A stretch of 64,000 nt of DNA from positions 160,001 to 224,000 of the forward strand of contig CAXXUA010000013.1 of assembly GCA_963663765.2 (NCBI GenBank), written 5' to 3'. The DNA is from Candidatus Poribacteria bacterium (lineage in GTDB: Bacteria; Poribacteria; WGA-4E; WGA-3G). Below are positions 1 through 64,000 of the stretch, piece after piece (positions within the stretch are counted from its first letter, which is position 1; the number at the start of each line of letters is the position of its first letter). The notes below the pieces were generated by a model. It saw only the letters and a list, made by a program, of their open reading frames with translations, was not told the origin of the DNA and searched no databases. Made by a program: the position numbers and the translations under genes.

Positions 1-223
1 GCAGCGCGTTGGGGCATTTGCAGGCGTATGTCGTAGCAAGTAAAGAAATTTGATTAAAGGTGTGGAAATTTGAAAAATTAGACGATTTTCTACAAAAAAG
101 TTGTCCTTTTTTGTAACCGAGAAGATGGAACACACATTATGTAATAGTTGAAGATGTTTTGCGCGTGTAACATGTAGTTGTGGATAGATAGAAAGTTACA
201 CCAATGTCAAATATATTTTCTCA

Positions 224-268
224 CAGGATTGACGCATTCCCCTCGCTTGCGGGGGATAAAGGGGGGTA
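224..268. repeat. Degenerate IS701-type terminal repeat followed by CCCCTCGCTTGCGGGGG palindrome
   Basis: CAGGATTGACGCA (224-236) matches CAGGACTTACGCA (5703, 10525) at 11/13; related palindromic motif recurs at ~5450-5507 and ~7930-7963. Confidence 0.5.
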
Positions 269-471
269 AACCCTTGAATAACCGAGATATGAAAACCGCA
301 ATCCAACAAAGTGAACACGTCAGACACCTATTTCTTGAGCAGGCATTATCCACTTGTTAGGTTTCGTGAGCGTGTTTTAACTATCAGTTATCACCCACCC
401 CTATTTCACATTCGTTAATATTTATCAATACATAGTGCTATTGCAAGCATTCGTGTTTGCAGTATTTTCGT

Positions 472-497
472 GCCCGCATACTTCGTCGCGGGCTTTT
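472..497 (+). terminator. Intrinsic terminator-like hairpin
   Basis: GCCCGC-10 nt-GCGGGC followed by TTTT. Confidence 0.45.
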
Positions 498-585
498 GTT
501 GTTGCATTGGAGAATGTTTCAATGCTTGTTATTCTAAATACCAGTTATATGCTTGCAAATCAAACTTACAATGGGCAAAATATGC

Positions 586-614
586 TTGAAATTATTACAA
601 GGAGTAGATATAAT
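586..614 (+). promoter_or_regulatory. Sigma70-type promoter
   Basis: TTGAAA-17 nt-TATAAT. Confidence 0.5.
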
Positions 615-615
615 A

Positions 616-687
616 ATGGCAATTAAGATGTTGAGCATTGCTATCATTATGGTCCTAATTTTGGGAATCGGTGCAAGTGTAATATAA
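616..687 (+). CDS. Putative 23-aa hydrophobic small protein (MAIKMLSIAIIMVLILGIGASVI)
   Basis: AAGGAG at 599-604, ATG at 616, TAA at 685-687; one TM-like segment; below the ORF-track cutoff. Confidence 0.3.
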   Translation: MAIKMLSIAIIMVLILGIGASVI

Positions 688-712
688 CGCCCTGTCCACT
701 TAGGAAGAAAAA

Positions 713-1501
713 TTGATGTATAAAAAGTTAACGTGGGGACTTGGTGTCCTCATCGTCCTCTTTATTGGATTTATGTTTTATATTCAATATGATTACACAA
801 AATACAAAGAAGACCTTGAAGTATATCGTGAAAAACCGCAGGTAACAGAAAAAAAAGAAGGGGAACACGTTTTGCCCCCTCGTGAGCGGGAACACGTTTT
901 GCCCCCCCGTGAAATGTCGTCAAGTAGAATCAATGAGAAACCATCTTTGGCAAAAGAGAATTTAATTGAACCTCCTGACATAAATATAACTGATAGGACA
1001 CATGACATAATTACTGTAGAGCAGAAAACTGATTTTAAGGAAATAGAATCACCATTTGGATTTGGGGCATACCCTACAACACCAGATAATTTTCCGTTTG
1101 CTATAAGTTGGCAGCATCCTTCAAAGTTTATGCCAGAACATATTCGGTATCAAGCTGAATTGGTTGATAGAGTTTTAATGAAACTTTATGAAGAAGGCAA
1201 AGAAGTCCTCGGAGCAAAATGGTTTGATGGTAAAGTGTATCCACGGTACTCAAATACCTTTTACTATCGTTCAGAGATAACGCATAAAGGGGAGGACGTA
1301 AGAGTAATTAATAGGAAACGAATAGTAGCTCCTTATACTGCGGGAACTTCTCGTATTTTTGGTGATGGCAATGCACAATTACGATTGGAAATACTCAACG
1401 CAATAGAGGCTGATACACCTCTCCCCGCGGGGGTAACAGTTCTTGAGATAGATACTCATGGGATTGACCCTTTTGAATATTTAGGGATCCCACGACAATA
1501 A
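713..1501 (+). CDS. Membrane-anchored hypothetical protein
   Basis: 262-aa ORF, N-terminal TM (KKLTWGLGVLIVLFIGFMFY), SPFGFGAYP motif. Confidence 0.8.
   Translation: MMYKKLTWGLGVLIVLFIGFMFYIQYDYTKYKEDLEVYREKPQVTEKKEGEHVLPPREREHVLPPREMSSSRINEKPSLAKENLIEPPDINITDRTHDIITVEQKTDFKEIESPFGFGAYPTTPDNFPFAISWQHPSKFMPEHIRYQAELVDRVLMKLYEEGKEVLGAKWFDGKVYPRYSNTFYYRSEITHKGEDVRVINRKRIVAPYTAGTSRIFGDGNAQLRLEILNAIEADTPLPAGVTVLEIDTHGIDPFEYLGIPRQ
861..914 (+). repeat. 27-bp in-frame tandem duplication (EHVLPPRE x2)
   Basis: GGGAACACGTTTTGCCCCCTCGTGAGC / GGGAACACGTTTTGCCCCCCCGTGAAA. Confidence 0.9.
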
Positions 1502-1611
1502 GGGATATACGAACAAATTAGTTGTTTTTTTACCTAAATTTTGTAAATAGAGTCGTTAAACTCTATTTACAAATATAAGGAGAGTTTCATGCGTTTTTTG
1601 TTTTCGGTTTA

Positions 1612-2196
1612 ATGGCGATATGTTTGTGTAATTTTGTGTATTCGGATTGTGAAGTTGAGTGGTACGTCGATATTCAGTCAGAAGGATATCACGAAGAGTC
1701 TTTGGCAGATGCTTCCGCTCACAAACAAAGAATGAATTTAGGGGATGCAGAATCCCATTATAGAGTTCAGTATCAAAGTTTAGCCACTGTAGATCAATAT
1801 GCCCCAGCCTTTGAAGAATTGCCATATTATGGGTATTACGGGCTGAGATCTGAAATCGGACGACCTGCTAATGCTCAGGGACGTAATGGTTGGAAAACTG
1901 TTGATACTAAAGCTGACTATTACTATAATAACTTTACTAATGAAACGGCAAAAGCAGCTACAAACCTTTGGATTCCGAAAGTGGATGGGTGGGATCGAGA
2001 TGAATCAATAGATTTCTATGATGAATTTTACTATAAATACGCTTATGTTGAAATTTGGGCTTTCCGTTTAATAGACAAGCAACCAGTTATTACTTACCCA
2101 GATGGTACCGTAGCTTCGTATTTTTACACTATAAAATTCGACCATGACACCGATTCTTTTCATGAAGAGGGACGACCCATTGGCATAATGGCATAA
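1612..2196 (+). CDS. Hypothetical, probably secreted protein; true start likely ATG 1589, one base out of frame
   Basis: 194-aa ORF; RBS AAGGAG precedes ATG 1589, which is out of frame across a T6 tract. Confidence 0.7.
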   Translation: MAICLCNFVYSDCEVEWYVDIQSEGYHEESLADASAHKQRMNLGDAESHYRVQYQSLATVDQYAPAFEELPYYGYYGLRSEIGRPANAQGRNGWKTVDTKADYYYNNFTNETAKAATNLWIPKVDGWDRDESIDFYDEFYYKYAYVEIWAFRLIDKQPVITYPDGTVASYFYTIKFDHDTDSFHEEGRPIGIMA

Positions 2197-2240
2197 ATAA
2201 AGTTCCGCTTTCTCTTATAAGAAATCCCTTAACTTTTTGA

Positions 2241-2273
2241 GCAGGTATCCGTATTGGGTATCTGCCTATTTTT
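2241..2273 (+). terminator. Intrinsic terminator
   Basis: GCAGGTATCC-GTATT-GGGTATCTGC stem (G-U pairs allowed), then a T-rich tail. Confidence 0.65.
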
Positions 2274-2497
2274 ATTTTCCGACTTTTTACTAACCCTCTG
2301 ATTTTTTCAATCTGCTGTTAACTGTTCTTTTATCCCTTTTCTGACAAATTTCTGTTGATGTTTTTGGATTTCCTATCTGAAATTAAAGTATGTTTTAATT
2401 GGTTTCTTAAAAAATCTTATGTTACACTATATGTCGTTACAAAACGAATACGATTGCTTTGACACCATATACAACCTTTCATTTCAGGAGATTATTT

Positions 2498-3934
2498 ATG
2501 AAATGTCTGTGTCTGTCAGATTTTATATACAACAAACTTGTATTGACTTTACTCATACTTGTATCCCTTTGCTCAATAACAGCACAGGAAATTACAGCCG
2601 AAAAGGAAAATAATATGGAAGAAAATCGTATCAAAATCTATGCTGAAAACCCACGTTACTGGCAATACAAAGGTAAACCAATTCTACTCATTGGAGGTTC
2701 AGTTGAAGACAACTTATTTCAGATACCGAATCTTAGAGAACATCTGGAGTTGTTGCAGTCTGTAGGAGGCAACTATGTACGTTCAACAATGGGGTGGAAT
2801 GATGAAGGAAATATACCTCCTTTCAAAAAAGTAGGTGAGAAGTATGACTTAAATCAATGGAACGAGGAATTTTGGAACAATTTTCGGAACTTCATTAAGT
2901 GGACGCATGAGATGGACATTATCGTTCAAATTGAAGTCTGGGGAACCTTTACCTATTACCTGGAATCGTGGGATGAGAATCCGTTCAATCCAAGAAACAA
3001 CAGCAATTACACAGCTGAAGAAACAGGCTTACCAACTGTTGTAAATAGCCATCCTGTTGCAACAAAAAACAATTTCTTCTGGTCTGTCCCGAAAGAACGT
3101 AATCAAAAAACCGTTCTGAAATATCAGGAAAAGTTTGTGGATAAACTTCTTGCGGAGACATTACCTTACGGACATATACTCTACTGCATGGACAACGAGA
3201 CTGCCGTCACAGCTGCTTGGGGTGAATACTGGGCAACATACATACAGAAGAAAGCAAAGGAAGCAGGACGTGCCGTTGAAACAACTGAAATGTGGGACCC
3301 GTGGGACCTATCCGATAAGAAACACAAAGCCACTTTTGATCATCCTAAAACCTACTCCTTCTGCGATATATCGCAAAACAACCATCAAAAACGACAGCGG
3401 CATTGGGATAACGCACAGAAAATTCGCGCAAAACTCACCCCTATACGTCCCATCAATAACATTAAGATATACGGTGCAGATGGTGGACGCTTCGGTAGTA
3501 CGCGTGATGGTTTAGAACGATTTTGGAGAAACATTTTCGGTGGGTTTGCATCAGCACGGTTTCACCGTCCAGATAGCGGCGTTGGACTCACCGAAATCGC
3601 ACAAGCACATCTCAAAAGCATGCGAATGATCACGGATGAAATGAACGTGTTCAAATGTGAACCAAACAATAAACTACTCTCAAACAGAGAAGAAAATGAA
3701 GCTTATGCTTTCGCAACTCCTGGGAAAGAATACGCTATCTATTTCCCAAAAAGTGGTTCGGTAGATCTCGATCTGAGTGTTGACAAGAACACAGAAGCAA
3801 AAACAATAACTATGAGATGGCTAAATATCCGCAAAAGTCAATGGACACTGGAAAAAGAAATTCCATACAGTGATAGCATAACGTTATCACAACCTGCCAA
3901 TGCACATTGGGCAGTTCTGATTCAAGTAAAATGA
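2498..3934 (+). CDS. Secreted glycoside-hydrolase-like TIM-barrel protein (DUF6298/DUF4038-like) with C-terminal beta domain
   Basis: AGGAG RBS before ATG 2498; signal peptide; NPRYWQYKGKPILL, IIVQIEVW, YCMDNE, RFWRNIFGG; C-terminal YAIYFP...RWLN. Confidence 0.7.
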   Translation: MKCLCLSDFIYNKLVLTLLILVSLCSITAQEITAEKENNMEENRIKIYAENPRYWQYKGKPILLIGGSVEDNLFQIPNLREHLELLQSVGGNYVRSTMGWNDEGNIPPFKKVGEKYDLNQWNEEFWNNFRNFIKWTHEMDIIVQIEVWGTFTYYLESWDENPFNPRNNSNYTAEETGLPTVVNSHPVATKNNFFWSVPKERNQKTVLKYQEKFVDKLLAETLPYGHILYCMDNETAVTAAWGEYWATYIQKKAKEAGRAVETTEMWDPWDLSDKKHKATFDHPKTYSFCDISQNNHQKRQRHWDNAQKIRAKLTPIRPINNIKIYGADGGRFGSTRDGLERFWRNIFGGFASARFHRPDSGVGLTEIAQAHLKSMRMITDEMNVFKCEPNNKLLSNREENEAYAFATPGKEYAIYFPKSGSVDLDLSVDKNTEAKTITMRWLNIRKSQWTLEKEIPYSDSITLSQPANAHWAVLIQVK

Positions 3935-3962
3935 GACGTGTCCATAATTAAGAGGCAATCTT

Positions 3963-5393
3963 ATGAATAACATATGGCGACCATATTTTGTTATCAACAG
4001 ATTTGTGTTAGTTCTACTTATATTCATTTACTCAGGAGTAGCATGGGAGACCAAAGCCCATAAGGATACAGAGATGGAAAAAAACAGAATCCAGATTTAC
4101 AAAGAAAATCCGCGTTATTGGCAATATAAAAGCAAACCCGTTTTGCTAATCGGTGGTTCAGTTGATGACAATCTGTTTCAGATACCAAATCTCAAAGAGC
4201 ATCTTGAGCTGCTGAAGTCTGTCGGTGGAAACTATGTTAGGTCTACGATGGGATGGACAGAGCCAGGTGATGTACCTCCCTTCAAAAAAGTAGATGGAAT
4301 GTATGACTTAAATCAGTGGAACGATGAATTCTGGACGCGTTTTCGTAACTTCATCAAATGGACACACGAGATGGATATTATCGTCCAGATTGAGGTGTGG
4401 GCAACTTTCAACTACTATAGAGATTATTGGGATGTCAACCCTTTTAATCCTAAAAATAACAGCAATTACTCCGCGGAAGAGACAGCATTACCCACTGTCG
4501 TCAATAGCCACCCAAGTGCAGCGAAAAACAATTTTTTCTGGTCAGTCCCAAAAAAGCGCAATCAGAAAATTGTACTCAAATATCAGCAAAAATATGTGGA
4601 TAAACTTCTTGAGGAGACATTTCCTTATGGACATATACTCTACTGTATGGACAACGAAACTGCAGTTACACCTGCTTGGGGTGAATACTGGGCAACGTAT
4701 ATAAAGAATAAAGCAGCAGAAGTCGGACGTTCCGTTGAAACGACTGAGAGTTGGAATCCATGGGAAATAGACCATGAACAACATCGAAATACAAAGGAAC
4801 ATCCAGACATTTATTCATTTTGTGATATATCACAGAATAATATGCAGAAGCGGCAGACACATTGGGATCATGCGCAGAAATATCGGGCAGAACTTTCACC
4901 TATCCGTCCAATGAATAATGTTAAGATTTACGGTGCTGATACTGGGAAATACGGTACGACGCGAAATGGGTTGGAACGGTTCTGGCGAAATATATTTGGT
5001 GGACTTGCATCAGCGCGGTTCCACCGACCACCTAATGGACTCGGTTTAACCGAAACAGCACAAGCGTGTCTAAAGAGTATGAAAATGATCACGGTTGAAT
5101 TGAACGTGTTCAATTGTGAACCCAACAATAAACTACTCTCTAACAAAGAAGAGAATGAAGCTTATGTATTCGCGAATCCCGGAAATGAATACGCTGTTTA
5201 TTTTCCAAAAGGTGGTGCGGTAGATCTCGATCTGAGTGTTGACAAAAATACTGATGCGAAAACAATAAAAATGAGATGGCTAAACATCCGCAAAAGTAAA
5301 TGGACACTGGAGAAACAAATTCCATTCAGAGATATTATAACCTTATCACAACCATCAGATTCACATTGGGCAGTTCTGATTCAAGTAAAATGA
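3963..5393 (+). CDS. Tandem paralog of the preceding GH-like protein
   Basis: 476 aa, colinear and highly similar to 2498-3934; both end HWAVLIQVK. Confidence 0.7.
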   Translation: MNNIWRPYFVINRFVLVLLIFIYSGVAWETKAHKDTEMEKNRIQIYKENPRYWQYKSKPVLLIGGSVDDNLFQIPNLKEHLELLKSVGGNYVRSTMGWTEPGDVPPFKKVDGMYDLNQWNDEFWTRFRNFIKWTHEMDIIVQIEVWATFNYYRDYWDVNPFNPKNNSNYSAEETALPTVVNSHPSAAKNNFFWSVPKKRNQKIVLKYQQKYVDKLLEETFPYGHILYCMDNETAVTPAWGEYWATYIKNKAAEVGRSVETTESWNPWEIDHEQHRNTKEHPDIYSFCDISQNNMQKRQTHWDHAQKYRAELSPIRPMNNVKIYGADTGKYGTTRNGLERFWRNIFGGLASARFHRPPNGLGLTETAQACLKSMKMITVELNVFNCEPNNKLLSNKEENEAYVFANPGNEYAVYFPKGGAVDLDLSVDKNTDAKTIKMRWLNIRKSKWTLEKQIPFRDIITLSQPSDSHWAVLIQVK

Positions 5394-5702
5394 AGCTTAT
5401 AGTAATACCTAAGAATAAATATAGGACATACACAGTTCCTCATAAATTTCCTCGCTTGCTATTCTTAGCCTCGTTTGCGGGTGTTGGGGGATCGCGATAA
5501 AACGAGGTAGGATCGAATCGTTATAAGAACTTTTCTAATAGAAAATGGTAATAGTTTTTGGACATGAGAACCGAAAACTGAATGATTCTGAAATATCTTC
5601 ATTTTTCTTGGTTTATTTTGATGTTATAGAATAACTATAGTTCGGAAGTCTCGGAAGTCCTTACAAGATAAAATTGTCCAAATTATAGTATAGTAATACT
5701 AT

Positions 5703-6808
5703 CAGGACTTACGCACTATAATAGATTTGTGCTATACTATTCCATTATGATTACATTTACACTTTCCGAAAAGAAACAAAGTTTATATTCAGATTATTGT
5801 CAATTTTTGTTATCAAGTTTTACAAACTTTACATGAACCTATATGGCAGACCATACTAATAAGTAGAGCCACGATCAACTCAATCGGTTTCTGAGCGGTG
5901 AAAACATCCCCGCGAATGAACTTTGGAACTCGGTCAAAAACGACATTGAGTTTGATGATGATGGCTACATTGTTTTTGACGATGTTGTGCTACCTAAACC
6001 CTATGCGAAAGAGATTGAGGTCCTCCGTTCTCAGTGGAGTGGTAGCGACAAAAAAGTCGTTACAGGTATTGGTATTGTGACGTGTATCTATGTCAATCCA
6101 AAGACAGAAGAGTATTGGATTATTGATTACCGTATTTATGACAAAGATCATGATGGTAAAACCAAAATAGACCATTTACTGGAAATGTTGCACAACGCTT
6201 ACTCTAAAAAACAGCTACCGTTTCGGACGGTGCTAATGGATACTTGGTATGCCTCCATGAAAGTTATGAAAGCGATTGAAAAACTTTCTAAGATTTACTA
6301 CGTGCCCCTGAAACGAAATCGTCTTGTAAACGATACGGATGGCGAGCAACCGCACCAACAAGTCCAAGACCAATCTTGGACCCGGACAGAAATCCAGCGA
6401 GGGAAAAGCGTGCACATCAAGAAGTTTCCAAAAAGGTATCAAGTAAAGTTGTTCCGGATAGCCTCCTTCCGGATAGCCTCCTCTACCGGGCGCACGGAAC
6501 ATATTGCGACAAACGATTTATCTCAATCGGATGCGGATGCGACACACCAAGAATGCCGTGTGCGTTGGAAGAATGAACAACTTCATCGTGAGATCAAACA
6601 AGTCACGGGTATTGGCAAATGTCAATGTCGTCCGTTGCATGCCTAAAGAAATCATATCGCATGTTGTTTTCAAATATAGGTCTGTTTGAAATGTGTTGAG
6701 CGTAAACTTGGCAAATCAATTTATGAACTTAAACAAAGTTTATTGGATGATTATATGTGATATCAACTCTCAATTCCATCGATAATCTTTGAGACTGCGT
6801 AAGTCCTG
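5703..6808 (+). mobile_element. IS701-family element, decayed
   Basis: Perfect 13-bp TIR CAGGACTTACGCA (5703-5715) / TGCGTAAGTCCTG (6796-6808); flanks ACTAT/AGTAT match 4/5. Confidence 0.85.
5747..6802 (+). pseudogene. IS701-family transposase pseudogene
   Basis: One frame from ATG 5747 with DYCQFLL, SHDQLNRFL, IVFDD, LMDTWYA, RWKNEQLHREIKQ; several in-frame stops and a 15-bp duplication (FRIAS x2, 6452-6481). Confidence 0.9.
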
Positions 6809-6809
6809 A

Positions 6810-6991
6810 GTATATTGAAATTCACGTCTTCTGTCCTGCTTCTTAAGCCATCTTCCCATTGTTCCTACAGTAACGCGATTAAGCTACCTTGAAAAACTAT
6901 CGGGTCTTTTGATTTGTGTGATATTTTGTATTGCTTCATGAAGTGTTTCTTGCACAAGATCTTCAATATTTCCCCTGATGATTGAACTTAC
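6810..6991 (-). pseudogene. ECF sigma factor region 2 remnant
   Basis: Minus strand reads IEDLVQETLHEAIQNITQIKRPDSFSR*LNRV, the ECF EDLxQE...F..WL motif with the Trp codon turned to TAG. Confidence 0.65.
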
Positions 6992-7060
6992 TTACACAAA
7001 ATGAAATAAAAGTTAATAATCATATATATTTTGGTTATGTATAGACGCATTTTGTGTCTA

Positions 7061-7870
7061 AATGGTTCACTCTTTAAGTATTTGCGATATTTCTTCAATT
7101 GAAGTTCCATAGGGTTCTAACTTGTATCTTGGTTGCTCTTGTGGGTCTTTCTTCCACACGACCCACACCTCGTTTCCAAACTTCGCCCGGATACGTTTTA
7201 GCACTTATCGGTCCCATCTCATCAATACAGATAACACGCGTCTTAGGCGGCGGGGAACGATACGCCGCTATAACAGCCCCCTTTTTTCTACAAACTCTTC
7301 GTCTTGCTTCTCCGTTTTACGAAACCAACTTTGTTGACGCTTCCAACGCAATCCCTCTTCTTTTAGCCACTCCCAGATTGTTGAATCAGAAAGATGAATA
7401 CCTGTTCTTTCTTTAAATGCAGTTTGCAACCGGACGAGTGTCCACAATTCAAATGGATAACCGAGACTGCGCGGTTTTCGCAACGCTAAATCTATCAGTT
7501 GCCCCCGCACCTCATCTGAATGGATGCGTGGCTTACCACTTTTCGGTTTATCGGAAAGTCCCGGAATACCATCTTCATTGAAGCGTTTGACCCAGCACGC
7601 ACCGGAGTTGCTTGATTTGAAACCTACCTGTTGTGCGGCTTGGGTGGCTGTGAGTGTCTCGTCATCAAGCATGCTAACAATCAATTTCGCACGCTGCACC
7701 GTCCGAAACGGATGCGTGCGTGAACTCGCAAGTCTCCTCAATTCAGCGTTTTCTTCCTCATTGACCTCACGAATGTGATGTATTCGTTTTCCCATCTCAA
7801 TTCTCCTCTCCATTTATTGAATTCAAAAGATAGAAGAATTATACCATAATATCATGACGAGTCAACCACT
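7061..7870 (-). mobile_element. IS630-family internal-deletion derivative
   Basis: HTH ORF 7795-7268, slippery AAAAAAGGGGG, short DDE start (VICIDEMGP), then a jump to the C-terminal tail; TIRs AGTGGTTGACTC / AATGGTTCACTC. Confidence 0.8.
7268..7795 (-). CDS. IS630 transposase N-terminal HTH ORF (orfA)
   Basis: [43 protein letters not shown]...W; ends EKRGLL at the frameshift site. Confidence 0.85.
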
Positions 7871-7871
7871 A

Positions 7872-8011
7872 AGTCATTTACTCGCTAAATATTTATTATA
7901 TATAGAACGGACAGAAAAAACCAAAATGTCCCTTCCATCGCTTGCAGGGGGATAAATGTGGGTGAATTTAGGGTGTCCAAAATACCAATATTAATTGCCG
8001 AGTAAACCACT
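7872..8011. mobile_element. MITE related to the adjacent IS630, carrying a CCxTCGCTTGCxGGGG palindromic repeat
   Basis: Ends AGTCATTTACTCGC / CCGAGTAAACCACT (11/14 inverted), similar to the IS630 TIR; TA on both sides. Confidence 0.55.
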
Positions 8012-8140
8012 AAATGCTATGTGTGCATAAATCTCATAAAAGATTACCTTAAAACTTTTTGGTTCGTTCAAATATTTTGCTCCGAAAAACTTTTCTCACA
8101 ATTAATAGCTCTGGACAACACACATGGTAAGGCAAATTTG

Positions 8141-8170
8141 TTGACAACCAACCTATTAAAAGGATATAAT
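8141..8170 (+). promoter_or_regulatory. Sigma70 promoter
   Basis: TTGACA-18 nt-TATAAT, 31 nt before ATG 8202. Confidence 0.75.
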
Positions 8171-8201
8171 CATGACAGAATAAAAAGAGAAACAGGAACG
8201 A

Positions 8202-10511
8202 ATGCAGTTCACATACTATCTGCCTATATGGGCAATATTGCTTGGTATAGTCATTACAGCATGTATCACTATCTATAGCTATCTCAAGTTAAATCAATCA
8301 ATTCGCAATCTAATTAGAAATTCACTGATAAGTTTGCGTATTATAGCAATCACAATTTTACTCTTCTGTCTTTTGGCTCCAGTGTTTATTGAAAAGAAGG
8401 ACGTTACCCCACCTACGCATCTATCCATTTTAGTTGATACATCACGTAGTATGGAATTAAAGGATAATTATCATGGAATTTCTGATTTGTCCCGCATGGA
8501 TCAAGTCAATCAACTACTATTTGATGAATCAAGTACTTTTCTTCAAAACCTGAAAAAGACCTACAAAGTTCATCTCTACCGATTTGATTCATCATTACAG
8601 GAAGTCTCTAATGGAACAACAAAGTTAGATGTAGATGGCATATTGACTAATATTAATTCCGCTATCCGCGATACAGTTCAAACATGGCGTGGACAACCAA
8701 ATGCTGGAATAGTATTGATTACTGATGGTGCGCACAATACTTCAAGGTTGTTAGTGGACGACACTGTGGAATTGGGTATTCCCATTTATGCTGTAGGTGT
8801 CGGTTCCCCGTTACCTCCAAAAGACATACTAATCTCAAATGTTGATGTCTCACCCGTTACATACACAGGTCATGAAACAATCGTTAGAATAAACATTGTA
8901 CAGTCAGGATATACAGATGAATCAATCCGGGTTACTCTACGAGAATCCAGTAACAACCGACTTGTTGATGCAGTGATTCTGCCTTTAACCAAAGACGATG
9001 AAAATCAGTCTGTTACTTTGGATGGGCAACGTATCTTGTCAGGAACACAACATATAGTTGAACTGAAACTCACTCCTGAAACAGAAGGCAACTTTCAGTA
9101 TCAGGTGAAAATCCCAACTTTAGAAGATGAACTGACTGATGCAAATAATGATAGAACATTCTCATTAAAGGTTGTGAAAGCCAAACTAAATGTCCTCTAT
9201 TTTGAAGGTAGACCACGTTGGGATTACACCTTCTTAAAACGCACATTAGAACGCGACCCAGATATTGAAACTGTATTTTCTGTCCTATCAAAAAAACCAT
9301 TACCTGAATCAGTGCTTGCACAAAATGATGGATATTACCCTCAAGATACACCCACCCAATTTTCACGATTTCCAAACACTCGTGAAGAACTAAGCAACTA
9401 TGATGTGTTGATATTAGGGGACATATCTTCTGAACATCTCAATATAGGACAACAACAAGCGATTATTGACTTTATAGAAGACAGCGGAAAAGCAATTATA
9501 TTTCTACCTTCACAAACGGCATTAGGTACTAATGGATTTAGAAACATGCAATTATCAAGTCTACTACCAATTCAGATTCCAGTGAATGGGTGTCAAGTCA
9601 AAGATGTTGAATTCGCTGTTGAACTGACACAAACTGGCATGTTTCACCCAATTCTACAACTTGACGATAAATTTGAGAGGAACACGGAAATATGGCAAAA
9701 CCTTCCAGCACTTAATCGTAGCTTCAATGAATTCCAATTGAGAGCAGGTGCAACAACCCTCATCAGAAAAAAGAATGGTGAACCTATTTTGATATTTCAA
9801 CGAGTTGGTCTTGGCAAAAGTCTCCTTTTCACCACTGAGGGTATATGGAATTGGCAATTCGGTGTAAGCTCATATAAGGATGAAATTTATCAGACAGTTT
9901 ATCCCCGTTTTTGGGCACAGACAATTCGTTGGATGGCTCAACAATCGGATGAGTCCCAAATCTATTTGACGACTGATTCACCAACTTATGCACAAGGTGA
10001 CACTGTCCAGATAGGCATTCGAGTAATTTCTAATATGATGCAACCACACACTGACGTAAAAATCCATCTATCGGTTACAACTCCAAGCGGATCAACATTC
10101 TCATTAAAAACACAGTCTGAAAAAACAAGTGGACAGACTCACAACACAAGTAACTATACTGCAAAATTAAAAGTTGAAGAAAAAGGAACTTACAAAATAC
10201 GTGCATTTGGTGTTGCGGGAAATGTATCTATGGGAGAAGACGAATTTGATTTCTTCGTTCATCCGCAACTTGTTGAATTAGAGACCCCGCAACTTAACGA
10301 ACCTTTTTTGAAAGAACTCACTGAAAAAACTGGTGGTGTATATCTAACAATGGATGATGCTGAATCGCTTCCAAAACAGATAGACTTTGAGCAGGACTCC
10401 ATATTTGTTGACGAAAAACGCGATGTTTGGGCACATCCATTTGTTCTCATCGCTGTCGTTGGTTTATTGGGTGCTGAGTGGTTCCTACGTAAACGCAATG
10501 GATTGATTTAA
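8202..10511 (+). CDS. Membrane protein with VWA and glutamine-amidotransferase-like (DUF1355-type) domains
   Basis: Two N-terminal TMs; LVDTSRSM MIDAS; LITDG; EGRPRWDYTFLKR; YDVLILGD; C-terminal EWFLRKR. Confidence 0.8.
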   Translation: MQFTYYLPIWAILLGIVITACITIYSYLKLNQSIRNLIRNSLISLRIIAITILLFCLLAPVFIEKKDVTPPTHLSILVDTSRSMELKDNYHGISDLSRMDQVNQLLFDESSTFLQNLKKTYKVHLYRFDSSLQEVSNGTTKLDVDGILTNINSAIRDTVQTWRGQPNAGIVLITDGAHNTSRLLVDDTVELGIPIYAVGVGSPLPPKDILISNVDVSPVTYTGHETIVRINIVQSGYTDESIRVTLRESSNNRLVDAVILPLTKDDENQSVTLDGQRILSGTQHIVELKLTPETEGNFQYQVKIPTLEDELTDANNDRTFSLKVVKAKLNVLYFEGRPRWDYTFLKRTLERDPDIETVFSVLSKKPLPESVLAQNDGYYPQDTPTQFSRFPNTREELSNYDVLILGDISSEHLNIGQQQAIIDFIEDSGKAIIFLPSQTALGTNGFRNMQLSSLLPIQIPVNGCQVKDVEFAVELTQTGMFHPILQLDDKFERNTEIWQNLPALNRSFNEFQLRAGATTLIRKKNGEPILIFQRVGLGKSLLFTTEGIWNWQFGVSSYKDEIYQTVYPRFWAQTIRWMAQQSDESQIYLTTDSPTYAQGDTVQIGIRVISNMMQPHTDVKIHLSVTTPSGSTFSLKTQSEKTSGQTHNTSNYTAKLKVEEKGTYKIRAFGVAGNVSMGEDEFDFFVHPQLVELETPQLNEPFLKELTEKTGGVYLTMDDAESLPKQIDFEQDSIFVDEKRDVWAHPFVLIAVVGLLGAEWFLRKRNGLI

Positions 10512-10524
10512 TATTTATAAGTAC

Positions 10525-10646
10525 CAGGACTTACGCACCCAACGGTAGGCGTGCTTTGTAAGCGCGCTGGAAACCGAAAAAATGCTGAAAATTACACCAT
10601 TTTCGTCATAATTCTTCATCAAATCATGAAAACTGCGTAAGTCCTG
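10525..10646. mobile_element. 122-bp IS701-type MITE
   Basis: Same 13-bp TIR as the IS701 at 5703; perfect 5-bp target duplication AGTAC; internal GTAGGCGTGC...GCGCGC REP-like arm. Confidence 0.9.
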
Positions 10647-10670
10647 AGTACTTTATGTCTTTAATCTAAC

Positions 10671-10975
10671 GAGTTGTGCTAAATGACTTTATGTAAACCA
10701 TTGTTTCACATAAGCATAACGTTTTGCAGGTGTCCCTCATAGGTTGAAACGATCTTCAGTCCTGATGAAGTTTGACAATCAAAATCGGTAGTTGAATTCG
10801 TAGGGGTTGGGTTCCCCAACCCGTTTGGTTTTTGAGTTTGCGTAGATCATGTGTGAAAACCACGCCCCTACGAATACACAACTTGAACGTCAAAACTCAT
10901 TAGGGACTAAATGTTTATATATCATACCCAATATATGTGAATTTAGTATAAACATTTAGTTAACTGGCACAAATC
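10671..10975. mobile_element. MITE copy 1 (TIR GAxxTGTGyyARwTAACTA), interrupted by an IS630-type MITE
   Basis: Colinear with 11097-11263; 3' ~60 bp nearly identical (CATACCCAATATATGTGAATTTAGTATAAACATTTAGTTAACTG). Confidence 0.7.
10763..10902. mobile_element. MITE derived from the IS630 at 20654, carrying a GTAG REP doublet
   Basis: Ends TGATGAAGTTTGACAATCAAA / AACTTGAACGTCAAAACTCATTA resemble the IS630 TIRs; internal TTCGTAGGGG...CCCCTACGAA. Confidence 0.8.
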
Positions 10976-11096
10976 AGGATATTGCTCAATTTACGTTAAA
11001 TCACTAATTGGTAAAATTGGTAATTTTTTCTTCGGAAAAACCCAGTCATAGACAAGATTCGTGTACAGAAAAAATTACCAATTGCCTGAAAGTAGC

Positions 11097-11263
11097 GACC
11101 TGTGCTAAATAACTATTTATTAAAAATTACTTCACATAGACAAGAGTATTTAACCGTCCTTCTTTTGCTTTGGATGATCTTTAGTCCCGTAGGGACGAAA
11201 TGTTATATACCATACCCAATATATGTGAATTTAGTATAAACATTTAGTTAACTGACACAAGTC
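11097..11263. mobile_element. MITE copy 2, uninterrupted, with central GTCCCGTAGGGAC palindrome
   Basis: Imperfect TIRs GACCTGTGCTAAATAACTA / TAGTTAACTGACACAAGTC. Confidence 0.7.
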
Positions 11264-11451
11264 GTTAATCTAACCAAATTTTAGCAGAAACTCAAATTTG
11301 TTACTTTCCTACCCGCCAAAAACAATGACTGTTACAAAATAGAATGGTCACAATCGAACATTTGTTGAACTGAATAGTATAGAATGATCCAATTACAGAA
11401 GGGTTGAGAAAAATTCAGTTAACATCTCATCCGAATTCACCATAAAATTAT

Positions 11452-11480
11452 TTGTCAATATGTCTCATCTATGATATACT
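11452..11480 (+). promoter_or_regulatory. Promoter of the tatA operon
   Basis: TTGTCA-17 nt-TATACT with extended -10 TG. Confidence 0.65.
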
Positions 11481-11528
11481 TTTAATTATGTGAATCAGCC
11501 AGATCTCATTAAAGGAGGAACTAAGACC

Positions 11529-11753
11529 ATGGGACCAGGTGGTATGGAAATATTTTTAATCCTCGTTATTGCTTTGGTAGTTTTTGGTCCAAAAAAGTTA
11601 CCTGAAATGGGAAAGTCTTTGGGTAAAGCAATCCGGGAATTTAAAAGTGCAGGTGATGAAATCAAAGATGAAATTACTAAAGCTGCAGATGAGATGGATA
11701 AAGATGATGATGATAATGACGATAAAACGATTAAACCGCCGAAATCAACATAA
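11529..11753 (+). CDS. tatA: Twin-arginine translocase TatA
   Basis: AGGAGG RBS; GGMEIFLILVIALVVFGPKKLPEMGKSLGKAIREFK. Confidence 0.95.
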   Translation: MGPGGMEIFLILVIALVVFGPKKLPEMGKSLGKAIREFKSAGDEIKDEITKAADEMDKDDDDNDDKTIKPPKST

Positions 11754-11773
11754 ACTCTGGAGGAAATTCACTT

Positions 11774-12595
11774 ATGAAATCTGATGATGTGGCAATGACA
11801 TTCTGGCAACATCTTGAGGAACTTAGACGGCGTATAATCATCTCGTTTATAGCTTTAGGAGTATTTGCCATTGTAGGTTTGGTTTTTAGTAAACCTATAA
11901 TATATATACTTGAACTCCCGTTGAAGAGTCCTATCACTAACATGATTGCAAGCGCAATTGAGGCAGGTGCTGACACAGAAGGATCAACATTTGGGTTCTT
12001 AGCATTAGCACTAAGAACAGGATCATCAGGTGTTGAAACTGAACTCATACTCACAGGACCTTTTCAAGCAATAATGGCTTATCTGACAATTGGTATCACT
12101 ATTGGTATAGTATTGGCACTGCCGATAATCCTCTATCAGATTTGGATGTTTGTTTTTCCTGCATTAAATAGAAAAGAACAACGTATAGCAATTCCACTGT
12201 TTGTTACCATCATCTTTTTCTTTTTACTCGGTGCACTTTTTTCTTATTTTATCGTAGTTCCCGTTGTTTTGCAATTCGCAGCAGGTCTGTTTCCAGACTT
12301 TAAAAACCTTTGGGATTTAAAATTTTATATAACCTTTGTTGCGCAGTTAATTTTAGGCTTTGGTATTGCATTTGAATTACCCATTGTAATGGCGTTTCTT
12401 GCACGAATTGGTGTTATTGACTCACGTGGATTTCAGGGGAAGCAAAAATTTGCACTAATGGGTATCTGTGTAATGTCTGCCCTACTAACTCCCGCTGATC
12501 CAGGATCAATGCTACTAATGGCAATCCCACTCTATATTTTATATCAACTCGGAATATTCTTTGCATTTCTTGTTGAAAAGGAGGCTGAAACATAA
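11774..12595 (+). CDS. tatC: Twin-arginine translocase TatC
   Basis: MTFWQHLEELRRR, YQIWMFVFPAL, GIAFELP, LTPAD. Confidence 0.95.
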   Translation: MKSDDVAMTFWQHLEELRRRIIISFIALGVFAIVGLVFSKPIIYILELPLKSPITNMIASAIEAGADTEGSTFGFLALALRTGSSGVETELILTGPFQAIMAYLTIGITIGIVLALPIILYQIWMFVFPALNRKEQRIAIPLFVTIIFFFLLGALFSYFIVVPVVLQFAAGLFPDFKNLWDLKFYITFVAQLILGFGIAFELPIVMAFLARIGVIDSRGFQGKQKFALMGICVMSALLTPADPGSMLLMAIPLYILYQLGIFFAFLVEKEAET

Positions 12596-13338
12596 TGTCA
12601 AATGAAACCCTAAGGCAGCAACTCGCTTTACTCTACAAACTTCAGGAACATGACAGAGAGTTGTTGTCAATCCACAGACGGTTTCAAGCGATTCCACGAC
12701 ACATCAAACAGTTAGAAGCAAACGTAACACAACATAATGATAATTTAAACGCAAAATCGGATGAACTTTCAGAAGTAGAAAAATCTCTTCGATCTAAGAA
12801 TGCTGACTTAGAAATGAATGAGGTACAGCGTGAAAAATATAAAACAGAACAACGGGAAGTCACCACGAATGACGCCTATTCTGCGCTTGAAAAACAGATA
12901 GAATTTCTTGATGATAAAGATGCCGATACAGAGATAGAAATATTAGAACTCTTAGAAACCGCAGATCAACTGAAGGAGGAATTGAAAAAACTTGAAGCAG
13001 AAGTGTCAGACGAAAACGATAAAATTAACGAACAAAAAACCCAGTTTCGTAAAGAACAGAAAGAACTAAAAGCAAGTATAGATGCAAAAATGGAGCAACG
13101 TTCCAAGTTCTTACCAAAAATTGATAAGCAACTCGGTATTCTATACAGCAGGTGGATGGAACGTCAGAAAGGAGATTTTGTAGCATTGGGTAAGAATGGT
13201 ACATGTGGAAGTTGTCAGTTGACAATCCAACCTCAAAATCTAAAGGAGGCGCAAAATTACGATAAACTGGTATATTGTGCAAATTGTAAACGAGCCCTAT
13301 ATGTTGAGCCGCTTTCATCAGAAATTCCATATCCATAA
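12595..13338 (+). CDS. Coiled-coil protein with C4 zinc ribbon (DUF164 type)
   Basis: LYKLQEHD start, long coiled coil, CGSC...CANCKRAL. Confidence 0.85.
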   Translation: MSNETLRQQLALLYKLQEHDRELLSIHRRFQAIPRHIKQLEANVTQHNDNLNAKSDELSEVEKSLRSKNADLEMNEVQREKYKTEQREVTTNDAYSALEKQIEFLDDKDADTEIEILELLETADQLKEELKKLEAEVSDENDKINEQKTQFRKEQKELKASIDAKMEQRSKFLPKIDKQLGILYSRWMERQKGDFVALGKNGTCGSCQLTIQPQNLKEAQNYDKLVYCANCKRALYVEPLSSEIPYP

Positions 13339-13389
13339 TACAACCATGAGGAACAAAGTCAAATCTGAAAAATATACGGAGCAGTTTCA

Positions 13390-13716
13390 ATGCCTTTTTT
13401 GGATATAAAAGATCAACCAGAAAAACAGGTATTTGATGGTGTAACTATACAAACTATCCATGGTGAAAAACTTATGATGTCGTATGTGCATTTACAACCC
13501 TATAGCGTTGTTGCGGAGCACAGTCATAGACATGAACAGATGGGAATTGTAATAGAAGGATCGTTTGAATTGACTATTGATGGTGAAACTCAAATATTAC
13601 ATAAAGGGAATACATACCTAATTCCATCTCATGTGAAACACAGTGCGAAAGCTTATGACAAAAAGGCAATTGCCCTTGACATCTTTAGCCCACCACGGGA
13701 AGATTATATATCTTGA
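13390..13716 (+). CDS. Cupin domain protein
   Basis: HSHRHEQ...IPSHVKH...LDIFSPPRED. Confidence 0.9.
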   Translation: MPFLDIKDQPEKQVFDGVTIQTIHGEKLMMSYVHLQPYSVVAEHSHRHEQMGIVIEGSFELTIDGETQILHKGNTYLIPSHVKHSAKAYDKKAIALDIFSPPREDYIS

Positions 13717-14492
13717 GAGACAAGTTGTATTACAATATCTCTGAGTTAACTCAAACTGGATTGGTCAAAGCAGGAATCAGTCTACGTTCAGGAGGAGTAA
13801 GTATTCCCCCCTATGATACGCTTAACTTAGCAACACATGTCGGAGACGATCCAAAAGCTGTATCCCAAAATCAACGTGTTTTCTCAGTTCAAGCAGGCAT
13901 CAAGTCTATAAAATACTGTAAGCAAATACACAGTGATACTGTAATAGATGCTACTACTATTGCACCGTTAGAATGGTACCAAGAAGCGATTAGTAAAATC
14001 CATAAGACGGGAGATGCACTAATTTCATCAACTCAGAATGACACTATTGGTATATTTACCGCTGATTGCATTCCAATTTATATATTGGATAAAAAAACAC
14101 CCGCTATAGGTATTGCACATGCAGGTTGGCGTGGCACATTAGACCTTATCGCAACAAAAACATTAGCACAAATGGAAAGAAAATTTGGTACAATCAAAAA
14201 GAATTGCATTGTCCATTTAGGTGCTTCAATAAAAAAATGTTGTTATCAGGTTAGTTCAGACTTGAAATTCAAGTTTAAAGAACATTTTGGTAATTCTGTA
14301 CATAATGGAGATCGCATAAGTTTGCAAATCGCCAACAGAATTCAATTAGTTGATTTTGGTGTACATCCAAAAGCCATTTCAAATTCTCCCTATTGCACTG
14401 CCTGTAACACAGATAAATTTTTTTCCTATCGTGCTGAATCGGGACAGACAGGTAGAATGCTGTCTTTCATTCAACTCACACGAAATATGTAA
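13713..14492 (+). CDS. pgeF: Peptidoglycan editing factor / purine nucleoside phosphorylase PgeF (YfiH)
   Basis: LNLATHVGD, QIHS, TADCIP, HAGWRG, CT...FFSYR...GRM. Confidence 0.9.
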   Translation: MRDKLYYNISELTQTGLVKAGISLRSGGVSIPPYDTLNLATHVGDDPKAVSQNQRVFSVQAGIKSIKYCKQIHSDTVIDATTIAPLEWYQEAISKIHKTGDALISSTQNDTIGIFTADCIPIYILDKKTPAIGIAHAGWRGTLDLIATKTLAQMERKFGTIKKNCIVHLGASIKKCCYQVSSDLKFKFKEHFGNSVHNGDRISLQIANRIQLVDFGVHPKAISNSPYCTACNTDKFFSYRAESGQTGRMLSFIQLTRNM

Positions 14493-14559
14493 CTCTTCCA
14501 TCTCAGTTATACAAACACTTTTAAGGCATATTCAGCACACTCCTACCTTCTAAACAAAT

Positions 14560-14588
14560 TTGCATTGACGTGAAATAAATGGTATCAT
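14560..14588 (+). promoter_or_regulatory. Promoter upstream of the membrane protein-yggS block
   Basis: TTGCAT-17 nt-TATCAT with extended -10 TG. Confidence 0.5.
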
Positions 14589-14636
14589 TTAAAGTGTAAG
14601 GTAATCACCTTGCATTGTTACACAGCGAGAATAAGC

Positions 14637-14972
14637 ATGCGTTCTCTATGTATAATATTATCAACTTTGACAGTATTGATAGGTCTCATCTTTATAATTT
14701 GGGGATGTATTCATCCAGCGAAATACAATAAGGAATTGTCAAAAGAAACTACTACTGCAGTACGGGTCACACAGGTCTATACTGAGGCAACCTATTATGT
14801 AACTGTCGGAATTGGAATGATCAGTTTAGGCTTACTGGTTTCTCTCATCGGGTTACTGATAACGACAAACAATGAAACCAATCTTTTTTCACGACTTTTC
14901 AGTTTTATAGGCATGTATTCAATAAAAAACGATGATGAGAGTCAACCTGATCAAGAGGAGCAAAATGATTGA
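14637..14972 (+). CDS. Hypothetical two-TM membrane protein
   Basis: Two hydrophobic segments, acidic tail, stop overlaps the yggS start. Confidence 0.7.
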   Translation: MRSLCIILSTLTVLIGLIFIIWGCIHPAKYNKELSKETTTAVRVTQVYTEATYYVTVGIGMISLGLLVSLIGLLITTNNETNLFSRLFSFIGMYSIKNDDESQPDQEEQND

Positions 14973-15667
14973 ATCAAATTGCTGAAAACTTTACCTTAGT
15001 TATGGAGCGAATTGCCTTGGCTGCTAAACGAAGTGGTCGTTCTCCTCATTCAGTAAAGCTTGTCGCAGTTACAAAAGGTGTTTCATTCACAGACATACAG
15101 ACGGCACTTGATTCCGGTGCAAACATTTTAGGTGAAAATCGAGTGCAAGAGGCACAACAAAAATATGAAGAACTTAATTCTTCAGACATACCTCAACTTT
15201 GGGAATGGCATCTAATCGGTCACTTGCAACGGAATAAAGTGAAATCAGCACTACCGATGTTTTCCTTAATCCATTCTGTGGATAGTTTACGACTTCTGAA
15301 GGAAATCTCCCGACGTTCAGAAGAATGGGATAAGGTTACAGATTTATTATTACAAGTAAATACAACCGGAGAAACAAGTAAATTTGGATTAGTACCACAT
15401 GAGATTCTCAACTTCATAGAAACATCACTCCCCTATCCAAATGTAAGGATACAGGGATTAATGACGATGGGAAAATTAAGTGATACACCCCAAGAAAATC
15501 GTCCTGCCTTTGAGTTATTAAGAAACTTTGCAGAAAAGGTAAAAAAACAGAATTATCCAGATGTCACCATGAAGTTCCTTTCTATGGGAATGACAAACGA
15601 TTATGAAGTTGCAATTGAAGAAGGTGCGAATCTCGTTAGAATTGGAAGAGCAATTTTCTGTTCATAA
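14969..15667 (+). CDS. yggS: PLP homeostasis protein YggS
   Basis: LVAVTK, GENRVQE, WHLIGHLQRNK, LSMGMTND, VRIGRAIF. Confidence 0.95.
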   Translation: MNQIAENFTLVMERIALAAKRSGRSPHSVKLVAVTKGVSFTDIQTALDSGANILGENRVQEAQQKYEELNSSDIPQLWEWHLIGHLQRNKVKSALPMFSLIHSVDSLRLLKEISRRSEEWDKVTDLLLQVNTTGETSKFGLVPHEILNFIETSLPYPNVRIQGLMTMGKLSDTPQENRPAFELLRNFAEKVKKQNYPDVTMKFLSMGMTNDYEVAIEEGANLVRIGRAIFCS

Positions 15668-15715
15668 ATACACAATGTCAATTCTTTGTGGCAAGATACT
15701 GTTAGGAGATGTATA

Positions 15716-16531
15716 GTGGTAAAGAATGTAAAATTGGGTGTAATCGGAGTGGGAAAAATGGGTGGGATCATTGTTCGGAGTATAGTTGACCGCCTATTCC
15801 CTGCTGAACAAGTTTGGATAACCGATCTTGATAAAGCCCTTGTTGCAAAGCTCTGTGATGAAAAAAGTGTGAAATCTACTCAAGATATTTCGGAATTAGT
15901 TGAAAAGACTGATGTAATATTTTGTGCTGTACCCCCAATTGCAGTACCACATTTACTACCCCAAGTTGCTCGTAATCTGAAAACACACCAATGGATAATC
16001 AGTATAGCTGCAGGTGTTAGGACTGAATCACTTGAATCCTTTTTTGATACTCCACCACCGATTGTACGTGTGATGCCAAATATTGCTGCTTCAGTACAAG
16101 CAGCAATTTCTGTGTTAACGCCTGGGAGTTTTGCGAATGATGAACATCTCAACATAACACAGCAGATCTTTAATACATGCGGTACTACATTAATTTTAGA
16201 TGAACGACACCTAAATGCTGTGACAGGTGTTAGTGGTAGTGGACCAGCGTATGTTGCACTATTTATAGAAGCATTAGCGGATGCGGGTGTGTTTGTTGGT
16301 CTAACACGAAAGGACGCACAAGTATTGGCAACACATACAGTGTTGGGTGCTGCGACGATGTTAGCACAATCTGAAGAACATCCAGCTGTTCTCAAAAACC
16401 GTGTTACAACCCCAGGAGGAACAACTGCCGCCGGACTCCATGCACTGGAACAAGGAGGTATACGCGCAACACTAACCAAAGCGATAATTGCTGCAACCGA
16501 ACGTGCAAAGCAACTTGACACTAAAGGATAG
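15716..16531 (+). CDS. proC: Pyrroline-5-carboxylate reductase
   Basis: GVGKMG, SIAAG, RVMPN, SGSGPAY, VTTPGGTT; AGGAG RBS before GTG 15716. Confidence 0.95.
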   Translation: MVKNVKLGVIGVGKMGGIIVRSIVDRLFPAEQVWITDLDKALVAKLCDEKSVKSTQDISELVEKTDVIFCAVPPIAVPHLLPQVARNLKTHQWIISIAAGVRTESLESFFDTPPPIVRVMPNIAASVQAAISVLTPGSFANDEHLNITQQIFNTCGTTLILDERHLNAVTGVSGSGPAYVALFIEALADAGVFVGLTRKDAQVLATHTVLGAATMLAQSEEHPAVLKNRVTTPGGTTAAGLHALEQGGIRATLTKAIIAATERAKQLDTKG

Positions 16532-16548
16532 GAAGGGATAAGACCATA

Positions 16549-16815
16549 ATGCAGATTGTTGCAGAATTACTTAGCAAAGCAATTGATATCTACATGTTTA
16601 TTGTTCTCGTCAATGTTCTACTTTCATGGGTTGTGTTTGGTATTCAGAATACATTCGTTCGACAAATCTATACGTTTACGGGTCAAGTTGTAGATCCTGT
16701 ACTGCAACCAATACGTAGCGTCTTAAATCCTGTTAGTCGAAATATTGGGATTGATTTTTCGCCGATTGTATTATTGATTTTGCTTCACACACTAAACAAG
16801 ATGCTAATATCATAA
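16549..16815 (+). CDS. yggT: YggT family membrane protein
   Basis: LLSWV...DPVLQPIR...IDFSPIV. Confidence 0.9.
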   Translation: MQIVAELLSKAIDIYMFIVLVNVLLSWVVFGIQNTFVRQIYTFTGQVVDPVLQPIRSVLNPVSRNIGIDFSPIVLLILLHTLNKMLIS

Positions 16816-16884
16816 AGTATCACCATTGTTATTGTTATTTAATCCTTGAAATAGTTTATATTAGTATAAGACATAATAACAGAA

Positions 16885-19485
16885 ATGACATTTAGTATTA
16901 TGAAACAGACAAATTCTTCAACCAATAAGGCAACTACTAAACTTTCAGAGAAAATACCAAATAACAAAAAGGGAAAAGAAAATCCCTCAAGCAACATAAG
17001 ACCTAATTCAATGGAAGCTGGAATTCTAAAATTGTGGGCATCCAGAAAGGTGTTTAAAATTGCTGAAAAAACGAAGGAATTACCCACTTTTGTTATTAGA
17101 GAGATGCCGATCCCTGTAGATTCGCTAAATGGTAATACTCTTAAGAGTAAAATCTCGCAAGATATCTTTCTAAAGTACGAAATTATTCATGGAAACACAG
17201 TTGCTTATGCCCCAATATGGGAAACATTTCCCTTCAGTATAGAGGTTGATATAATTAAGAAAGATATCCATACATCTTCACGTAACATCGTAAATTTTAG
17301 GAAACAATGTAGACAGTTATACAGTAAACAGTTGAAATCACAAATGAATCGTTTGCAGAAACTTGGAATATTTGCAGATTGGACCACCGCTGAAAAAACA
17401 TTAGAGGCACGCTATGAAACCAAACTCTTTAGTTTTTTTGATAGAATGCGAGACTCAAGATTCCTACGCGATGAACTGAAACTCAGTCATTGGTGTCCAC
17501 AATGTATATCACCTTTAGAAGCTGGTAAAACCGCTAAACCTATAACTACTAATGCACAATTTACTTATGTAAAATTCCCTCTAAATAGCGGATTTGAAGA
17601 ATTCGGTGTAGAAGTCTATTTTGCAATGGGACTGCCATCTTCTCAATTATGGGAAATCGCTGGAACAATTGCAATTGGAATTTATGAAAAAACTCAGTTT
17701 TATCTTATAGAATGGGAAGACCAATATCTTATAATAGCTGAACCACAACTAAAGAATTTTTTTAATCAAGATGTAAAAAAGAAGAAAAAGACAAAAACCA
17801 ACAAAAAACAGCTATTAAAATTTAATGCTTGTCTTTTAAAAGACTGCACGCTTTCACATCCATTATATTCACTACCAGATCTGCACTTTTTTGTTATACC
17901 TGAGGAAATAATTGACAGCATTTCCAACTCCTCTGAAAAACAGGAATTAATGAATGGAATTGTTCATTTGAACCCTGCACATCATGTATTGAGTTATAAC
18001 ATCTGTAATAAATTGTCTGAAATCAGAGAATCCATTCATACAAGATTTGAGTCTTCATCTTCTTTCACACCAATATTTGATGAAGTTGGACGTTTTACTG
18101 AGGAAGCAGACACATTGTGTGGAATAAATTTAAACAATGCAATGCAGTATATCACGGATGAATTGGAAGCACGCGATTGTCTTATTAGAACGAATAAACA
18201 AGAGATTGAACAACTTCAGTGTGAACACTGTGATGGTTTATCTGTCTCTCGACCTTACCGTCACTGGGTTTTTTCAGCCACTTCTACTGATATTGTTGAA
18301 GAGGTTACAACGTCACCAGAATATTGGGAACACTACAACGACAACTTACGCGATGAAATTAAGACACAAGTCCTCAATATCTCTGATATGCAGATTTCTT
18401 CTCAGCGACAGTGGGGTATCCCTTTCCCAATTCTTCGATGTGACAATTGCAACCATCTCATTACAGACAAAAAGATTCTACGAGCTGTGAGAAGTTCCAT
18501 CCGAAGAGGTTCTGAACACTGGTTTAGACTCAGTGTAGAAGAACTACTTCCAACAGATACTCAGTGTGAAAACTGTCACTCAAAAGATTTTAGAAAAGAA
18601 TCAACTTATATTGAGAGTCATTTCGCTAACTTACTACAAACGCTTGACATCTCAGACTTTAAAAAGTCTTCAATAGATACGACAACTAATGTTGTCTTTG
18701 CACCACGATCAGCTTTCTTGAAATGGTTAGGGGAATTAAGTGTATTATCCGCATCATTACAACTCAGTCGTCCATCTAAAGAAAGTCATCCTTTTAAGCA
18801 TCTGAATCTTAATAGTTTTGACGATTGCAACTGGGATCCAGAAATTGAGGATAAATACTTAGAGGAATATCCAGCAGATGTAATCAGACTATTCTCCGTT
18901 TCAACAGATTTATGTCAAGTACCTTCTGAAGTTGACAAAACACAAACACTTCAAGAGATAATTGATCATACTAATAAAAAATATAATAAACTAAGAATTG
19001 TTTTAGATCAGGTTGTTGCATACAAGAACAATCAAAATAAAAAACCTGATTCCAATAACGATTTATTTTTATCAGATCTGTCAAATGAAAATGCTGCAGA
19101 CACCTTAAGTGAGCATGACATTCTTATAATCACAATGACCAATCAACTGCTTCGTGACATACAGGACGTTTACAAAAAAAGAGATTTCTTTATGATGTGG
19201 CGGATGATTTCAGACTTTTGTGAAATAGATCTATTGGTGTATATTGACTTATGCCAAGAAAATGATTCAGATTCTGCGAATATTGTACTTCCAGTGATAT
19301 TCAAAGTCATTCTTCAATACTTAGCGCCAATTTTGCCTTTTTTAGCTGAACAGACATACACAAAGGGTTATTCTGCATCAAACAGTATTTTTGAAGAAAA
19401 ACTGGAGTGTCTACCACAAATCTTTGCTGATGAAAAGTCAATAGAAGTGTGGGATCTGTTTAGGAACAAGAAAAGTTCAAAGTAA
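16885..19485 (+). CDS. Degenerate isoleucyl-tRNA synthetase-like protein lacking catalytic motifs
   Basis: IleRS landmarks kept in order (KLGIFADW, WCPQC, YVKFPL, VHLNPAH, ISSQRQWGIPFP, YPADVIRL, LAPILPFLAE); no HIGH or KMSKS; lies between yggT and lspA. Confidence 0.85.
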   Translation: MTFSIMKQTNSSTNKATTKLSEKIPNNKKGKENPSSNIRPNSMEAGILKLWASRKVFKIAEKTKELPTFVIREMPIPVDSLNGNTLKSKISQDIFLKYEIIHGNTVAYAPIWETFPFSIEVDIIKKDIHTSSRNIVNFRKQCRQLYSKQLKSQMNRLQKLGIFADWTTAEKTLEARYETKLFSFFDRMRDSRFLRDELKLSHWCPQCISPLEAGKTAKPITTNAQFTYVKFPLNSGFEEFGVEVYFAMGLPSSQLWEIAGTIAIGIYEKTQFYLIEWEDQYLIIAEPQLKNFFNQDVKKKKKTKTNKKQLLKFNACLLKDCTLSHPLYSLPDLHFFVIPEEIIDSISNSSEKQELMNGIVHLNPAHHVLSYNICNKLSEIRESIHTRFESSSSFTPIFDEVGRFTEEADTLCGINLNNAMQYITDELEARDCLIRTNKQEIEQLQCEHCDGLSVSRPYRHWVFSATSTDIVEEVTTSPEYWEHYNDNLRDEIKTQVLNISDMQISSQRQWGIPFPILRCDNCNHLITDKKILRAVRSSIRRGSEHWFRLSVEELLPTDTQCENCHSKDFRKESTYIESHFANLLQTLDISDFKKSSIDTTTNVVFAPRSAFLKWLGELSVLSASLQLSRPSKESHPFKHLNLNSFDDCNWDPEIEDKYLEEYPADVIRLFSVSTDLCQVPSEVDKTQTLQEIIDHTNKKYNKLRIVLDQVVAYKNNQNKKPDSNNDLFLSDLSNENAADTLSEHDILIITMTNQLLRDIQDVYKKRDFFMMWRMISDFCEIDLLVYIDLCQENDSDSANIVLPVIFKVILQYLAPILPFLAEQTYTKGYSASNSIFEEKLECLPQIFADEKSIEVWDLFRNKKSSK

Positions 19486-19510
19486 CAACTTAAACGGTAT
19501 TAATAAGTAA

Positions 19511-20005
19511 GTGACAAACCTAACACAGTACTTTAAAAAGGCTATACCGCTGTTCGTTGTAGCAGTACCAATGTTGACGCTGGATATCCTAACTAAATGG
19601 ATTGTACGCGAGAACATACAATTGGATGACAGCATATCAGTCATCAACGGTTTTTTTTATCTCAGTCATCATAGAAACTCTGGTGCAGCATTTGGTATTC
19701 TGGCAAATCAACGGACTTTGCTTGTATTAGTAACTATCGCTGCACTTATCTTTATTTTTTTGTATTCAAATCGTTATAGAAACAGTAAATGGGTACAGAC
19801 GGCACTCGGTTTTGTTCTTGGAGGTGCAGTAGGTAACTTTCTTGACAGACTATTTTTGGGAGAAGTTGTTGACTTTCTTCAGTTTGGCATTGAAAGTAAG
19901 AATCTGTTTTGGCCCACTTTTAATGTAGCCGATGTCAGTGTTTGCATAGGGGCAGGCATGCTTATCGTTTACCTTTTCCGTCAGCAAAATCAGGGAACAA
20001 ATTGA
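19511..20005 (+). CDS. lspA: Lipoprotein signal peptidase II
   Basis: NSGAAFG, GAVGNFLDR, VVDF, FNVAD. Confidence 0.97.
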   Translation: MTNLTQYFKKAIPLFVVAVPMLTLDILTKWIVRENIQLDDSISVINGFFYLSHHRNSGAAFGILANQRTLLVLVTIAALIFIFLYSNRYRNSKWVQTALGFVLGGAVGNFLDRLFLGEVVDFLQFGIESKNLFWPTFNVADVSVCIGAGMLIVYLFRQQNQGTN

Positions 20006-20091
20006 TACAACACTACACACAGCTATTGTAATTCATAAAAGTTTCTAAACTAAATTCAAATATCAAGAAAACTATGGTCAAGGTAGAATAG

Positions 20092-20649
20092 ATGTTATTA
20101 CTTAGAAATTACCTTTGTATTCTGGCAGTTTTTGCTACGATTATAATCACACCTACGATACATGCGCAAGTCAGTCAAGACGATGCGGAAGAATATCATG
20201 AAAGTGCATTGCGACGGTTTGAAATTGTTACATTAAGTTCACTTCCATTTACTGCAATACATAGTTATTTAGGTGTTCGTGGTGTGAGAATGATTCAAGA
20301 CAGCAAAATAGCACCGGTTTTGACCCCGCAAAATTATCGTGTAATGGGTATTTGTGCCGTATCGTTGTCACTATTTATCGGAATTTGGGACTGGTACCAT
20401 ACGCGTGATGTTGACAGGTCAGCACCAAGTATACCGGGGTACAAACCCCCAACACCTCCTTCAGAGGAAGAGTTACCACCGGATGGGACAATCACACAGG
20501 TTACTCCTTATGGACCACATGCAAATGTCCATACCACATCAATGGAATATAGATATTACCCATATTCTACAGAAAACTCACAACTAAATGGGTGGGTAGC
20601 CGAACAAAGTGAAAGTGTTTACATCCCTATTTTACAGATAAGGTTTTGA
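20092..20649 (+). CDS. Hypothetical secreted/membrane protein
   Basis: Signal peptide (IHA|Q), internal TM, Pro-rich linker. Confidence 0.7.
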   Translation: MLLLRNYLCILAVFATIIITPTIHAQVSQDDAEEYHESALRRFEIVTLSSLPFTAIHSYLGVRGVRMIQDSKIAPVLTPQNYRVMGICAVSLSLFIGIWDWYHTRDVDRSAPSIPGYKPPTPPSEEELPPDGTITQVTPYGPHANVHTTSMEYRYYPYSTENSQLNGWVAEQSESVYIPILQIRF

Positions 20650-20660
20650 CCTAATGAACT

Positions 20661-20689
20661 TTGACATTCAAACGGGGTAATGTTATAAT
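20661..20689 (+). promoter_or_regulatory. Consensus promoter inside the IS630 left end
   Basis: TTGACA-17 nt-TATAAT with extended TG. Confidence 0.8.
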
Positions 20690-20718
20690 GATATAATTCT
20701 AAATATAAGGAGTATATC

Positions 20719-21846
20719 ATGGCAAAACGCAGAGAACTTATTCTTTCAGAAGAAGAAAGACAGAAATTGATTAAATACAGAGATCATCACCCCCGGCCTG
20801 ATGTCAGAGAAAAAGCTGCAGCGTTGTTGAAAGTAAACGATGGTATTCCTGCACACCGGGTTTCAAAAAGTGGGTTACTCAAACGCCGCAAGCCTGATAC
20901 TGTCTACAGATGGTTGAATATTTATGAAGAAGAAGGTTTTGATGAACTCATACAGCGACAACATGGTGGAGCAAGACAACGATTTTCAAAAAAAAAAGAA
21001 GAAGAACTATTAGAACGTGTGCGCCAAGTCCCTGCTGAAGTTATGGATAATGCGAAAGTTGTTTCTACTGATGTGCCTCCCCCAAATCGTTGGACGCTTC
21101 GGACACTACGTGCGAGTCTTGATTGGTTAGAAGGATACAGCCTGAGCGGTGTTCATAGAGTGCTGTCTCGTTGTGGTTTGCGTCTTCGCTCAGGTCGCGT
21201 GCAGCAGTATAGTCCGGATCCTGAGTATAAGGAGAAAGTGTTGCATTTGTGTTCCTGCTTACAGCAGACCATTGGCAATCGTGGTCAACAAGAGTTGGTA
21301 TTTCTGGATGAGATGGGATATACTCGTTGGCCTGAAGCGGGGCGTGTTTGGACACAAGCACCGCCGGAAAGTATTCCTGTGGCAAGTTGTGATGGAAATA
21401 ACCAGCAATGGCGAATTATTGGTGCACTGAATGCGTTGACAGGGCAGGTCTGTTATCTTGATAACTACATTGTAGGACGTGCGAAAGTGATTGAAATGTA
21501 TCAGAAGTTGACACAAGTATATCCACAAGCAGAAATACTTTATGTTGTTCAAGATAACTGGTCTATTCATAAACATCCAGATGTGCTTGATGCGTTATCA
21601 GAGTTACCACAGATCAAGCCTGTTTGGCTACCGACCTATGCACCGTGGTTGAACCCGATTGAGAAGTTGTGGAGATGGCTGCGTGTAGACGTGTTTAAGA
21701 TGCATCGCTTTGCGAGCCAGTGGGAGGAGTTCAGGGCCCGGGTGAACGGATTTCTCGATCAATTTGCAGACGGTTCGGAGGACTTACTCCGTTATATAGG
21801 ACTGAAAGGCAATGGTCTAATAGCAAACGCTTGTAGACCTGTTTAA
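20719..21846 (+). CDS. IS630 transposase, single ORF
   Basis: HTH; FLDEMG, VVQDNWSIH, LPTYAPWLNPIEKLW. Confidence 0.95.
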   Translation: MAKRRELILSEEERQKLIKYRDHHPRPDVREKAAALLKVNDGIPAHRVSKSGLLKRRKPDTVYRWLNIYEEEGFDELIQRQHGGARQRFSKKKEEELLERVRQVPAEVMDNAKVVSTDVPPPNRWTLRTLRASLDWLEGYSLSGVHRVLSRCGLRLRSGRVQQYSPDPEYKEKVLHLCSCLQQTIGNRGQQELVFLDEMGYTRWPEAGRVWTQAPPESIPVASCDGNNQQWRIIGALNALTGQVCYLDNYIVGRAKVIEMYQKLTQVYPQAEILYVVQDNWSIHKHPDVLDALSELPQIKPVWLPTYAPWLNPIEKLWRWLRVDVFKMHRFASQWEEFRARVNGFLDQFADGSEDLLRYIGLKGNGLIANACRPV

Positions 21847-21924
21847 ATATTACCCAACTTGAACGTCAAAGTTCATTAGAATACTCTCACTTAATGCAGA
21901 AAACACTAAAGGTAACCTATAAAT

Positions 21925-22887
21925 ATGCGCGTAATCTATATGGGTACAAGTGAATTCGCTATTCCTGCTCTAAAAGAACTCATCGCTCATAGTTTTGACA
22001 TCATTGGAGTGATAACACAACCTGACCGACCCAGTGGGAGAGGGAAGAAATTAACACCTTCTCCAGTGAAAATCGTTGCAGAAGAAAATAAACTATCAGT
22101 TTTTCAACCTGAGAAGGTTAGAAAATCGGAGTTTGTAAAAGTTATTAAACAGTTGGAACCTGATGTCATTATTGTAGCAGCTTTTGGTCAACTCTTACCA
22201 CAGGCAGTGTTAGACATACCCCCATGTGGTGTTATAAATTTGCATCCTTCACTGTTACCGAAATATAGAGGCGCAGCACCAATTCAATGGGCAATCATCA
22301 ATGGAGAAAAGGAAACAGGTATAACGCTGATGTTATTAGATGCTGGAGAAGATACTGGTGATATCATAAGCGCAGAACAAATCCAAATCGGACTTGAGGA
22401 TACAGCAGAAGACCTCCATCACAAATTGGCTAATATTGGAGGTAAATTACTCATTGACATCTTGCATAATATGCCTAAATGGCAACCACCAAAGGCAAAG
22501 AAGCAGAAGCACGCTGAAGCAACACATGCACCACGATTAACAAAAGAAATTGGAAGAATTGATTGGAACGAATCTGCGATGAATATTCATAATCTTGTTA
22601 GAGGTACTGCTGGATGGCCAGGAGCATACACATATTTTCGTGAGGATACACTTGTCAAAATTATACAGACTTTTCCATTTCAAGACTCTCATATAAAAAA
22701 AGAAAACATAAGACAAGAACAACCGGGGACAATTAGAATCACAAACGAAGGAAACCTAAATGTTGTAACCAACAACGGAGAAATTCAGTTAATTCATGTT
22801 CAACCAGCAACAAAAAAAGTCATGTCAGTAAAAGACTTCGTTAATGGTTATAAAATCAAAACAGGAGAAGCTTTTGCAGACATGTGA
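21925..22887 (+). CDS. fmt: Methionyl-tRNA formyltransferase
   Basis: TQPDRPSGRG, NLHPSLLPKYRGAAPIQWAI, DTGD. Confidence 0.97.
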   Translation: MRVIYMGTSEFAIPALKELIAHSFDIIGVITQPDRPSGRGKKLTPSPVKIVAEENKLSVFQPEKVRKSEFVKVIKQLEPDVIIVAAFGQLLPQAVLDIPPCGVINLHPSLLPKYRGAAPIQWAIINGEKETGITLMLLDAGEDTGDIISAEQIQIGLEDTAEDLHHKLANIGGKLLIDILHNMPKWQPPKAKKQKHAEATHAPRLTKEIGRIDWNESAMNIHNLVRGTAGWPGAYTYFREDTLVKIIQTFPFQDSHIKKENIRQEQPGTIRITNEGNLNVVTNNGEIQLIHVQPATKKVMSVKDFVNGYKIKTGEAFADM

Positions 22888-22920
22888 AATTCTGTGAATG
22901 CTTCTTTTTGGGTATCAGAT

Positions 22921-23892
22921 ATGGGGATGAATAAACTAAATAAAACTCTATGGGGTATGGTTAAGGTCGCTACCTATATTCTAATAGTTATGGGGATAGT
23001 GGGTTCCTTGACACTTTTTATTGTAATACCACAGTTGGTTAAGTCAACAGAAGTGTTGGTCCCAAACATTATCGGAAAAACTTTTTTCCAAGCAGTTCAT
23101 GCGCTTAACACTGCTGGATTAAGTGTGGAGAAAATGATACAAGAGGCAAGCAGCTCAAAACCAAAAGGTAGTGTTGTAGAACAAGATCCACCTGCAAACT
23201 TTAGTATCAAACTAGATCACAAAGTAAGAATTACTGTGAGTGTTGGTGCAAAGTTAACTACTATCCCATCAGTCATCGGAAAATCAGAGGATGCAGCACA
23301 CGAAACCCTAAAAAATGCAGGTTTCTTACCAACATCTGTAGCACATGTCCATTCAGATAATTACTTACCAGATACAGTCATAGCACAGAATCCCGCCGAA
23401 GGTCAGCTTGTTGAACGTGATGCAAAAGTAAATTTATTGGTAAGTCTTGGTAGAAAACCTAAATATATACAATTACCGGATTTACAGAATCAACCAATTA
23501 ATGCGGTATTACCCGTACTAGAAGCAATCGGTTTGAATGTTGAAATTAAAATCGGTCCTCATCCCATAGTACAATCAGGAAACATTATTACTCATGAAAA
23601 GCTTGTAAAAACAGGTGATGTGATTACTCTTGAAATCAGTGGTAAAAGTGATCAATCTGACAAAGTTGGTCGATTGTTAACCCACAAACACACTGTTAGT
23701 GACAAAGGTACACGTTCCCTAGATGTGAAGATCGTTGTTGTAGATGACTATGGTAACCGTAAAGTCTTGGAAGGATCTTACTCCCCTGGGACTGTAATTG
23801 ATTTAGCAAATCGAAGAGTTAAAGTTTTTGGTTCAACTATCGTTATTGTTTTTGAAAATAACAAAAAAATATTTGAGCGACATTATCAATAG
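22921..23892 (+). CDS. Stand-alone PASTA-domain membrane protein
   Basis: N-terminal TM plus three PASTA repeats (VPNIIGK, IPSVIGK, LPDLQNQ); no kinase domain. Confidence 0.88.
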   Translation: MGMNKLNKTLWGMVKVATYILIVMGIVGSLTLFIVIPQLVKSTEVLVPNIIGKTFFQAVHALNTAGLSVEKMIQEASSSKPKGSVVEQDPPANFSIKLDHKVRITVSVGAKLTTIPSVIGKSEDAAHETLKNAGFLPTSVAHVHSDNYLPDTVIAQNPAEGQLVERDAKVNLLVSLGRKPKYIQLPDLQNQPINAVLPVLEAIGLNVEIKIGPHPIVQSGNIITHEKLVKTGDVITLEISGKSDQSDKVGRLLTHKHTVSDKGTRSLDVKIVVVDDYGNRKVLEGSYSPGTVIDLANRRVKVFGSTIVIVFENNKKIFERHYQ

Positions 23893-23937
23893 TATAGTTT
23901 AATTTGAATAAGTTTAGCAAATCATAAAATAAAATGG

Positions 23938-24615
23938 ATGAAAAATTTATACAAGAATAGTCCAAAAATTGCACCGTCTTTATTGGCTGCAGACTTCAGC
24001 CAAATAGGTGATGAGATTCAGCGCGTTGTTGACGCAGGTGCTGACCTATTACATTTTGATGTTATGGATGGAGAATTTGTTCCAAACTTTGGAATTAGTC
24101 CACTCATGATAGCATCAGTTCGCAACATAACAGATGTACCTTTTGATGTACATATTATGGTTAAACATCCACTCCGATATATCAATGCTTTAGTTGATGC
24201 TGGTTCAGACATGATTACCTTTCACGTTGAGAGTAATGACAATACGGAAGCAGTAATTGCATCAATCACAGCTAACAATATCGGTGTTGGTTTAGCTTTT
24301 TCTCCTAAAACATTGACTCACGAAGTTATCCCTTTTATTTCAGAATTAGATCTTGTTTTACCCATGAGTGTTGAACCCGGTTTAGGCGGACAAACTTTTA
24401 TATCAGATACCTATAGCAAAATTAGTGAAATTAGACTGGCAATAGAGAATATTGAAAATACGCCAGAAATATCTGTTGATGGAGGCGTAACAACTGACAT
24501 CGCTCCCCATGCTATCCAATCTGGTGCGTCAATTCTCGTCGCTGGAACAGCTATTTTCCGCAGCGAAAATCCAAAGAAAGTTATCAACCAATTACGGACA
24601 ATAGAATCAAGTTGA
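23938..24615 (+). CDS. rpe: Ribulose-phosphate 3-epimerase
   Basis: IAPSLLAADF, HFDVMDG, MSVEPG, VDGG, LVAGTAIF. Confidence 0.97.
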   Translation: MKNLYKNSPKIAPSLLAADFSQIGDEIQRVVDAGADLLHFDVMDGEFVPNFGISPLMIASVRNITDVPFDVHIMVKHPLRYINALVDAGSDMITFHVESNDNTEAVIASITANNIGVGLAFSPKTLTHEVIPFISELDLVLPMSVEPGLGGQTFISDTYSKISEIRLAIENIENTPEISVDGGVTTDIAPHAIQSGASILVAGTAIFRSENPKKVINQLRTIESS

Positions 24616-24635
24616 TTCACAGACATTGATATGTA

Positions 24636-25355
24636 ATGCATACGTTTTATGTTCCACAATCCCATATCAACAACAACGAAGCTACTATTTCAGGTCTAGA
24701 ACATCACCATTTACGAAATGTACTGCGATTAAGACTTAATGAAAAAATCAGAATTATTGACGGCAAAGGTAGTGTTTATATTTCAAAAGTGATTCGGACA
24801 AAGACAGAATCTTCGTATGCAAAAGTTCTCAATCACAAATTTCATGAGAGAAAAACACCTCTTATTACCCTCTTTCAAGGGATACCAAAGAATGATAAAA
24901 TGACGCTTATACTGCAAAAAACTACCGAACTTGGTGTGAGAAAGATTGTACCGATAACAACTGAACGGTCATTACAAGAACCGAGTATAAACCGATTTGA
25001 ACGATGGCAACGGGTAGTGATTTCCGCTACAAAACAATGTAAACGTGTCTGGTTACCTAAATTATGTGATATAAAGTCCTTTGAAGACTGTCTAAACAAT
25101 TTTCAATCCTATTCACTGAGTTTACTTTTATGGGAAAACGAAAAAGAGCAACATATAAAATCAGTCATACAACGGACTTCAAATGTAGAATCAATAGCAA
25201 TATTAGTTGGACCAGAAGGCGGTTTTACTGATAAAGAAGTAACAGATGCAATTGAGAGTGGATGTATTCCTGTTTCACTTGGTTCAAATATCCTGAGAAC
25301 AGAAACCGCAGTGATCGCAACCATTATCATCGTTGCTTATGAATACCAAATATAA
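24636..25355 (+). CDS. rsmE: 16S rRNA m3U1498 methyltransferase
   Basis: HHLRNVLRL, QKTTELGV, GPEGGF, LGSNILRTETA. Confidence 0.96.
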   Translation: MHTFYVPQSHINNNEATISGLEHHHLRNVLRLRLNEKIRIIDGKGSVYISKVIRTKTESSYAKVLNHKFHERKTPLITLFQGIPKNDKMTLILQKTTELGVRKIVPITTERSLQEPSINRFERWQRVVISATKQCKRVWLPKLCDIKSFEDCLNNFQSYSLSLLLWENEKEQHIKSVIQRTSNVESIAILVGPEGGFTDKEVTDAIESGCIPVSLGSNILRTETAVIATIIIVAYEYQI

Positions 25356-25367
25356 CTTGTATAAAAC

Positions 25368-26681
25368 ATGAAAACTGTAAAACTCATTACGATGGGATGT
25401 AAAGTCAATCAATACGACACACAATCTATGCGAGAAACTCTTCTCAGCAATGGATACACGGTTGTTGATGAAACTCAACCTGCAGATTTATATCTCATTA
25501 ACACATGCACAGTTACAAATGCTGCTGACCAAAAGGCAAGACAGACAATCCGAAAGGCGATTCGTCAAAATCCGAATGCAGATGTATTTGTTACAGGTTG
25601 TTACGCTGAAAGTGATAGGACAGCAATTGAGCAAATACCAGGTGTGACGTTTGTCTTTGGTAACCGTGAGAAAGCTGACATTCAAATTTATCTTGACAAG
25701 CTGCGTGCAAAATCACTTCTTCAGATAGAACCTATCCAACATGATGCGATTCGTGAGCATGCCCGTTTTAGTAGCGGTGTAAGCAATGCTGGTAAACGCA
25801 CACGCGCCCTCATCAAAGTTCAAGATGGTTGCAGTGCTTTCTGTACATATTGTATCATCCCTTATGTGCGAGGTAGGATGACAAGTCGTCCACTTACTGA
25901 AATTGAGGAAGAAGCACATCGTATTGCAGACAGTGGGATAAAGGAAATCGTGATAACAGGTGTGCATCTTGGTGCTTACGGACAAGACACAGATAGAGAC
26001 AAGAATATTGCCGACATAATAGAACACATACATGATATTGATGGAATTGAGCGGATTCGCTTTAGTTCAATTGAACCAATGTATTTCCCAGATATTCTCG
26101 TTGAACGTATGTCTGCTCTTCCAAAGTGCATGCCACATTTTCACCTTCCAATTCAATCAGGATCCGACAAAGTTTTACGCAGCATGCGAAGACGTTACAC
26201 AACAAAGCAGTTTACCCAACTTGTTGCTAAGCTGCGAAGTCAATTTAATGACGATATCGGTATTACAACCGATATGATGGTTGGCTTCCCTGGAGAAACT
26301 AATTCCGATTTTCAAGATTCCCTTCAGTTCGTAGAGAAGATTGGTTTCAGTCAACTCCATGTCTTCCGCTATTCTCCCAGAAAAGGCACACCTGCAGCAA
26401 CCTATCCTGATCAAATACCTCCTCCTATTTCATCAGCACGTAGTAGTGAAATGATACAATTGGGTAACGACCTAAGTACTACATTTCGTCAACGGATGCT
26501 TGGAAAATCTAAGCACATATTAATTGAGGATAGTAGGGATGGTGAAAATCAACTACTTGCTGGCTTCACTGAGAATTATTTACGAGTGCTTGTTGACGTT
26601 CCTGAATCGAAGATTAATCATATTCTAAAGATAAAGTTAACTAACATGGACAGTCAATATTTCTATGGCGAGTGTGCGTAA
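25368..26681 (+). CDS. mtaB: tRNA ms2t6A37 methylthiotransferase
   Basis: GCKVNQYD, INTCTVT, QDGCSAFCTYCIIP, HVFRYSPRKGT. Confidence 0.95.
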   Translation: MKTVKLITMGCKVNQYDTQSMRETLLSNGYTVVDETQPADLYLINTCTVTNAADQKARQTIRKAIRQNPNADVFVTGCYAESDRTAIEQIPGVTFVFGNREKADIQIYLDKLRAKSLLQIEPIQHDAIREHARFSSGVSNAGKRTRALIKVQDGCSAFCTYCIIPYVRGRMTSRPLTEIEEEAHRIADSGIKEIVITGVHLGAYGQDTDRDKNIADIIEHIHDIDGIERIRFSSIEPMYFPDILVERMSALPKCMPHFHLPIQSGSDKVLRSMRRRYTTKQFTQLVAKLRSQFNDDIGITTDMMVGFPGETNSDFQDSLQFVEKIGFSQLHVFRYSPRKGTPAATYPDQIPPPISSARSSEMIQLGNDLSTTFRQRMLGKSKHILIEDSRDGENQLLAGFTENYLRVLVDVPESKINHILKIKLTNMDSQYFYGECA

Positions 26682-26738
26682 GACCTATAAACCCTTTCTC
26701 TGAAAGCAATTTTCACTAAATAACTTGGAGGATACAGT

Positions 26739-27812
26739 TTGTTAATGATAAGAAAAATGTTTTTGTTGTTTGTTTTGTTAATCACCATGATTGGGTGTGA
26801 GAAAATTACAGATACAGTTATACAACCCCCTGATATGTCCGATCCAGAACCCCTGAAAGTAATAACCTATAATGTATATGTTGGCAGTAGTGCTGAACCA
26901 CTCTTATCGGTTGAGAACTTAGCACAAGTACCTGGTGAAGTAGCCAAGATGTACAACAATGTAATCGCTGCAGACTTTCCGAGTCGCGCTGCTGGAATTG
27001 CTAAAATTATAGGTGCACATAAACCGCATGTGATCGGCTTGCAAGAGATTTCGCTGATCCGCACTCAAAATCCTGGAGATTTTCTTCCTGACAATCCAAC
27101 ACTTGCAGAAGAAGTTCTCATGGATTATCTCCAAATCTTGATGAATGCGCTTCAGAGTGAAGGATTAAGCTATCAGGTTGCAGCGCAGGTTGAGAATCTT
27201 GATATTGAGATGCCGATGATCTTAGATTCTACCTTTGTTGATGTGAGATTAACTGACTATGATGTCATTCTGGCACGCAGCGATGTAGACATATCCCGAT
27301 CAACAAGTGCAAACTATAAAAATGCTCTGACAATTGATATGCTTGGATTGGAAGTTCAAAGAGGATATGCAGCTGTTGACGCAACCGTTTCTGGTGTAAC
27401 ATACCGTGTTGTTAACACACATTTAGAAGCATTTACAGAGGTGAATCGCGTGGCACAAACTCAGGAATTGGTTGATATTCTTTCTGATGAAACGCTTCCA
27501 ATCATTATGTTGGGTGACTTCAATACAAGAGCAACAGATGGCACAGGATACAACATTATACTTTCGTCAGGGTATGTTGACCTATGGCAACCGGATTCAG
27601 AAGGTTCAGGCAATACTTGCTGTCAAGACGACGACATTCTAAATGCTGTGAGTGATCTCACAGTGCGTATTGATCAAATTTTCGCCCGTAATTTCCAGCC
27701 TCAATATACAGTGGTTACGCAGACCTTAGGTGATAAAGCAGAAGATAGATTAGACTCTGGATTGTGGCCCTCAGATCATGCAGGAGTCCTTGCAGCAATA
27801 ACATTTGAATAG
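26739..27812 (+). CDS. Endonuclease/exonuclease/phosphatase family lipoprotein
   Basis: Lipobox MIGC; TYN, GLQE, NTHL, GDFN, RIDQI, PSDH. Confidence 0.88.
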   Translation: MLMIRKMFLLFVLLITMIGCEKITDTVIQPPDMSDPEPLKVITYNVYVGSSAEPLLSVENLAQVPGEVAKMYNNVIAADFPSRAAGIAKIIGAHKPHVIGLQEISLIRTQNPGDFLPDNPTLAEEVLMDYLQILMNALQSEGLSYQVAAQVENLDIEMPMILDSTFVDVRLTDYDVILARSDVDISRSTSANYKNALTIDMLGLEVQRGYAAVDATVSGVTYRVVNTHLEAFTEVNRVAQTQELVDILSDETLPIIMLGDFNTRATDGTGYNIILSSGYVDLWQPDSEGSGNTCCQDDDILNAVSDLTVRIDQIFARNFQPQYTVVTQTLGDKAEDRLDSGLWPSDHAGVLAAITFE

Positions 27813-27891
27813 GTGTAATTTATAGTAAATAAGTAGGTTTGCCTTTACAAAATTATTTGTTTCTCACATCAACATTATATAGAAGTTTAGC

Positions 27892-27929
27892 AAAATGGTA
27901 GACATGTATTGTAGCATGTCTACCATTTT
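27892..27929. terminator. Bidirectional terminator between convergent genes
   Basis: 15-bp perfect stem AAAATGGTAGACATG / CATGTCTACCATTTT. Confidence 0.85.
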
Positions 27930-27957
27930 TGTAGCATTATTGCTGAGGTCAGTGATA

Positions 27958-29118
27958 CTATTCTGGTGCAGCAATTATTATGTTTGACTGTGGCATTCCA
28001 TTCAGTATTTGCCGCACACCTACACTCTTGACAGGATTGCGATTCTCGTCAAAGCGAGTAATAGTGGTTGCACCTACATAACCGGTAATCGTACCGATTG
28101 CATCACGTAAAGCAATCGGATCATTGGCTGATCCTGTAGTTTCAATTGCTATAGCTAATATATACATGGCATCATACCCCGTGGCAGCAATGCCATCAAC
28201 AGATCCATATTCCAATTCATAGGCAGTGTTAAACGCTGTAGCATCAGGATCTAAGTTTGTGCAATAATAGGAATTTTCAAGCGGAGAATTATCCTCTAAT
28301 GTTGTAAACATCAATGGATCGTCCCAACCATCACTACCTATGAAGGTAGACTCAATCCCTAACTCACGCGCTTGTTTCATTATGACTGGATTTGCTGGTG
28401 GAAAGCTGGCGAGAAGCAGCACATCTGGATCTGCTTCTTTGACAGCACTTAGTTGGCTGTCATACGTCGTGTCGCTACCTTGATACGTATGCTCAACAAC
28501 GACGTTACCACCGAGTGTCTCAAAACTCGATTTAAATGACTCTACAAAGCCAATTGAATATACATCTCCAACTAACCACAACATTCCAGCTGTTTCTGCT
28601 TCTAATTGCTCTACAACAAGCTTTGCAAGAAGTTCCGCTTGCAACACATTAGAACCAGCAATGAGAAACATGAGGTCGTTTGGATCAGTTTCTTCCGCAG
28701 TTACCTCAGCCCTTGTTGCCCCTAAAAGGACTGGAACAGAAGTAACTGGACCAACTTTCACCGCGTGACTGGAAAAGAGTGGTCCTAAAATAGCGACTAC
28801 ATTCTCATTTTCAATTAAATCAGTTGCAGATTCGACGACAGTATCCGTTTCTTCTTGTCTGAAGACTAACTCAACCTGCATACCAAGAACTCCCCCGTCC
28901 GCGTTAATCTCTGCTTGTGCAAGTTTTGCACCATTACCGAAACTAATGTAATTTGGCTGGGGATGAATCAAACCTACTTTTAGAGTAGGCGTTGTATCTG
29001 GGGGAGTGATTACACCATCTGTCACCCCCATATCAATTATCTTTTCACAACTGGTCAAAAATATTATTGAACATAATAACATTACCGAAAGGATATTCTT
29101 AAAAAACTTACCACACAT
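27958..29118 (-). CDS. LivJ/K-type ABC substrate-binding lipoprotein, orphan
   Basis: Lipobox LTSC; EINADGGVLG, ILGPLFSS, FIGSDGWD, GYDA. Confidence 0.88.
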   Translation of the reverse strand: MCGKFFKNILSVMLLCSIIFLTSCEKIIDMGVTDGVITPPDTTPTLKVGLIHPQPNYISFGNGAKLAQAEINADGGVLGMQVELVFRQEETDTVVESATDLIENENVVAILGPLFSSHAVKVGPVTSVPVLLGATRAEVTAEETDPNDLMFLIAGSNVLQAELLAKLVVEQLEAETAGMLWLVGDVYSIGFVESFKSSFETLGGNVVVEHTYQGSDTTYDSQLSAVKEADPDVLLLASFPPANPVIMKQARELGIESTFIGSDGWDDPLMFTTLEDNSPLENSYYCTNLDPDATAFNTAYELEYGSVDGIAATGYDAMYILAIAIETTGSANDPIALRDAIGTITGYVGATTITRFDENRNPVKSVGVRQILNGMPQSNIIIAAPE

Positions 29119-29170
29119 TAGATCCTCCTAAAGAATCAAGTTTATTATAGATTATCGCAAAACAGACAAC

Positions 29171-29617
29171 CTAACCACTATCACTGTTTCTCAGCAAGTG
29201 TACTCCCAATGCACCGTTCAATAACGGTAGGGCTGCATCCACTATCATCCAAACCATAGATGCAGTGTCAGTCTGAGTAGGCGTATAGTCTCTGCCTGGA
29301 TTGATTATTCCAAACCAATTCCAGAAGAAAAATACCGCAACAAACATGAAACCATAAAAAAGTGTGTTTGCGGCTATAAACTCCTGCACACTTGAATTCT
29401 CATTAACTTTACTCATACGGCTATAACTCAATATTATACCCAACACGATAGAAATAGCTGAGAGTATATTGATATACTTCCATACCGGATCATTGTATGG
29501 ACTTGCACCTTCTTCTGTTGCTGAAGTATGGTACAAAGGTTCAACCACTGTATTAATTGCGACAATTGCCGCGACAAGTATTAGAAAAACACCTATTATC
29601 TTCAAAATGCTTGTCAT
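29171..29617 (-). CDS. Hypothetical four-TM membrane protein
   Basis: AAGGAG RBS; four hydrophobic segments. Confidence 0.8.
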   Translation of the reverse strand: MTSILKIIGVFLILVAAIVAINTVVEPLYHTSATEEGASPYNDPVWKYINILSAISIVLGIILSYSRMSKVNENSSVQEFIAANTLFYGFMFVAVFFFWNWFGIINPGRDYTPTQTDTASMVWMIVDAALPLLNGALGVHLLRNSDSG

Positions 29618-29783
29618 GATACTTCTCCTTCCCTGAAAGGGTTATTTGTGATTCATTCAAATGTGATTTAATACATTCATTACAATTCTACGAAATCAAC
29701 ATCTTGGCCAGGATGTTGATTAGAGTGTAATGTCAGTGTGCTATATAACACCTGACAATAACATGTCACTAATTACATCTGTG

Positions 29784-29812
29784 ATTTTAGTAAAAAAGTA
29801 AATTAATGTCAA
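29784..29812 (-). promoter_or_regulatory. Promoter for the 29617 gene, with a ~160-nt structured leader
   Basis: TTGACA-17 nt-TAAAAT on the minus strand. Confidence 0.7.
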
Positions 29813-29824
29813 CACATTATGTTT

Positions 29825-30138
29825 TACTATAGTTTCGACAATTTCCAAACGAGAACAAATATTAGAAATTGGTTCACTGCTTATGTTACCAAATCAATAC
29901 ACAACGAACAAAACGCAAACCCTCTTTGCTACATCGGAGCAATATGTTTATAGCTATATTGTCAACCGACATCTCCGCTGGAGCGCATGATTGTGGGTAT
30001 ACCGTTTTCTATAAACATAGCACTCCGCTGGAGTGCAGTATTTTCTCCAGTTTCATAATATATACGCAACTCGTAGTAAAATAGACGTTCTATTGAATAC
30101 TCAACTTTTGCAAGATGAGAATTGTCCAAACTATAGTA
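29825..30138. mobile_element. MITE, TIR TACTATAGTTT(C/G)GACAATT
   Basis: 18/19 inverted match; internal GGAGC-ATGTTTATAG / CTATAAACAT-GCACTCC palindromic repeat; similar right end at 5672-5690. Confidence 0.8.
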
Positions 30139-30159
30139 TGTTTTACTATAAGTGAATAA

Positions 30160-30277
30160 TTATGGTAGATTATACAAGTTATTCTACATTCTGAGTTGTA
30201 GGAGCAACCTCCCGGGCGCGACCGGGGAGATCGCTCTTACAGAATAGGTGTATAATTACTTCAATAATTCACCATAA
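30160..30277. mobile_element. MITE, TIR TTATGGT(AG/GA)ATTAT, carrying a GTAG REP
   Basis: TTATGGTAGATTAT...ATAATTCACCATAA; internal GTAGGAGCAACCTCCCGG...GGGAGATCGCTCTTAC; solo ends at ~11433 and ~60569. Confidence 0.7.
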
Positions 30278-30411
30278 TTCCAAAATCTACCATAAATGAC
30301 AATTGAATTCCCCTAGAATTGTCTATTATTCCCCTTGAATTCTAAAAGGTTATCTTATAGAATTCATAAGTATGAAAGCAAATTGTTTAACGTATCTCAT
30401 AAATACGTTTT

Positions 30412-31567
30412 ATACCGTATTAACGGAATAGTTCTTGTTTATATTTTTTTGAAAATATGCTATTGTGAACAGATGAAAAAGAAAAAACATGAGGTTCTCC
30501 CTCACTTTCCAGTAGAAGTTCTTAGACAAAGGTATCTTGAATGTAAATGTACTCGGGAACGGACGCATTGGCATATTATTTGGCTTCTTGCTGATACGAC
30601 ACATCCACGCACATCCCGCGAAGTTGCTGAGATTGTAGGATGCACTCCGGACTGGGTTCGCAAGTTGCTCAAACGCTATAATGCTGAAGGGGAAACAGCT
30701 CTACAAGATAAACGGAAAAACAATAAAGGCAAGCGTTTTTTGGATGAGAAACAGCAAGCAGCACTTGAAGCTGTGCTTTCTGAGCCCCCTGCCGATGGTG
30801 GTCTTTGGACAGGTCCGAAGGTAGCTGCGTGGATATCTGAGACCCTTCAGCGTCCTGTCAGTAATGTGTCAGGTTGGAAATATCTCAAGCGTCTCGGTTG
30901 GACTTTACAAACGCCTCGTCCACAACATCAGGCTGCAGCAACCCCCGAAGCACAGCAACATTAAAAAAAAACTTAAGGATCGGGTAGCTACGCTTGAAAG
31001 TCAGCACCCGGAGAAACCTGTAGAGATTTGGGCAGAAGACGAGGCGCGCTTAGGATTATTGCCTGTTCATCGGCGTGTCTGGGCGAAGCAAGGTGAAAGA
31101 CCGGTAGCCCCGGTGTGTCCAGCCTATAAATGGCTCTATGGTTTCGGTTTTGTCCGTCCGCAGACAGGTGAGACCTATTGGCTTCTGATGCCGAGTGTGA
31201 GTGTTGAAATCATGAACCTTGCGCTGGCAGAGTTTGCTCGTGATGTGAACCCGGAAGGCAAAAAACAGATAATCCTCTTGTTAGATCGTGCGGGTTTTCA
31301 TACGGGTAAAGGTTTAGAAGTCCCACAAGGGATTGAGTTATCTTTTTTGCCGCCGTATACACCGGAACTTCAACCTGCTGAACGCCTATGGCCTCTGTTG
31401 CGGGAGGTGGTTGTAAATAAAGTTTGGACAACACTATCAGCACTTGAAGAAGTATTGGTAAAAAGGTGTCAATGGTTTTCCGAAAACAAAAAGAAAGTGC
31501 AGGCACACGTCGGTTTTCAGTGGATTTGCAAAATGGGAAAACAATACGAAACTCGTTAATTTGGTAT
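30412..31567 (+). mobile_element. IS630-family element, two-ORF type with a damaged junction
   Basis: TIR ATACCGTATTAACG / CGTTAATTTGGTAT (12/14); orfA 30473-30964, orfB to 31559. Confidence 0.9.
30473..31559 (+). pseudogene. IS630 transposase split at an A9 tract (orfA HTH, orfB DDE)
   Basis: orfA LWTGPKV...PRP ends in TAA; orfB has WAEDEAR, LDRAGFH, LPPYTPELQPAERLW; frames offset +1. Confidence 0.85.
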
Positions 31568-31681
31568 TAGTTCAAATTCATAGGTTCTTGTGTCTTGTAA
31601 ATCGGGGTTAGAAATCCCTTCTACCATTTATGAGATAGGTTGTAAAAGTTTAATCAATTTTGAATATATTTGAGGTTAGTT

Positions 31682-32644
31682 ATGTCAGATTCAAATGATA
31701 TTAATGTAGCAGAAATCATTCCAAAAGAATCAGAGTTAGAAGTGGTATATGACGAAGCGCATTTTACTGAGGGACCCACCGTCGCACCAGATAACACTGT
31801 CTATTTCAGTGATATTACCTTCACACACCAAACCGATATGCAAGCTGGAAATATCATGAAATATGATCCTGAGATAGATAAAACGACTGTCTTTAGATCA
31901 CCCAGTGGGATGTCAAACGGCATGAAATGTGACTCACAAGGACGTTTAGTTATCGCAGAAGGTGCAGACTTCGGTGGACGAAGAATTATACGAACCGACA
32001 TGCAAACAGGTAAAAGTGAAATCATCGCCGCACTCTATGAAGGTAAACCCTTAAATTCACCTAACGATCTAACAATAGATGAACAGGGACGTATCTATTT
32101 CACCGATCCTCGTTATGTTGGTCATGAGTCAGTAGAGCAACCGGTTATGGGTGTGTATCGGATAGACACGGATGGTTCCGTGCATCTCGTCATTGCTGAT
32201 TCTGGAAAACCCAACGGTATAGCAGTCTCTCCTGACCAGAAAACCCTTTATGTCGGAAGCAACGACAGTGGGACGTTCCGTGAGATGCCTGAGGATGTGC
32301 CAACTTACACGGGGAGAATGGCACTCCTTGCTTATGATCTATCAATGGATGGTACTACTTCATACCGCGAAACACTTGTTGACTATGCACCTGAACACGG
32401 ACCGGATGGGTTTGAAGTTGATGTTGAAGGGAATCTATATGTGGCAGTCCGAGATAAAACACGATTCGGTATCTGTGTGTATACTCCAGATGGGACGGAA
32501 TTGGCTTATATTAAAACACCGGAACTACCGACTAACGTTGCATTCGGACGCGGAGAATTAAGCAAAATACTATATATCACAGCAGGGGGCGGACTCTATA
32601 GAATTCGTGTCTCAAAAGATGGTTATCATCTTCCGCAGAAATAA
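31682..32644 (+). CDS. SMP-30/gluconolactonase family protein
   Basis: FTEGP, SNG, LNSPND, YFTDP, PNGIA, PDG. Confidence 0.92.
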   Translation: MSDSNDINVAEIIPKESELEVVYDEAHFTEGPTVAPDNTVYFSDITFTHQTDMQAGNIMKYDPEIDKTTVFRSPSGMSNGMKCDSQGRLVIAEGADFGGRRIIRTDMQTGKSEIIAALYEGKPLNSPNDLTIDEQGRIYFTDPRYVGHESVEQPVMGVYRIDTDGSVHLVIADSGKPNGIAVSPDQKTLYVGSNDSGTFREMPEDVPTYTGRMALLAYDLSMDGTTSYRETLVDYAPEHGPDGFEVDVEGNLYVAVRDKTRFGICVYTPDGTELAYIKTPELPTNVAFGRGELSKILYITAGGGLYRIRVSKDGYHLPQK

Positions 32645-32657
32645 CATAACTGGTGAA

Positions 32658-34058
32658 TCAATAATCCGGATGGATGTTATGCCACTGTGTAGCAGATTGA
32701 TATGCGTTTCCAACTTGACATAACATAGGTTCTTCTAAGTGTTTACCGACAAACTGAATGCTCAGTGGTAATCCATCGTTAGTCATACCGCAAGGTGTAG
32801 ATAGTGTCGGTGTTCCGTTGTAGTCAAAGGGAACAGTAAACCGTTGAAACCAAGCCGGTCTTGTCTCTTTTGGACCGTATAGCGATTCTGGTGTAACTTT
32901 GTGTGGTTGTGCAGCCATTGATGGACAAACCAACACATCAATATCTTGGAATATACGTCTGAGATGTCCTGAACATTCATTTCTTAGATTATTGGCTTCA
33001 GCATAGTCTGCACCCGTCACTTTTGCTCCCATATCAAGCCAACCTTGAAACCAAGGTCCATATTCATCTCGTCGTGAAGGATATGTTGAAGAATGTGCAA
33101 AAACTGCTTCCGCAGAACAAAGGGTAGGCCATGCTAATACATACTCGTCCATATCGGGTAATTGTACTTCAATAATCTCTGCACCTAACTCTTGCAGTAA
33201 TTTGACACCTACTTGCACTGCATTAGCTAATTGATCATTTACATCTTTAGTTGCATAATGTTCATCAAAACCTATTTTCACTCCTTTGATACCGTTCTCA
33301 ATTCCATCAATTATAGCAGTTACTGGATAGGGTAGAGAAGTCGGATCGTTTGGGTCATACCCAGCAATTGCTTGCAACATGATGGCTGCGTCCTTCACGG
33401 TACGTGTCATCGGTCCGACGTGATCCAGTGATTCAGCAAGTGGGAGGACACCATATCGACTCACTCTGCCCCAGGTCGGTTTCAACCCAACGATACCACA
33501 AGCAGCAGAAGGAAACCGAATTGAACCGCCTGTATCGCTACCAATTGAACCTGCACAAAAACCTGCTGCGGTTGCGACACCTGAACCACTTGATGATGAA
33601 CCTGTCCACTGCTTCTCATTCCAAGGATTGATAGGTATATCAAATTCGGGATGATAACCTCCCATTGCACCTTCAGTCAGATTGAGTTTGCCAAGTAGCA
33701 CAGCACCAGAATCATTCAGTTTTTCAACAACGGTGCTGTTGTATTCTGGGATGTGGTCTGCTAAAACTTTTGCACCACCCATCGTTCGGACACCCTTTGT
33801 AAAACATAGATCTTTAACAGCGATAGGAATTCCATGCAGTGGTCCACGATAGATTCCTGAAAATATTTCTTTTTCTGCTTGCTGTGCTGTATTCAGTGCA
33901 TGTTCCGGCATTAGGGATGCATAACTTTTTAGTTGGTCGTCAACTTTGTTAATACGTTCCAGCATTGCTGTCGTTAGTTCAACAGGTGACAACTGCTTTG
34001 ATAATAGAAGTTCAGCTAATTCTGTGATAGGTTTGTAATGTAAGGGATTTGCTGACAT
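32658..34058 (-). CDS. Amidase signature family enzyme
   Basis: GIPIAVKD, GSSSSGSG, GSDTGGSIRFP. Confidence 0.93.
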   Translation of the reverse strand: MSANPLHYKPITELAELLLSKQLSPVELTTAMLERINKVDDQLKSYASLMPEHALNTAQQAEKEIFSGIYRGPLHGIPIAVKDLCFTKGVRTMGGAKVLADHIPEYNSTVVEKLNDSGAVLLGKLNLTEGAMGGYHPEFDIPINPWNEKQWTGSSSSGSGVATAAGFCAGSIGSDTGGSIRFPSAACGIVGLKPTWGRVSRYGVLPLAESLDHVGPMTRTVKDAAIMLQAIAGYDPNDPTSLPYPVTAIIDGIENGIKGVKIGFDEHYATKDVNDQLANAVQVGVKLLQELGAEIIEVQLPDMDEYVLAWPTLCSAEAVFAHSSTYPSRRDEYGPWFQGWLDMGAKVTGADYAEANNLRNECSGHLRRIFQDIDVLVCPSMAAQPHKVTPESLYGPKETRPAWFQRFTVPFDYNGTPTLSTPCGMTNDGLPLSIQFVGKHLEEPMLCQVGNAYQSATQWHNIHPDY

Positions 34059-34157
34059 TATTTCCTTTCAATCAAGTAGAAGTCTACAATAACAAATATA
34101 ACCAGATTGTATTTTCTATATAATTCGTTGAATCTGCGAAATAATCGTGTTATCATA

Positions 34158-35348
34158 TCAGTGTCGTGGGAAGAAGGTATCAATTCCTGCTGCAACATCT
34201 TCAATTGGATGTCCGTACAGTTTCTCATATTTTTCGTGTGTACCGCGTTCGGTATCTGTGAGTTCTGTTATTGGGAATAGTAGTGTTTCTCTGCTTCGTT
34301 TACCCGATTCACTCATAGCAATGTTCATCTCTTGGTCTTGTCTTCCGCGTGTTGCCCCATATTCTGGTTCAGTATCATTTAGGACTGCATTGGCTATGCT
34401 AAGTAGTTCATCTGCTACAGCAATTTGTCTTTCAGCGAGTGGGTAATTTTTCAGCGGATTGTCCCATGTCACCGTTTGATCGGGGAGCTCAAGTTCAATT
34501 TTATCAAGAACATCAACTCCGTTAACATCAATTGTATGCCGTTTAGCACGATGTGCAATTCCTTTTGCACCGGATTGCAAATCAGATTCGGGTGTAACGT
34601 ATATGTCTTCACCGACAATCGTGCCTTTACTACCGTCAATTTGTGAGATACCAGTTTGTCCGCGTCCAAGTGAACGTGCATGTATGACATTAGAGTATAC
34701 CATTAATGCTGTTGCATTGTTGTCAAATTCAATAAAACCGAAGCTCCACCTTTCACTTGTATGGTTGCGTTTCATTGCATCTATAATGGGAATGATAGGC
34801 GTTGATTGTGTTATTCCGAGTGCAGATTTTGGTTCACCACCTGCACGTAATCGGAGCATACTCATGCCGTGATAGCCACCTTCATAGAATATTCGGTAAA
34901 TACGAGCAACATCACCGATGACACCTGCGTCAATGACTTTTGAGAGAAATCGTTCTCGTGGTGCGCGATAGTAATTTTCAGCTACTTCAAGTTTGACGTT
35001 ATTTACCTTAGCACTTTCAATCATCATATCAGCAGCGGGAAGTGTCAAAGCGATTGGTGTTTCACAGATGATATGTACACCCGCATCAGCCATAAAGCAT
35101 GCTACTGCTTGATGTGCTAATCCGGGTACAGTTATATCAACGACATCAAGTTGTTCATGTTTTACCAGATCACGTACGTTAGTATATGCGTTTGCTCCGT
35201 ATTTTTCTGCGAAACGTGTCGCAGTATCCTCATCCATATCGCATATAGCAACAAGATTGTAGACATCTTTGAGTTTTGCGATTACGGATAGATGTGAACC
35301 ACCACCACGTCTGCCAGCACCGATTAATGCAATATTGAGTTTTGACAT
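34158..35348 (-). CDS. Gfo/Idh/MocA oxidoreductase
   Basis: IALIGAG, VHIICETP (EKP variant), VAENY. Confidence 0.9.
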   Translation of the reverse strand: MSKLNIALIGAGRRGGGSHLSVIAKLKDVYNLVAICDMDEDTATRFAEKYGANAYTNVRDLVKHEQLDVVDITVPGLAHQAVACFMADAGVHIICETPIALTLPAADMMIESAKVNNVKLEVAENYYRAPRERFLSKVIDAGVIGDVARIYRIFYEGGYHGMSMLRLRAGGEPKSALGITQSTPIIPIIDAMKRNHTSERWSFGFIEFDNNATALMVYSNVIHARSLGRGQTGISQIDGSKGTIVGEDIYVTPESDLQSGAKGIAHRAKRHTIDVNGVDVLDKIELELPDQTVTWDNPLKNYPLAERQIAVADELLSIANAVLNDTEPEYGATRGRQDQEMNIAMSESGKRSRETLLFPITELTDTERGTHEKYEKLYGHPIEDVAAGIDTFFPRH

Positions 35349-35465
35349 AAATGTCTCCTTAGCTTATATTCCTAAAATGTTAGTCACTTAATTTTATGCT
35401 AATTTACTGGTAATCAAAATAACATTTTTGATAAAATGCGTCAATAAAAATCGGGAGTTTGGCTG

Positions 35466-36233
35466 ATGATTGCATTAATCCTAAAAGACCTTCAAATATA
35501 TTCCAAAACTCAGAAATACAGGAATATTCTTTTTATTTCTATTTCAATTCTTGTGCTTCTGTTTTTTGTAGGAACATTAGAGTTTTATGCTCAAGGAACA
35601 GATACTCAACGAGATGGTAAATATATTGATGTCGGCAAACAGACATATACCTTATTTATTTACTGTATATTTTTCATGCAAGTTTTTGTGACACAACATG
35701 CAGTTGATTCAATTTATATGGAACAGTCAAAGATTTCAAGACAAAATCCATTTCAGTTGAAGAATGGAAATATAGGTTTGTTAGTACTAACTCCTTTGTC
35801 TAATTGGAATATCTTGATTGGTAAGTTAACGACAGTCTTGATTTGGTCAGGATGGGTAATATGGTTTACAATTCCATTATTTATGCTTTCAGTTTTTATA
35901 GGCGGATTAGGGTTAACACCATTGTTGAAATGTGGTGTTGTAATATTGATGAGTTCTATTCTATTTACGATGATAGGCTTATGTTACGCATCATTCCACT
36001 CAGTTATTCAGGCGAAAATATTCAGTTATGGAATAGTACTTGCACTTACATTCCTTCCGTTGTTTCCGATAACTCCGTTCGCTAACGTACCAATGTTGTC
36101 ATTAATGAGTCCTTTAACTGCGCTGTTTGCTGTCTTGAAAACTGACCCATCATCTCTGTGGTTGTGGAACATTAGTTTTAATTGTGCGTTATGCTTACTT
36201 ATATTTCCCATTGTAACGCATAGGTTGGATTGA
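35466..36233 (+). CDS. ABC-2-type permease-like membrane protein
   Basis: About six TMs; LLVLTPLSNWNILIGKL motif. Confidence 0.65.
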   Translation: MIALILKDLQIYSKTQKYRNILFISISILVLLFFVGTLEFYAQGTDTQRDGKYIDVGKQTYTLFIYCIFFMQVFVTQHAVDSIYMEQSKISRQNPFQLKNGNIGLLVLTPLSNWNILIGKLTTVLIWSGWVIWFTIPLFMLSVFIGGLGLTPLLKCGVVILMSSILFTMIGLCYASFHSVIQAKIFSYGIVLALTFLPLFPITPFANVPMLSLMSPLTALFAVLKTDPSSLWLWNISFNCALCLLIFPIVTHRLD

Positions 36234-36258
36234 CACAGCTGTTTTCGTAGGTTATAAT
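36230..36258 (+). promoter_or_regulatory. trpS promoter
   Basis: TTGACA-17 nt-TATAAT. Confidence 0.8.
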
Positions 36259-36281
36259 TAGGTTAGACAAAACTAAGGAGA

Positions 36282-37289
36282 ATGAATTTGAAACAGATTG
36301 CATTAACAGGTATAAAACCGACAGGACAACCTCATATCGGCAACTATTTGGGTATGATAAAACCCGCTCTGGAACTTACAAAAGAGTATCAAGCATATTA
36401 TTTTATCGCTGATTACCACGCCCTCACAACCGTTAAAAACAAAAAGGAATTAGAGGAATTAACCTATCAAGTAGCAGCTACATGGTTGGCATTAGGTTTG
36501 AATCCTAATGAAGTAATCTTCTACCGACAATCGGATATTCCAGAAGTGTTTGAGTTGTCGTGGGTGTTAGCGTGTTTCACATCCAAGGGCCTAATTAATA
36601 GAGCACACGCATATAAGACTCTGGTAGACGATAATGTTGCAGCAGGTCGTGAAGAGGACAAAAACATTAATTCTGGACTCTACACATATCCAATCTTGAT
36701 GGCTGCGGATATTCTGTTGTTTGGAACACACATTGTTCCTGTTGGTTTTGACCAGAAACAACACCTTGAAATAACACGAGATGTGGCGATGACATTCAAT
36801 AAGACCTATCATGAAGTGCTGGTTGTACCTGAGGCAGTAATTCGGAAAGAGGTGATGACAATCTCAGGACTCGACGGTAGGAAGATGAGTAAGAGTTATA
36901 ATAATGTTATCCCACTTTTTGCCCCTTCAAATCAGGTGCGTAAACAGGTCATGCGTATCGTAACCGATTCAAAACGCCCCGAAGAACCGAAAGATCCTGA
37001 TGAATGTAATGTATTTGCTATTTATCGTCATTTTGCTGATGCTGATGCTGTTGAAGCAAAACGTCAACTCTATCTCAATGGTGGTCTCGGTTATGGTGAT
37101 ATGAAAAATGAACTTTATGAGTTGTTGGAGTCTACATTTTCAGCACAAGGTGAGCAGTATAATACGTTTATGGAGAACCGAAATGAATTGGATCGGATTC
37201 TTGAACGAGGGGCAGAAAAAGCGCGTGACATTGCTGTGCCGATTTTGGCGAAGGTTCGTAAGGCGATTGGTGTGACTAGCGAGCGGTAG
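36282..37289 (+). CDS. trpS: Tryptophanyl-tRNA synthetase
   Basis: TGIKPTGQPHIGNY, YPILMAADIL, VGFDQKQH, KMSKS. Confidence 0.98.
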   Translation: MNLKQIALTGIKPTGQPHIGNYLGMIKPALELTKEYQAYYFIADYHALTTVKNKKELEELTYQVAATWLALGLNPNEVIFYRQSDIPEVFELSWVLACFTSKGLINRAHAYKTLVDDNVAAGREEDKNINSGLYTYPILMAADILLFGTHIVPVGFDQKQHLEITRDVAMTFNKTYHEVLVVPEAVIRKEVMTISGLDGRKMSKSYNNVIPLFAPSNQVRKQVMRIVTDSKRPEEPKDPDECNVFAIYRHFADADAVEAKRQLYLNGGLGYGDMKNELYELLESTFSAQGEQYNTFMENRNELDRILERGAEKARDIAVPILAKVRKAIGVTSER

Positions 37290-37304
37290 GATAGAATCGT
37301 TGAG

Positions 37305-37749
37305 TTATCTTGAAATCAACATGAGAGCATTAAATGAAGGATATTGATCAAGAACTGCCAATTCCTGCCGTTCAATTAACCGATCAACATGATTAAAATC
37401 CAAAATACGCGCGGTGACTTCTCCAATAGTTGTGAGGGGAACTATTCTTACTTCTTATAACCTATAGTGGTTTACCCATTAATCAATTCTCGGATTATAG
37501 AAACGACTAAACTGTTTGGTCTGAAACACAAGAGAACCTATGTCACTGCATTTGTTGCGGTTACAATATGAGCACGCGTAAACAAGGTTGTTTTCCTCAG
37601 TAACCCCACCATGCTTTTCACTAATGATATGGTCTACTTGACAACCGAAATAAGTATCTTCCTCGTGGATCAGACAATATTCACACAACCCATTAGCAAG
37701 GGGTTTAGACTAACTTTCTTAAGGCAATGGATACGTAGGTTTTGCTCAT
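37305..37749 (-). pseudogene. HNH endonuclease pseudogene
   Basis: CEYC...DHIISEKHGG...NLVYACSYCNRNK; 5' frameshifts and internal stops; homology continues as IVPLTTIGEVTARILDFN. Confidence 0.85.
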
Positions 37750-37985
37750 TCTTTCAGATTGTGCTGTGCGCGGGATTTTGCAAGACGCATCAGATGCTCA
37801 AGCTGCAAACAGTGGTTGAGTTCTGCAGTTTCTTCAGATGTCAACCAAGTTGTCTTTTCCCAATGAATCAGATCTGCGATTCGTTCTTTCGTTTCTTCAG
37901 AAGTGCAAAAATCTATTAGGTTTCGCGGGGTTGTCCCTGCAGCGATGAAATCACTGATTTCCTTATATACAGGCGAAATGTGCAT
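37746..37985 (-). CDS. Small protein coupled to the HNH gene (antitoxin-like partner)
   Basis: GGAG RBS; ATGA overlap with the HNH start; LEHLMRLAK motif. Confidence 0.7.
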   Translation of the reverse strand: MHISPVYKEISDFIAAGTTPRNLIDFCTSEETKERIADLIHWEKTTWLTSEETAELNHCLQLEHLMRLAKSRAQHNLKE

Positions 37986-38148
37986 TGAATTTCCTCCATA
38001 ATTTAATAGATAGACCTAATGTTACTGACCTACTTCAAAATCAACATTTTGCGAGTTGCAGAGAATTCCCCTGCTATTAAATAAACACACTCAGGTTTGA
38101 CATGAGCGAAATGACCCATCTGTAGTGTATAGTGTTTATTGATTACAA

Positions 38149-39102
38149 CTATACTTTGGTTCTTAGTTGCTTTTGATATTCGGCATGTGCGGATTGTGGA
38201 TCCATCTCGCCATCAAGTACGCGACGTAAACACCGCACAAAAACTATTGGATCATCTTCACCGAATATGGTGCGTCCGAACAGGATAGCGCGCCCACCAT
38301 TCTGAACAACATTATGAGCAAGTGCAAACGTACTGCGTGCATTTTGTCTTGCCCCCCCTAAAGCACCAATCACGAGTGTTGTATCAAATTGACATAACTC
38401 TGTCCAGACATCCGAAGTCGTATAAGCAGTTTTGATAAAACGGGGTCGTTGGTGTTTACGGAGATAACTCATAGTGCGAACGATAGAATCAGCGACATAC
38501 ATACCACGTTTTTCTTCGTCCATTCCCGGTAATTTCACATTCGGTAAAAACACCTCTAATAAATGGTCGAATCCTTCAATTTCCCCCACGACATGAGCAA
38601 ATTGGACATAAGCTTGTAGCATACGTTCGTCAACAATTGGGTCATTGTTTAGTGTGATTGAATATAATCCGAGGTTGACTCTACATTCAAGAGCAGGACC
38701 GATGAGCGTTTCACAATACCGTTGCATGTCTTCTGGAAAGACCGTTTGAAAAGGCATGGAAGGTCGGGATGTATAGACACCGAACCTTGGGTTCCAGATT
38801 GCAGTCTCAGAGTTCATCCGTACGATAGGTGTAATAGGGGAGTTTTCAAACAGGTTTTCATCGAGTGCAAGTGTCTCAGCATCTGCGGGAGTCATCAGGA
38901 GTCCGTCTAACAGACCGTCTTCAACAAGGTCGCGTTGGAGCTGCAAAAACTCCGCATGCGTACGATAGTGTGGTTTTGGTTTTTGGACTTGTCCTAATCC
39001 TTTTATGCCAGCTGAAGCGAGTGGGTCTGCAGCAAAAACAAGAATAGGACTTTGTGAAATCAAGTCTGTATCTGAAAGTTTATCGTATATCCGGTTGCCC
39101 AT
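38149..39102 (-). CDS. Class I aldolase-like TIM-barrel protein
   Basis: HLLEVF, FIKTAY (candidate Schiff-base Lys), ALGG, ILFGRTI. Confidence 0.6.
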   Translation of the reverse strand: MGNRIYDKLSDTDLISQSPILVFAADPLASAGIKGLGQVQKPKPHYRTHAEFLQLQRDLVEDGLLDGLLMTPADAETLALDENLFENSPITPIVRMNSETAIWNPRFGVYTSRPSMPFQTVFPEDMQRYCETLIGPALECRVNLGLYSITLNNDPIVDERMLQAYVQFAHVVGEIEGFDHLLEVFLPNVKLPGMDEEKRGMYVADSIVRTMSYLRKHQRPRFIKTAYTTSDVWTELCQFDTTLVIGALGGARQNARSTFALAHNVVQNGGRAILFGRTIFGEDDPIVFVRCLRRVLDGEMDPQSAHAEYQKQLRTKV

Positions 39103-39182
39103 ATTTGATTAGTTCCTTTAGTATTGGGGTATGAAATTGAAAAAACTATTATGGTGTTTCTACATATTCGGTCTATATTGTA

Positions 39183-41699
39183 TTACAAAGTGTTAGTTGG
39201 GTCAATATCAATTATATATTCAATAGCATTTGATTTTAGAATGGATGGTGGCTCCTTAGTCAAACTATATAAGAGGTTACTAATTTTTTCAACATTCTGA
39301 CTTCTAAGCAGAAAGTGCCATCTATATTTACCTTCGATTTTAGATAGAGGTGCAGGTGCTGGACCTGAGATTGTTATCTCAGGAAACTTTTCTGTTTTCA
39401 ACTGATGTAAATACTCACTAACATTCTTTGCAGCATCTATCACCATATTTTCATTTTTTCCACGCAGCAAGAGGCTGGCTATATTAGCAAATGGTGGATA
39501 ACCCAATGTTCTCCGTTCTAATATTTCTTTTTCATAGAAATTGATATAGTCATGCTTTTGTGTAGCTAAAATGCAATAATGTTCTGGCAGATAAGTCTGA
39601 ATGATTACTTCCCCAGCTGCATCAGCTCGTCCAGAACGTCCCGCAACTTGAGTAAGTAAGCTGAATGTTTGTTCGCTTGCGCGGTAATCGGGAAGATTTA
39701 ATGCTGTGTCAGCTACCACGACACCGACAAGTGTTACATTAGGGAAATCCAGACCTTTTGCAACCATCTGCGTACCGATCAATATATCAATTTCTTGACG
39801 TTGAAAAGCATCTAAAATCTGTTGATGTGCGTTTTTTTTTGTCGTCGAATCAGCATCAAATCTTTTTACGTTTGCAGATGGATATGCTTTAAGTATTTCT
39901 TGTTCAACCGTTTCTGTGCCGAACCCTTTTTTTCCAAAATAATCAATTGCTGGACTGCTGCATTCAGGACACGTTGGGTGTAAATCTCTTTTGTGTTCAC
40001 AGTGATGACAAACCATTTTTTTTAATTCAAAGTGGAATGTCAACGTAATTGAGCAATTATTACATTTCTCTACATAGCCACATGTGCGACAAAATACATA
40101 ACGTGAATGTCCACGTCTATTTAAGAACAAAATACTTTGTTGCTTTTTCTCTATTCTCTCACTGATAGCATCTCTGAGTTGTTGTGAGAAGATCGTACGG
40201 TTTCCTTTTTTTAGTTCATCCCGCATATCAACAATTTGGACTTTGGGCATTTTTCTATCTAAAACACGCATCGGGAGACTGAGGAGTTTATAGTTTCCGT
40301 TTTGTGCTTGGTAATAACTTTCGAGAGAGGGTGTTGCACTGCCGAGGATTATAGGGCAATTTGCAAACTCTGCTCGTTTACGTGCCACCTCACGTGTGTG
40401 GTAACGTGGTGCAGTATCTGATTTATATGAGTCTGAATGTTCCTCATCAATAACCATTAAACCCAAATTATTGACAGGTGCGAATACTGCAGAACGTGGA
40501 CCTATAACAATATCTGCGTCACCATTCTTGATACGATGCCATTGGTCAAACCTCTCACCATCGCTTAGACGACTGTGAAGTAGCGCAATGCGTTCTCCAA
40601 AACGACTGATAAACCGTGATGCAGTTTGTGGTGTCAAAGAAATCTCTGGAACAAGCACAATCACGGATTTTCCACTATCCAAAACCTTTGACATGACCTG
40701 CATATACACTTCAGTTTTACCACTTCCAGTTACACCGTGTAACAAGAAACAACAATTTGATTCATTATTAGATTGGATATTATTAAGAATGTCTGTATAT
40801 GCATCGGTCTGAAATTGGTTCAAAGTGTGAGATTGTGTGGTTGCAATCGGTTGGTTACTCAAGGGATTGCGTATCGCTTGTGCTTTAGAAATTTTTATGA
40901 AGCCGCGTCTCTCAAGTGTACGGAGAAGTGTCGGACCCGTTTTTACCCGCTTTGTTAGTTCGGATGTAGCAATTGGTGCACCTTCATCAAGTAATATTTG
41001 AAGGATTTGTGCATGTTTGATAGCTGCAGCATGGGGGATTCGTCTATTTTTTCTATTTTTTGATTCAGGAACACCTGTTTGTTCAGTTAATAAATCTATA
41101 ATTTCTGACTCAATATCTTCTTGTGACAATGCTAAAGATGCAACATTTGTAAACTGTGCAGTTGCTTTGGGTTTGTGTAAGATTCTGAGTTCAACAATAC
41201 CCTTTTCTTGTAGTGCTTTAATTTTTGGACGAAGTTTTGCTGTTGTTGTACCGACTCGTCTTGCAAGTTGATCTGGAGACAGATCACCCTCAGTTTCCAA
41301 AAGTGTTACGATTTCTTTTTGAACTATTTCACGTGGAGGTTCATAATCCGGTAGTAAGTGTACTCTTTTGTGTTTATGATTTCGGACTGCGGCAGGAACA
41401 GCACAAAAAAGGGAACTACCCCATGAAGACAGATAGTAGTCCGACATCCATTTTGTGAGTTTGAGAAGTTCTTCGGAAAATGTAGGGATCTCGTCCAGAC
41501 ATTCTGAGATATTCTTGATCTTGTCAGCATCAACGTCAGTTTCTTCAACCCGTTCCACCACAACACCTTCCTGTTGACTTCTATGGAAGGAGGCTAAAAC
41601 CCGTACTCCCGGCTGCACTTTTGCATTTAAATATTCTGGGACAGCGTAAGTGAATAGTTGATTCACAGCAAGAGGAAAAGCAACTTTGGCATAACTCAT
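39183..41699 (-). CDS. priA: Primosomal protein N'
   Basis: GVTGSGKTEVY, DEEH, SATPS, LNRRG, four CxxC pairs, GTQMVAKGLDF, QVAGRSGR. Confidence 0.97.
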   Translation of the reverse strand: MSYAKVAFPLAVNQLFTYAVPEYLNAKVQPGVRVLASFHRSQQEGVVVERVEETDVDADKIKNISECLDEIPTFSEELLKLTKWMSDYYLSSWGSSLFCAVPAAVRNHKHKRVHLLPDYEPPREIVQKEIVTLLETEGDLSPDQLARRVGTTTAKLRPKIKALQEKGIVELRILHKPKATAQFTNVASLALSQEDIESEIIDLLTEQTGVPESKNRKNRRIPHAAAIKHAQILQILLDEGAPIATSELTKRVKTGPTLLRTLERRGFIKISKAQAIRNPLSNQPIATTQSHTLNQFQTDAYTDILNNIQSNNESNCCFLLHGVTGSGKTEVYMQVMSKVLDSGKSVIVLVPEISLTPQTASRFISRFGERIALLHSRLSDGERFDQWHRIKNGDADIVIGPRSAVFAPVNNLGLMVIDEEHSDSYKSDTAPRYHTREVARKRAEFANCPIILGSATPSLESYYQAQNGNYKLLSLPMRVLDRKMPKVQIVDMRDELKKGNRTIFSQQLRDAISERIEKKQQSILFLNRRGHSRYVFCRTCGYVEKCNNCSITLTFHFELKKMVCHHCEHKRDLHPTCPECSSPAIDYFGKKGFGTETVEQEILKAYPSANVKRFDADSTTKKNAHQQILDAFQRQEIDILIGTQMVAKGLDFPNVTLVGVVVADTALNLPDYRASEQTFSLLTQVAGRSGRADAAGEVIIQTYLPEHYCILATQKHDYINFYEKEILERRTLGYPPFANIASLLLRGKNENMVIDAAKNVSEYLHQLKTEKFPEITISGPAPAPLSKIEGKYRWHFLLRSQNVEKISNLLYSLTKEPPSILKSNAIEYIIDIDPTNTL

Positions 41700-41765
41700 A
41701 AAACATTCCTGCTGGAATAAATAGTAGGTTTTTTGTGTACACTCAAAATACAACCTATCAAGTTG

Positions 41766-42470
41766 TTATTTTTCATCTATGTATGCCATCACTTGCTGCA
41801 TATCTTCCCAGACATCACGTTTAGCATTTGGGTTTCTGAGCAAATAAGCTGGATGAAAGGTCGGCATAATGACAGGTGCATTGTCTTGCTGTTTAGCAAG
41901 TGCATATTGATGGAACTGTCCGCGTAGTGCAGTAATACCTGTTTTGGTCTCAAGCATCATCTGTGCTGCAAAACTGCCAAGTGCTACAATGACTTTTGGT
42001 TGAATTAATTCTATCTGCCGGAGTAGGTATGGACTGCATGTTTCTACTTCGTCTGGTGCGGGATTTCTGTTACCGGGAGGTCTGCATTTAAGTACATTAG
42101 CGATGTAAACATCCTCACGCGTATATTTCATCGCATTGATGATTTCTGTGAGTAATTTACCTGCTCTACCGACAAAAGGTTCCCCTTGCTTGTCTTCATC
42201 AGCACCGGGTGCTTCACCTACAAACATCAAATCTGCAGTTGAGCTTCCAACACCAAAAACGACGGTATTCCGTCCTTCATGTAACTGACATTTAATGCAA
42301 CTTTGCGCGTCTGTGTTGAGAGCAGGTAGATCCAAGGCAGCGTATTTTGGTTCCTGTTCCGCCTCTTTTATTTCTGCTTCTGTAAAGCCAAATTCAAGTT
42401 GTTCTGCCACGTATTCCCTCACAGTTGCAACGATTTGTAGGTACTCTTTTCTGAGATTGATGTCATCCAT
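41766..42470 (-). CDS. Family 4 uracil-DNA glycosylase (Fe-S)
   Basis: [36 protein letters not shown]. Confidence 0.95.
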
Positions 42471-42496
42471 AAGGTATCCCTGTATCAATCAATCAA

Positions 42497-44173
42497 TTAG
42501 TTGCGCCATTTGTCAAAGAGGCTAATTCCATCATACCAGGTTATATATAGAAAAAGTGCGATTAGAAGTACGACACTAACTTGTTGAACAATCTCTTGTG
42601 CTCTTCGGGGTACTGGACGACCACGTATTTTTTCTACTGCGAAAAAAAGTAGGTGTCCACCATCAGCAATTGGAATCGGTAACAAATTTACGATTGCGAG
42701 GTTCACGCTGATGAAACCAATGAAAAAGAGAATAGAAGCTACACCAACACTATCAAACATACGACTTGTAACATCAGCTATTCCTACTGGACCTGAAAGA
42801 TGCTTTGGTGACACTTCACCAACTATAAGTTGTTTTAGAGTTCGTGCAATTGAAGTGACCGTAAGCCATGTGGTTTCTGTGCCTTTTGCTAATGCTGAGA
42901 AAAAATTATATCTTGGTAACGGAGGGTCTAATTTCATCCCTGATAGATAAGTTGCCCAATTCATACCAAAAATAGTGCCTTTTTCATCCTTGTCAGATAT
43001 TTCTAAAGGATTAATTGTAATAGTTTTCTCTGTACCTTCTCTGAGAATTCCTAATGCAATCGGTTTGTCTTTTGCCTTTTCCAATTCTGAATAGAGAGTT
43101 TTGCTCTCTGCTGGTTTTCCATTCACACTAATTATAATATCTCCATCCTCAATACCTGCTAAATCAGCGGTGCTATTCTTTTGTACTACAGTTCTAAGCT
43201 GCCAAGTGACAGGAAGTTCAATTGTTTGCTGTTCACCTTCCCTTAGAATCCCGATTTTAATTTTATCCTGTTTCTGATTTATCTTATTATAGTATTCTTG
43301 GTATTTTATTAATGTCCAATCTTCTTGTGTTTTCCAAATATCTGGGTCAAAAACTGGAACGGTATACAAGTTTTCTGCATCAATGGTTTCTATCTGCTCG
43401 CCAACCATTATTCCCGCTTGTTCAGCCAAACTACCCGTAATAATATCAGAAACTAAAACATCGTTGGATCCAATAACTTTGATTATCCCAGTATCTCCTC
43501 TTGAATTAGGAATAGCATCTGGAACGATGGTAAGCGTTTCCAAATTATCATCTCGTTGAACAACAAAATCCAATGATTTATTAGGGTTGGTAAATATTTT
43601 CATTTGGAAAGCAGAAAAATTGGATATGCGATCATCATTTATAGATACAATTTTGTCACCTGGCAACATACCTGCGATACCTGCCGGACCATCATCATCA
43701 ACCAAGGCGATCTGAACTCCATCTCGTTTTTGTCCAAATGTCTGTCCAGTTAAACCACCAATTAAGCCTACTGCATGACGATCAACCCCTATAGCAAAAA
43801 TGAACCAAAAAGCAATTATCCCAAACAAGATATTCACAGCAGGTCCTGCGACAACAACAAAAGCGCGCTGTCCGATCGATGCACTTCCAAATTCACCTTT
43901 TGCACCGGTCTGTTCAGTTGGGTTTTCCCCTTCCATTTGGACATATCCACCAAAAGGCAGCAGTGAAAGTTTGTATTCTGTATCACCCTTTTTGAAACCC
44001 ACTAACTTTGGACCGAAACCAAGTGAAAAGGCATTTACCTTAATACCTGCACGTTTGGCAGCGAGAAAATGTCCGAGTTCATGAATAAAAATAAGAAAAC
44101 CGAGAGGAATGAGTGCAAGAAGTACCGTTTTGAAACCAGAAATTACTGTTAGAATTAGTTCCATAAACTCCAT
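42497..44173 (-). CDS. rseP: RIP metalloprotease RseP with three PDZ-like repeats
   Basis: HELGH, PFGGYV, AGPAVN, NLLPIPIADGG. Confidence 0.95.
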   Translation of the reverse strand: MEFMELILTVISGFKTVLLALIPLGFLIFIHELGHFLAAKRAGIKVNAFSLGFGPKLVGFKKGDTEYKLSLLPFGGYVQMEGENPTEQTGAKGEFGSASIGQRAFVVVAGPAVNILFGIIAFWFIFAIGVDRHAVGLIGGLTGQTFGQKRDGVQIALVDDDGPAGIAGMLPGDKIVSINDDRISNFSAFQMKIFTNPNKSLDFVVQRDDNLETLTIVPDAIPNSRGDTGIIKVIGSNDVLVSDIITGSLAEQAGIMVGEQIETIDAENLYTVPVFDPDIWKTQEDWTLIKYQEYYNKINQKQDKIKIGILREGEQQTIELPVTWQLRTVVQKNSTADLAGIEDGDIIISVNGKPAESKTLYSELEKAKDKPIALGILREGTEKTITINPLEISDKDEKGTIFGMNWATYLSGMKLDPPLPRYNFFSALAKGTETTWLTVTSIARTLKQLIVGEVSPKHLSGPVGIADVTSRMFDSVGVASILFFIGFISVNLAIVNLLPIPIADGGHLLFFAVEKIRGRPVPRRAQEIVQQVSVVLLIALFLYITWYDGISLFDKWRN

Positions 44174-44218
44174 TGTTTTTTCTCCTTATGATGATTGCAG
44201 TATTTGAGTAAAGCCATG

Positions 44219-45385
44219 TTACTTATAAGAGTTAATTATTGAACGGACGGTTGACTTCGTCCAGTTGTCTACTTCAAGTATATCTTCAAGTGTTGGGTCT
44301 GCAATCACTTTGTGTTTATCCATTACAGTCTGCAATATAGCGGGAATATCCATAAATCCTATGTGTTTACCAAGAAATGCTTTTACCACGACTTCGTCAG
44401 CACTGCTCAGAACAACGGGGAGAGTTCCTCCGACTTCAGCTGCAGTGTATGCAAGTGAAATACAAGGGAATTTCTCTCTATCTACAGGTTCAAAATGTAA
44501 TGTGCATGTTTCAGTTAAGTCTAATCGTGGGACAGGTGAGGGGAGTCTATTTGGATATGATAGTGCATATTGAATCATAATCCGCATATCCGTAGGACCG
44601 AGTTGTGCAAGTGTCGAACCGTCTGTCCATTCTACCATAGAATGAACTATACTCTCTCTATGAATTACAATGTCTATTTTTTCGGGTTCAATATCAAATA
44701 ACCACTTCGCCTCAATCACTTCTAAACCTTTGTTCATCATAGTTGCTGAATCGATGGTGATTTTCTGTCCCATATCCCAATTGGGATGCTGTAGTGCTTT
44801 TTGTGGCGTTACAGCACTGAGTTCGTCTTTTGGCAGATCGCGAAATGGTCCACCAGAAGCAGTTAAAATCAAGCGATGAATTTCATTGTTCTTATTTTCT
44901 GTCCCCTCTAAACATTGAAATATTGCGCTCATTTCCCCATCAATTGGAATTAGATTTACACCGTTCCTCCGAACAGCTTCCAGAACTATAGGACCGCACA
45001 TGACCATCACTTCTTTGTTGACGAAGGCGATGTCTTTACCCGCATTGATGGCAGCGAGTGTCGGTAACAAACCCGCACTTCCACCCATTCCATCTAATAC
45101 TTGATCTGCTGCTTCAAATGTTGCTACTGCTTGTATTCCATCAGGCCCAGCAAGTACTTCAATATTCTTTATGTCGTTAATTCTATTTTTCAGACACTTA
45201 GCAGCATCAAAATCATATAACGCTGCCAAATGTGGTTGAAACTTTCGTATTTGATATTCAAGCGTATCAGCATCTTTGTTTGCAGCCAATGCTACGACAT
45301 TGAATTCTTCGCTATGTGTTTCAACGACATTTAAAGTGTTTTTTCCAATTGAACCAGTACTGCCTAAAATTGCGATGTGCTTCAT
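44219..45385 (-). CDS. dxr: 1-deoxy-D-xylulose 5-phosphate reductoisomerase
   Basis: LGSTGSIG, NKE, TASGGPF, HPNWDMGQKITIDSATMMNKGLE. Confidence 0.96.
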   Translation of the reverse strand: MKHIAILGSTGSIGKNTLNVVETHSEEFNVVALAANKDADTLEYQIRKFQPHLAALYDFDAAKCLKNRINDIKNIEVLAGPDGIQAVATFEAADQVLDGMGGSAGLLPTLAAINAGKDIAFVNKEVMVMCGPIVLEAVRRNGVNLIPIDGEMSAIFQCLEGTENKNNEIHRLILTASGGPFRDLPKDELSAVTPQKALQHPNWDMGQKITIDSATMMNKGLEVIEAKWLFDIEPEKIDIVIHRESIVHSMVEWTDGSTLAQLGPTDMRIMIQYALSYPNRLPSPVPRLDLTETCTLHFEPVDREKFPCISLAYTAAEVGGTLPVVLSSADEVVVKAFLGKHIGFMDIPAILQTVMDKHKVIADPTLEDILEVDNWTKSTVRSIINSYK

Positions 45386-45504
45386 GTGTATGTATTATTG
45401 TGTCAGTGCCGAAGCACATGCAAATTAATTGTGGATTCTCTTATTTTTTAGTTTGTACATTAGACTGTATCTAATAGATGTGCCTTATACAACGTCTAAG
45501 CGGT

Positions 45505-46338
45505 CTATTTTATAATCCCTACTATTGCGAGATAATAATAAAGAAAAGGTGCAGCAAATATTAAACTGTCACATCTATCAAGAAAACCACCGTGCCCTGG
45601 AATAAAATCTCCAGAATCTTTTACACCTGCAGTGCGTTTCATTAGTGACACACTCAAATCTCCAAGTTGTCCTAAAACACTTAACAGTAGTCCTATAAAG
45701 GCTGCATCGGTCAGTGAAAGTGTTTCTATTAGTAAGAAATTTCTATAAACCACACAAACTAAAGTTCCAACAACTAATCCAGCGATAATTCCTTCAATAG
45801 TTTTGTGGGGACTAATTGGGGTGCTGAGTTTATGTTTTCCAACAGCTTTCCCAATGAGATAAGCTGCGGTATCACTGCACCAGATTGTTCCAATTAATAA
45901 GAAGACAATACGTGTCCCGACTTCATTAATTTTTTGTAATAGTATACAGTGATATCCAAATGCCCAACCAATTGTCAGGATTCCAGTGAGTTTTAGCGTG
46001 ACTGTTAGCAACTCACCCTTTACTTCACCTTTGTAAATACTTGATGCAAATGTATATATAAAAACTACAAGTAAGAACCCAAACAAGTAGATTGATGTTC
46101 GGGGCTTGTCAGTAGGAGAATCCAAAAAATAAGCTAACAAGCAGAAACCCACAGTTAATGCTGCGGGGATTATAGGGTTTAATTTTTGACTGAAGTGTTG
46201 TGAAAGTTTGCAGTATTCAACCTGCATCATCAGGACAGCGGCGGAGACGAGTATCAGAAAAAACCATCCACCGAAATTAATAACTAACAGGACAAGGGGA
46301 ACTAGTACGACAACACTCAGAGTTCGCCGCCAAAACAT
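45505..46338 (-). CDS. cdsA: Phosphatidate cytidylyltransferase
   Basis: SDTAAY, ISPHKTIEG, GDL..S..KR..VKDSG..IPGHGGFLDRCDS. Confidence 0.96.
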   Translation of the reverse strand: MFWRRTLSVVVLVPLVLLVINFGGWFFLILVSAAVLMMQVEYCKLSQHFSQKLNPIIPAALTVGFCLLAYFLDSPTDKPRTSIYLFGFLLVVFIYTFASSIYKGEVKGELLTVTLKLTGILTIGWAFGYHCILLQKINEVGTRIVFLLIGTIWCSDTAAYLIGKAVGKHKLSTPISPHKTIEGIIAGLVVGTLVCVVYRNFLLIETLSLTDAAFIGLLLSVLGQLGDLSVSLMKRTAGVKDSGDFIPGHGGFLDRCDSLIFAAPFLYYYLAIVGIIK

Positions 46339-46340
46339 AA

Positions 46341-46928
46341 TTAAGTCTCTAAGAGTTCAGCTTCTTTGGTTTCAGCAAGATCATTAATTTTATCAACATA
46401 GGTATCGGTTAATTTTTGAACGGGATCCGTATCACTTCGTCCACTTTTCTTATCACCGCCTCTGCCTTTGCTTCTCCTGCTACCAGAACCAGCTTCTCCA
46501 CCTTCCAGTTTTTTTATTGCATCATTTGCGTCACGGCGAATGTTTCGAATTGCGACTCTACCTTCCTCAGCCAACTTCTTTACAAGTTTTGTGAGTTCAA
46601 CCCGTCGTTCAGTTGTTAATTCAGGGACTTGGATGCGAATGAGATTGCCATCATTGCTTGTAGCCAAACCCAAATCAGACTGTGCGATTGCTTTTTCAAT
46701 ATCCTTGAGAAGTGTCTTGTCCCATGGTTGTATTACAAGCTGACGTGGTTCTGGTGTCGTAATCGTCCCAACCTGATTTAACGGGGTTTTGTTCCCATAA
46801 TAGTTTATGGTTACTTGGTCTAACAATGCAGTTGTTGCACGACCTGTTTGTATGTGTGATAATTTCGCTGCCGTGGATTCGACAGTTTTTTGCATACGTG
46901 ATTCAGTATTTTGCAGTACTTCTTGCAT
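46341..46928 (-). CDS. frr: Ribosome recycling factor with an atypical insertion
   Basis: TGRA, YYG..TPLNQV, QPWD, PELTTERR, RNIRRDA, VQKLTD. Confidence 0.95.
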   Translation of the reverse strand: MQEVLQNTESRMQKTVESTAAKLSHIQTGRATTALLDQVTINYYGNKTPLNQVGTITTPEPRQLVIQPWDKTLLKDIEKAIAQSDLGLATSNDGNLIRIQVPELTTERRVELTKLVKKLAEEGRVAIRNIRRDANDAIKKLEGGEAGSGSRRSKGRGGDKKSGRSDTDPVQKLTDTYVDKINDLAETKEAELLET

Positions 46929-46991
46929 CTGAATACCCTATCCTTTCTATTGTGATTGATTCCGATGTAATCGCAGCTGACTGTATCAACA

Positions 46992-47585
46992 TTACTGTCC
47001 GAGAACATATAGCACAAAACGTCTTACAACGATATTCTCACCGAGTTGTGCAATTGCATCTTTTACAAGGTCCTCAATAGTTTTATCGGAATCTCGTATA
47101 TATGGTTGTTTTAGCAGACACGCTTCTGAGTAAAATTTTGAAATACGTCCATCTACAATTTTATCAACAATATGGTCAGGTTTTCCTTCTTGAAGTGCCT
47201 GAGTTTTCAAAATTGCTTTCTCTGCATCAAGTTCCTCATCAGGGACTTCATCCTCGTTGACATATTTTGGTTTTGCTGCGGCGACTTGCATGGCGATTTC
47301 TGTTGCTAATTTTTGAAACTGCTCAGTTCTGGCGACAAAATCAGTTTCACAATTAAGTTCGACTAAAGTGCCGACACGGTTTCCGGGGTGGATATATGAG
47401 ATAATCAATCCCTCTTCTGTAGCCCGTCCACCTTTGACTTCGGAGGCGCGCAAGCCTTGCTCGCGCAATTTCTTAATTGCGGTATCAATATCACCTTCTG
47501 TCTCTGTTAGTGCTTTCTTACAATCCATAATACCAGCACCAGTACGAGAACGTAACTCACTGACCATTTTTGCAGTTATTCCCAT
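46992..47585 (-). CDS. tsf: Elongation factor Ts, short form
   Basis: LRSRTGAGIMDCKKAL, ELNCETDFVA; ~197 aa. Confidence 0.97.
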   Translation of the reverse strand: MGITAKMVSELRSRTGAGIMDCKKALTETEGDIDTAIKKLREQGLRASEVKGGRATEEGLIISYIHPGNRVGTLVELNCETDFVARTEQFQKLATEIAMQVAAAKPKYVNEDEVPDEELDAEKAILKTQALQEGKPDHIVDKIVDGRISKFYSEACLLKQPYIRDSDKTIEDLVKDAIAQLGENIVVRRFVLYVLGQ

Positions 47586-47748
47586 TTTTCCTCCCATTAA
47601 GATTCAAACTATATATGATGCAGCCTTAATAATAACTGCTGTTTCAAATTTATTAGACTTTGTTGAATCTGTATTTTATAAATATAGAGACTTAGTCTTA
47701 TTCTATTCTTATGTCTACACAAGTAATAGGTAATTCTTAGAAATTATA

Positions 47749-48648
47749 CTACTGTGTTGTGCTCCGTTGTCTTCTGGGACGTCTCTTTGGTTTAGGTTGC
47801 CGTGTCTGTCGTTGTTCACCTTCACCGATTGCTTCAGGTTCTGCAGAAAGCTGTTCAACATCAACGATTTGTGCTGTCTGCTCTTCATGCCTTTCAGTTT
47901 CAGCGACTTTTTCCAACTGATCTTCTTCTAACTGTTTCTTTTCTTCCTCAACTTGTTCACCTTCTAATGCGGCGCCTCGACCTTGAATTACGGATTCTGC
48001 TAAGACAGAACAAAACAATCTAATTGAGCGAATAGCATCATCATTTCCAGGTATAGGAAGATCTATTGGATCGGGATCACAGTTTGTGTCTACAATAGCA
48101 ATGATCGGTATACCGAGTTTGTTTGCTTCAGCAATAGCCGTATGCTCTTTTCGGGTATCTGTGACTATAACAGCCTCTGGCAGGTTAGACATCTCTTTAA
48201 TTCCGTTCAAGTTATTGGAAAGTTTGTCTTTTTCCCGTTTCAAACGAATGACTTCTTTTTTTGGACGTTTTTCAAATTGACCGGTTTCCTCTTCTTGTTC
48301 AAGTTGTTCTAACCTACTGATGCTTTGTCGTATTGTTTGGAAGTTGGTCAACATTCCTCCTAACCAACGGTGATTGACGTAGTACATACTACATCTGACA
48401 GCTTCCTCAAAAACTGCTTCCTGAGATTGTCGTTTTGTTCCAACAAATAGCACTGAACCACCCTTTGCTGCGATTTCTTTCACATAGGCAACTGCGTTTT
48501 CAAGCAATCTTAGGGTTTTCTGCAGATCAATGATATATATTCCGTTGCGTTCAGCAAAAATGTACTCTGCCATCTTTGGATTCCATCGTCTTGTTTGGTG
48601 ACCAAAATGGACTCCACATTCAAGGAGTTCCTTCATTGTAACTGACAA
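47749..48648 (-). CDS. rpsB: 30S ribosomal protein S2
   Basis: [35 protein letters not shown]; TTG start after GGAGG. Confidence 0.98.
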
Positions 48649-48689
48649 ATATAACCTCCGGGGTAACAGGAATCAAATTGTTCCTTATT

Positions 48690-48769
48690 GGGTTTACACT
48701 TCCACCTCCTTCACATTTGCATCAGTCTCTCAAAATGAGAGAACCCACTGTGCAAATCAGAAGGTGTGT
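48690..48769 (-). ncRNA. rpsB (S2) leader RNA
   Basis: ACACAC - long stem (CCTTC..ATTTGCA..CAGT..TCTCTCA / TGAGAGA..ACTG..TGCAAAT..GAAGG) - GGAGGTGG...AAACCC, upstream of rpsB. Confidence 0.65.
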
Positions 48770-48812
48770 ATCTCAAGTAATAATAGCGTCTTCCATTGAT
48801 AAAATTGATATA

Positions 48813-48841
48813 ATTATACCATGTATCTAACGGGTATGCAA
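48813..48841 (-). promoter_or_regulatory. rpsB operon promoter
   Basis: TTGCAT-17 nt-TATAAT with extended TG. Confidence 0.75.
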
Positions 48842-48928
48842 GATTATTTTGTATATAGTAGGATTATTCTTTTACGGTAGGATGCTACTCAATCAATTAG
48901 AAATGATATAATAATGTACATTAGAATC

Positions 48929-49822
48929 CTAAAGAATTGAACGCAGATATTGATAATTTCGTTTTGCACTTTCAAATGGACTACCCATACCAGGTAACAC
49001 GTCCTGTTCGACGACGATCCAACCATCGTAATTCTGCTTATGTAGTTCTGCTATGATAGCGGGGAAATCAACTTCTCCTTTACCCAGTTCACAAAAAACT
49101 CCGTTCCTTACAGACTGAAAGTAATCCCAGTTTTCCCTACGAGATTTGGTGGCGATTTGCGGTTGACAATCCTTGAAATGCACATGCCATATACGGTCTG
49201 TGTGCATTTCAAATATATCAAGTGGGTCACCACCACCGAATCGGTAATGTCCAGTATCAAAACACAATCCAACCAAGTCGGGATCCGTACGTTGCATCAA
49301 TGTGTCTACTTCTTCTATTGTTTCAATATATCCTGCACAATGATGGTGAAAGACTGTTCGGAGTCCAGTCTCGTCCCGCACGGATTGTGCGATGCGATGC
49401 ACACTCCGCACAAAAATATTCCACTGCTCCTGCGTCAAGCCGTGTTCAGCACTGATGCGTCCTGCATTGTGCGTGCGTTGTTCTACAGTTCCATTATCAT
49501 CTGAAAGCACGATAAAAGCGTTGTTACCTCCAGCTTCTGCTAATAAACATGCATGTTGTAGTGCTGATTTCTCACCCGCTGCGTGTGCATTTGCTTCTGC
49601 TAATGCAACGGGAACGAAAGCACCTAACAACATTAACTCTCGTGCTGCGAGTTCGTCGTGGAGTTGAGCGGGGTCTGTCGGCATAAACCCCCAATCTCCT
49701 AATTCGGTGCCGCGATATCCGATTGCTTGCATTTCGTCTAATACTTGGGTGTAGTGTGGTGATTTACCTTGTAGATCGAATTCAAGTACTCCCCAGGAGC
49801 ATGGGGCATTTGCGATTTTCAT
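48929..49822 (-). CDS. IolE-like inosose dehydratase / sugar-phosphate isomerase TIM barrel
   Basis: IANAPCSWG, GTELGDWG, FHHH, DTGH, HVHFKD, VVEQD. Confidence 0.85.
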   Translation of the reverse strand: MKIANAPCSWGVLEFDLQGKSPHYTQVLDEMQAIGYRGTELGDWGFMPTDPAQLHDELAARELMLLGAFVPVALAEANAHAAGEKSALQHACLLAEAGGNNAFIVLSDDNGTVEQRTHNAGRISAEHGLTQEQWNIFVRSVHRIAQSVRDETGLRTVFHHHCAGYIETIEEVDTLMQRTDPDLVGLCFDTGHYRFGGGDPLDIFEMHTDRIWHVHFKDCQPQIATKSRRENWDYFQSVRNGVFCELGKGEVDFPAIIAELHKQNYDGWIVVEQDVLPGMGSPFESAKRNYQYLRSIL

Positions 49823-49868
49823 TGTGTTATCGGTTCTCATCCTTTTGAATAAGACATAATTTAAACGT

Positions 49869-50903
49869 CTACTTTTTTGTATCAAACTCAAAATCTCCGT
49901 TAATTACATCTTGTATGATTTTCCCTCTCCTTATACGGTTTGTCCTACTATTAGTTCCCTGAAGAGCAGAGTTATGATACTCCATTATTTGGCGATGTTT
50001 TTTTGCAAAATCTTCATCTGCTTTACCGGATTTATTAACTAAATCATAAAAACGTAGGAGTCCTTTTCCAACTTCTGCTGGTTTAGCGTTTATTTCTTCT
50101 CTGAATAATGCGCGGTGAATCTCTACGATCAGAGTGAATAAATCTGACTTTCTCCAGGCGCGACTTTTTTCTGGGATGCCACACTTTTTTATAAACTGAA
50201 AGACCTCTTCAAATTGAGTATTTAGATTGTGTTTTTCTTCAAATTCATCGTTGTATTGCCTAAGATAATCTTCAAATTCACTCTCTAAACTGAAATAAGT
50301 TGACATCACTGTAATTATCACAGACAAAGCAAATGAAACATCCCTCATACGCCTAATATCAGTAGAACTGAATACTCGATGCTTTCTAAAAAAAGAATCT
50401 TGTGAAAGCCTATCTGCGAATTGTTTTATTTCTCCATCATATCTTGCATTGTGAATCTCCATAGCATTTAGAGAATAATTTGTTGAGTTAATCCGTTTAA
50501 AAATTTCCTTTATCTCGCTAATACTTGTTTGACCTAAGTCTCGAACAACAACTAAGTAATCATAGAAACTTATTTTTTCTTCATCACTAAGTTTTGCGAA
50601 TGGGATTACTCCACCTGACAGCTTCAAATCTTTAGAAGCATCAACATACTGTTTCAGCGTAGTCAACCTTTGTTGACCATCTACTAACATTTCTTTCGCT
50701 TCTCCAGTATCAGGATTTACTTCACCCGCGGCTATATATATTTCAGGAAAAGGATAACCTCGTAAAACTGTATCAATAAAAGCACTCTTGTGTTTATTGG
50801 ACCACACCAAGCGTCGTTGGAACCCAGGATCTGGCACTAAGGTTCCAGTTCGGAGGCCATTCAAAAGACTGTGGATTCTTCTAGGGCCTGCTGCTACCTG
50901 CAT
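49869..50903 (-). CDS. DUF262 (GmrSD-N, ParB/Srx-like) protein without a nuclease domain
   Basis: PGFQRRLVW, VDGQQRLTT, IFKRINS; 344 aa; no HNH/DUF1524 motif. Confidence 0.9.
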   Translation of the reverse strand: MQVAAGPRRIHSLLNGLRTGTLVPDPGFQRRLVWSNKHKSAFIDTVLRGYPFPEIYIAAGEVNPDTGEAKEMLVDGQQRLTTLKQYVDASKDLKLSGGVIPFAKLSDEEKISFYDYLVVVRDLGQTSISEIKEIFKRINSTNYSLNAMEIHNARYDGEIKQFADRLSQDSFFRKHRVFSSTDIRRMRDVSFALSVIITVMSTYFSLESEFEDYLRQYNDEFEEKHNLNTQFEEVFQFIKKCGIPEKSRAWRKSDLFTLIVEIHRALFREEINAKPAEVGKGLLRFYDLVNKSGKADEDFAKKHRQIMEYHNSALQGTNSRTNRIRRGKIIQDVINGDFEFDTKK

Positions 50904-51483
50904 TATTTTCCTCCAAGTTATTTATGCATTCCTGTATACTAATTTTCTGATAATTCTCTAAAAAGAAATATGATCTATATAATGCACCTCTAATTTTATA
51001 ATCACCATATCTTCCACTCCTTGTAACACTCTGAAAAAAATTCCACCATTTTTCTCTTAAATCAAAAATAGACGATTGAGGTAACTTATCAGGTCTTATC
51101 CACCCTCGAAAGAGATAATTAGCAAATTCTCTATATTCGGGCCAATATGGACCTTCATATAGATAATTGTACACGTCTTTCCAAAATTGTTCGAATAACG
51201 TTGAGGATACTATGGCGACATCAATGTCAGAATTATCACTGAATTCACGGTACCGATTTTTAGGTGCAACACTAAAACCAAGCTTTGCTGAACCTACTAC
51301 CAAGACTTGATTTGGATGCAAACCAAAGTTTTCAGCAACTTCTGAACGCAAATCAAAATAGTCTTGATGAGATAAAATACAACATTCTCCGAAAATAATG
51401 TACTTTCTCACTATCTGAATTGATGAAAATTTATTTAAGTCTTCCTTAAATTGATTGAGTCTTTGCTCTACTTCATTATTCAT
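50881..51483 (-). CDS. DNA polymerase beta-superfamily nucleotidyltransferase
   Basis: VVGSAKLGFS...SDIDVAIVS (hGS...DxD); overlaps the DUF262 gene by 23 nt. Confidence 0.8.
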   Translation of the reverse strand: MNNEVEQRLNQFKEDLNKFSSIQIVRKYIIFGECCILSHQDYFDLRSEVAENFGLHPNQVLVVGSAKLGFSVAPKNRYREFSDNSDIDVAIVSSTLFEQFWKDVYNYLYEGPYWPEYREFANYLFRGWIRPDKLPQSSIFDLREKWWNFFQSVTRSGRYGDYKIRGALYRSYFFLENYQKISIQECINNLEENNAGSSRP

Positions 51484-51535
51484 TCTATTGTCCTTAGAGA
51501 ATTTGAACCAAAAATGATACTTCAGACAACATAGA

Positions 51536-52108
51536 TTACGTACAATCTTGTTTCAGCTTTGAAATCTTATCAAAATCTTGGATTGCGGACTCCAAATTGT
51601 CCATTCGTAAGTAAGTCATAGCACGTTTAAAGTAAGCATCTGTGAAGGTTGGAATTAGTTTTATTGCCTCAGAAAAATCTGCAATAGCCTTGTCATACTC
51701 ACCTATTTTCACGTATATTTTACCGCGCTCTTCGTAGATTTCGGCATCATAGGGACGGAGTTCAATCTCCTTGCTAAATCCTTCAATTGCCTTGTCGTAC
51801 TCACCTCGTTCACCGTAAAGGGCCGCGCGAAAACCCCACGCATCAGCATGATCTGGATCAAGTTTAATTGCTATGCTAAAGTCAGCAATTGCCTTGTCAT
51901 ATACCCCTTTCTCATCATATAGTTTTCCACGAGTATAAAATGTCTCAACATCATACAAGTTGAAGTCTATTGCTTTGGTAAGGTATGTGATTGCATTATC
52001 AAAATCGTTTTTTCTTATGTAAGTTTTTGCACGTGTGTTGTAGAATGTGACGAGATTAAGTTTCAGAGTTTCAATATTATTTTTCGCATTAGTATCTAAT
52101 AAGTTCAT
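51536..52108 (-). CDS. TPR repeat protein, five repeats
   Basis: 34-aa repeats of the form RG..Y...G.YDKAIADFS.AIKL.P. Confidence 0.93.
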   Translation of the reverse strand: MNLLDTNAKNNIETLKLNLVTFYNTRAKTYIRKNDFDNAITYLTKAIDFNLYDVETFYTRGKLYDEKGVYDKAIADFSIAIKLDPDHADAWGFRAALYGERGEYDKAIEGFSKEIELRPYDAEIYEERGKIYVKIGEYDKAIADFSEAIKLIPTFTDAYFKRAMTYLRMDNLESAIQDFDKISKLKQDCT

Positions 52109-52132
52109 TGTTTACCTCAATTTTACAGGTGA

Positions 52133-52161
52133 ATTATAACACAACACATACAACATAGCAA
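52133..52161 (-). promoter_or_regulatory. Promoter of the TPR-NTase-DUF262 operon
   Basis: TTGCTA-17 nt-TATAAT with extended TG. Confidence 0.65.
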
Positions 52162-52319
52162 TTGGTTTCTGTGATGCAAAAACACACACAGAAATGCAAA
52201 CATCTGTTATACTGCAACAATCGGAAGTCCTAACATTCAACACCATTAGAAAAGGACCGGCATTTTGGATGTTTGAAGGGCAAACTTTTTGGCCATGGGA
52301 CGGTTACAACATGCCATAG

Positions 52320-52616
52320 AAACGTCTCGGACTGCCAACGGATGTTGCTGCATTGGTTTCTAAACTAACTACCGACACAACTGAATTGGAGTTGGTAAAC
52401 CTTAGCATATCTGAAGCACGTGATGTGATTGTCCAAGCTGGTTCAATGGGTGAACACCATTTTACAACTGCCCGATTCAAAGAGGATAACGGTGATAACA
52501 CCGTTGCGGTAGACGGAACATATCTTCAAGTTCACTTACCACCGAACACGCATATTGTGTTAGCAGTGGGAATGGAGCGTTTTGTTAATGCACCTTCGTA
52601 TCAACTGCCATGGTAA
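52320..52616 (+). pseudogene. C-terminal remnant of a larger hypothetical protein
   Basis: KRLGLPTDVAALV...LVNLS...QAGSMGEH...RFVNAPSYQLPW; no RBS or good start; in-frame stop just upstream. Confidence 0.55.
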
Positions 52617-52718
52617 TAGGCAAATCATCTTATATTTCTGGTGGATGTGTAATGTAGAAGGGGTTTTCAACCTTGATTTTGCACATGCAGTAGCAAGTAC
52701 AATTAGGAGGTAAAAATT

Positions 52719-53738
52719 ATGGCGACAGAGAGATACTTAACTGCAGAACAGAGTGTACAACAACTCCTGAAAACAACGCCACCGCTTTACTTCAATGGAA
52801 ACCCAACTAAAACGGAGTGGAAAGAATGGCGAAGGAAGTTCAAACGTAACATCGCTCGGTACCTAGGTCCAAAACCTGATGCAGTGCCGTTGGAAGTAGA
52901 GATATTAGAGAAAATAAGACGAGATGGTTACACAAGAGAAAAGATAATTTTCAATCCTGATGCATTCTCCTCAATTCCAGCTTATGTCTTAATTCCAGAC
53001 AGCGCAAACGCGGACACCCCCGTACCAGCAGTACTATGTGCACACGGGCATGGCGTTGGTAAAGACGGGGCAGTCGGTATAGTTGATGACTATCAGAAAC
53101 AGTATGCTGTGGAACTCGCAAAAAAGGGATTTGTTACCATCGCACCAGATTGGCGATGTTTCGGTGAAAGGTTAGATAGAGATGCGTGGGTTCGCCGTCC
53201 GGGTAGAGATGGGTGTAATGCTGCGTATTTCGCACTTGGGTATTTCGGTTATCAACTGCTACAACTCAACATTTCTGATGGACAACGTTGTTTGGACTAT
53301 CTTCAGAACCGTCCTGAAGTGGATAGCAGTCGGTTAGGTTGTATGGGATGTTCGTTTGGTGGTACAATGACGACCTATATATCTGCTTTCGATCGGAGAA
53401 TTAAGGCTGCTGTTATTGTCTGTTATCTTAGCACGTTGACAGATGCGTTAGGTGACCGTGGACGTGCAAATACGTGTGGATCACAGTTCATGTTTGGACT
53501 TCGCGCAGCGGGTGATATTTCGGATGTAGCAGGACTTATCGCGCCGCGGGCATGTATGGTGCAAATCGGTTCTGATGACAAGTGTTTTATTGAGTCTGAT
53601 GCTTTGTCGGCATTTGAACACTTAGAGAAGATATATACCGCATGTGGTAAACGCGAAAGGTTAGTCTTGGATCATTTTCAGGGAGGACATGAGATTGATC
53701 TGCAACCTGGGATTGCATTTTTGGAAGAGCGATTGTAA
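52719..53738 (+). CDS. Alpha/beta hydrolase (dienelactone hydrolase / acetylxylan esterase-like)
   Basis: HGHG, GCSFGG nucleophile elbow, GGHE; AGGAGG RBS. Confidence 0.88.
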   Translation: MATERYLTAEQSVQQLLKTTPPLYFNGNPTKTEWKEWRRKFKRNIARYLGPKPDAVPLEVEILEKIRRDGYTREKIIFNPDAFSSIPAYVLIPDSANADTPVPAVLCAHGHGVGKDGAVGIVDDYQKQYAVELAKKGFVTIAPDWRCFGERLDRDAWVRRPGRDGCNAAYFALGYFGYQLLQLNISDGQRCLDYLQNRPEVDSSRLGCMGCSFGGTMTTYISAFDRRIKAAVIVCYLSTLTDALGDRGRANTCGSQFMFGLRAAGDISDVAGLIAPRACMVQIGSDDKCFIESDALSAFEHLEKIYTACGKRERLVLDHFQGGHEIDLQPGIAFLEERL

Positions 53739-53885
53739 GCCAATGAACGTTAGGAGAATACCTTGTTATATTGATATTTCCTTAATATAAATTGCAGTAT
53801 CAAGTGCATTAATCAACAACTATTGTTGGAATCATCTTGGTCAAAAACAACTGTGCAGAGTTGTAAAAAACACAAGGAGGAGTCT

Positions 53886-56219
53886 ATGATAGAACGATGG
53901 GGTATGTATGAAGCTACACTGAATGGACCTGACACGGGTAATCCATTTGTTGATGTAAGCATAACAGCTGAATTTAAGCATAATGGGGGTCGGTCTTTTG
54001 AGTTGTCTGGGTTCTATGATGGAAACGGGATTTACAAACTCCGATTCATGCCTGATGAAGTAGGTGAATGGAGTTACACAACAAAAAGTAACCGAACCGA
54101 ACTTGATGGTGAAACAGGACGTTTTACATGTATCAAGCCATCAGAGGGAAACCACGGACCCATACAAGTATTCAAAGATTACTATTTGCGCTATACCGAT
54201 GAAACTCCATACCATCAATTTGGTACAACATGTTATGCATGGGTACATCAAGGTGATTCTATGGAAGAACAGACACTCAAAACCCTTGCAGATGCTCCGT
54301 TCAACAAGATCCGGATGTGCATCTTTCCTAAAGATTACATATACAATGAAAACGAACCTACCTACTACCCATTTGAGGGAAAGCCGTTAAAGGAATGGGA
54401 TTATAGCAGATTCAATCCTGTATTTTGGCAGCATTTTGAACAGCGTGTGCAAGACCTATTAGACCTTGGTATTGAAGCAGATATAATCCTCTTTCACACC
54501 TATGACCGCTGGGATTTTGAAAATATGGATGCGGAAAGTGATGATCGCTATATCCGTTATGCCGTGGCACGTTTAGCTGCATTTCGCAATGTATGGTGGT
54601 CGCTTGCAAATGAATATGACATCATGCCTGCAAAAGAAGAAACTGACTGGGACAGGTTTTTCCAGATTATCCGTGACAATGATCCATATCAACGTCTGCG
54701 TGGGATACACAATTGCCGGCAATGGTATGACCATGGCAAGTCATGGGTGACACACACCAGCATTCAAACTATCAATATGGCACAAGGTATCAACTATCGA
54801 ACGCAATACGACAAGCCAGTTATTTATGATGAATGCCGCTATGAAGGAGACATTCCAAAGGGATGGGGAAATATCACTGCCAGACAGATGGTGCAGAACT
54901 TTTGGGCAGGCACTGCTTCTGGCTGCTATGTTGGACATGGAGAGACCTATAAACATCCTGAAGACTTACTATGGTGGGCAAAAGGGGGTGTTCTACATGG
55001 TGAGAGTCCGTCGCGAATAGCATTTTTAAAAGACTTTATGAAAGACGCACCAACGTTTGATACGCTTGAACCAATTGGCGATGATATGGGACGATATATC
55101 CTTGAGAAACAAGGAGAATACTATTTGGTCTATACTACCTCACCACAGTCAATTACAATACAGTTGCATGGAGATCAACCGTACAAAATTGATGGTGTTG
55201 ATATGTGGAACATGAAGATACTCTCTATTGGAACAGCACAACCAGGAGAATATAGAATTGATGCGCTTCATGATGATTTTGTATACCGGTTTACTCCCTA
55301 CACACCAGGTGAAAAACTACGTCCTGAAGCAAAAGCAGAAGTAGATGTCACACAAGGAAATGCTCCGTTAAATGTTGCTTTTACAGCAGCAGGGAATTTA
55401 ACACATCGCTGGGATTTCGGTGATGGTATAACATCAGATCAATCGAATCCTACACACGTCTTTGAAAAACTTGGACAACATACTGTCACACTGCAGGTCA
55501 CTGATGATGAAGGAATGTCAACAATAACTTCTCTATCAATAAACGTGTTACCAGAAGTGCCAGCAAATATCGGAACCCATACGGTCTTCCCCGGTTCACG
55601 CTATGGACTTGTTTTTTACTGGAATAGCGCGTTTGAAGATAGCAATGAAATTATCTCTCGAGACGGTGCATCCATTAATGAAGATGGACAGATAGATCTA
55701 AAATCTGGTGCATTCCTTGCTGAGAATGTGAACAATACTCTTCTTACAGCTTGCCAACAAAGCAATCAATTGACAATTGAATGTGTTGTAACCACAGATA
55801 ATCTAAATCAAAACGGACCTGCACGTATCATCTCATTTTCTAAAGATGTAACACATCGGAACTTTACATTGGGGCAGGACGGCAGCCGTTTTGCAATGCG
55901 TATCCGAACACCTCATACAGGATCAAATGGACTTGATGGGGAATTCACTTTCGGGAAAATTGATGCTGGAAATTCGATCCATGTTATCGTCAGTTATTTT
56001 CTCTCAAATGTCTTTTGCTATGTAGATGGTGAATTAGTCTACTCTGGGCACGGTATACAGGGTGACTTCAGTAATTGGGAACTATACACACTCATTTTCG
56101 GAGATGAAGCAAGTGGTGGTAGAAACTGGGAAGGGAAACTCAGTCATATAGCAATTTATAGTCGCTTTGTTGGTGAGGAAGAGGCAACACACAAGTTTGG
56201 ACTAATTCAGAATGAGTGA
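53886..56219 (+). CDS. DUF5060-DUF4038 (GH140/apiosidase-like) hydrolase with PKD and LamG-like domains
   Basis: NPFVDV, GFYDG, GTTCYAW, WWSLANEYD, YDECRYEG, HGET; PKD WDFGDG; LamG PARIIS...NFTLGQ...YVDG. Confidence 0.85.
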   Translation: MIERWGMYEATLNGPDTGNPFVDVSITAEFKHNGGRSFELSGFYDGNGIYKLRFMPDEVGEWSYTTKSNRTELDGETGRFTCIKPSEGNHGPIQVFKDYYLRYTDETPYHQFGTTCYAWVHQGDSMEEQTLKTLADAPFNKIRMCIFPKDYIYNENEPTYYPFEGKPLKEWDYSRFNPVFWQHFEQRVQDLLDLGIEADIILFHTYDRWDFENMDAESDDRYIRYAVARLAAFRNVWWSLANEYDIMPAKEETDWDRFFQIIRDNDPYQRLRGIHNCRQWYDHGKSWVTHTSIQTINMAQGINYRTQYDKPVIYDECRYEGDIPKGWGNITARQMVQNFWAGTASGCYVGHGETYKHPEDLLWWAKGGVLHGESPSRIAFLKDFMKDAPTFDTLEPIGDDMGRYILEKQGEYYLVYTTSPQSITIQLHGDQPYKIDGVDMWNMKILSIGTAQPGEYRIDALHDDFVYRFTPYTPGEKLRPEAKAEVDVTQGNAPLNVAFTAAGNLTHRWDFGDGITSDQSNPTHVFEKLGQHTVTLQVTDDEGMSTITSLSINVLPEVPANIGTHTVFPGSRYGLVFYWNSAFEDSNEIISRDGASINEDGQIDLKSGAFLAENVNNTLLTACQQSNQLTIECVVTTDNLNQNGPARIISFSKDVTHRNFTLGQDGSRFAMRIRTPHTGSNGLDGEFTFGKIDAGNSIHVIVSYFLSNVFCYVDGELVYSGHGIQGDFSNWELYTLIFGDEASGGRNWEGKLSHIAIYSRFVGEEEATHKFGLIQNE

Positions 56220-56250
56220 GAATGATAGATCCAATACATGATAGATATTA

Positions 56251-57492
<1,242 letters not shown>

Positions 57493-57564
57493 TTATGAAA
57501 AAAACGCTCCTATTCTTCTAAATATCCAAATTTATGGTATGAATTCATTACTTTGTAGTAATCT

Positions 57565-58710
57565 TTAATATTCACGTTTGTGCCAATCGTCTTCCCATAG
57601 GTTGAAAGAACCTTCACGGTATGGGTGTTGTGCGATGAGATCCTCATTTAGTTCCATACCCAAACCAGGTCCGTTGGGAAGACTGAAGTAACCATCTATA
57701 ACTTCTGGACATCCAGTAGCAGCTTCTTTGACCCATGCTTCCGAAAAATCGTTGAAATGCTCCTGAATTTTGAAGTTCGTTGTGCATGCAGCGAAGTGCA
57801 ATGCGGTTGCAGTAGAAACCGGTCCTCCTACATTATGCGGTGCGACCGTCATATAACACATATCCCCCATTGCAGCGATTTTCTTGGTTTCCAAAAATCC
57901 ACCTGTTTGCGTAATATCGGGTTGCAAAATATCTGCAGCCTGTAAGTTGATCAACTCGCGATATTCGTATTTATTATGTAGTCGTTCACCTGTTGCAACC
58001 GGTAGATTGATCTTGTCAGCAGCTTTTGCTAATGCGGCGATATTATCGGGGGGTACAGGTTCCTCTACCCAACTCGGTTGGAATTGTTCCAATTCTGCTG
58101 CAATCTCTATAGCGGTATAAGGACTAAATCGTCCGTGCATCTCAACCAAGATTTCCACATCAGGTCCTACGGCGTCGCGAACAGCTTCTACGAGTGAAAC
58201 AGATTTTAGTTTTTCTTCATAAGAGAGTTCATAATAGCCAGCACCAAAAGGATCAAACTTGAGTGCTTTATATCCTTTATCAAGCACTTTTTTAGCAGCA
58301 TCATGAAATTCCTCTGGAGTCCGTTCTACGCGATACCAACCATTTGCATACGCTTTGATTTTGTTACGACAAGCACCACCAAGTAAGCGATAGACAGGTT
58401 GATTCAAAACCTTACCGATAATATCCCAACAAGCGATTTCAATTACACTGATACCCGTAGCGACTATCTCCCCAGCGCGTCCGTAATCATCTCGGAACAA
58501 CCGTTGGTATAAGTCTTCTGTATTGAACGGGTCGCTACCAATGACATGTCTACGTTTTGCTCCATCAATATAGGACACGAGTGCATCTGTACGATTGTTC
58601 ATCCGCACTTCACTGATACCAGTTACACCTTCGTCGGTTTCAACTTTCACGAAGGTTAGATTCCGCCAGCTTGTTCCCATAACAAGGGTAATGACATCTG
58701 TGATTTTCAT
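57565..58710 (-). CDS. Mandelate racemase/galactonate dehydratase-family enolase
   Basis: WDIIGK..QPVYRLLGG, KALKFDP, EMHGR, EEP, TGER, QPD, APHN. Confidence 0.9.
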   Translation of the reverse strand: MKITDVITLVMGTSWRNLTFVKVETDEGVTGISEVRMNNRTDALVSYIDGAKRRHVIGSDPFNTEDLYQRLFRDDYGRAGEIVATGISVIEIACWDIIGKVLNQPVYRLLGGACRNKIKAYANGWYRVERTPEEFHDAAKKVLDKGYKALKFDPFGAGYYELSYEEKLKSVSLVEAVRDAVGPDVEILVEMHGRFSPYTAIEIAAELEQFQPSWVEEPVPPDNIAALAKAADKINLPVATGERLHNKYEYRELINLQAADILQPDITQTGGFLETKKIAAMGDMCYMTVAPHNVGGPVSTATALHFAACTTNFKIQEHFNDFSEAWVKEAATGCPEVIDGYFSLPNGPGLGMELNEDLIAQHPYREGSFNLWEDDWHKREY

Positions 58711-58712
58711 GG

Positions 58713-60074
58713 TTAGTTTCTTGCTTCCTCATCTGTTACGCGGCGTTGTCCACTGCCTTTATATTGTGCAGTTTCTATGGTAGGAGTCTCTTCTCCTGCT
58801 TCAACCATCCGTCTAATGAGTCGTTCTCTCATCGTTTGTGCGACATTTTCATGGGATTTATTTTCGATGAGATTCCGTAATTCGTAAGGGTCTGCTTGAA
58901 GGTCATAAAGGTATTGTTCCTCGTAGACATCAGATCCTGCACCACTTCTACCACTATTTTTGGGTGCATCTACACAGTATTTCCAACGTTGTGTTCGGAC
59001 AGCGCGTCCTACTTGCGCTTCACTAATTTGGACAAATACTTCTTCGTCCCAATCATCTGACTCACCTCGTAGCAGCGGCAGGATAGACCGACCTTGCATT
59101 ACATCTGGTACTGCAATACCAGCAGCATCCAGAAGTGTCGGTGGTAGATCCACAAGACTCACAAGTTGTTGTATCTGTCCACCTCCAATGAAATCTGCAC
59201 CGTGCAATGCAGTTGGCACGCGGATAGAACTTTCATGACAAGAACGTTTATATTCACTATTACGCGTCTTAAAATGACAGCCATGGTCAGAAGTGAACAA
59301 AATGATAGTGTTCTCAAGTAGATTAAGGCTTTTGAGTGCATCTAACAACCTACCAAGTGCTTCATCAAGTCTTTTTACCATGCCGTAATAGCCGCCTAAG
59401 TGCTGGTGTGTTGACCCACCCAGCGCGGCGAGGTCAGGTGGTATCCATTTACCCGTATACCTTTCCCGGTACCCATCAGGTGGCGGATAGTCATCTAAAT
59501 GGTTCTGATGATGCGGTTCTATATATGATGTAAAAAGGTAAAAAGGATCGTCTTTATTTTGGTCAACATACCGGATCACAGCATCAGTTACGGCGTCAAC
59601 ACGATAACCGGGCAGGTCAATGGGTTGATTATCATTATTGAATAACCTTGTCCGATATGCATCGGATGTCATCTCCAGCACATTAGAGGCTAACCAGTAA
59701 TCATAACCGCCGCGATGTTCTTCTGGAACAGGTCCTGTGCTGCCACTATGAAGGTGCCATTTACCGATATAACCAGTGTTATAACCAGCATCCCCGAAAT
59801 GATGTGCAAGTGTTTTTAAGTCAGGTGACAATGGGATTCCGTTGCGGTAGCATCCAGTTGTTGTAGCGTATAGACCTGTTTGCAGACATGATCGTGCAGG
59901 ACCACATACAGGTTGGCATGTAAAAGAGCGACGGACATGCGTGCCTTGCTGTGCCATCCGGTCGAAATTAGGTGTTAAATCCAGTGGATTCCCGTGCAAT
60001 CCAGATGTGTCCCACCGTTGTTGGTCAGTGAAAAAGACAATGACATTCGGTTGCTGTGCGTCAGATTGGGGCAT
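58713..60074 (-). CDS. Formylglycine-dependent sulfatase
   Basis: PNVIVFFTDQQR, CGPAR (CxPxR), GKWH, SDHG, LYDLQADPYE. Confidence 0.95.
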   Translation of the reverse strand: MPQSDAQQPNVIVFFTDQQRWDTSGLHGNPLDLTPNFDRMAQQGTHVRRSFTCQPVCGPARSCLQTGLYATTTGCYRNGIPLSPDLKTLAHHFGDAGYNTGYIGKWHLHSGSTGPVPEEHRGGYDYWLASNVLEMTSDAYRTRLFNNDNQPIDLPGYRVDAVTDAVIRYVDQNKDDPFYLFTSYIEPHHQNHLDDYPPPDGYRERYTGKWIPPDLAALGGSTHQHLGGYYGMVKRLDEALGRLLDALKSLNLLENTIILFTSDHGCHFKTRNSEYKRSCHESSIRVPTALHGADFIGGGQIQQLVSLVDLPPTLLDAAGIAVPDVMQGRSILPLLRGESDDWDEEVFVQISEAQVGRAVRTQRWKYCVDAPKNSGRSGAGSDVYEEQYLYDLQADPYELRNLIENKSHENVAQTMRERLIRRMVEAGEETPTIETAQYKGSGQRRVTDEEARN

Positions 60075-60111
60075 ATATCTGTTTTCCTCTCTCTTTGTAA
60101 TTTCTATTCAC

Positions 60112-60140
60112 ATTTTATTGTATTTTCTTATGTGTGTCAA
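60112..60140 (-). promoter_or_regulatory. Promoter of the sulfatase-dehydratase-(lysA) operon
   Basis: TTGACA-17 nt-TAAAAT. Confidence 0.75.
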
Positions 60141-60219
60141 GGAGGATTTGCAAATCGTATAGAGAGATATATTCAAATGTCGATTAATCGGAATTTCTAA
60201 CCTCACTTACCTAAGGTTA

Positions 60220-60325
60220 GAGCGCCCTCCTGGTCGCGACCGGGAGGTTAAAAAAATATGAATGCCATATAGGCAATCCCCTCCTACAGTAGTCGGGGAA
60301 ATCGGGGTTGAAAACCCCTCCTACA
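60220..60325. repeat. Cluster of REP-like arms
   Basis: GAGCGCCCTCCTGGTCGCGACCGGGAGG and GGGGTTGAAAACCCCTCCTAC; related arms at 30198, 31603, 52654, 60670. Confidence 0.75.
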
Positions 60326-60645
60326 AGAGTGCTTTTCAACAATTGAGTGCTTTTGATTCTGATTCTTGTCACAAAAGTGAAATATTTTAGTTGTTTTTTT
60401 CGTGATTTTTGTGTTTTTTTCATAGGTATTCTCGATCGTGTCGTGGTGTGGATTTATGTGGGTTATCTGTTTTTGCTGAATTTCAAAAAAAACAACTAAA
60501 TGTGTTTTTTGTCGTTTTTCTGTTTGTATATTTATGTTCTTGTTTTTTAGCAATAGTAACATCAATCATTTATGGTGAATTAAGGTCTAAAAGTTAGGAT
60601 TTCATTTGCTCGTATGGGTAATATTATACCATTTTCATGTGATAA

Positions 60646-60761
60646 TGTCTCATTAGTAGCGGAAATCTGGTAGGAGCGACCTCCCAGTCGCGACCGGGAG
60701 GTCGCTCCTACCGAAGAGAGTAACCCCCTGCCAGTAAACAGTAGAATTCCTTAATGAGACA
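60646..60761. mobile_element. MITE (TIR TGTCTCATTA) carrying a perfect GTAG REP doublet
   Basis: TGTCTCATTA / TAATGAGACA; internal GGTAGGAGCGACCTCCC...GGGAGGTCGCTCCTACC. Confidence 0.7.
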
Positions 60762-60905
60762 AGATTTATTAGAATTGGTATTATATCATACTGTTGTGTG
60801 GGTTTGTTGTGTTTTTGTTTTGAGAACAATAGATAACCTGATAAATCTATTGTGATTCTATTGTTGAAATTTCCCTTTGCATAAATGTTGTTGATTCTAT
60901 TCAGA

Positions 60906-62723
60906 TTAAACTTCAGTATATCCATTGGGTAACGGTTTTCCGCTGACGAGTGCAGATTTCAATGGACGTATATGTCTACAACTGCCACGATACTCAAACC
61001 CGGGACAATCACAGGTTATATCTGCACCGACTACTTCTAAAGTATAAAATTTACCTTTACTCGATGAACTTTCAGCATGATATGTAGTACGTTCAGGACC
61101 AGTTAGCACTTGTGCTAAGATTTTGATAGCTTCTTCTGAATATGGGTTTAGTTGTTTGCTTGTTGCTTCTTCAAGATGTGATGCGTTTTCTTCAAGATAT
61201 GCATCACCTGCATTTTGGAGTACACTTTGAATATCTGATTCTTTCAGTTTTGAGGTCTCAACGGACAATGCGTTCATCATTCTTTTGAGTTCACTGAGAA
61301 CGTCCATCTTTAGTGCTACCTCACCACCAGGAACCAATATTGAACCTTCAACGATGGAATCCATCAATGCTGCTTTTGTTTCCAATACTGTTTTTACGAA
61401 GGAATCAATCGTACCACTTGCGATCATATAGGTAACGTTTACAGTTCCTGTTTGACCGATACGATATGCGCGATCCTCTGCCTGCCAGTGATTTGCAGGC
61501 ACCCAATCTAAATCGTTAAATACCACTTGTCTTGCAGCAGTAAGATTTATCCCTACTCCTGCAATGTGCATATTTGCAACGAAGATTCTGATATCATCAT
61601 CGTTTTGAAACTGATCAACGCGATCCTGCCGTTTATCTGTTGGAACTGCACCTGAAACGTAAACCGCCCGATCCTTGAAGTGCTTTTGAAAACGTTGCAT
61701 TGTGTTGAGAAAGGAAGTGAAGATGATTACCTTTTCTCCCTGTTCCAATGCATTTTCGACGAATTTTATCGTATGCCGACATTTGACAAAAGCAATAGCA
61801 CGACGAACTTGAGTTATTCTTCCCATTCCTGTTCCTAAATCTGTAGCGTCTATTGATTCATTGATTTCATCGCTTTGTGCTGTTGATATTCCGATGGATT
61901 CTGGTAATCCAGCAATGGCTTCTGGTGTCTCAAATTTAGATATGAATTCTTGTACTAATCGATTATAGTGCTGTATAGCATAAGGGTGTAGTTCAACGTC
62001 CATCCATGTTCGAACTTTCGGTGGTAGGTCTAATACCTCGTCTTTGGTTCGTCGTAGCATCACACCATGTAATTGGACGGTTAGTTCTTCAATGTTGCTT
62101 GCGCCATCTGCAACTAACCCAAAATCCCCTTGATATGCTTCACAGTATCTTTTTGCAAAACTGAGAAAACTCTTACCAAGTGAATGGTTTAGTAGTTGTA
62201 GGAGCGGAAATAAGTCACGTGGCCGGTTGGTCATTGGAGTGCCAGTAAGCGTATGGACAACAGGTTCATTTTCAATCTCATGGACGAGTTTAGAAGCGTT
62301 TTGACTACGTTGACTTTGGTAGTTTTTAAGAAAATGTGCTTCATCAAAAACAACACCTTTCCAGTCAAATTCCAAGATCTTGTCAAGGTTTTTACCAAGT
62401 ATTTCGTAGTTGACAATCACCCAACCATTGAAATCTGTTGAAGGAAGGGGTTTGGGTCCAACAATTGCAGTTTCAGCAGCGGGTAGTACAATTTCTATTT
62501 CGCGTACCCAGTTGCGTTTGATAGATGCAGGACAAATGACAAGATATGGACCATCGGGTTCAGCTTCTACCATTGCCAAGATAGATTGTCGGGTTTTGCC
62601 TAAACCCATATCGTCAGCAAGGAGTGCGCGGCGACGACCCAAAAGGAATGCAATACCTTCTATTTGATGTGGAAATAAACCTTCGGCAATTTCTTCAGCA
62701 CGTTTTACACTATTTTCCTGCAT
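60906..62723 (-). CDS. SNF2-family (SMARCAL1/HARP-like) helicase with C-terminal SWIM finger
   Basis: LADDMGLGKT, DEAH, LTGTP, GINL, QAEDRAYRIGQ; CDC...CRH. Confidence 0.92.
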   Translation of the reverse strand: MQENSVKRAEEIAEGLFPHQIEGIAFLLGRRRALLADDMGLGKTRQSILAMVEAEPDGPYLVICPASIKRNWVREIEIVLPAAETAIVGPKPLPSTDFNGWVIVNYEILGKNLDKILEFDWKGVVFDEAHFLKNYQSQRSQNASKLVHEIENEPVVHTLTGTPMTNRPRDLFPLLQLLNHSLGKSFLSFAKRYCEAYQGDFGLVADGASNIEELTVQLHGVMLRRTKDEVLDLPPKVRTWMDVELHPYAIQHYNRLVQEFISKFETPEAIAGLPESIGISTAQSDEINESIDATDLGTGMGRITQVRRAIAFVKCRHTIKFVENALEQGEKVIIFTSFLNTMQRFQKHFKDRAVYVSGAVPTDKRQDRVDQFQNDDDIRIFVANMHIAGVGINLTAARQVVFNDLDWVPANHWQAEDRAYRIGQTGTVNVTYMIASGTIDSFVKTVLETKAALMDSIVEGSILVPGGEVALKMDVLSELKRMMNALSVETSKLKESDIQSVLQNAGDAYLEENASHLEEATSKQLNPYSEEAIKILAQVLTGPERTTYHAESSSSKGKFYTLEVVGADITCDCPGFEYRGSCRHIRPLKSALVSGKPLPNGYTEV

Positions 62724-62750
62724 GCAGTATTCCTTATGGAGGGGAATATC

Positions 62751-63716
62751 TTATCTATCAACGAGCCAAAAATCACCTTGACTGACAGTACTGAGGTGCT
62801 TCATCATCACCGCTCCAGGGAAATTTGGTGCCATACCTATACCCATTGAAAAAATGCGACCGTTACCTGTTGCATGCTCCCCTATACGTTTTAGGTCTGG
62901 TGTGCTGATACTGGTAGGAATTCCATCGCTAAACAGAACAACAATTGTGGGTGTGGATTTTGCTGTATCTGTCAAAGTAGTCAGCATATCGTGGTCGGTA
63001 CCCCTTGTATGTATCCGCGATTTTATGCTTGCCAGATATGCTGTTGAACTCTTTATTGTGTCTTCAGTGACTGTAACAAAACCTTTCTGATAACTTACCA
63101 ACTCGGCACTAAATGCCAGAATATTAAAACTGTCGTGAGGTTCGAGGAAGGTGAGTGAATCTTGCATTATGTTTATAATCCTGTTGAATTTCCAATCAGA
63201 GTAGTTTTGCACACTGGTAGATAGGTCTATACAATAGATAATGCGCTGCGGTCCCTCTTGTGCTTCAATAAACTTTACCAAACGACTCTTTTTTCTTTCT
63301 GGTGTTTTCTGCAGTTTCTGTATTGGAATTTCAACACCGCGTTGTATACTGGGGACATCTTTTATTTCTATCTGTGTGGGACCGGGGGCTATTCCTTCTC
63401 CTATATTAACTTGGTCGGTTGTTTGAAAGGCAGTGGGTTCTGCTGCTGAAACAACTCCGCGATGTGTTACAGGTTGGTTGCTTGTGAGTATCTTCAGTCT
63501 TGGCTGATTCGTAGTTGGTGTGTTCTCTCGTTTGATTTGTGTGCGTTTTGGTGGTGTGAGCCGTTTTTTTGGTGGATCGGCTTTTGTGAAGATTGCATCC
63601 ATTGTGTCTGCATAGTTGGATGGTGCAACGTTAAACCAGTAATAGATTCCAATTACTCCAACGATGAGATGTAATGCGAATGAAATGAGTAGTGATGTGC
63701 TTGACTTATATTTCAT
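62751..63716 (-). CDS. Membrane-anchored VWA-domain protein
   Basis: SFALHLIV TM, Pro/Thr linker, DLSTS MIDAS, FNILAF, FSDG. Confidence 0.8.
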   Translation of the reverse strand: MKYKSSTSLLISFALHLIVGVIGIYYWFNVAPSNYADTMDAIFTKADPPKKRLTPPKRTQIKRENTPTTNQPRLKILTSNQPVTHRGVVSAAEPTAFQTTDQVNIGEGIAPGPTQIEIKDVPSIQRGVEIPIQKLQKTPERKKSRLVKFIEAQEGPQRIIYCIDLSTSVQNYSDWKFNRIINIMQDSLTFLEPHDSFNILAFSAELVSYQKGFVTVTEDTIKSSTAYLASIKSRIHTRGTDHDMLTTLTDTAKSTPTIVVLFSDGIPTSISTPDLKRIGEHATGNGRIFSMGIGMAPNFPGAVMMKHLSTVSQGDFWLVDR

Positions 63717-63769
63717 TGTGATATGCTACAGAATAGAATTCGGTTTTAATTGCTAATAATTGTCTTTCA

Positions 63770-64000
63770 TTATTGCCATCTCTCAACAACAACCTTTTTC
63801 TGTGTGAAGAAATCAACAGCGTCCCAACTTTGTCCGTGCAGATCTCCAAAGAAACTGTCCTTCCAACCGCTGAATGGGAAGAACGCCATAGGAGCTGCTA
63901 CACCGATATTTATACCGATATTTCCGATCTGTGCTTCATACCTAAATTTGCGTGCTGCTGCTCCACTTCTCGTGAATAAACATGCCATATTCCCATAGTT
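63770..64000 (-). CDS. mmsA: CoA-acylating methylmalonate-semialdehyde dehydrogenase, C-terminal part (runs off the window)
   Basis: [54 protein letters not shown]. Confidence 0.9.

Follow-up and report, generated by a model that had tools for sequence, protein, structure and literature searches.

An open reading frame in the genome of a Candidatus Poribacteria bacterium (GenBank assembly GCA_963663765.2) occupies the slot that classically holds ileS, and its product is colinear with isoleucyl-tRNA synthetase (IleRS), with the motifs that characterize this enzyme replaced. The locus raises the question of whether the gene is a decaying relic, a synthetase with an unusual active site, or a protein that is kept for something else. 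The analysis covered the gene, its relatives in the phylum, and the window around it, i.e., the whole stretch of 64,000 nucleotides (contig CAXXUA010000013.1, positions 160,001 to 224,000 of the forward strand). The gene and its product are called psi-IleRS below, and IleRS1 and IleRS2 denote the bacterial-type and the eukaryote-like, resistance-type enzymes, respectively.

The open reading frame and the state of its motifs

The psi-IleRS frame starts with ATG at 16885, ends with TAA at 19483-19485 on the + strand, and encodes 866 amino acids. Translation may in fact begin at the second ATG (16900, Met6), a residue that is nearly invariant; the orthologues start MKK.NS. At the gene's own GC content of 34.6%, the probability of 866 codons without a stop is 1.4e-29; the longest open run over 2000 shuffles of the gene was 136 codons, and each of the other five frames carries 34 to 93 stops across the gene. 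The product matches Pfam tRNA-synt_1 (4e-25) and Anticodon_1 (1.4e-8), and its top solved structures are IleRS1 enzymes (8c9e, 9e-33; 1ffy, 8e-28). The equivalog model for ileS in NCBIfam, TIGR00392, gave 190.5 bits and did not reach its curated cut-off of 621.4, and in a six-frame search of the genome with this model the locus scored 159 + 36 bits.

When psi-IleRS was aligned with E. coli IleRS, every replacement of an active-site motif that the earlier note had listed for this 866-codon, IleRS-colinear frame was reproduced (Table 1). The residues aligned with HIGH are L-N-G-N, which do not form an HxGH signature, and KMSKS was not found in this alignment, the lysine-free stretch NSFDDCNW standing in its place. 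At the CP1 editing site, SSQLWEI and NPAHHVLS are aligned instead of the canonical residues, and the equivalent of E. coli D342 is Ser370, which is invariant within the family. The C-terminal zinc domain of the zf-FPG_IleRS type (CxxC...CxxC) is missing, as psi-IleRS stops short of it. The four CxxC pairs, the Lys-rich N-terminus, and the basic segment VKKKKKTKTNKK, all pointed out in the same note, were confirmed in the sequence. Within the former PPYANG..HIGH and GWDCHGLPIE sites, R72, E73, P75, W112, and E113 show no variation across 69 psi-IleRS sequences.

Table 1. Features of the psi-IleRS gene and its neighbours. Positions count from the first letter of the window; motif replacements were read from the alignment with E. 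coli IleRS; omega, dN/dS.
Feature	Position	Strand	Residues (aa)	Evidence or remark
proC	15686-16531	+		Pfam P5CR_dimer 6e-40; conserved upstream neighbour
yggT	16549-16815	+		Pfam YGGT 1e-18; conserved upstream neighbour
psi-IleRS ORF	16885..19485	+		866 codons, without catalytic motifs; probably IleRS1-derived
N-terminal basic low-complexity tail	16885..17013	+	1-43	survey of tail charge and length, 114 family proteins
Rossmann fold, first half	17014..17481	+		motif alignment; omega 0.14
Former PPYANG..HIGH site, now REMPIPVDSLNGNT	17098-17139	+	72-85	E. coli IleRS alignment
Former GWDCHGLPIE site, now IWETFPFSIE	17215-17244	+	111-120	E. coli IleRS alignment
CP1/editing-like insertion	17482..18249	+		bounded by CPQC and CEHC; omega 0.19
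CPQC	17494-17505	+	204-207
Former TTTPWT site (WTTTPWT, now GLPSSQLWEI)	17629-17658	+	249-258	in CP1-like insertion
Lys-rich loop VKKKKKTKTNKK	17773-17808	+	297-308	in CP1-like insertion
Former editing Asp motif (GTGxVHxAPxHGxDD, now MNGIVHLNPAHHVLS)	17950-17994	+	356-370	in CP1-like insertion
CEHC	18220-18231	+	446-449
Rossmann fold, second half, and CP2/3	18250..18804	+		omega 0.135
Former DWCISRQR, now DMQISSQR	18385-18408	+	501-508
CDNC	18439-18450	+	519-522
CENC	18565-18576	+	561-564
Former DVWFDSG, now ESHFANL	18613-18633	+	577-583
Family-specific block SRPSKESHPFKHL	18766-18804	+		second Rossmann half
Former KMSKS-loop region	18805..19104	+		omega 0.38
NSFDDCNW	18811-18834	+		in former KMSKS-loop region
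Helical anticodon-binding-type domain	19105..19482	+		Pfam Anticodon_1 at aa 748-841; omega 0.32
lspA (signal peptidase II)	19511..20005	+		Pfam Peptidase_A8 5e-41; downstream neighbour

The loss extends to the relatives of the gene, since the HIGH, KMSKS, and TTTPWT patterns are missing from all 118 psi-IleRS family proteins (118/118). For a phylum-wide comparison, 185 columns that are conserved to at least 80% in 83 canonical IleRS1 sequences were scored in a psi clade of 24 sequences, in which 38 of the columns are kept and 107 are lost. Among the lost ones are those of E. coli H65, G67, D96, T241-243, H333, D342, and W534, along with K602, K605, R656-R660, and C901/904/921/924. Compared with canonical IleRS1 (E. 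coli IleS, P. megaterium 8c9e, and S. aureus 1ffy), psi-IleRS is colinear, is predicted by the model of an orthologue to have the same fold, lies at the same place upstream of lspA, and groups with these enzymes in trees, but it has lost HIGH, KMSKS, and positions of the GWDCHGLP, DVWFDSG, and EGxDQxRGWF types, and with them the motifs for editing, the positions in the anticodon domain, and the zinc domain at the C-terminus. As read from these alignments, nothing is left of the signature motifs with which an IleRS binds ATP and its amino acid, edits, and achieves recognition through the anticodon and zinc domains; two CxxC/CxxC zinc knuckles persist. We infer that psi-IleRS would be unable to adenylate, to charge, or to edit.

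Locus, ancestry, and the IleRS2 of the same genome

The gene sits in the classical proC-yggT-ileS-lspA slot, with the start of lspA 25 nt downstream of the ORF. lspA adjoins psi-IleRS in 18 of 20 genus loci and in 6/6 distant relatives. Canonical IleRS1 is likewise followed by lspA in E. coli, and among loci from other phyla, drawn from 80 canonical and mostly Bacillota IleRS1 loci fetched via canonical motifs, this order holds for 31 of 58; the earlier reading of an ancestral ileS-lspA locus is thereby supported. Housekeeping genes make up the neighbourhood (pgeF, yggS, proC, yggT, lspA, and fmt), and no biosynthetic genes were found near the locus. Searching the window and the IleRS2 locus with Rfam yielded nothing at gathering scores and thus no T-box or other leader, and a scan of positions 13400-20800 gave 21 promoter-like sites versus 25.9 expected and 6 terminator-like sites versus 4.0 expected.

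Profile scores and gene context favour an origin of psi-IleRS from IleRS1. Positions 37-855 of the family profile align to residues 22-804 (of 921) of IleRS1 8c9e at 2e-56, versus 1e-32 and positions 33-522 only for IleRS2 8c9d. In a maximum-likelihood tree, psi and IleRS1 sequences fall on one side of a branch with an SH-aLRT value of 99.9, and FastTree placed psi-IleRS inside a 129-row IleRS1 clade with a support of 100. An AU test of the grouping of psi with IleRS2 gave a delta lnL of 45 and a p-AU of 0.080, short of the 0.05 level, and the IleRS1 ancestry is less than certain because this grouping was not rejected. The first C-terminal CxxC of IleRS1 is retained only in the basal relative G041. 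Outside the Poribacteria clade, separate branches are formed by degenerate IleRS1-like proteins that carry the labels Armatimonadota, Candidatus Wallbacteria, and Bacillota. As for the fold, the Atlas model of the orthologue P0021 (58% identical) compared with IleRS1 clusters at TM 0.77 over residues 31-849, its alignment to IleRS1 beginning only at residue 31. Going by this model, the multi-domain IleRS fold is predicted to be retained in colinear order, with the Rossmann core, CP1, and the helical anticodon-binding domain.

Since IleRS is essential, a working copy, perhaps an IleRS2, had been expected elsewhere in the genome, and one canonical ileS was indeed found on another contig (G000:C3:26362-28872, in a 1066-aa open frame). 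This gene is an IleRS2 that scores 973 bits versus the cut-off of 621 and carries KMSKS, TTTPWT, the editing Asp motif, WFDSG, and the GVHH variant. psi-IleRS is thus not the only ileS of the organism; had it been the only one, this would have told against the earlier reading. A canonical gene of IleRS2 length above the cut-off is present in 9 of 10 other Poribacteria genomes, the tenth being cut by a contig end; eight of the nine enzymes have GVHH, and all nine have KMSK[ST] and TTTPWT. IleRS2 of the GVHH variant has been described in the literature as active and mupirocin-hyper-resistant.

Both gene types also occur in one genome in Bacillaceae (Zanki et al., 10.1101/2022.02.09.479832; Brkic et al. 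2023, PMC10485003), and the Poribacteria IleRS2 shares the GXHH variant that was described there; GXHH IleRS2 is reported to be active, and IleRS1 is reported not to tolerate even a swap of HXGH to GXHH (PMC10485003). According to the former paper, both IleRS enzymes of Bacillaceae are active, IleRS1 being constitutive, and species with both genes are said to be exclusively Bacillaceae, apart from plasmid-bearing S. aureus (10.1101/2022.02.09.479832). Unlike in Bacillaceae, IleRS2 is the only canonical enzyme in Poribacteria, and the IleRS1 copy is catalytically gutted.

Selection and distribution

The earlier note had held that psi-IleRS is kept by selection, and this was upheld by a pooled dN/dS (omega) of 0.224 over five independent genome pairs, far below 1 (Fisher p=2e-102). 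Omega is lowest in the Rossmann halves (about 0.14) and reaches 0.19 in CP1, and the second Rossmann half with CP2/3 is the region of highest conservation in the family. The neighbours gave values of 0.08-0.20 (lspA), 0.09-0.36 (proC), and 0.06-0.48 (yggT). In the same genome pairs, IleRS2 has an omega of 0.076; selection on psi-IleRS is relaxed about threefold relative to IleRS2. Across 114 proteins, 172 of the 866 positions are at least 95% conserved, and the cysteines of the zinc knuckles (C204, C207, C446, C449, C519, C522, C561, and C564) do not vary among 69 sequences. On contigs of another study, a strain variant differs by 9 synonymous and 5 nonsynonymous changes (binomial p=5e-4) and contains neither a stop nor an indel.

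A match to psi-IleRS at E<=1e-20 was obtained in 155 of 176 Poribacteria genomes, including all 111 of its own family (111/111), and the holders span several families and classes. Open frames of 854-886 aa were present at all 20 genus loci examined, and hence the broken orthologues that would have marked a decaying gene were not encountered. Purifying selection thus acts on psi-IleRS across most of the phylum. With no frame disruption, an omega of 0.22, and presence throughout its family, the gene does not have the marks of a pseudogene; it has the sequence-level marks expected of a noncatalytic paralogue, namely, synthetase ancestry, a genome that also encodes a working enzyme for isoleucine, and purifying selection.

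Possible roles and meaning of psi-IleRS

Taken together, the motif loss, the separate IleRS2, and the omega of 0.224 support the proposal of a gutted IleRS with a nonaminoacylating role: quite probably, psi-IleRS has no aminoacylation activity left and is maintained by selection because of another function. It would be the IleRS1 gene of bacterial type that the phylum had originally, and it would still occupy the proC-yggT-ileS-lspA slot; a eukaryote-like IleRS2 would have taken over the charging of tRNA-Ile, and the IleRS1 copy would then have ceased to work as a synthetase. The protein is probably retained for binding something rather than for aminoacylation catalysis.

Tentatively, the rigid IleRS scaffold may serve as a putative RNA- or tRNA-binding platform of low sequence specificity. 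In its own family, the added basic, disordered N-terminal tail and the basic CP1 loop would aid RNA binding. The basic appendages appear to be conserved in composition: among 114 family proteins, the tail has a median length of 36 aa and a median net charge of +7, with 82% of the tails at +5 or above. Speaking against RNA binding, the protein no longer has the conserved residues of the anticodon domain or the zinc-binding domain at the C-terminus, the sequence of the tail is near neutral (omega 0.77, not significant), and the basic tail is missing from the copies of families f3, f4, and f8, where the pI is 4.6-5.6.

HisZ, a HisRS paralogue and regulatory subunit of ATP phosphoribosyltransferase, is catalytically inactive and kept for binding or regulation. 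By analogy, psi-IleRS might be a noncatalytic partner or regulatory subunit of another protein, a possibility nearly as likely as RNA binding. HisZ differs from psi-IleRS in that it belongs to class II, has HisG as its partner, and lies in a gene context that points to its pathway; for psi-IleRS, neither a partner nor a link to a pathway can be seen.

psi-IleRS belongs to a known kind of proteins, the aminoacyl-tRNA synthetase (aaRS)-like paralogues, among which a review lists HisZ (PMC9437257). It resembles LeuRS-I of Sulfolobaceae and LeuRS2 of Halobacteria in being a second full-length class Ia paralogue that is kept by selection and, as predicted for psi-IleRS, does not charge effectively (PMC9437257, PMC4005665). 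LeuRS-I is described as forming the adenylate and binding tRNA-Leu, and LeuRS2 as having reduced aminoacylation (PMC9437257). Unlike these two, psi-IleRS is without both ATP-site signature motifs, and it would descend from the ancestral gene at its own locus, superseded by one of the IleRS2 type, rather than from a diverged duplicate of the working enzyme.

It is improbable that psi-IleRS is a new enzyme on the IleRS scaffold, either an aminoacyl-tRNA-dependent transferase of the SbzA type or one with a zinc-, Cys-, or His-dependent activity. In favour of such an enzyme, many charged, Cys, and His residues are invariant within the family (among them C142, C412, C779, H325, H366, D399, E400, R570-K571-E572, and R629), and the old active-site motifs hold re-fixed residues. 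Reuse of an IleRS homologue also has a precedent in SbzA, an IleRS-like transferase that keeps the canonical domain architecture but has its role outside translation (PMC12945691). However, the re-fixed residues are specific to the family and not common to the phylum-wide clade, in which no common new motif pointing to one function was found, and the neighbourhood is of the housekeeping type. SbzA itself is reported to retain 61-HYGH-64 and the signature-motif Lys608, to have weak aminoacylation, and to be encoded in a biosynthetic cluster (PMC12945691); psi-IleRS has neither HYGH nor this lysine.

Still less probable is a functionless, slowly decaying relic that survives by its operon position upstream of lspA or because truncated products are harmful. 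Such a relic would fit the threefold weaker selection than on IleRS2, the mere 6 columns that are newly constrained phylum-wide versus canonical IleRS1, and the branches, which are about 5 times longer than those of IleRS2. It would also fit the losses: psi-IleRS is cleanly deleted in family f2 (3/3 loci), and in genus g3 a small ORF unrelated to it stands in its place (2/2 loci), with lspA intact, and no match was found in 11 f2 genomes and 4 g3 genomes. These deletions indicated that the gene is dispensable in some lineages and therefore useful rather than essential. The clean f2 deletions also show that the gene can readily be removed and that lspA tolerates this, and hence operon position alone fails to explain retention. 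A relic is further contradicted by an omega that is lowest in the former catalytic core, by the 172 highly conserved positions and eight invariant zinc cysteines, by the intact frames and wide distribution, and by the skew of the strain variant toward synonymous changes.

It is scarcely credible that psi-IleRS still activates Ile or charges tRNA through a noncanonical active site, in the way that LeuRS-I still makes adenylate. In its favour, the fold is retained in the orthologue model, the Rossmann halves are under the strongest purifying selection, a few pocket positions persist in the psi clade (those of E. coli P57, W95, and F535), and E113 is a conservative stand-in for D96 within the family. 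Against it, both class I signature motifs are missing from every member, the 107 lost IleRS1 columns include H65, G67, K602, and K605, the TIGR00392 score is 190 versus a cut-off of 621, the genome encodes a complete IleRS2, and IleRS1 is reported to be inactivated even by the HXGH-to-GXHH swap (PMC10485003).

A pseudo-synthetase kept for a binding role would matter beyond this locus. Main ideas on how essential enzymes give rise to new functions come from paralogues that left translation, such as HisZ, PoxA, LeuRS-I, and SbzA. No published description of Poribacteria psi-IleRS was found in the literature on IleRS1/IleRS2 coexistence, Poribacteria synthetases, and IleRS-like paralogues, supplements aside, and some sources call members of the family isoleucyl-tRNA synthetase, an annotation that should be corrected. 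The case also adds to the published picture in which coexistence of IleRS1 and IleRS2 is confined to Bacillaceae (10.1101/2022.02.09.479832). It is unusually clean, as the putatively displaced enzyme still lies in the ancestral operon and its replacement can be identified. Purifying selection has maintained a predicted fold of some 860 residues and its two zinc knuckles in most of the phylum although all signatures of catalysis, editing, and anticodon reading are gone, which makes psi-IleRS a natural experiment on the use of the IleRS scaffold without catalysis. The balance is about even on the wider proposal that Poribacteria hold an undescribed family of full-length, IleRS1-derived pseudo-synthetases, converted in situ to RNA/tRNA- or protein-binding proteins after displacement by a resistance-type IleRS2 and kept since before the classes of the phylum diverged; IleRS1 may have met this fate more than once in other phyla, as the degenerate IleRS1-like proteins outside the Poribacteria clade suggest. 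If this is true, the displacement of a synthetase and the subsequent exaptation of the losing copy would form a general path by which new aaRS-like proteins arise.

The open frame and its lost motifs

The ORF in the proC-yggT-ileS-lspA slot, hereafter psi-IleRS, runs without interruption for its whole length. At its composition (34.6% GC), the probability of a stop-free run of 866 codons is 1.4e-29; the longest open run in 2,000 shuffles was 136 codons, and the five remaining frames contain 34 to 93 stops. Its product matched the Pfam families tRNA-synt_1 (4e-25) and Anticodon_1 (1.4e-8) and scored 190.5 bits with the NCBIfam ileS model, against a cut-off of 621.4. The top solved structures were of the bacterial-type enzyme, IleRS1 (8c9e, 9e-33; 1ffy, 8e-28), with the eukaryote-like IleRS2 behind (8c9d, 1e-19). 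By these sequence matches, psi-IleRS is a genuine, highly divergent IleRS homologue, and the earlier note was right to describe an uninterrupted ORF colinear with IleRS. Since Met6 is almost invariant across the family and orthologues open with MKK.NS, the true start may be the second in-frame ATG, at 16900; no obvious Shine-Dalgarno sequence was seen upstream of either ATG.

Upon alignment with E. coli IleS, relatives, and the other IleRS of the window's own genome (G000), all motif replacements listed in the earlier note were reproduced (see table). The stretch aligned to the KMSKS loop reads NSFDDCNW and the protein stops short of the C-terminal zinc domain, as that note had it, and the four CxxC pairs and two Lys-rich segments were found as well. 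As a canonical reference, 83 IleRS1 representatives were aligned, and 185 columns reached 80% conservation or more. A 24-sequence, phylum-wide psi-IleRS clade retains 38 of these columns, mainly Trp, Pro, and Gly, and has lost 107; no column turned into a different fixed residue. Among those lost are E. coli H65, G67, D96, T241-243, H333, D342, W534, K602, K605, R656-R660, and all four C-terminal cysteines. Compared with canonical IleRS1, only 6 columns are newly constrained across the phylum, and thus no common new motif points to the function of psi-IleRS.

Positions of psi-IleRS, its altered segments, and other genes discussed in the text
Feature	Position	Strand	Remark
psi-IleRS	window 16885-19485	+	single ORF, 866 codons
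In-frame ATGs of psi-IleRS	window 16885-16902		at 16885 and 16900
PPYANG..HIGH to REMPIPVDSLNGNT	psi-IleRS aa 72-85		alignment with E. coli IleS
GWDCHGLPIE to IWETFPFSIE	psi-IleRS aa 111-120		alignment with E. coli IleS
WTTTPWT to GLPSSQLWEI	psi-IleRS aa 249-258		alignment with E. coli IleS
Basic loop	psi-IleRS aa 290-312
GTGxVHxAPxHGxDD to MNGIVHLNPAHHVLS	psi-IleRS aa 356-370		Ser370 replaces E. coli Asp342
DWCISRQR to DMQISSQR	psi-IleRS aa 501-508		alignment with E. coli IleS
DVWFDSG to ESHFANL	psi-IleRS aa 577-583		alignment with E. coli IleS
185-aa ORF after lspA	window 20092-20649		no Pfam family
DDE_3 (IS630-like) transposase	window 20719-21846		between post-lspA ORF and fmt
IleRS2 of G000	G000:C3:26362-28872		open frame 1066 aa
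Pep_deformylase match	G000:C5:111920-112375		only one in G000
Replacement ORF, genus g3 (G026)	L059 2049-2414		between yggT and lspA; family unassigned
Replacement ORF, genus g3 (G029)	L060 2069-2401		between yggT and lspA; family unassigned

Descent and distribution in Poribacteria

Several lines of evidence, namely the profile, trees, gene context, and a structural model, point to IleRS1 as the ancestor of psi-IleRS. Positions 37-855 of the family profile (69 sequences) aligned at 2e-56 with residues 22-804 of P. megaterium IleRS1, a protein of 921 residues, and the match to IleRS2 (1e-32) was limited to positions 33-522. A 25-row ML tree placed all gutted copies in a single clade (SH-aLRT 99) as the sister group of E. 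coli IleRS1 (99), with the IleRS2 clade (100) separate; branching among the gutted copies matches genome taxonomy, with branches about 5 times the IleRS2 lengths. In a tree of 25 IleRS1, 13 IleRS2, and 12 gutted sequences, gutted copies and IleRS1 fell on the same side of a branch (99.9). Grouping the gutted copies with IleRS2 was 45 log-likelihood units worse, an alternative formally not rejected by the AU test (p-AU 0.080). As to gene context, lspA comes after ileS in E. coli, and of the 58 canonical IleRS1 loci in other phyla for which both flanks were available, 31 have lspA on the 3' side, 13 have yggT on the 5' side, and 13 have proC there. The ESM Atlas model of the orthologue P0021 (58% identical to the query, pTM 0.74) matched IleRS clusters at TM 0.77 over residues 31-849, and several of these bear an IleRS1-type zinc finger.

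In the source annotation, the homologues are Candidatus Poribacteria proteins named 'class I tRNA ligase family protein', 'hypothetical protein', or JGI 'isoleucyl-tRNA synthetase'. Each of the 24 further genomes searched within the genus has an orthologue (47-80% identity). A phylum search at E<=1e-20, a threshold chosen because IleRS2 and ValRS cross-matches in the genus search had reached 1e-16 at best, gave a match in 155 of 176 genomes: all 111 scored in the query's own family (f1), 25/29 in f3 (0/4 in genus g3), 6/7 in f4, 3/3 in f5, 7/8 in f8, 1/1 in f9, 1/2 in f10, 0/11 in f2, and 0/1 in each of f6, f7, and f11. Scores of the second ileS copies with the curated model follow a decay gradient, all under the cut-off (G041, 445 bits; G052, 304; G032, 276; G057, 260; G056, 259; G027, 234; G053, 226; G033, 128). 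HIGH, KMSKS, and TTTPWT are gone from all six distant copies aligned; PGHxxDDY persists in those of f8 and f3, and only the G041 copy has the C-terminal CxxC.

Synteny was kept as well, since yggT, proC, and lspA occur at 20, 19, and 18 of 20 genus loci (with flanks of just 1.5 kb), and in six distant relatives lspA lies 3' in all and proC 5' in five. Retention is not absolute, because two lineages deleted the gene: proC, yggT, and lspA are immediately adjacent at 3/3 f2 loci lacking it, and an unrelated 111-122-aa ORF fills its place at 2/2 g3 loci.

By Pfam, the upstream neighbours in the window are a pgeF-type Cu-oxidase_4 gene, an ORF of 120 aa that fits no family, a yggS-type Ala_racemase_N gene, proC, and yggT; downstream are lspA (Peptidase_A8), the 185-aa ORF, the transposase, and fmt. 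Counterparts of the 185-aa ORF beside lspA in relatives (L056-L060) encode 172-176 aa; the N-terminus is hydrophobic, and the last residues are ...RF or ...AF. The f2 and g3 relatives carry a peptide-deformylase-like ORF where the window has the transposase; the single G000 match to that family is on a different contig.

Selection on psi-IleRS

Values of dN/dS (omega) were obtained by the Nei-Gojobori method on codon alignments. The six closest psi-IleRS pairs gave 0.16-0.45, and the neighbours listed for the same pairs 0.08-0.20 (lspA), 0.06-0.48 (yggT), and 0.09-0.36 (proC). Selection, as proposed in the earlier note, was upheld by five phylogenetically separate orthologue pairs, with a pooled omega of 0.224 (Fisher p=2e-102); IleRS2 in the same genome pairs gave 0.076. 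Regional values were 0.14 and 0.135 for the Rossmann N- and C-halves, 0.19 for CP1, 0.32 for the helical domain, 0.38 for the KMSKS-loop region, and 0.77, not significant, for the N-terminal tail. Among 114 full-length family proteins, conservation reaches 95% or more at 172 of 866 positions and 80% or more at a further 107. The eight CxxC cysteines are invariant (69 sequences) and presumably build two zinc knuckles, an arrangement known from solved IleRS structures. A psi-IleRS variant in contigs of a different study carries 14 substitutions (9 synonymous and 5 nonsynonymous, four of the latter beyond residue 685) and no indels or stops, with a pN/pS of 0.145 (binomial p 5e-4). In two further runs the sequence is identical, and the window may derive from them.

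Divergence differs between loci within genome pairs. For G020/G003 (L013/L014 versus L141/L142), dS was 0.044 at the psi-IleRS locus, 0.067 at lspA, and 0.053 at proC versus 0.223 at IleRS2; for G002/G012, it was 0.172 versus 0.544 at IleRS2. Recombination or exchange of one locus is a possible cause.

The charging enzyme, degenerate relatives, and a possible role

The G000 assembly (6.35 Mb, 15 contigs, 97.8% complete) holds exactly one match above the ileS cut-off, an IleRS2 of 973 bits, which agrees with the expectation of a working copy elsewhere, perhaps IleRS2. It has KMSKS, TTTPWT, the editing Asp motif, and WFDSG, with GVHH where HxGH is expected. Nine of ten further Poribacteria genomes carry a canonical IleRS2-length gene (920-996 bits), the tenth being broken by a contig end. 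GVHH occurs in 8 of 9 Poribacteria IleRS2 compared (L001, L031-L034, L043-L046), G041 having TIAH. In the accessible text of Brkic et al. (2023, PMC10485003), GXHH is a natural, active, mupirocin-hyper-resistant IleRS2 variant, and the same swap in IleRS1 abolishes activity; the GVHH motif thus suggests past exposure of Poribacteria to IleRS inhibitors. The available part of Zanki et al. (bioRxiv 2022) states that bacteria are generally served by either ileS1 or ileS2, and places the species that have both in Bacillaceae.

When 1.84 billion representatives were searched exhaustively with a profile, 333 matched at E<=1e-30. An alignment of 132 rows was made from E. coli IleS, the query, and 130 listed matches no shorter than 700 aa; by a motif rule, 91 rows are canonical, 33 have neither signature motif, and 8 have only one. 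In a 140-row FastTree with long branches, whose rows come from a query profile favouring degenerate sequences and are labelled by crude motif rules, the Poribacteria clade comprises 25 rows, all degenerate; apart from it are a 14-row clade (10 degenerate, 3 partial, 1 canonical) and three scattered degenerate proteins, and the starred branches require at least 6 label changes. The few names known for degenerate proteins outside Poribacteria are Armatimonadota (2), Candidatus Wallbacteria (1), and Bacillota (1); those inside the clade are Candidatus Poribacteria (2), an organism-less JGI 'isoleucyl-tRNA synthetase' (1), and Deltaproteobacteria (1, a fragment). The outside proteins may represent independent IleRS1 decay with retention. 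IleRS1-length proteins outside the clade in which at least one class I signature motif is missing are P0140, P0142, P0160, P0164, P0166, P0169, P0170, P0174, P0175, P0188, P0197, P0212, P0219, P0236, and P0239, some annotated as isoleucine--tRNA ligase.

A literature search outside supplements found no paper describing the psi-IleRS family, and the accessible part of a 2026 preprint on IleRS C-terminal remodelling lacks the words Poribacteria, pseudogene, inactive, and paralog. The nearest precedents, in the available text of a review (PMC9437257), are LeuRS-I, LeuRS2, and SbzA; unlike psi-IleRS, SbzA retains HYGH and Lys608, according to the part of PMC12945691 available.

Because psi-IleRS has lost its signatures for ATP, amino acid, editing, and anticodon, a binding role would be the economical reading. 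Across the 114 family members, the N-terminal tail (median 36 aa, median net charge +7) and the loop (median +5) stay basic despite sequence drift; copies in f3, f4, and f8 are without such tails and have a pI of 4.6-5.6. The basic appendages suggest RNA as the ligand in the query's family, a reading weakened by the loss of anticodon-reading elements and by the tailless sister families, and a role with a protein partner is about equally likely. In the history proposed here, the Poribacteria ancestor would have had IleRS1 in its usual operon, and a resistance-type IleRS2 would have taken over charging; the IleRS1 gene would then have lost catalysis before the sampled classes split, and was probably kept anyway as a folded, putatively zinc-binding protein.

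Follow-up and report, generated by a model that had tools for sequence, protein, structure and literature searches.

Do the three genes at positions 49869 to 52161 of the window (the whole 64,000-nucleotide stretch of Candidatus Poribacteria DNA analyzed here) form one anti-phage system, as an earlier note proposed, or is the functional unit smaller? We found all three open reading frames on the minus strand, at the coordinates claimed for them. The first is a TPR gene of 190 aa with five repeats (51536 to 52108), followed by a 200-aa gene, called NT here (50881 to 51483), and a gene for a 344-aa NsnA-like DUF262 protein (49869 to 50903). The GC content of the block is 0.353, compared to 0.456 and 0.455 in the flanking genes, in agreement with its description as AT-rich, and ranks in the bottom 1.9% of stretches of equal size. 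In the window, low GC is not sufficient to identify an island, as the stretch with the lowest GC carries a class I aminoacyl-tRNA synthetase gene. Around the block we found neither a tRNA gene nor convincing flanking repeats, and the genes on either side of it in the window are metabolic and ribosomal. By Pfam, the neighbors of the block are an abhydrolase gene and a xylose-isomerase-like TIM-barrel gene, the latter being the flanking gene that had been called IolE-like.

The other flank had been described as a truncated gene, and we found by tblastn that it is a true gene remnant (52251 to 52613, plus strand). Positions 52320 to 52613 correspond to residues 533 to 630 of a 630-aa protein of unknown function encoded at a related locus (L002), with 79% identity, and positions 52251 to 52316 correspond to residues 178 to 199 of the same protein. 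The TPR protein of the window corresponds to residues 185 to 360, the C-terminal half, of the 360-aa TPR protein in L002 and L031. As read from these alignments, the remnant marks a deletion, and the same deletion shortened the TPR gene. Upstream of the TPR gene is a promoter-like site (TTGCTA-17-TATAAT with a TG extension; 52133 to 52161, minus strand), which is the best consensus match between 49600 and 52800. The earlier claim of one promoter holds as a consensus match, but promoter-like matches across the region are not in excess (10 versus 9.9 in shuffled sequence). In the window genome, the two downstream genes are probably read from this TPR promoter, since they lie downstream of the TPR gene.

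We then asked whether the TPR gene is a component or a neighbor, using 79 NT loci from 15 named phyla (17 Poribacteria loci and 62 others). The protein itself is as described, with TPR_1 matches in five stretches (Pfam; E, 6.9e-36) that form tandem 34-residue repeats. The gene lies directly upstream of NT in 13 of the 17 Poribacteria loci, as it does in the window, and is absent from the other 4 and from all 62 loci outside the phylum. All TPR-linked loci belong to one Poribacteria clade (SH-aLRT, 95) in which both flanks are syntenic. The link is therefore not confined to the window genome, as it might have been, but it is confined to a single clade with syntenic flanks, so the adjacency needs only one event followed by vertical descent. 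The length of the TPR protein ranges from 190 to 360 aa among loci, and the gene is split in one of them (L010). The 52-nt spacer between the TPR gene and NT (51484 to 51535, minus strand) contains no promoter-like or terminator-like match, and a spacing of about 55 nt is retained in most TPR-linked loci. Of this spacer, only the roughly 25 nt ahead of the NT start (a T-rich run and AGGA) recur in TPR-less Poribacteria loci. In each of the TPR-less loci L005 and L006, NT is preceded by a TGGTATAAT site of its own. We concluded that the TPR gene is probably a lineage-specific upstream neighbor and not part of the module, which corrects its assignment to the system.

In contrast, NT and the DUF262 gene are found together almost without exception. 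In 78 of the 79 loci, NT is followed downstream by a DUF262 homologue in the same orientation, so the predicted neighborhood link of NT to DUF262 is real. In the window the two genes overlap by 23 nt, and a GGAGG ribosome-binding site lies within NT (50910 to 50914, minus strand), 6 nt ahead of the DUF262 ATG, as expected for the translational coupling inferred earlier. The stop of NT and the start of DUF262 overlap in 54 of the 70 intact pairs, and a gap of 0 to 15 nt separates the genes in 14 others. Pairwise identities of NT and DUF262 also correlate (r, 0.79; 2,415 pairs), as for genes inherited together. No third gene family common across phyla was found beside the pair. The sole NT-DUF262 fusion (P0133, in L056) was not accepted as strong evidence, since its junction near the NT C terminus looks like a frameshift in a MAG. 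A search for longer forms yielded no further fusion of the two genes; the only other longer form found, P0282, is on a 1.4-kb contig and joins NT to a HisKA/HATPase_c protein.

The pair is also mobile. When 185,579 species genomes were scanned, 153 relatives with a patchy distribution were found, and the DUF262 tree mixes members of different phyla. The pair has a lower GC content than its flanks in 72 of 73 loci, with a mean difference of -0.118; in Streptomyces, for example, it is 0.51 compared to 0.69. A 6.2-kb Rop-type plasmid of Cronobacter carries the pair as cargo, a Pseudoalteromonas megaplasmid carries a divergent pair, and copies in L004, L032, L051, L059, L062, and L063 are broken by IS elements or frameshifted. 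Both proteins match PHROG families. We found no NT homologue in phage records by tblastn, and the Pseudomonas putida pair gave no blastn match in Escherichia coli genomes. In many Poribacteria species, the pair sits at the same conserved site in the chromosome. Taken together, these data support the conclusion that NT and DUF262 make up a module that is strictly linked, coupled in translation, and horizontally mobile. The best explanation of the locus is that this self-contained two-gene module, and not a three-gene TPR operon, is the functional unit.

We examined the genes within two positions of the pair in the 62 non-Poribacteria loci, counting them by Pfam name. Restriction-modification, TIR, HEPN, SoFic, Schlafen, HNH, or AbiEii-type genes were found in 19 of these loci (16 without L019, L060, and L078), and transposase, integrase, relaxase, or phage genes were found in 13. 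The union of the two sets is 29 of 62 loci, about half. A C5 DNA methylase is present in seven, and in L065 and L071 a methylase, a restriction enzyme, NT, and DUF262 follow one another in that order with gaps of at most 44 nt. Many neighbors are housekeeping genes, most loci lack modification genes in their vicinity, and clear PADLOC defense neighbors were seen in only 7 of 43 scanned loci, a raw, uncontrolled count. The proposed defense role fits the pair, with its frequent defense-type and mobile-element neighbors, but not the TPR gene. We think it rather probable that the two-gene core is some kind of conflict module, whether defensive or toxin-antitoxin-like.

The DUF262 protein belongs to a recognizable family. 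Pfam GmrSD_N matches residues 11 to 155 (E, 1.9e-23) and is the sole Pfam family found; the PADLOC model of NsnA from the Menshen system matches residues 3 to 335 against model positions 46 to 380 of 385 (E, 8.5e-33), and phrog_2598 matches as well (E, 1.3e-35). There is a weak match to the DGQHR domain (E, 9.5e-5), under the cutoff. The motifs reported as intact in the window are also invariant in 46 aligned DUF262 partners: FQR at residues 28 to 30, DGQQR at residues 75 to 79 (codons at 50667 to 50681, minus strand), and F135, I138, and N139. DGQQR is presented as the nucleotide-binding motif of DUF262 in the part of PMC12065111 that treats it. Pfam finds neither a DUF1524 nor an HNH domain, in line with the earlier observation that no nuclease motif is present. 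These matches suggest a ParB/Srx-type NTPase domain joined to a C-terminal domain that lacks a nuclease, and the full-length match to the NsnA model suggests that this C terminus is helical.

NT is harder to place. Its candidate catalytic motif, hG-S...S-D-x-D, runs from the codons for G64 and S65 through those for D86, I, and D88 (51220 to 51294, minus strand), and all 78 diverse relatives keep S65, G69, D86, and D88 unchanged. No third catalytic carboxylate is kept at 90% or more in this set. The window NT has no Pfam, NCBIfam, or PADLOC match even at an E value of 10, including NTP_transf_2 and AbiEii, although it matches phrog_32008. Its family comprises 977 clusters at 50% identity and has no Pfam model. 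Of the 78 relatives, 28 match NTP_transf_2 (E, ≤1) and 5 match Polbeta, and the other listed families match one member each. The NTP_transf_2 matches score 16 to 21 bits and are confined to the SDID strand, with a single relative reaching the curated cutoff of 21 bits. In an AF2 model (pLDDT, 84; pTM, 0.82; loop 65 to 86 of low confidence), the GS and DxD motifs are predicted to lie at the ends of strands 60 to 64 and 87 to 92. This model, with its low-confidence loop, gave no Foldseek match at an E value of 1e-3 or better in PDB or BFVD (best TM, about 0.3), and profile searches of PDB sequences with the NT family gave nothing usable. NT aligns without gaps to the AbiEii homologue of L077 over the GS-to-DID spacing, a lead only, given the hhalign probability of 0.36%. 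A motif scan for MNT-like proteins among all open reading frames of the window and the loci recovered only NT itself. Of the 200-aa Pol-beta nucleotidyltransferase reported earlier, the GS...DID motif stands, intact and invariant, but neither a family model nor a fold match goes with it, so the assignment is at the motif level. The invariant motifs and the weak NTP_transf_2 matches in 28 of the 78 relatives are consistent with a nucleotidyltransferase.

Which known system does the pair most resemble? Menshen is the closest, as the NsnA model covers the DUF262 protein over its full length. According to the sections of PMC12065111 on NsnA, that protein has the same motif set (QRxxxW, DGxQR, and FxxxN) and a C-terminal non-nuclease ParBDB domain. 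However, Menshen also has NsnB, an ABC ATPase (AAA_15 plus DUF3696), and the effector NsnC, whereas the pair has the 200-aa NT upstream. No AAA_15 or DUF3696 domain was found among 212/213 neighbor open reading frames of the 62 loci or beside the window pair, and no NsnC effector was found downstream of the pair. The main text of the Menshen paper makes no mention of a nucleotidyltransferase (MNT or Pol-beta), of TPR, or of a two-gene form. We found no paper on an NT-like protein paired with DUF262, though the Menshen supplements may list further DUF262 systems.

The earlier note had suggested that the two-gene core is related to Dazbog. PADLOC scans returned no Dzb model for the DUF262 protein (E, ≤1) or for NT (E, ≤10), using PADLOC-DB 2.0.0, which presumably contains Dazbog models, and the best match was instead Menshen NsnA, so we do not retain this relation. 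Component A of PD-T4-2 matches the DUF262 protein at residues 19 to 96 only (E, 8.8e-19), and NT has no PADLOC counterpart there. As outlined in parts of PMC10952713 and PMC12065111, PD-T4-2 and Dazbog are, like the pair, two-gene DUF262 systems without a His-Me nuclease.

GmrSD, BrxU, and SspE have the same N-terminal DUF262 NTPase domain, DGQQR included (Pfam GmrSD_N), but these proteins are about 590 aa long and carry a DUF1524 nuclease, whereas the DUF262 protein here has 344 aa and lacks DUF1524. Its weak PDB sequence matches, 9jfl_B and 7p9k_A, each carry the deposited name "DUF262 domain-containing protein"; we take 7p9k to be BrxU. On the NT side, MNT-HEPN (type VII toxin-antitoxin) and the AbiEii/MenT toxins are likewise small hG[GS]...DxD proteins in two-gene conflict modules. 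In MNT-HEPN and AbiE the partner is HEPN or AbiEi, whereas the partner of NT is DUF262. CBASS combines a CD-NTase with a nucleotide-sensing effector; NT has no PADLOC match, and no conserved effector gene was found. GrwAB of Vibrio cholerae was considered as the same pair and rejected, as it consists of two DUF262 proteins. The best reading is that the pair is an undescribed DUF262-based conflict module, either defensive or toxin-antitoxin-like.

How might such a module work? We tentatively propose, as a possibility somewhat short of probable, that DUF262 senses foreign DNA and that NT acts as the effector. By analogy with GmrSD, SspE, and Menshen NsnA, DUF262 would be the sensor, with the ParB/Srx-type NTPase domain and the NsnA-like C-terminal DNA-binding domain binding DNA and switching with NTP binding and hydrolysis. 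NT is proposed as the effector because DUF262 has no nuclease and the G-S...S-D-x-D of NT is the only other candidate catalytic center. On detection of foreign DNA, NT, as a divergent nucleotidyltransferase, would modify a target (tRNA, protein, or a DNA end) and thereby stop the invader or the infected cell. A physical complex of the two proteins, sensing, nucleotidyltransferase activity, its target, and a defense phenotype are all inferred here. The gene order and the decay pattern fit an antitoxin better than an effector, and a conserved chromosomal place in Poribacteria is less typical of defense genes. The stronger claim, that NT founds a new nucleotidyl-transfer family with a predicted fold unlike anything solved and is the effector of a ParB/Srx-type switch in an undescribed defense system, horizontally spread across at least 15 phyla, that modifies a nucleic acid or protein when DUF262 senses foreign DNA, seems to us somewhat unlikely.

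The decay pattern and gene order bear on an alternative in which the pair is a type VII-like toxin-antitoxin or addiction module. DUF262 would be harmful, through NTP consumption, DNA clamping, or nicking; NT would nucleotidylylate DUF262 and keep it off, and NT loss or a phage signal would release it. MNT nucleotidylylates HEPN, a precedent for NT as an antitoxin, and an upstream, translationally coupled NT has the usual antitoxin-first order. Carriage on the 6.2-kb plasmid also suits an addiction module. DUF262 is broken or missing while NT is largely intact in four loci (L032, L051, L059, and L066), and the converse was seen in none; L062 and L063 show damage to both genes. However, the 4:0 split is not significant (P, about 0.16), the DUF262 gene being 1.7 times longer, and MAG frameshifts account for two of the four cases. 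DUF262 has no nuclease or other toxic domain by Pfam, and where PMC12065111 and PMC10952713 deal with known systems, they describe the DUF262 part as a sensor and not a toxin. We regard this alternative as unlikely.

Conservation, in turn, could point away from conflict altogether, to a DNA-associated housekeeping or regulatory pair, such as a DndB-like modification regulator or an NTP switch of the ParB type plus an accessory subunit, that travels with the restriction-modification genes it controls. Both proteins are unusually conserved across phyla (mean pairwise identities, 0.48 and 0.43), the position in Poribacteria is stable, the arrangement with methylase-restriction pairs in L065 and L071 is operon-like, and the subthreshold DGQHR-domain match would fit. 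Against this, the distribution is patchy, AT-richness is both pronounced and general, IS elements interrupt some copies, and most loci stand apart from modification genes, all of which make such a role quite unlikely. The original three-component model has the TPR protein detect phage, the nucleotidyltransferase produce a nucleotide signal or NMPylate a target, and DUF262 read or degrade that signal. It draws on the uninterrupted TPR/NT spacer, its mostly kept length, and the adjacency within Poribacteria; for the signal itself, the GS/DxD motif is the one feature in favor. The single clade with syntenic flanks, the many TPR-less loci (two with their own upstream site), the variable and once split TPR gene, and the C-terminal half left by the deletion in the window all argue against it. 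NT also has no PADLOC match and hence no cyclase or CD-NTase match, and we consider the model very unlikely.

DUF262 is the sensor in Menshen, Dazbog, and PD-T4-2, whose workings remain largely open, and the pair would add a compact two-gene DUF262 form with a new partner family. We found it in culturable Pseudomonas, Shewanella, Vibrio, Streptomyces, and Paenibacillus strains, and since it is short and well conserved, the sensor-effector and toxin-antitoxin questions are directly testable there. A DUF262 protein of an E. coli prophage has the same full-length architecture (hhalign, 99.7%) and a downstream 216-aa partner unrelated to NT, and on an Asticcacaulis plasmid the gene that comes after DUF262 is annotated as a protein kinase. 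This suggests that the DUF262 sensor type is reused with interchangeable partners, which would include NT, the 216-aa protein, and probably a kinase.

We found that the gene for the 200-aa GS...DID protein (NT) is tied to the gene for its 344-aa DUF262 partner across bacterial phyla, the linkage that the earlier note had singled out for checking. A scan at one genome per species gave 153 encoding loci, of which 79 were kept for analysis; they span 15 named phyla (20 loci from Pseudomonadota, 17 from Poribacteria, 12 from Actinomycetota, 8 from Chloroflexota, and others). A same-strand DUF262 homologue lay downstream of NT in 78 of the 79 loci; the exception, L066, has none, though 646 nt follow NT. 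The stop and start overlapped in 54 of 70 intact pairs (17 pairs share 4 nt, 15 share 1 nt, and 12 share 23 nt), with gaps of 0 to 15 nt in 14 pairs and 16 to 40 nt in 1. At one Poribacteria locus (L004), IS elements split the two genes 3 kb apart. The pairwise identities of NT and DUF262 were correlated (r 0.79, 2415 pairs). All-against-all clustering of neighbours revealed no third gene family common across phyla, and we found no prior description of the pair in the literature searched.

In the window, three minus-strand open reading frames make up the block as it had been described: the tetratricopeptide-repeat (TPR) gene (51536-52108, 190 aa), NT (50881-51483, 200 aa), and DUF262 (49869-50903, 344 aa). 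The NT and DUF262 reading frames share 23 nt, with GGAGG located 6 nt ahead of the DUF262 ATG, and TPR and NT are 52 nt apart. A single promoter had been claimed for the block. The region's best consensus match, TTGCTA-17-TATAAT with a TG (52161-52133), does lie upstream of TPR, and the region scan found no promoter-like or terminator-like site between the three genes; however, promoter-like matches in the region were no more numerous than in shuffled sequence (10 versus 9.9). The downstream neighbour is a TIM-barrel gene resembling xylose isomerase (Pfam AP_endonuc_2; likely ATG at 49822), and upstream are a gene remnant and then a divergent abhydrolase gene; the neighbours of the pair in the window are ordinary metabolic or translation genes. 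As had been noted, the block is AT-richer than its neighbours, with a GC content of 0.353 versus 0.456 and 0.455 for the flanking genes and 0.395 for the whole window, which places it within the lowest 1.9% of equal-sized windows. Low GC by itself is not diagnostic here. In the lowest-GC stretch of the window (16885-19485, GC 0.34) lies a gene that resembles class I aminoacyl-tRNA synthetases. It encodes 866 aa, scores modestly against Pfam for that length (tRNA-synt_1, 4e-25), and may therefore be a divergent paralogue. The window also has, among housekeeping genes, a DDE_3 transposase gene (20719-21846) whose product includes an HTH_32 domain.

The TPR protein does carry TPR_1 in five stretches (E, 6.9e-36), and its gene is not peculiar to this genome, an outcome that the earlier note had raised against the system: a homologue lies directly upstream of NT in 13 of the 17 Poribacteria loci (split in L010). 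Its proposed role as a component fared less well, since no homologue was found upstream of NT in any of the 62 loci outside Poribacteria. The TPR-linked loci group with the window in a single clade on the DUF262 tree (SH-aLRT 95), with a sister Poribacteria clade (L003, L005, L006, and L009) that has no TPR gene. Synteny in the TPR clade extends to both sides, in the order abhydrolase, 630-aa unknown, small ORF, TPR, NT, DUF262, TIM barrel, GFO/IDH/MocA oxidoreductase, ABC ATPase, and FtsX. Thus, one ancestral juxtaposition followed by vertical descent explains the TPR link. In L002 the TPR protein has 360 aa, against about 190 to 220 aa in L001, L004, L008, L013, and the window, where it corresponds to residues 185 to 360 of the long form. 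The truncated flanking gene reported earlier is a genuine remnant of the 630-aa gene, which is conserved in related Poribacteria; only its residues 178 to 199 and 533 to 630 are left in the scar upstream of TPR (52162-52718). The short TPR form and the two surviving fragments point to a deletion that seems to have removed the 5' half of TPR and most of the 630-aa gene in one event. A clear extended -10 element, TGGTATAAT, which the TPR-linked loci lack, precedes NT by about 85 nt in the TPR-less loci L005 and L006. All Poribacteria loci have in common only about 25 nt upstream of the NT start, a T-rich run plus AGGA. In the window, the transcript of the pair probably comes from the TPR gene, which is not among the module's conserved parts.

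NT had been called a Pol-beta nucleotidyltransferase, and the motif behind that call held up: across 78 relatives (29 to 45% identity), G64-S65 and S85-D86-x-D88 vary little or not at all, and an AF2 model (pLDDT 84, pTM 0.82) places them at the ends of strands 60-64 and 87-92. NT itself, however, had no match in Pfam, NCBIfam, or PADLOC (PADLOC-DB 2.0.0), even at an E value of ≤10; profile searches of the PDB with the NT family were empty, and Foldseek with the model found nothing in the PDB or BFVD at ≤1e-3. Among the 78 relatives, NTP_transf_2 matched 28 and Polbeta matched 5 (E ≤ 1), each at 16 to 21 bits over the SDID strand only, with one meeting the curated cutoff; the other families listed matched a single member each. 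No third acidic residue reached at least 90% conservation in the diverse set. The GS-to-DID stretch aligns ungapped to an AbiEii homologue in L077 (probability, 0.36%), which we treat as a lead only. That NT is a nucleotidyltransferase is plausible and unproven, and we lean slightly toward it. The family is large, with 701 proteins at ≤1e-3 in a word-indexed collection and 977 clusters (50% identity) at ≤1e-3, of which 352 score 1e-10 or better and 63 score 1e-30 or better. In their source records the proteins are named either "hypothetical protein" or, by JGI, "predicted nucleotidyltransferase," and all 12 members tried (2e-12 for the window protein) matched phrog_32008, a PHROG family annotated without function. 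One family protein of 373 aa, P0282, joins the full NT domain to HisKA/HATPase_c histidine-kinase domains; its contig is 1369 nt long and may be chimeric, or the fusion may be real.

In the DUF262 protein, the only Pfam family found was GmrSD_N (residues 11 to 155, 1.9e-23). The QR, DGQQR, and FxxIN motifs are intact, as had been reported, and FQR 28-30, W34, VDGQQR 74-79, F135, I138, and N139 are invariant across 46 aligned partners, as are R185, M186, D188, and E261 in the C-terminal part. Judged by its sequence, the protein is NsnA-like: its top PADLOC match was NsnA of Menshen (8.5e-33; residues 3 to 335 against model positions 46 to 380 of 385). It also matches phrog_2598, annotated without function, over its full length (1.3e-35). 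Menshen is described as NsnA plus the NsnB ABC ATPase and the NsnC effector (PMC12065111); the NsnA-like protein is common to both systems, whereas neither NsnB nor NsnC accompanies our pair. The main text of that paper describes DUF262-centred systems as "not limited to" those named and makes no mention of nucleotidyltransferase, NTase, MNT, Pol-beta, TPR, or two-gene. The suggested relation to Dazbog was not borne out, as PADLOC returned no Dazbog model for DUF262 or NT. PADLOC likewise gave no full match to PD-T4-2 for the pair, PD-T4-2_A covering only DUF262 residues 19 to 96 (8.8e-19). We ruled out a GmrSD-type enzyme because the protein has no DUF1524 domain. An Escherichia coli prophage DUF262 protein (L081:2501-4212) has the same full-length architecture (hhalign, 99.7%) and is partnered by a downstream 216-aa protein unrelated to NT. 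On an Asticcacaulis plasmid (L083:3486-5632), tblastn matched 97% of the query to a DUF262 gene, and the next gene is annotated as a protein kinase. This sensor type thus seems to occur with different partners. That plasmid also has PAPS-reductase-family and large ATP-binding genes next to the DUF262 and kinase genes.

We tentatively prefer a model, short of an even chance, in which DUF262 would act as the sensor and NT as the effector, because DUF262 is an NTP-dependent sensor in characterised systems (PMC12065111; PMC10952713), because the DUF262 protein here has no nuclease, and because NT has the only other conserved catalytic-looking motif. A toxin-antitoxin module is unlikely, though gene order favours it. 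So does the pattern of decay: in L032, L051, L059, and L066, NT is largely intact whereas DUF262 is broken or missing, the converse was never seen, and L062 and L063 have damage in both genes. However, the split between DUF262-only and NT-only decay is not significant. With the readings taken together, the pair is rather probably a conflict module of some kind.

We scored neighbours up to two positions from the pair in the 62 non-Poribacteria loci, using Pfam on 212 of 213 ORFs. By our Pfam-name tally, a raw count with no control set, restriction-modification, TIR, HEPN, SoFic, Schlafen, HNH, Mrr, or AbiEii-type genes neighboured the pair in 19 of 62 loci (16 of 62 without the uncertain L019, L060, and L078). 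Transposase, integrase, resolvase, relaxase/T4SS, phage tail, CI repressor, or pSAM2 replication genes did so in 13 of 62 by the same kind of tally, and the union was 29 of 62, again a raw count with no control set; other neighbours were ordinary metabolic or translation genes. A PADLOC scan of the first 150 ORFs, from 43 loci, gave clear matches in 7 (L022, L032, L035, L046, L048, L050, and L053; a raw count with no control set). Matches in L027 (HTH), L033 (ABC ATPase), and L052 (metallo-beta-lactamase) were set aside as generic. C5 DNA methylases occur in 7 of the 62 loci, and in two the pair is appended to type II m5C restriction-modification genes on one strand with gaps of ≤44 nt: methylase (Dcm), SmaI-like enzyme, NT, and DUF262 (L065:3963-7606) and NgoPII, methylase (Dcm), NT, and DUF262 (L071:3976-7592).

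The phyla are mixed on the DUF262 tree, with Cyanobacteria beside Ktedonobacterales and a Planctomycete beside Pseudomonadales, and the pair has a lower GC content than its flanks in 72 of 73 loci (mean difference, -0.118). tblastn found no NT homologues in phage records. A 6.2-kb Rop-type Cronobacter plasmid has few cargo modules, and the pair is one of them; a Pseudoalteromonas megaplasmid holds a divergent pair whose upstream 197-aa protein matches the NT profile (hhalign, 99.2%; 18% identity). The sole TPR near the pair outside Poribacteria is a TIR-TPR protein (PADLOC ThsB, 7e-51) in a Chloroflexia MAG (L032:8168-9514), about 500 nt downstream of a pair with a frameshifted DUF262.
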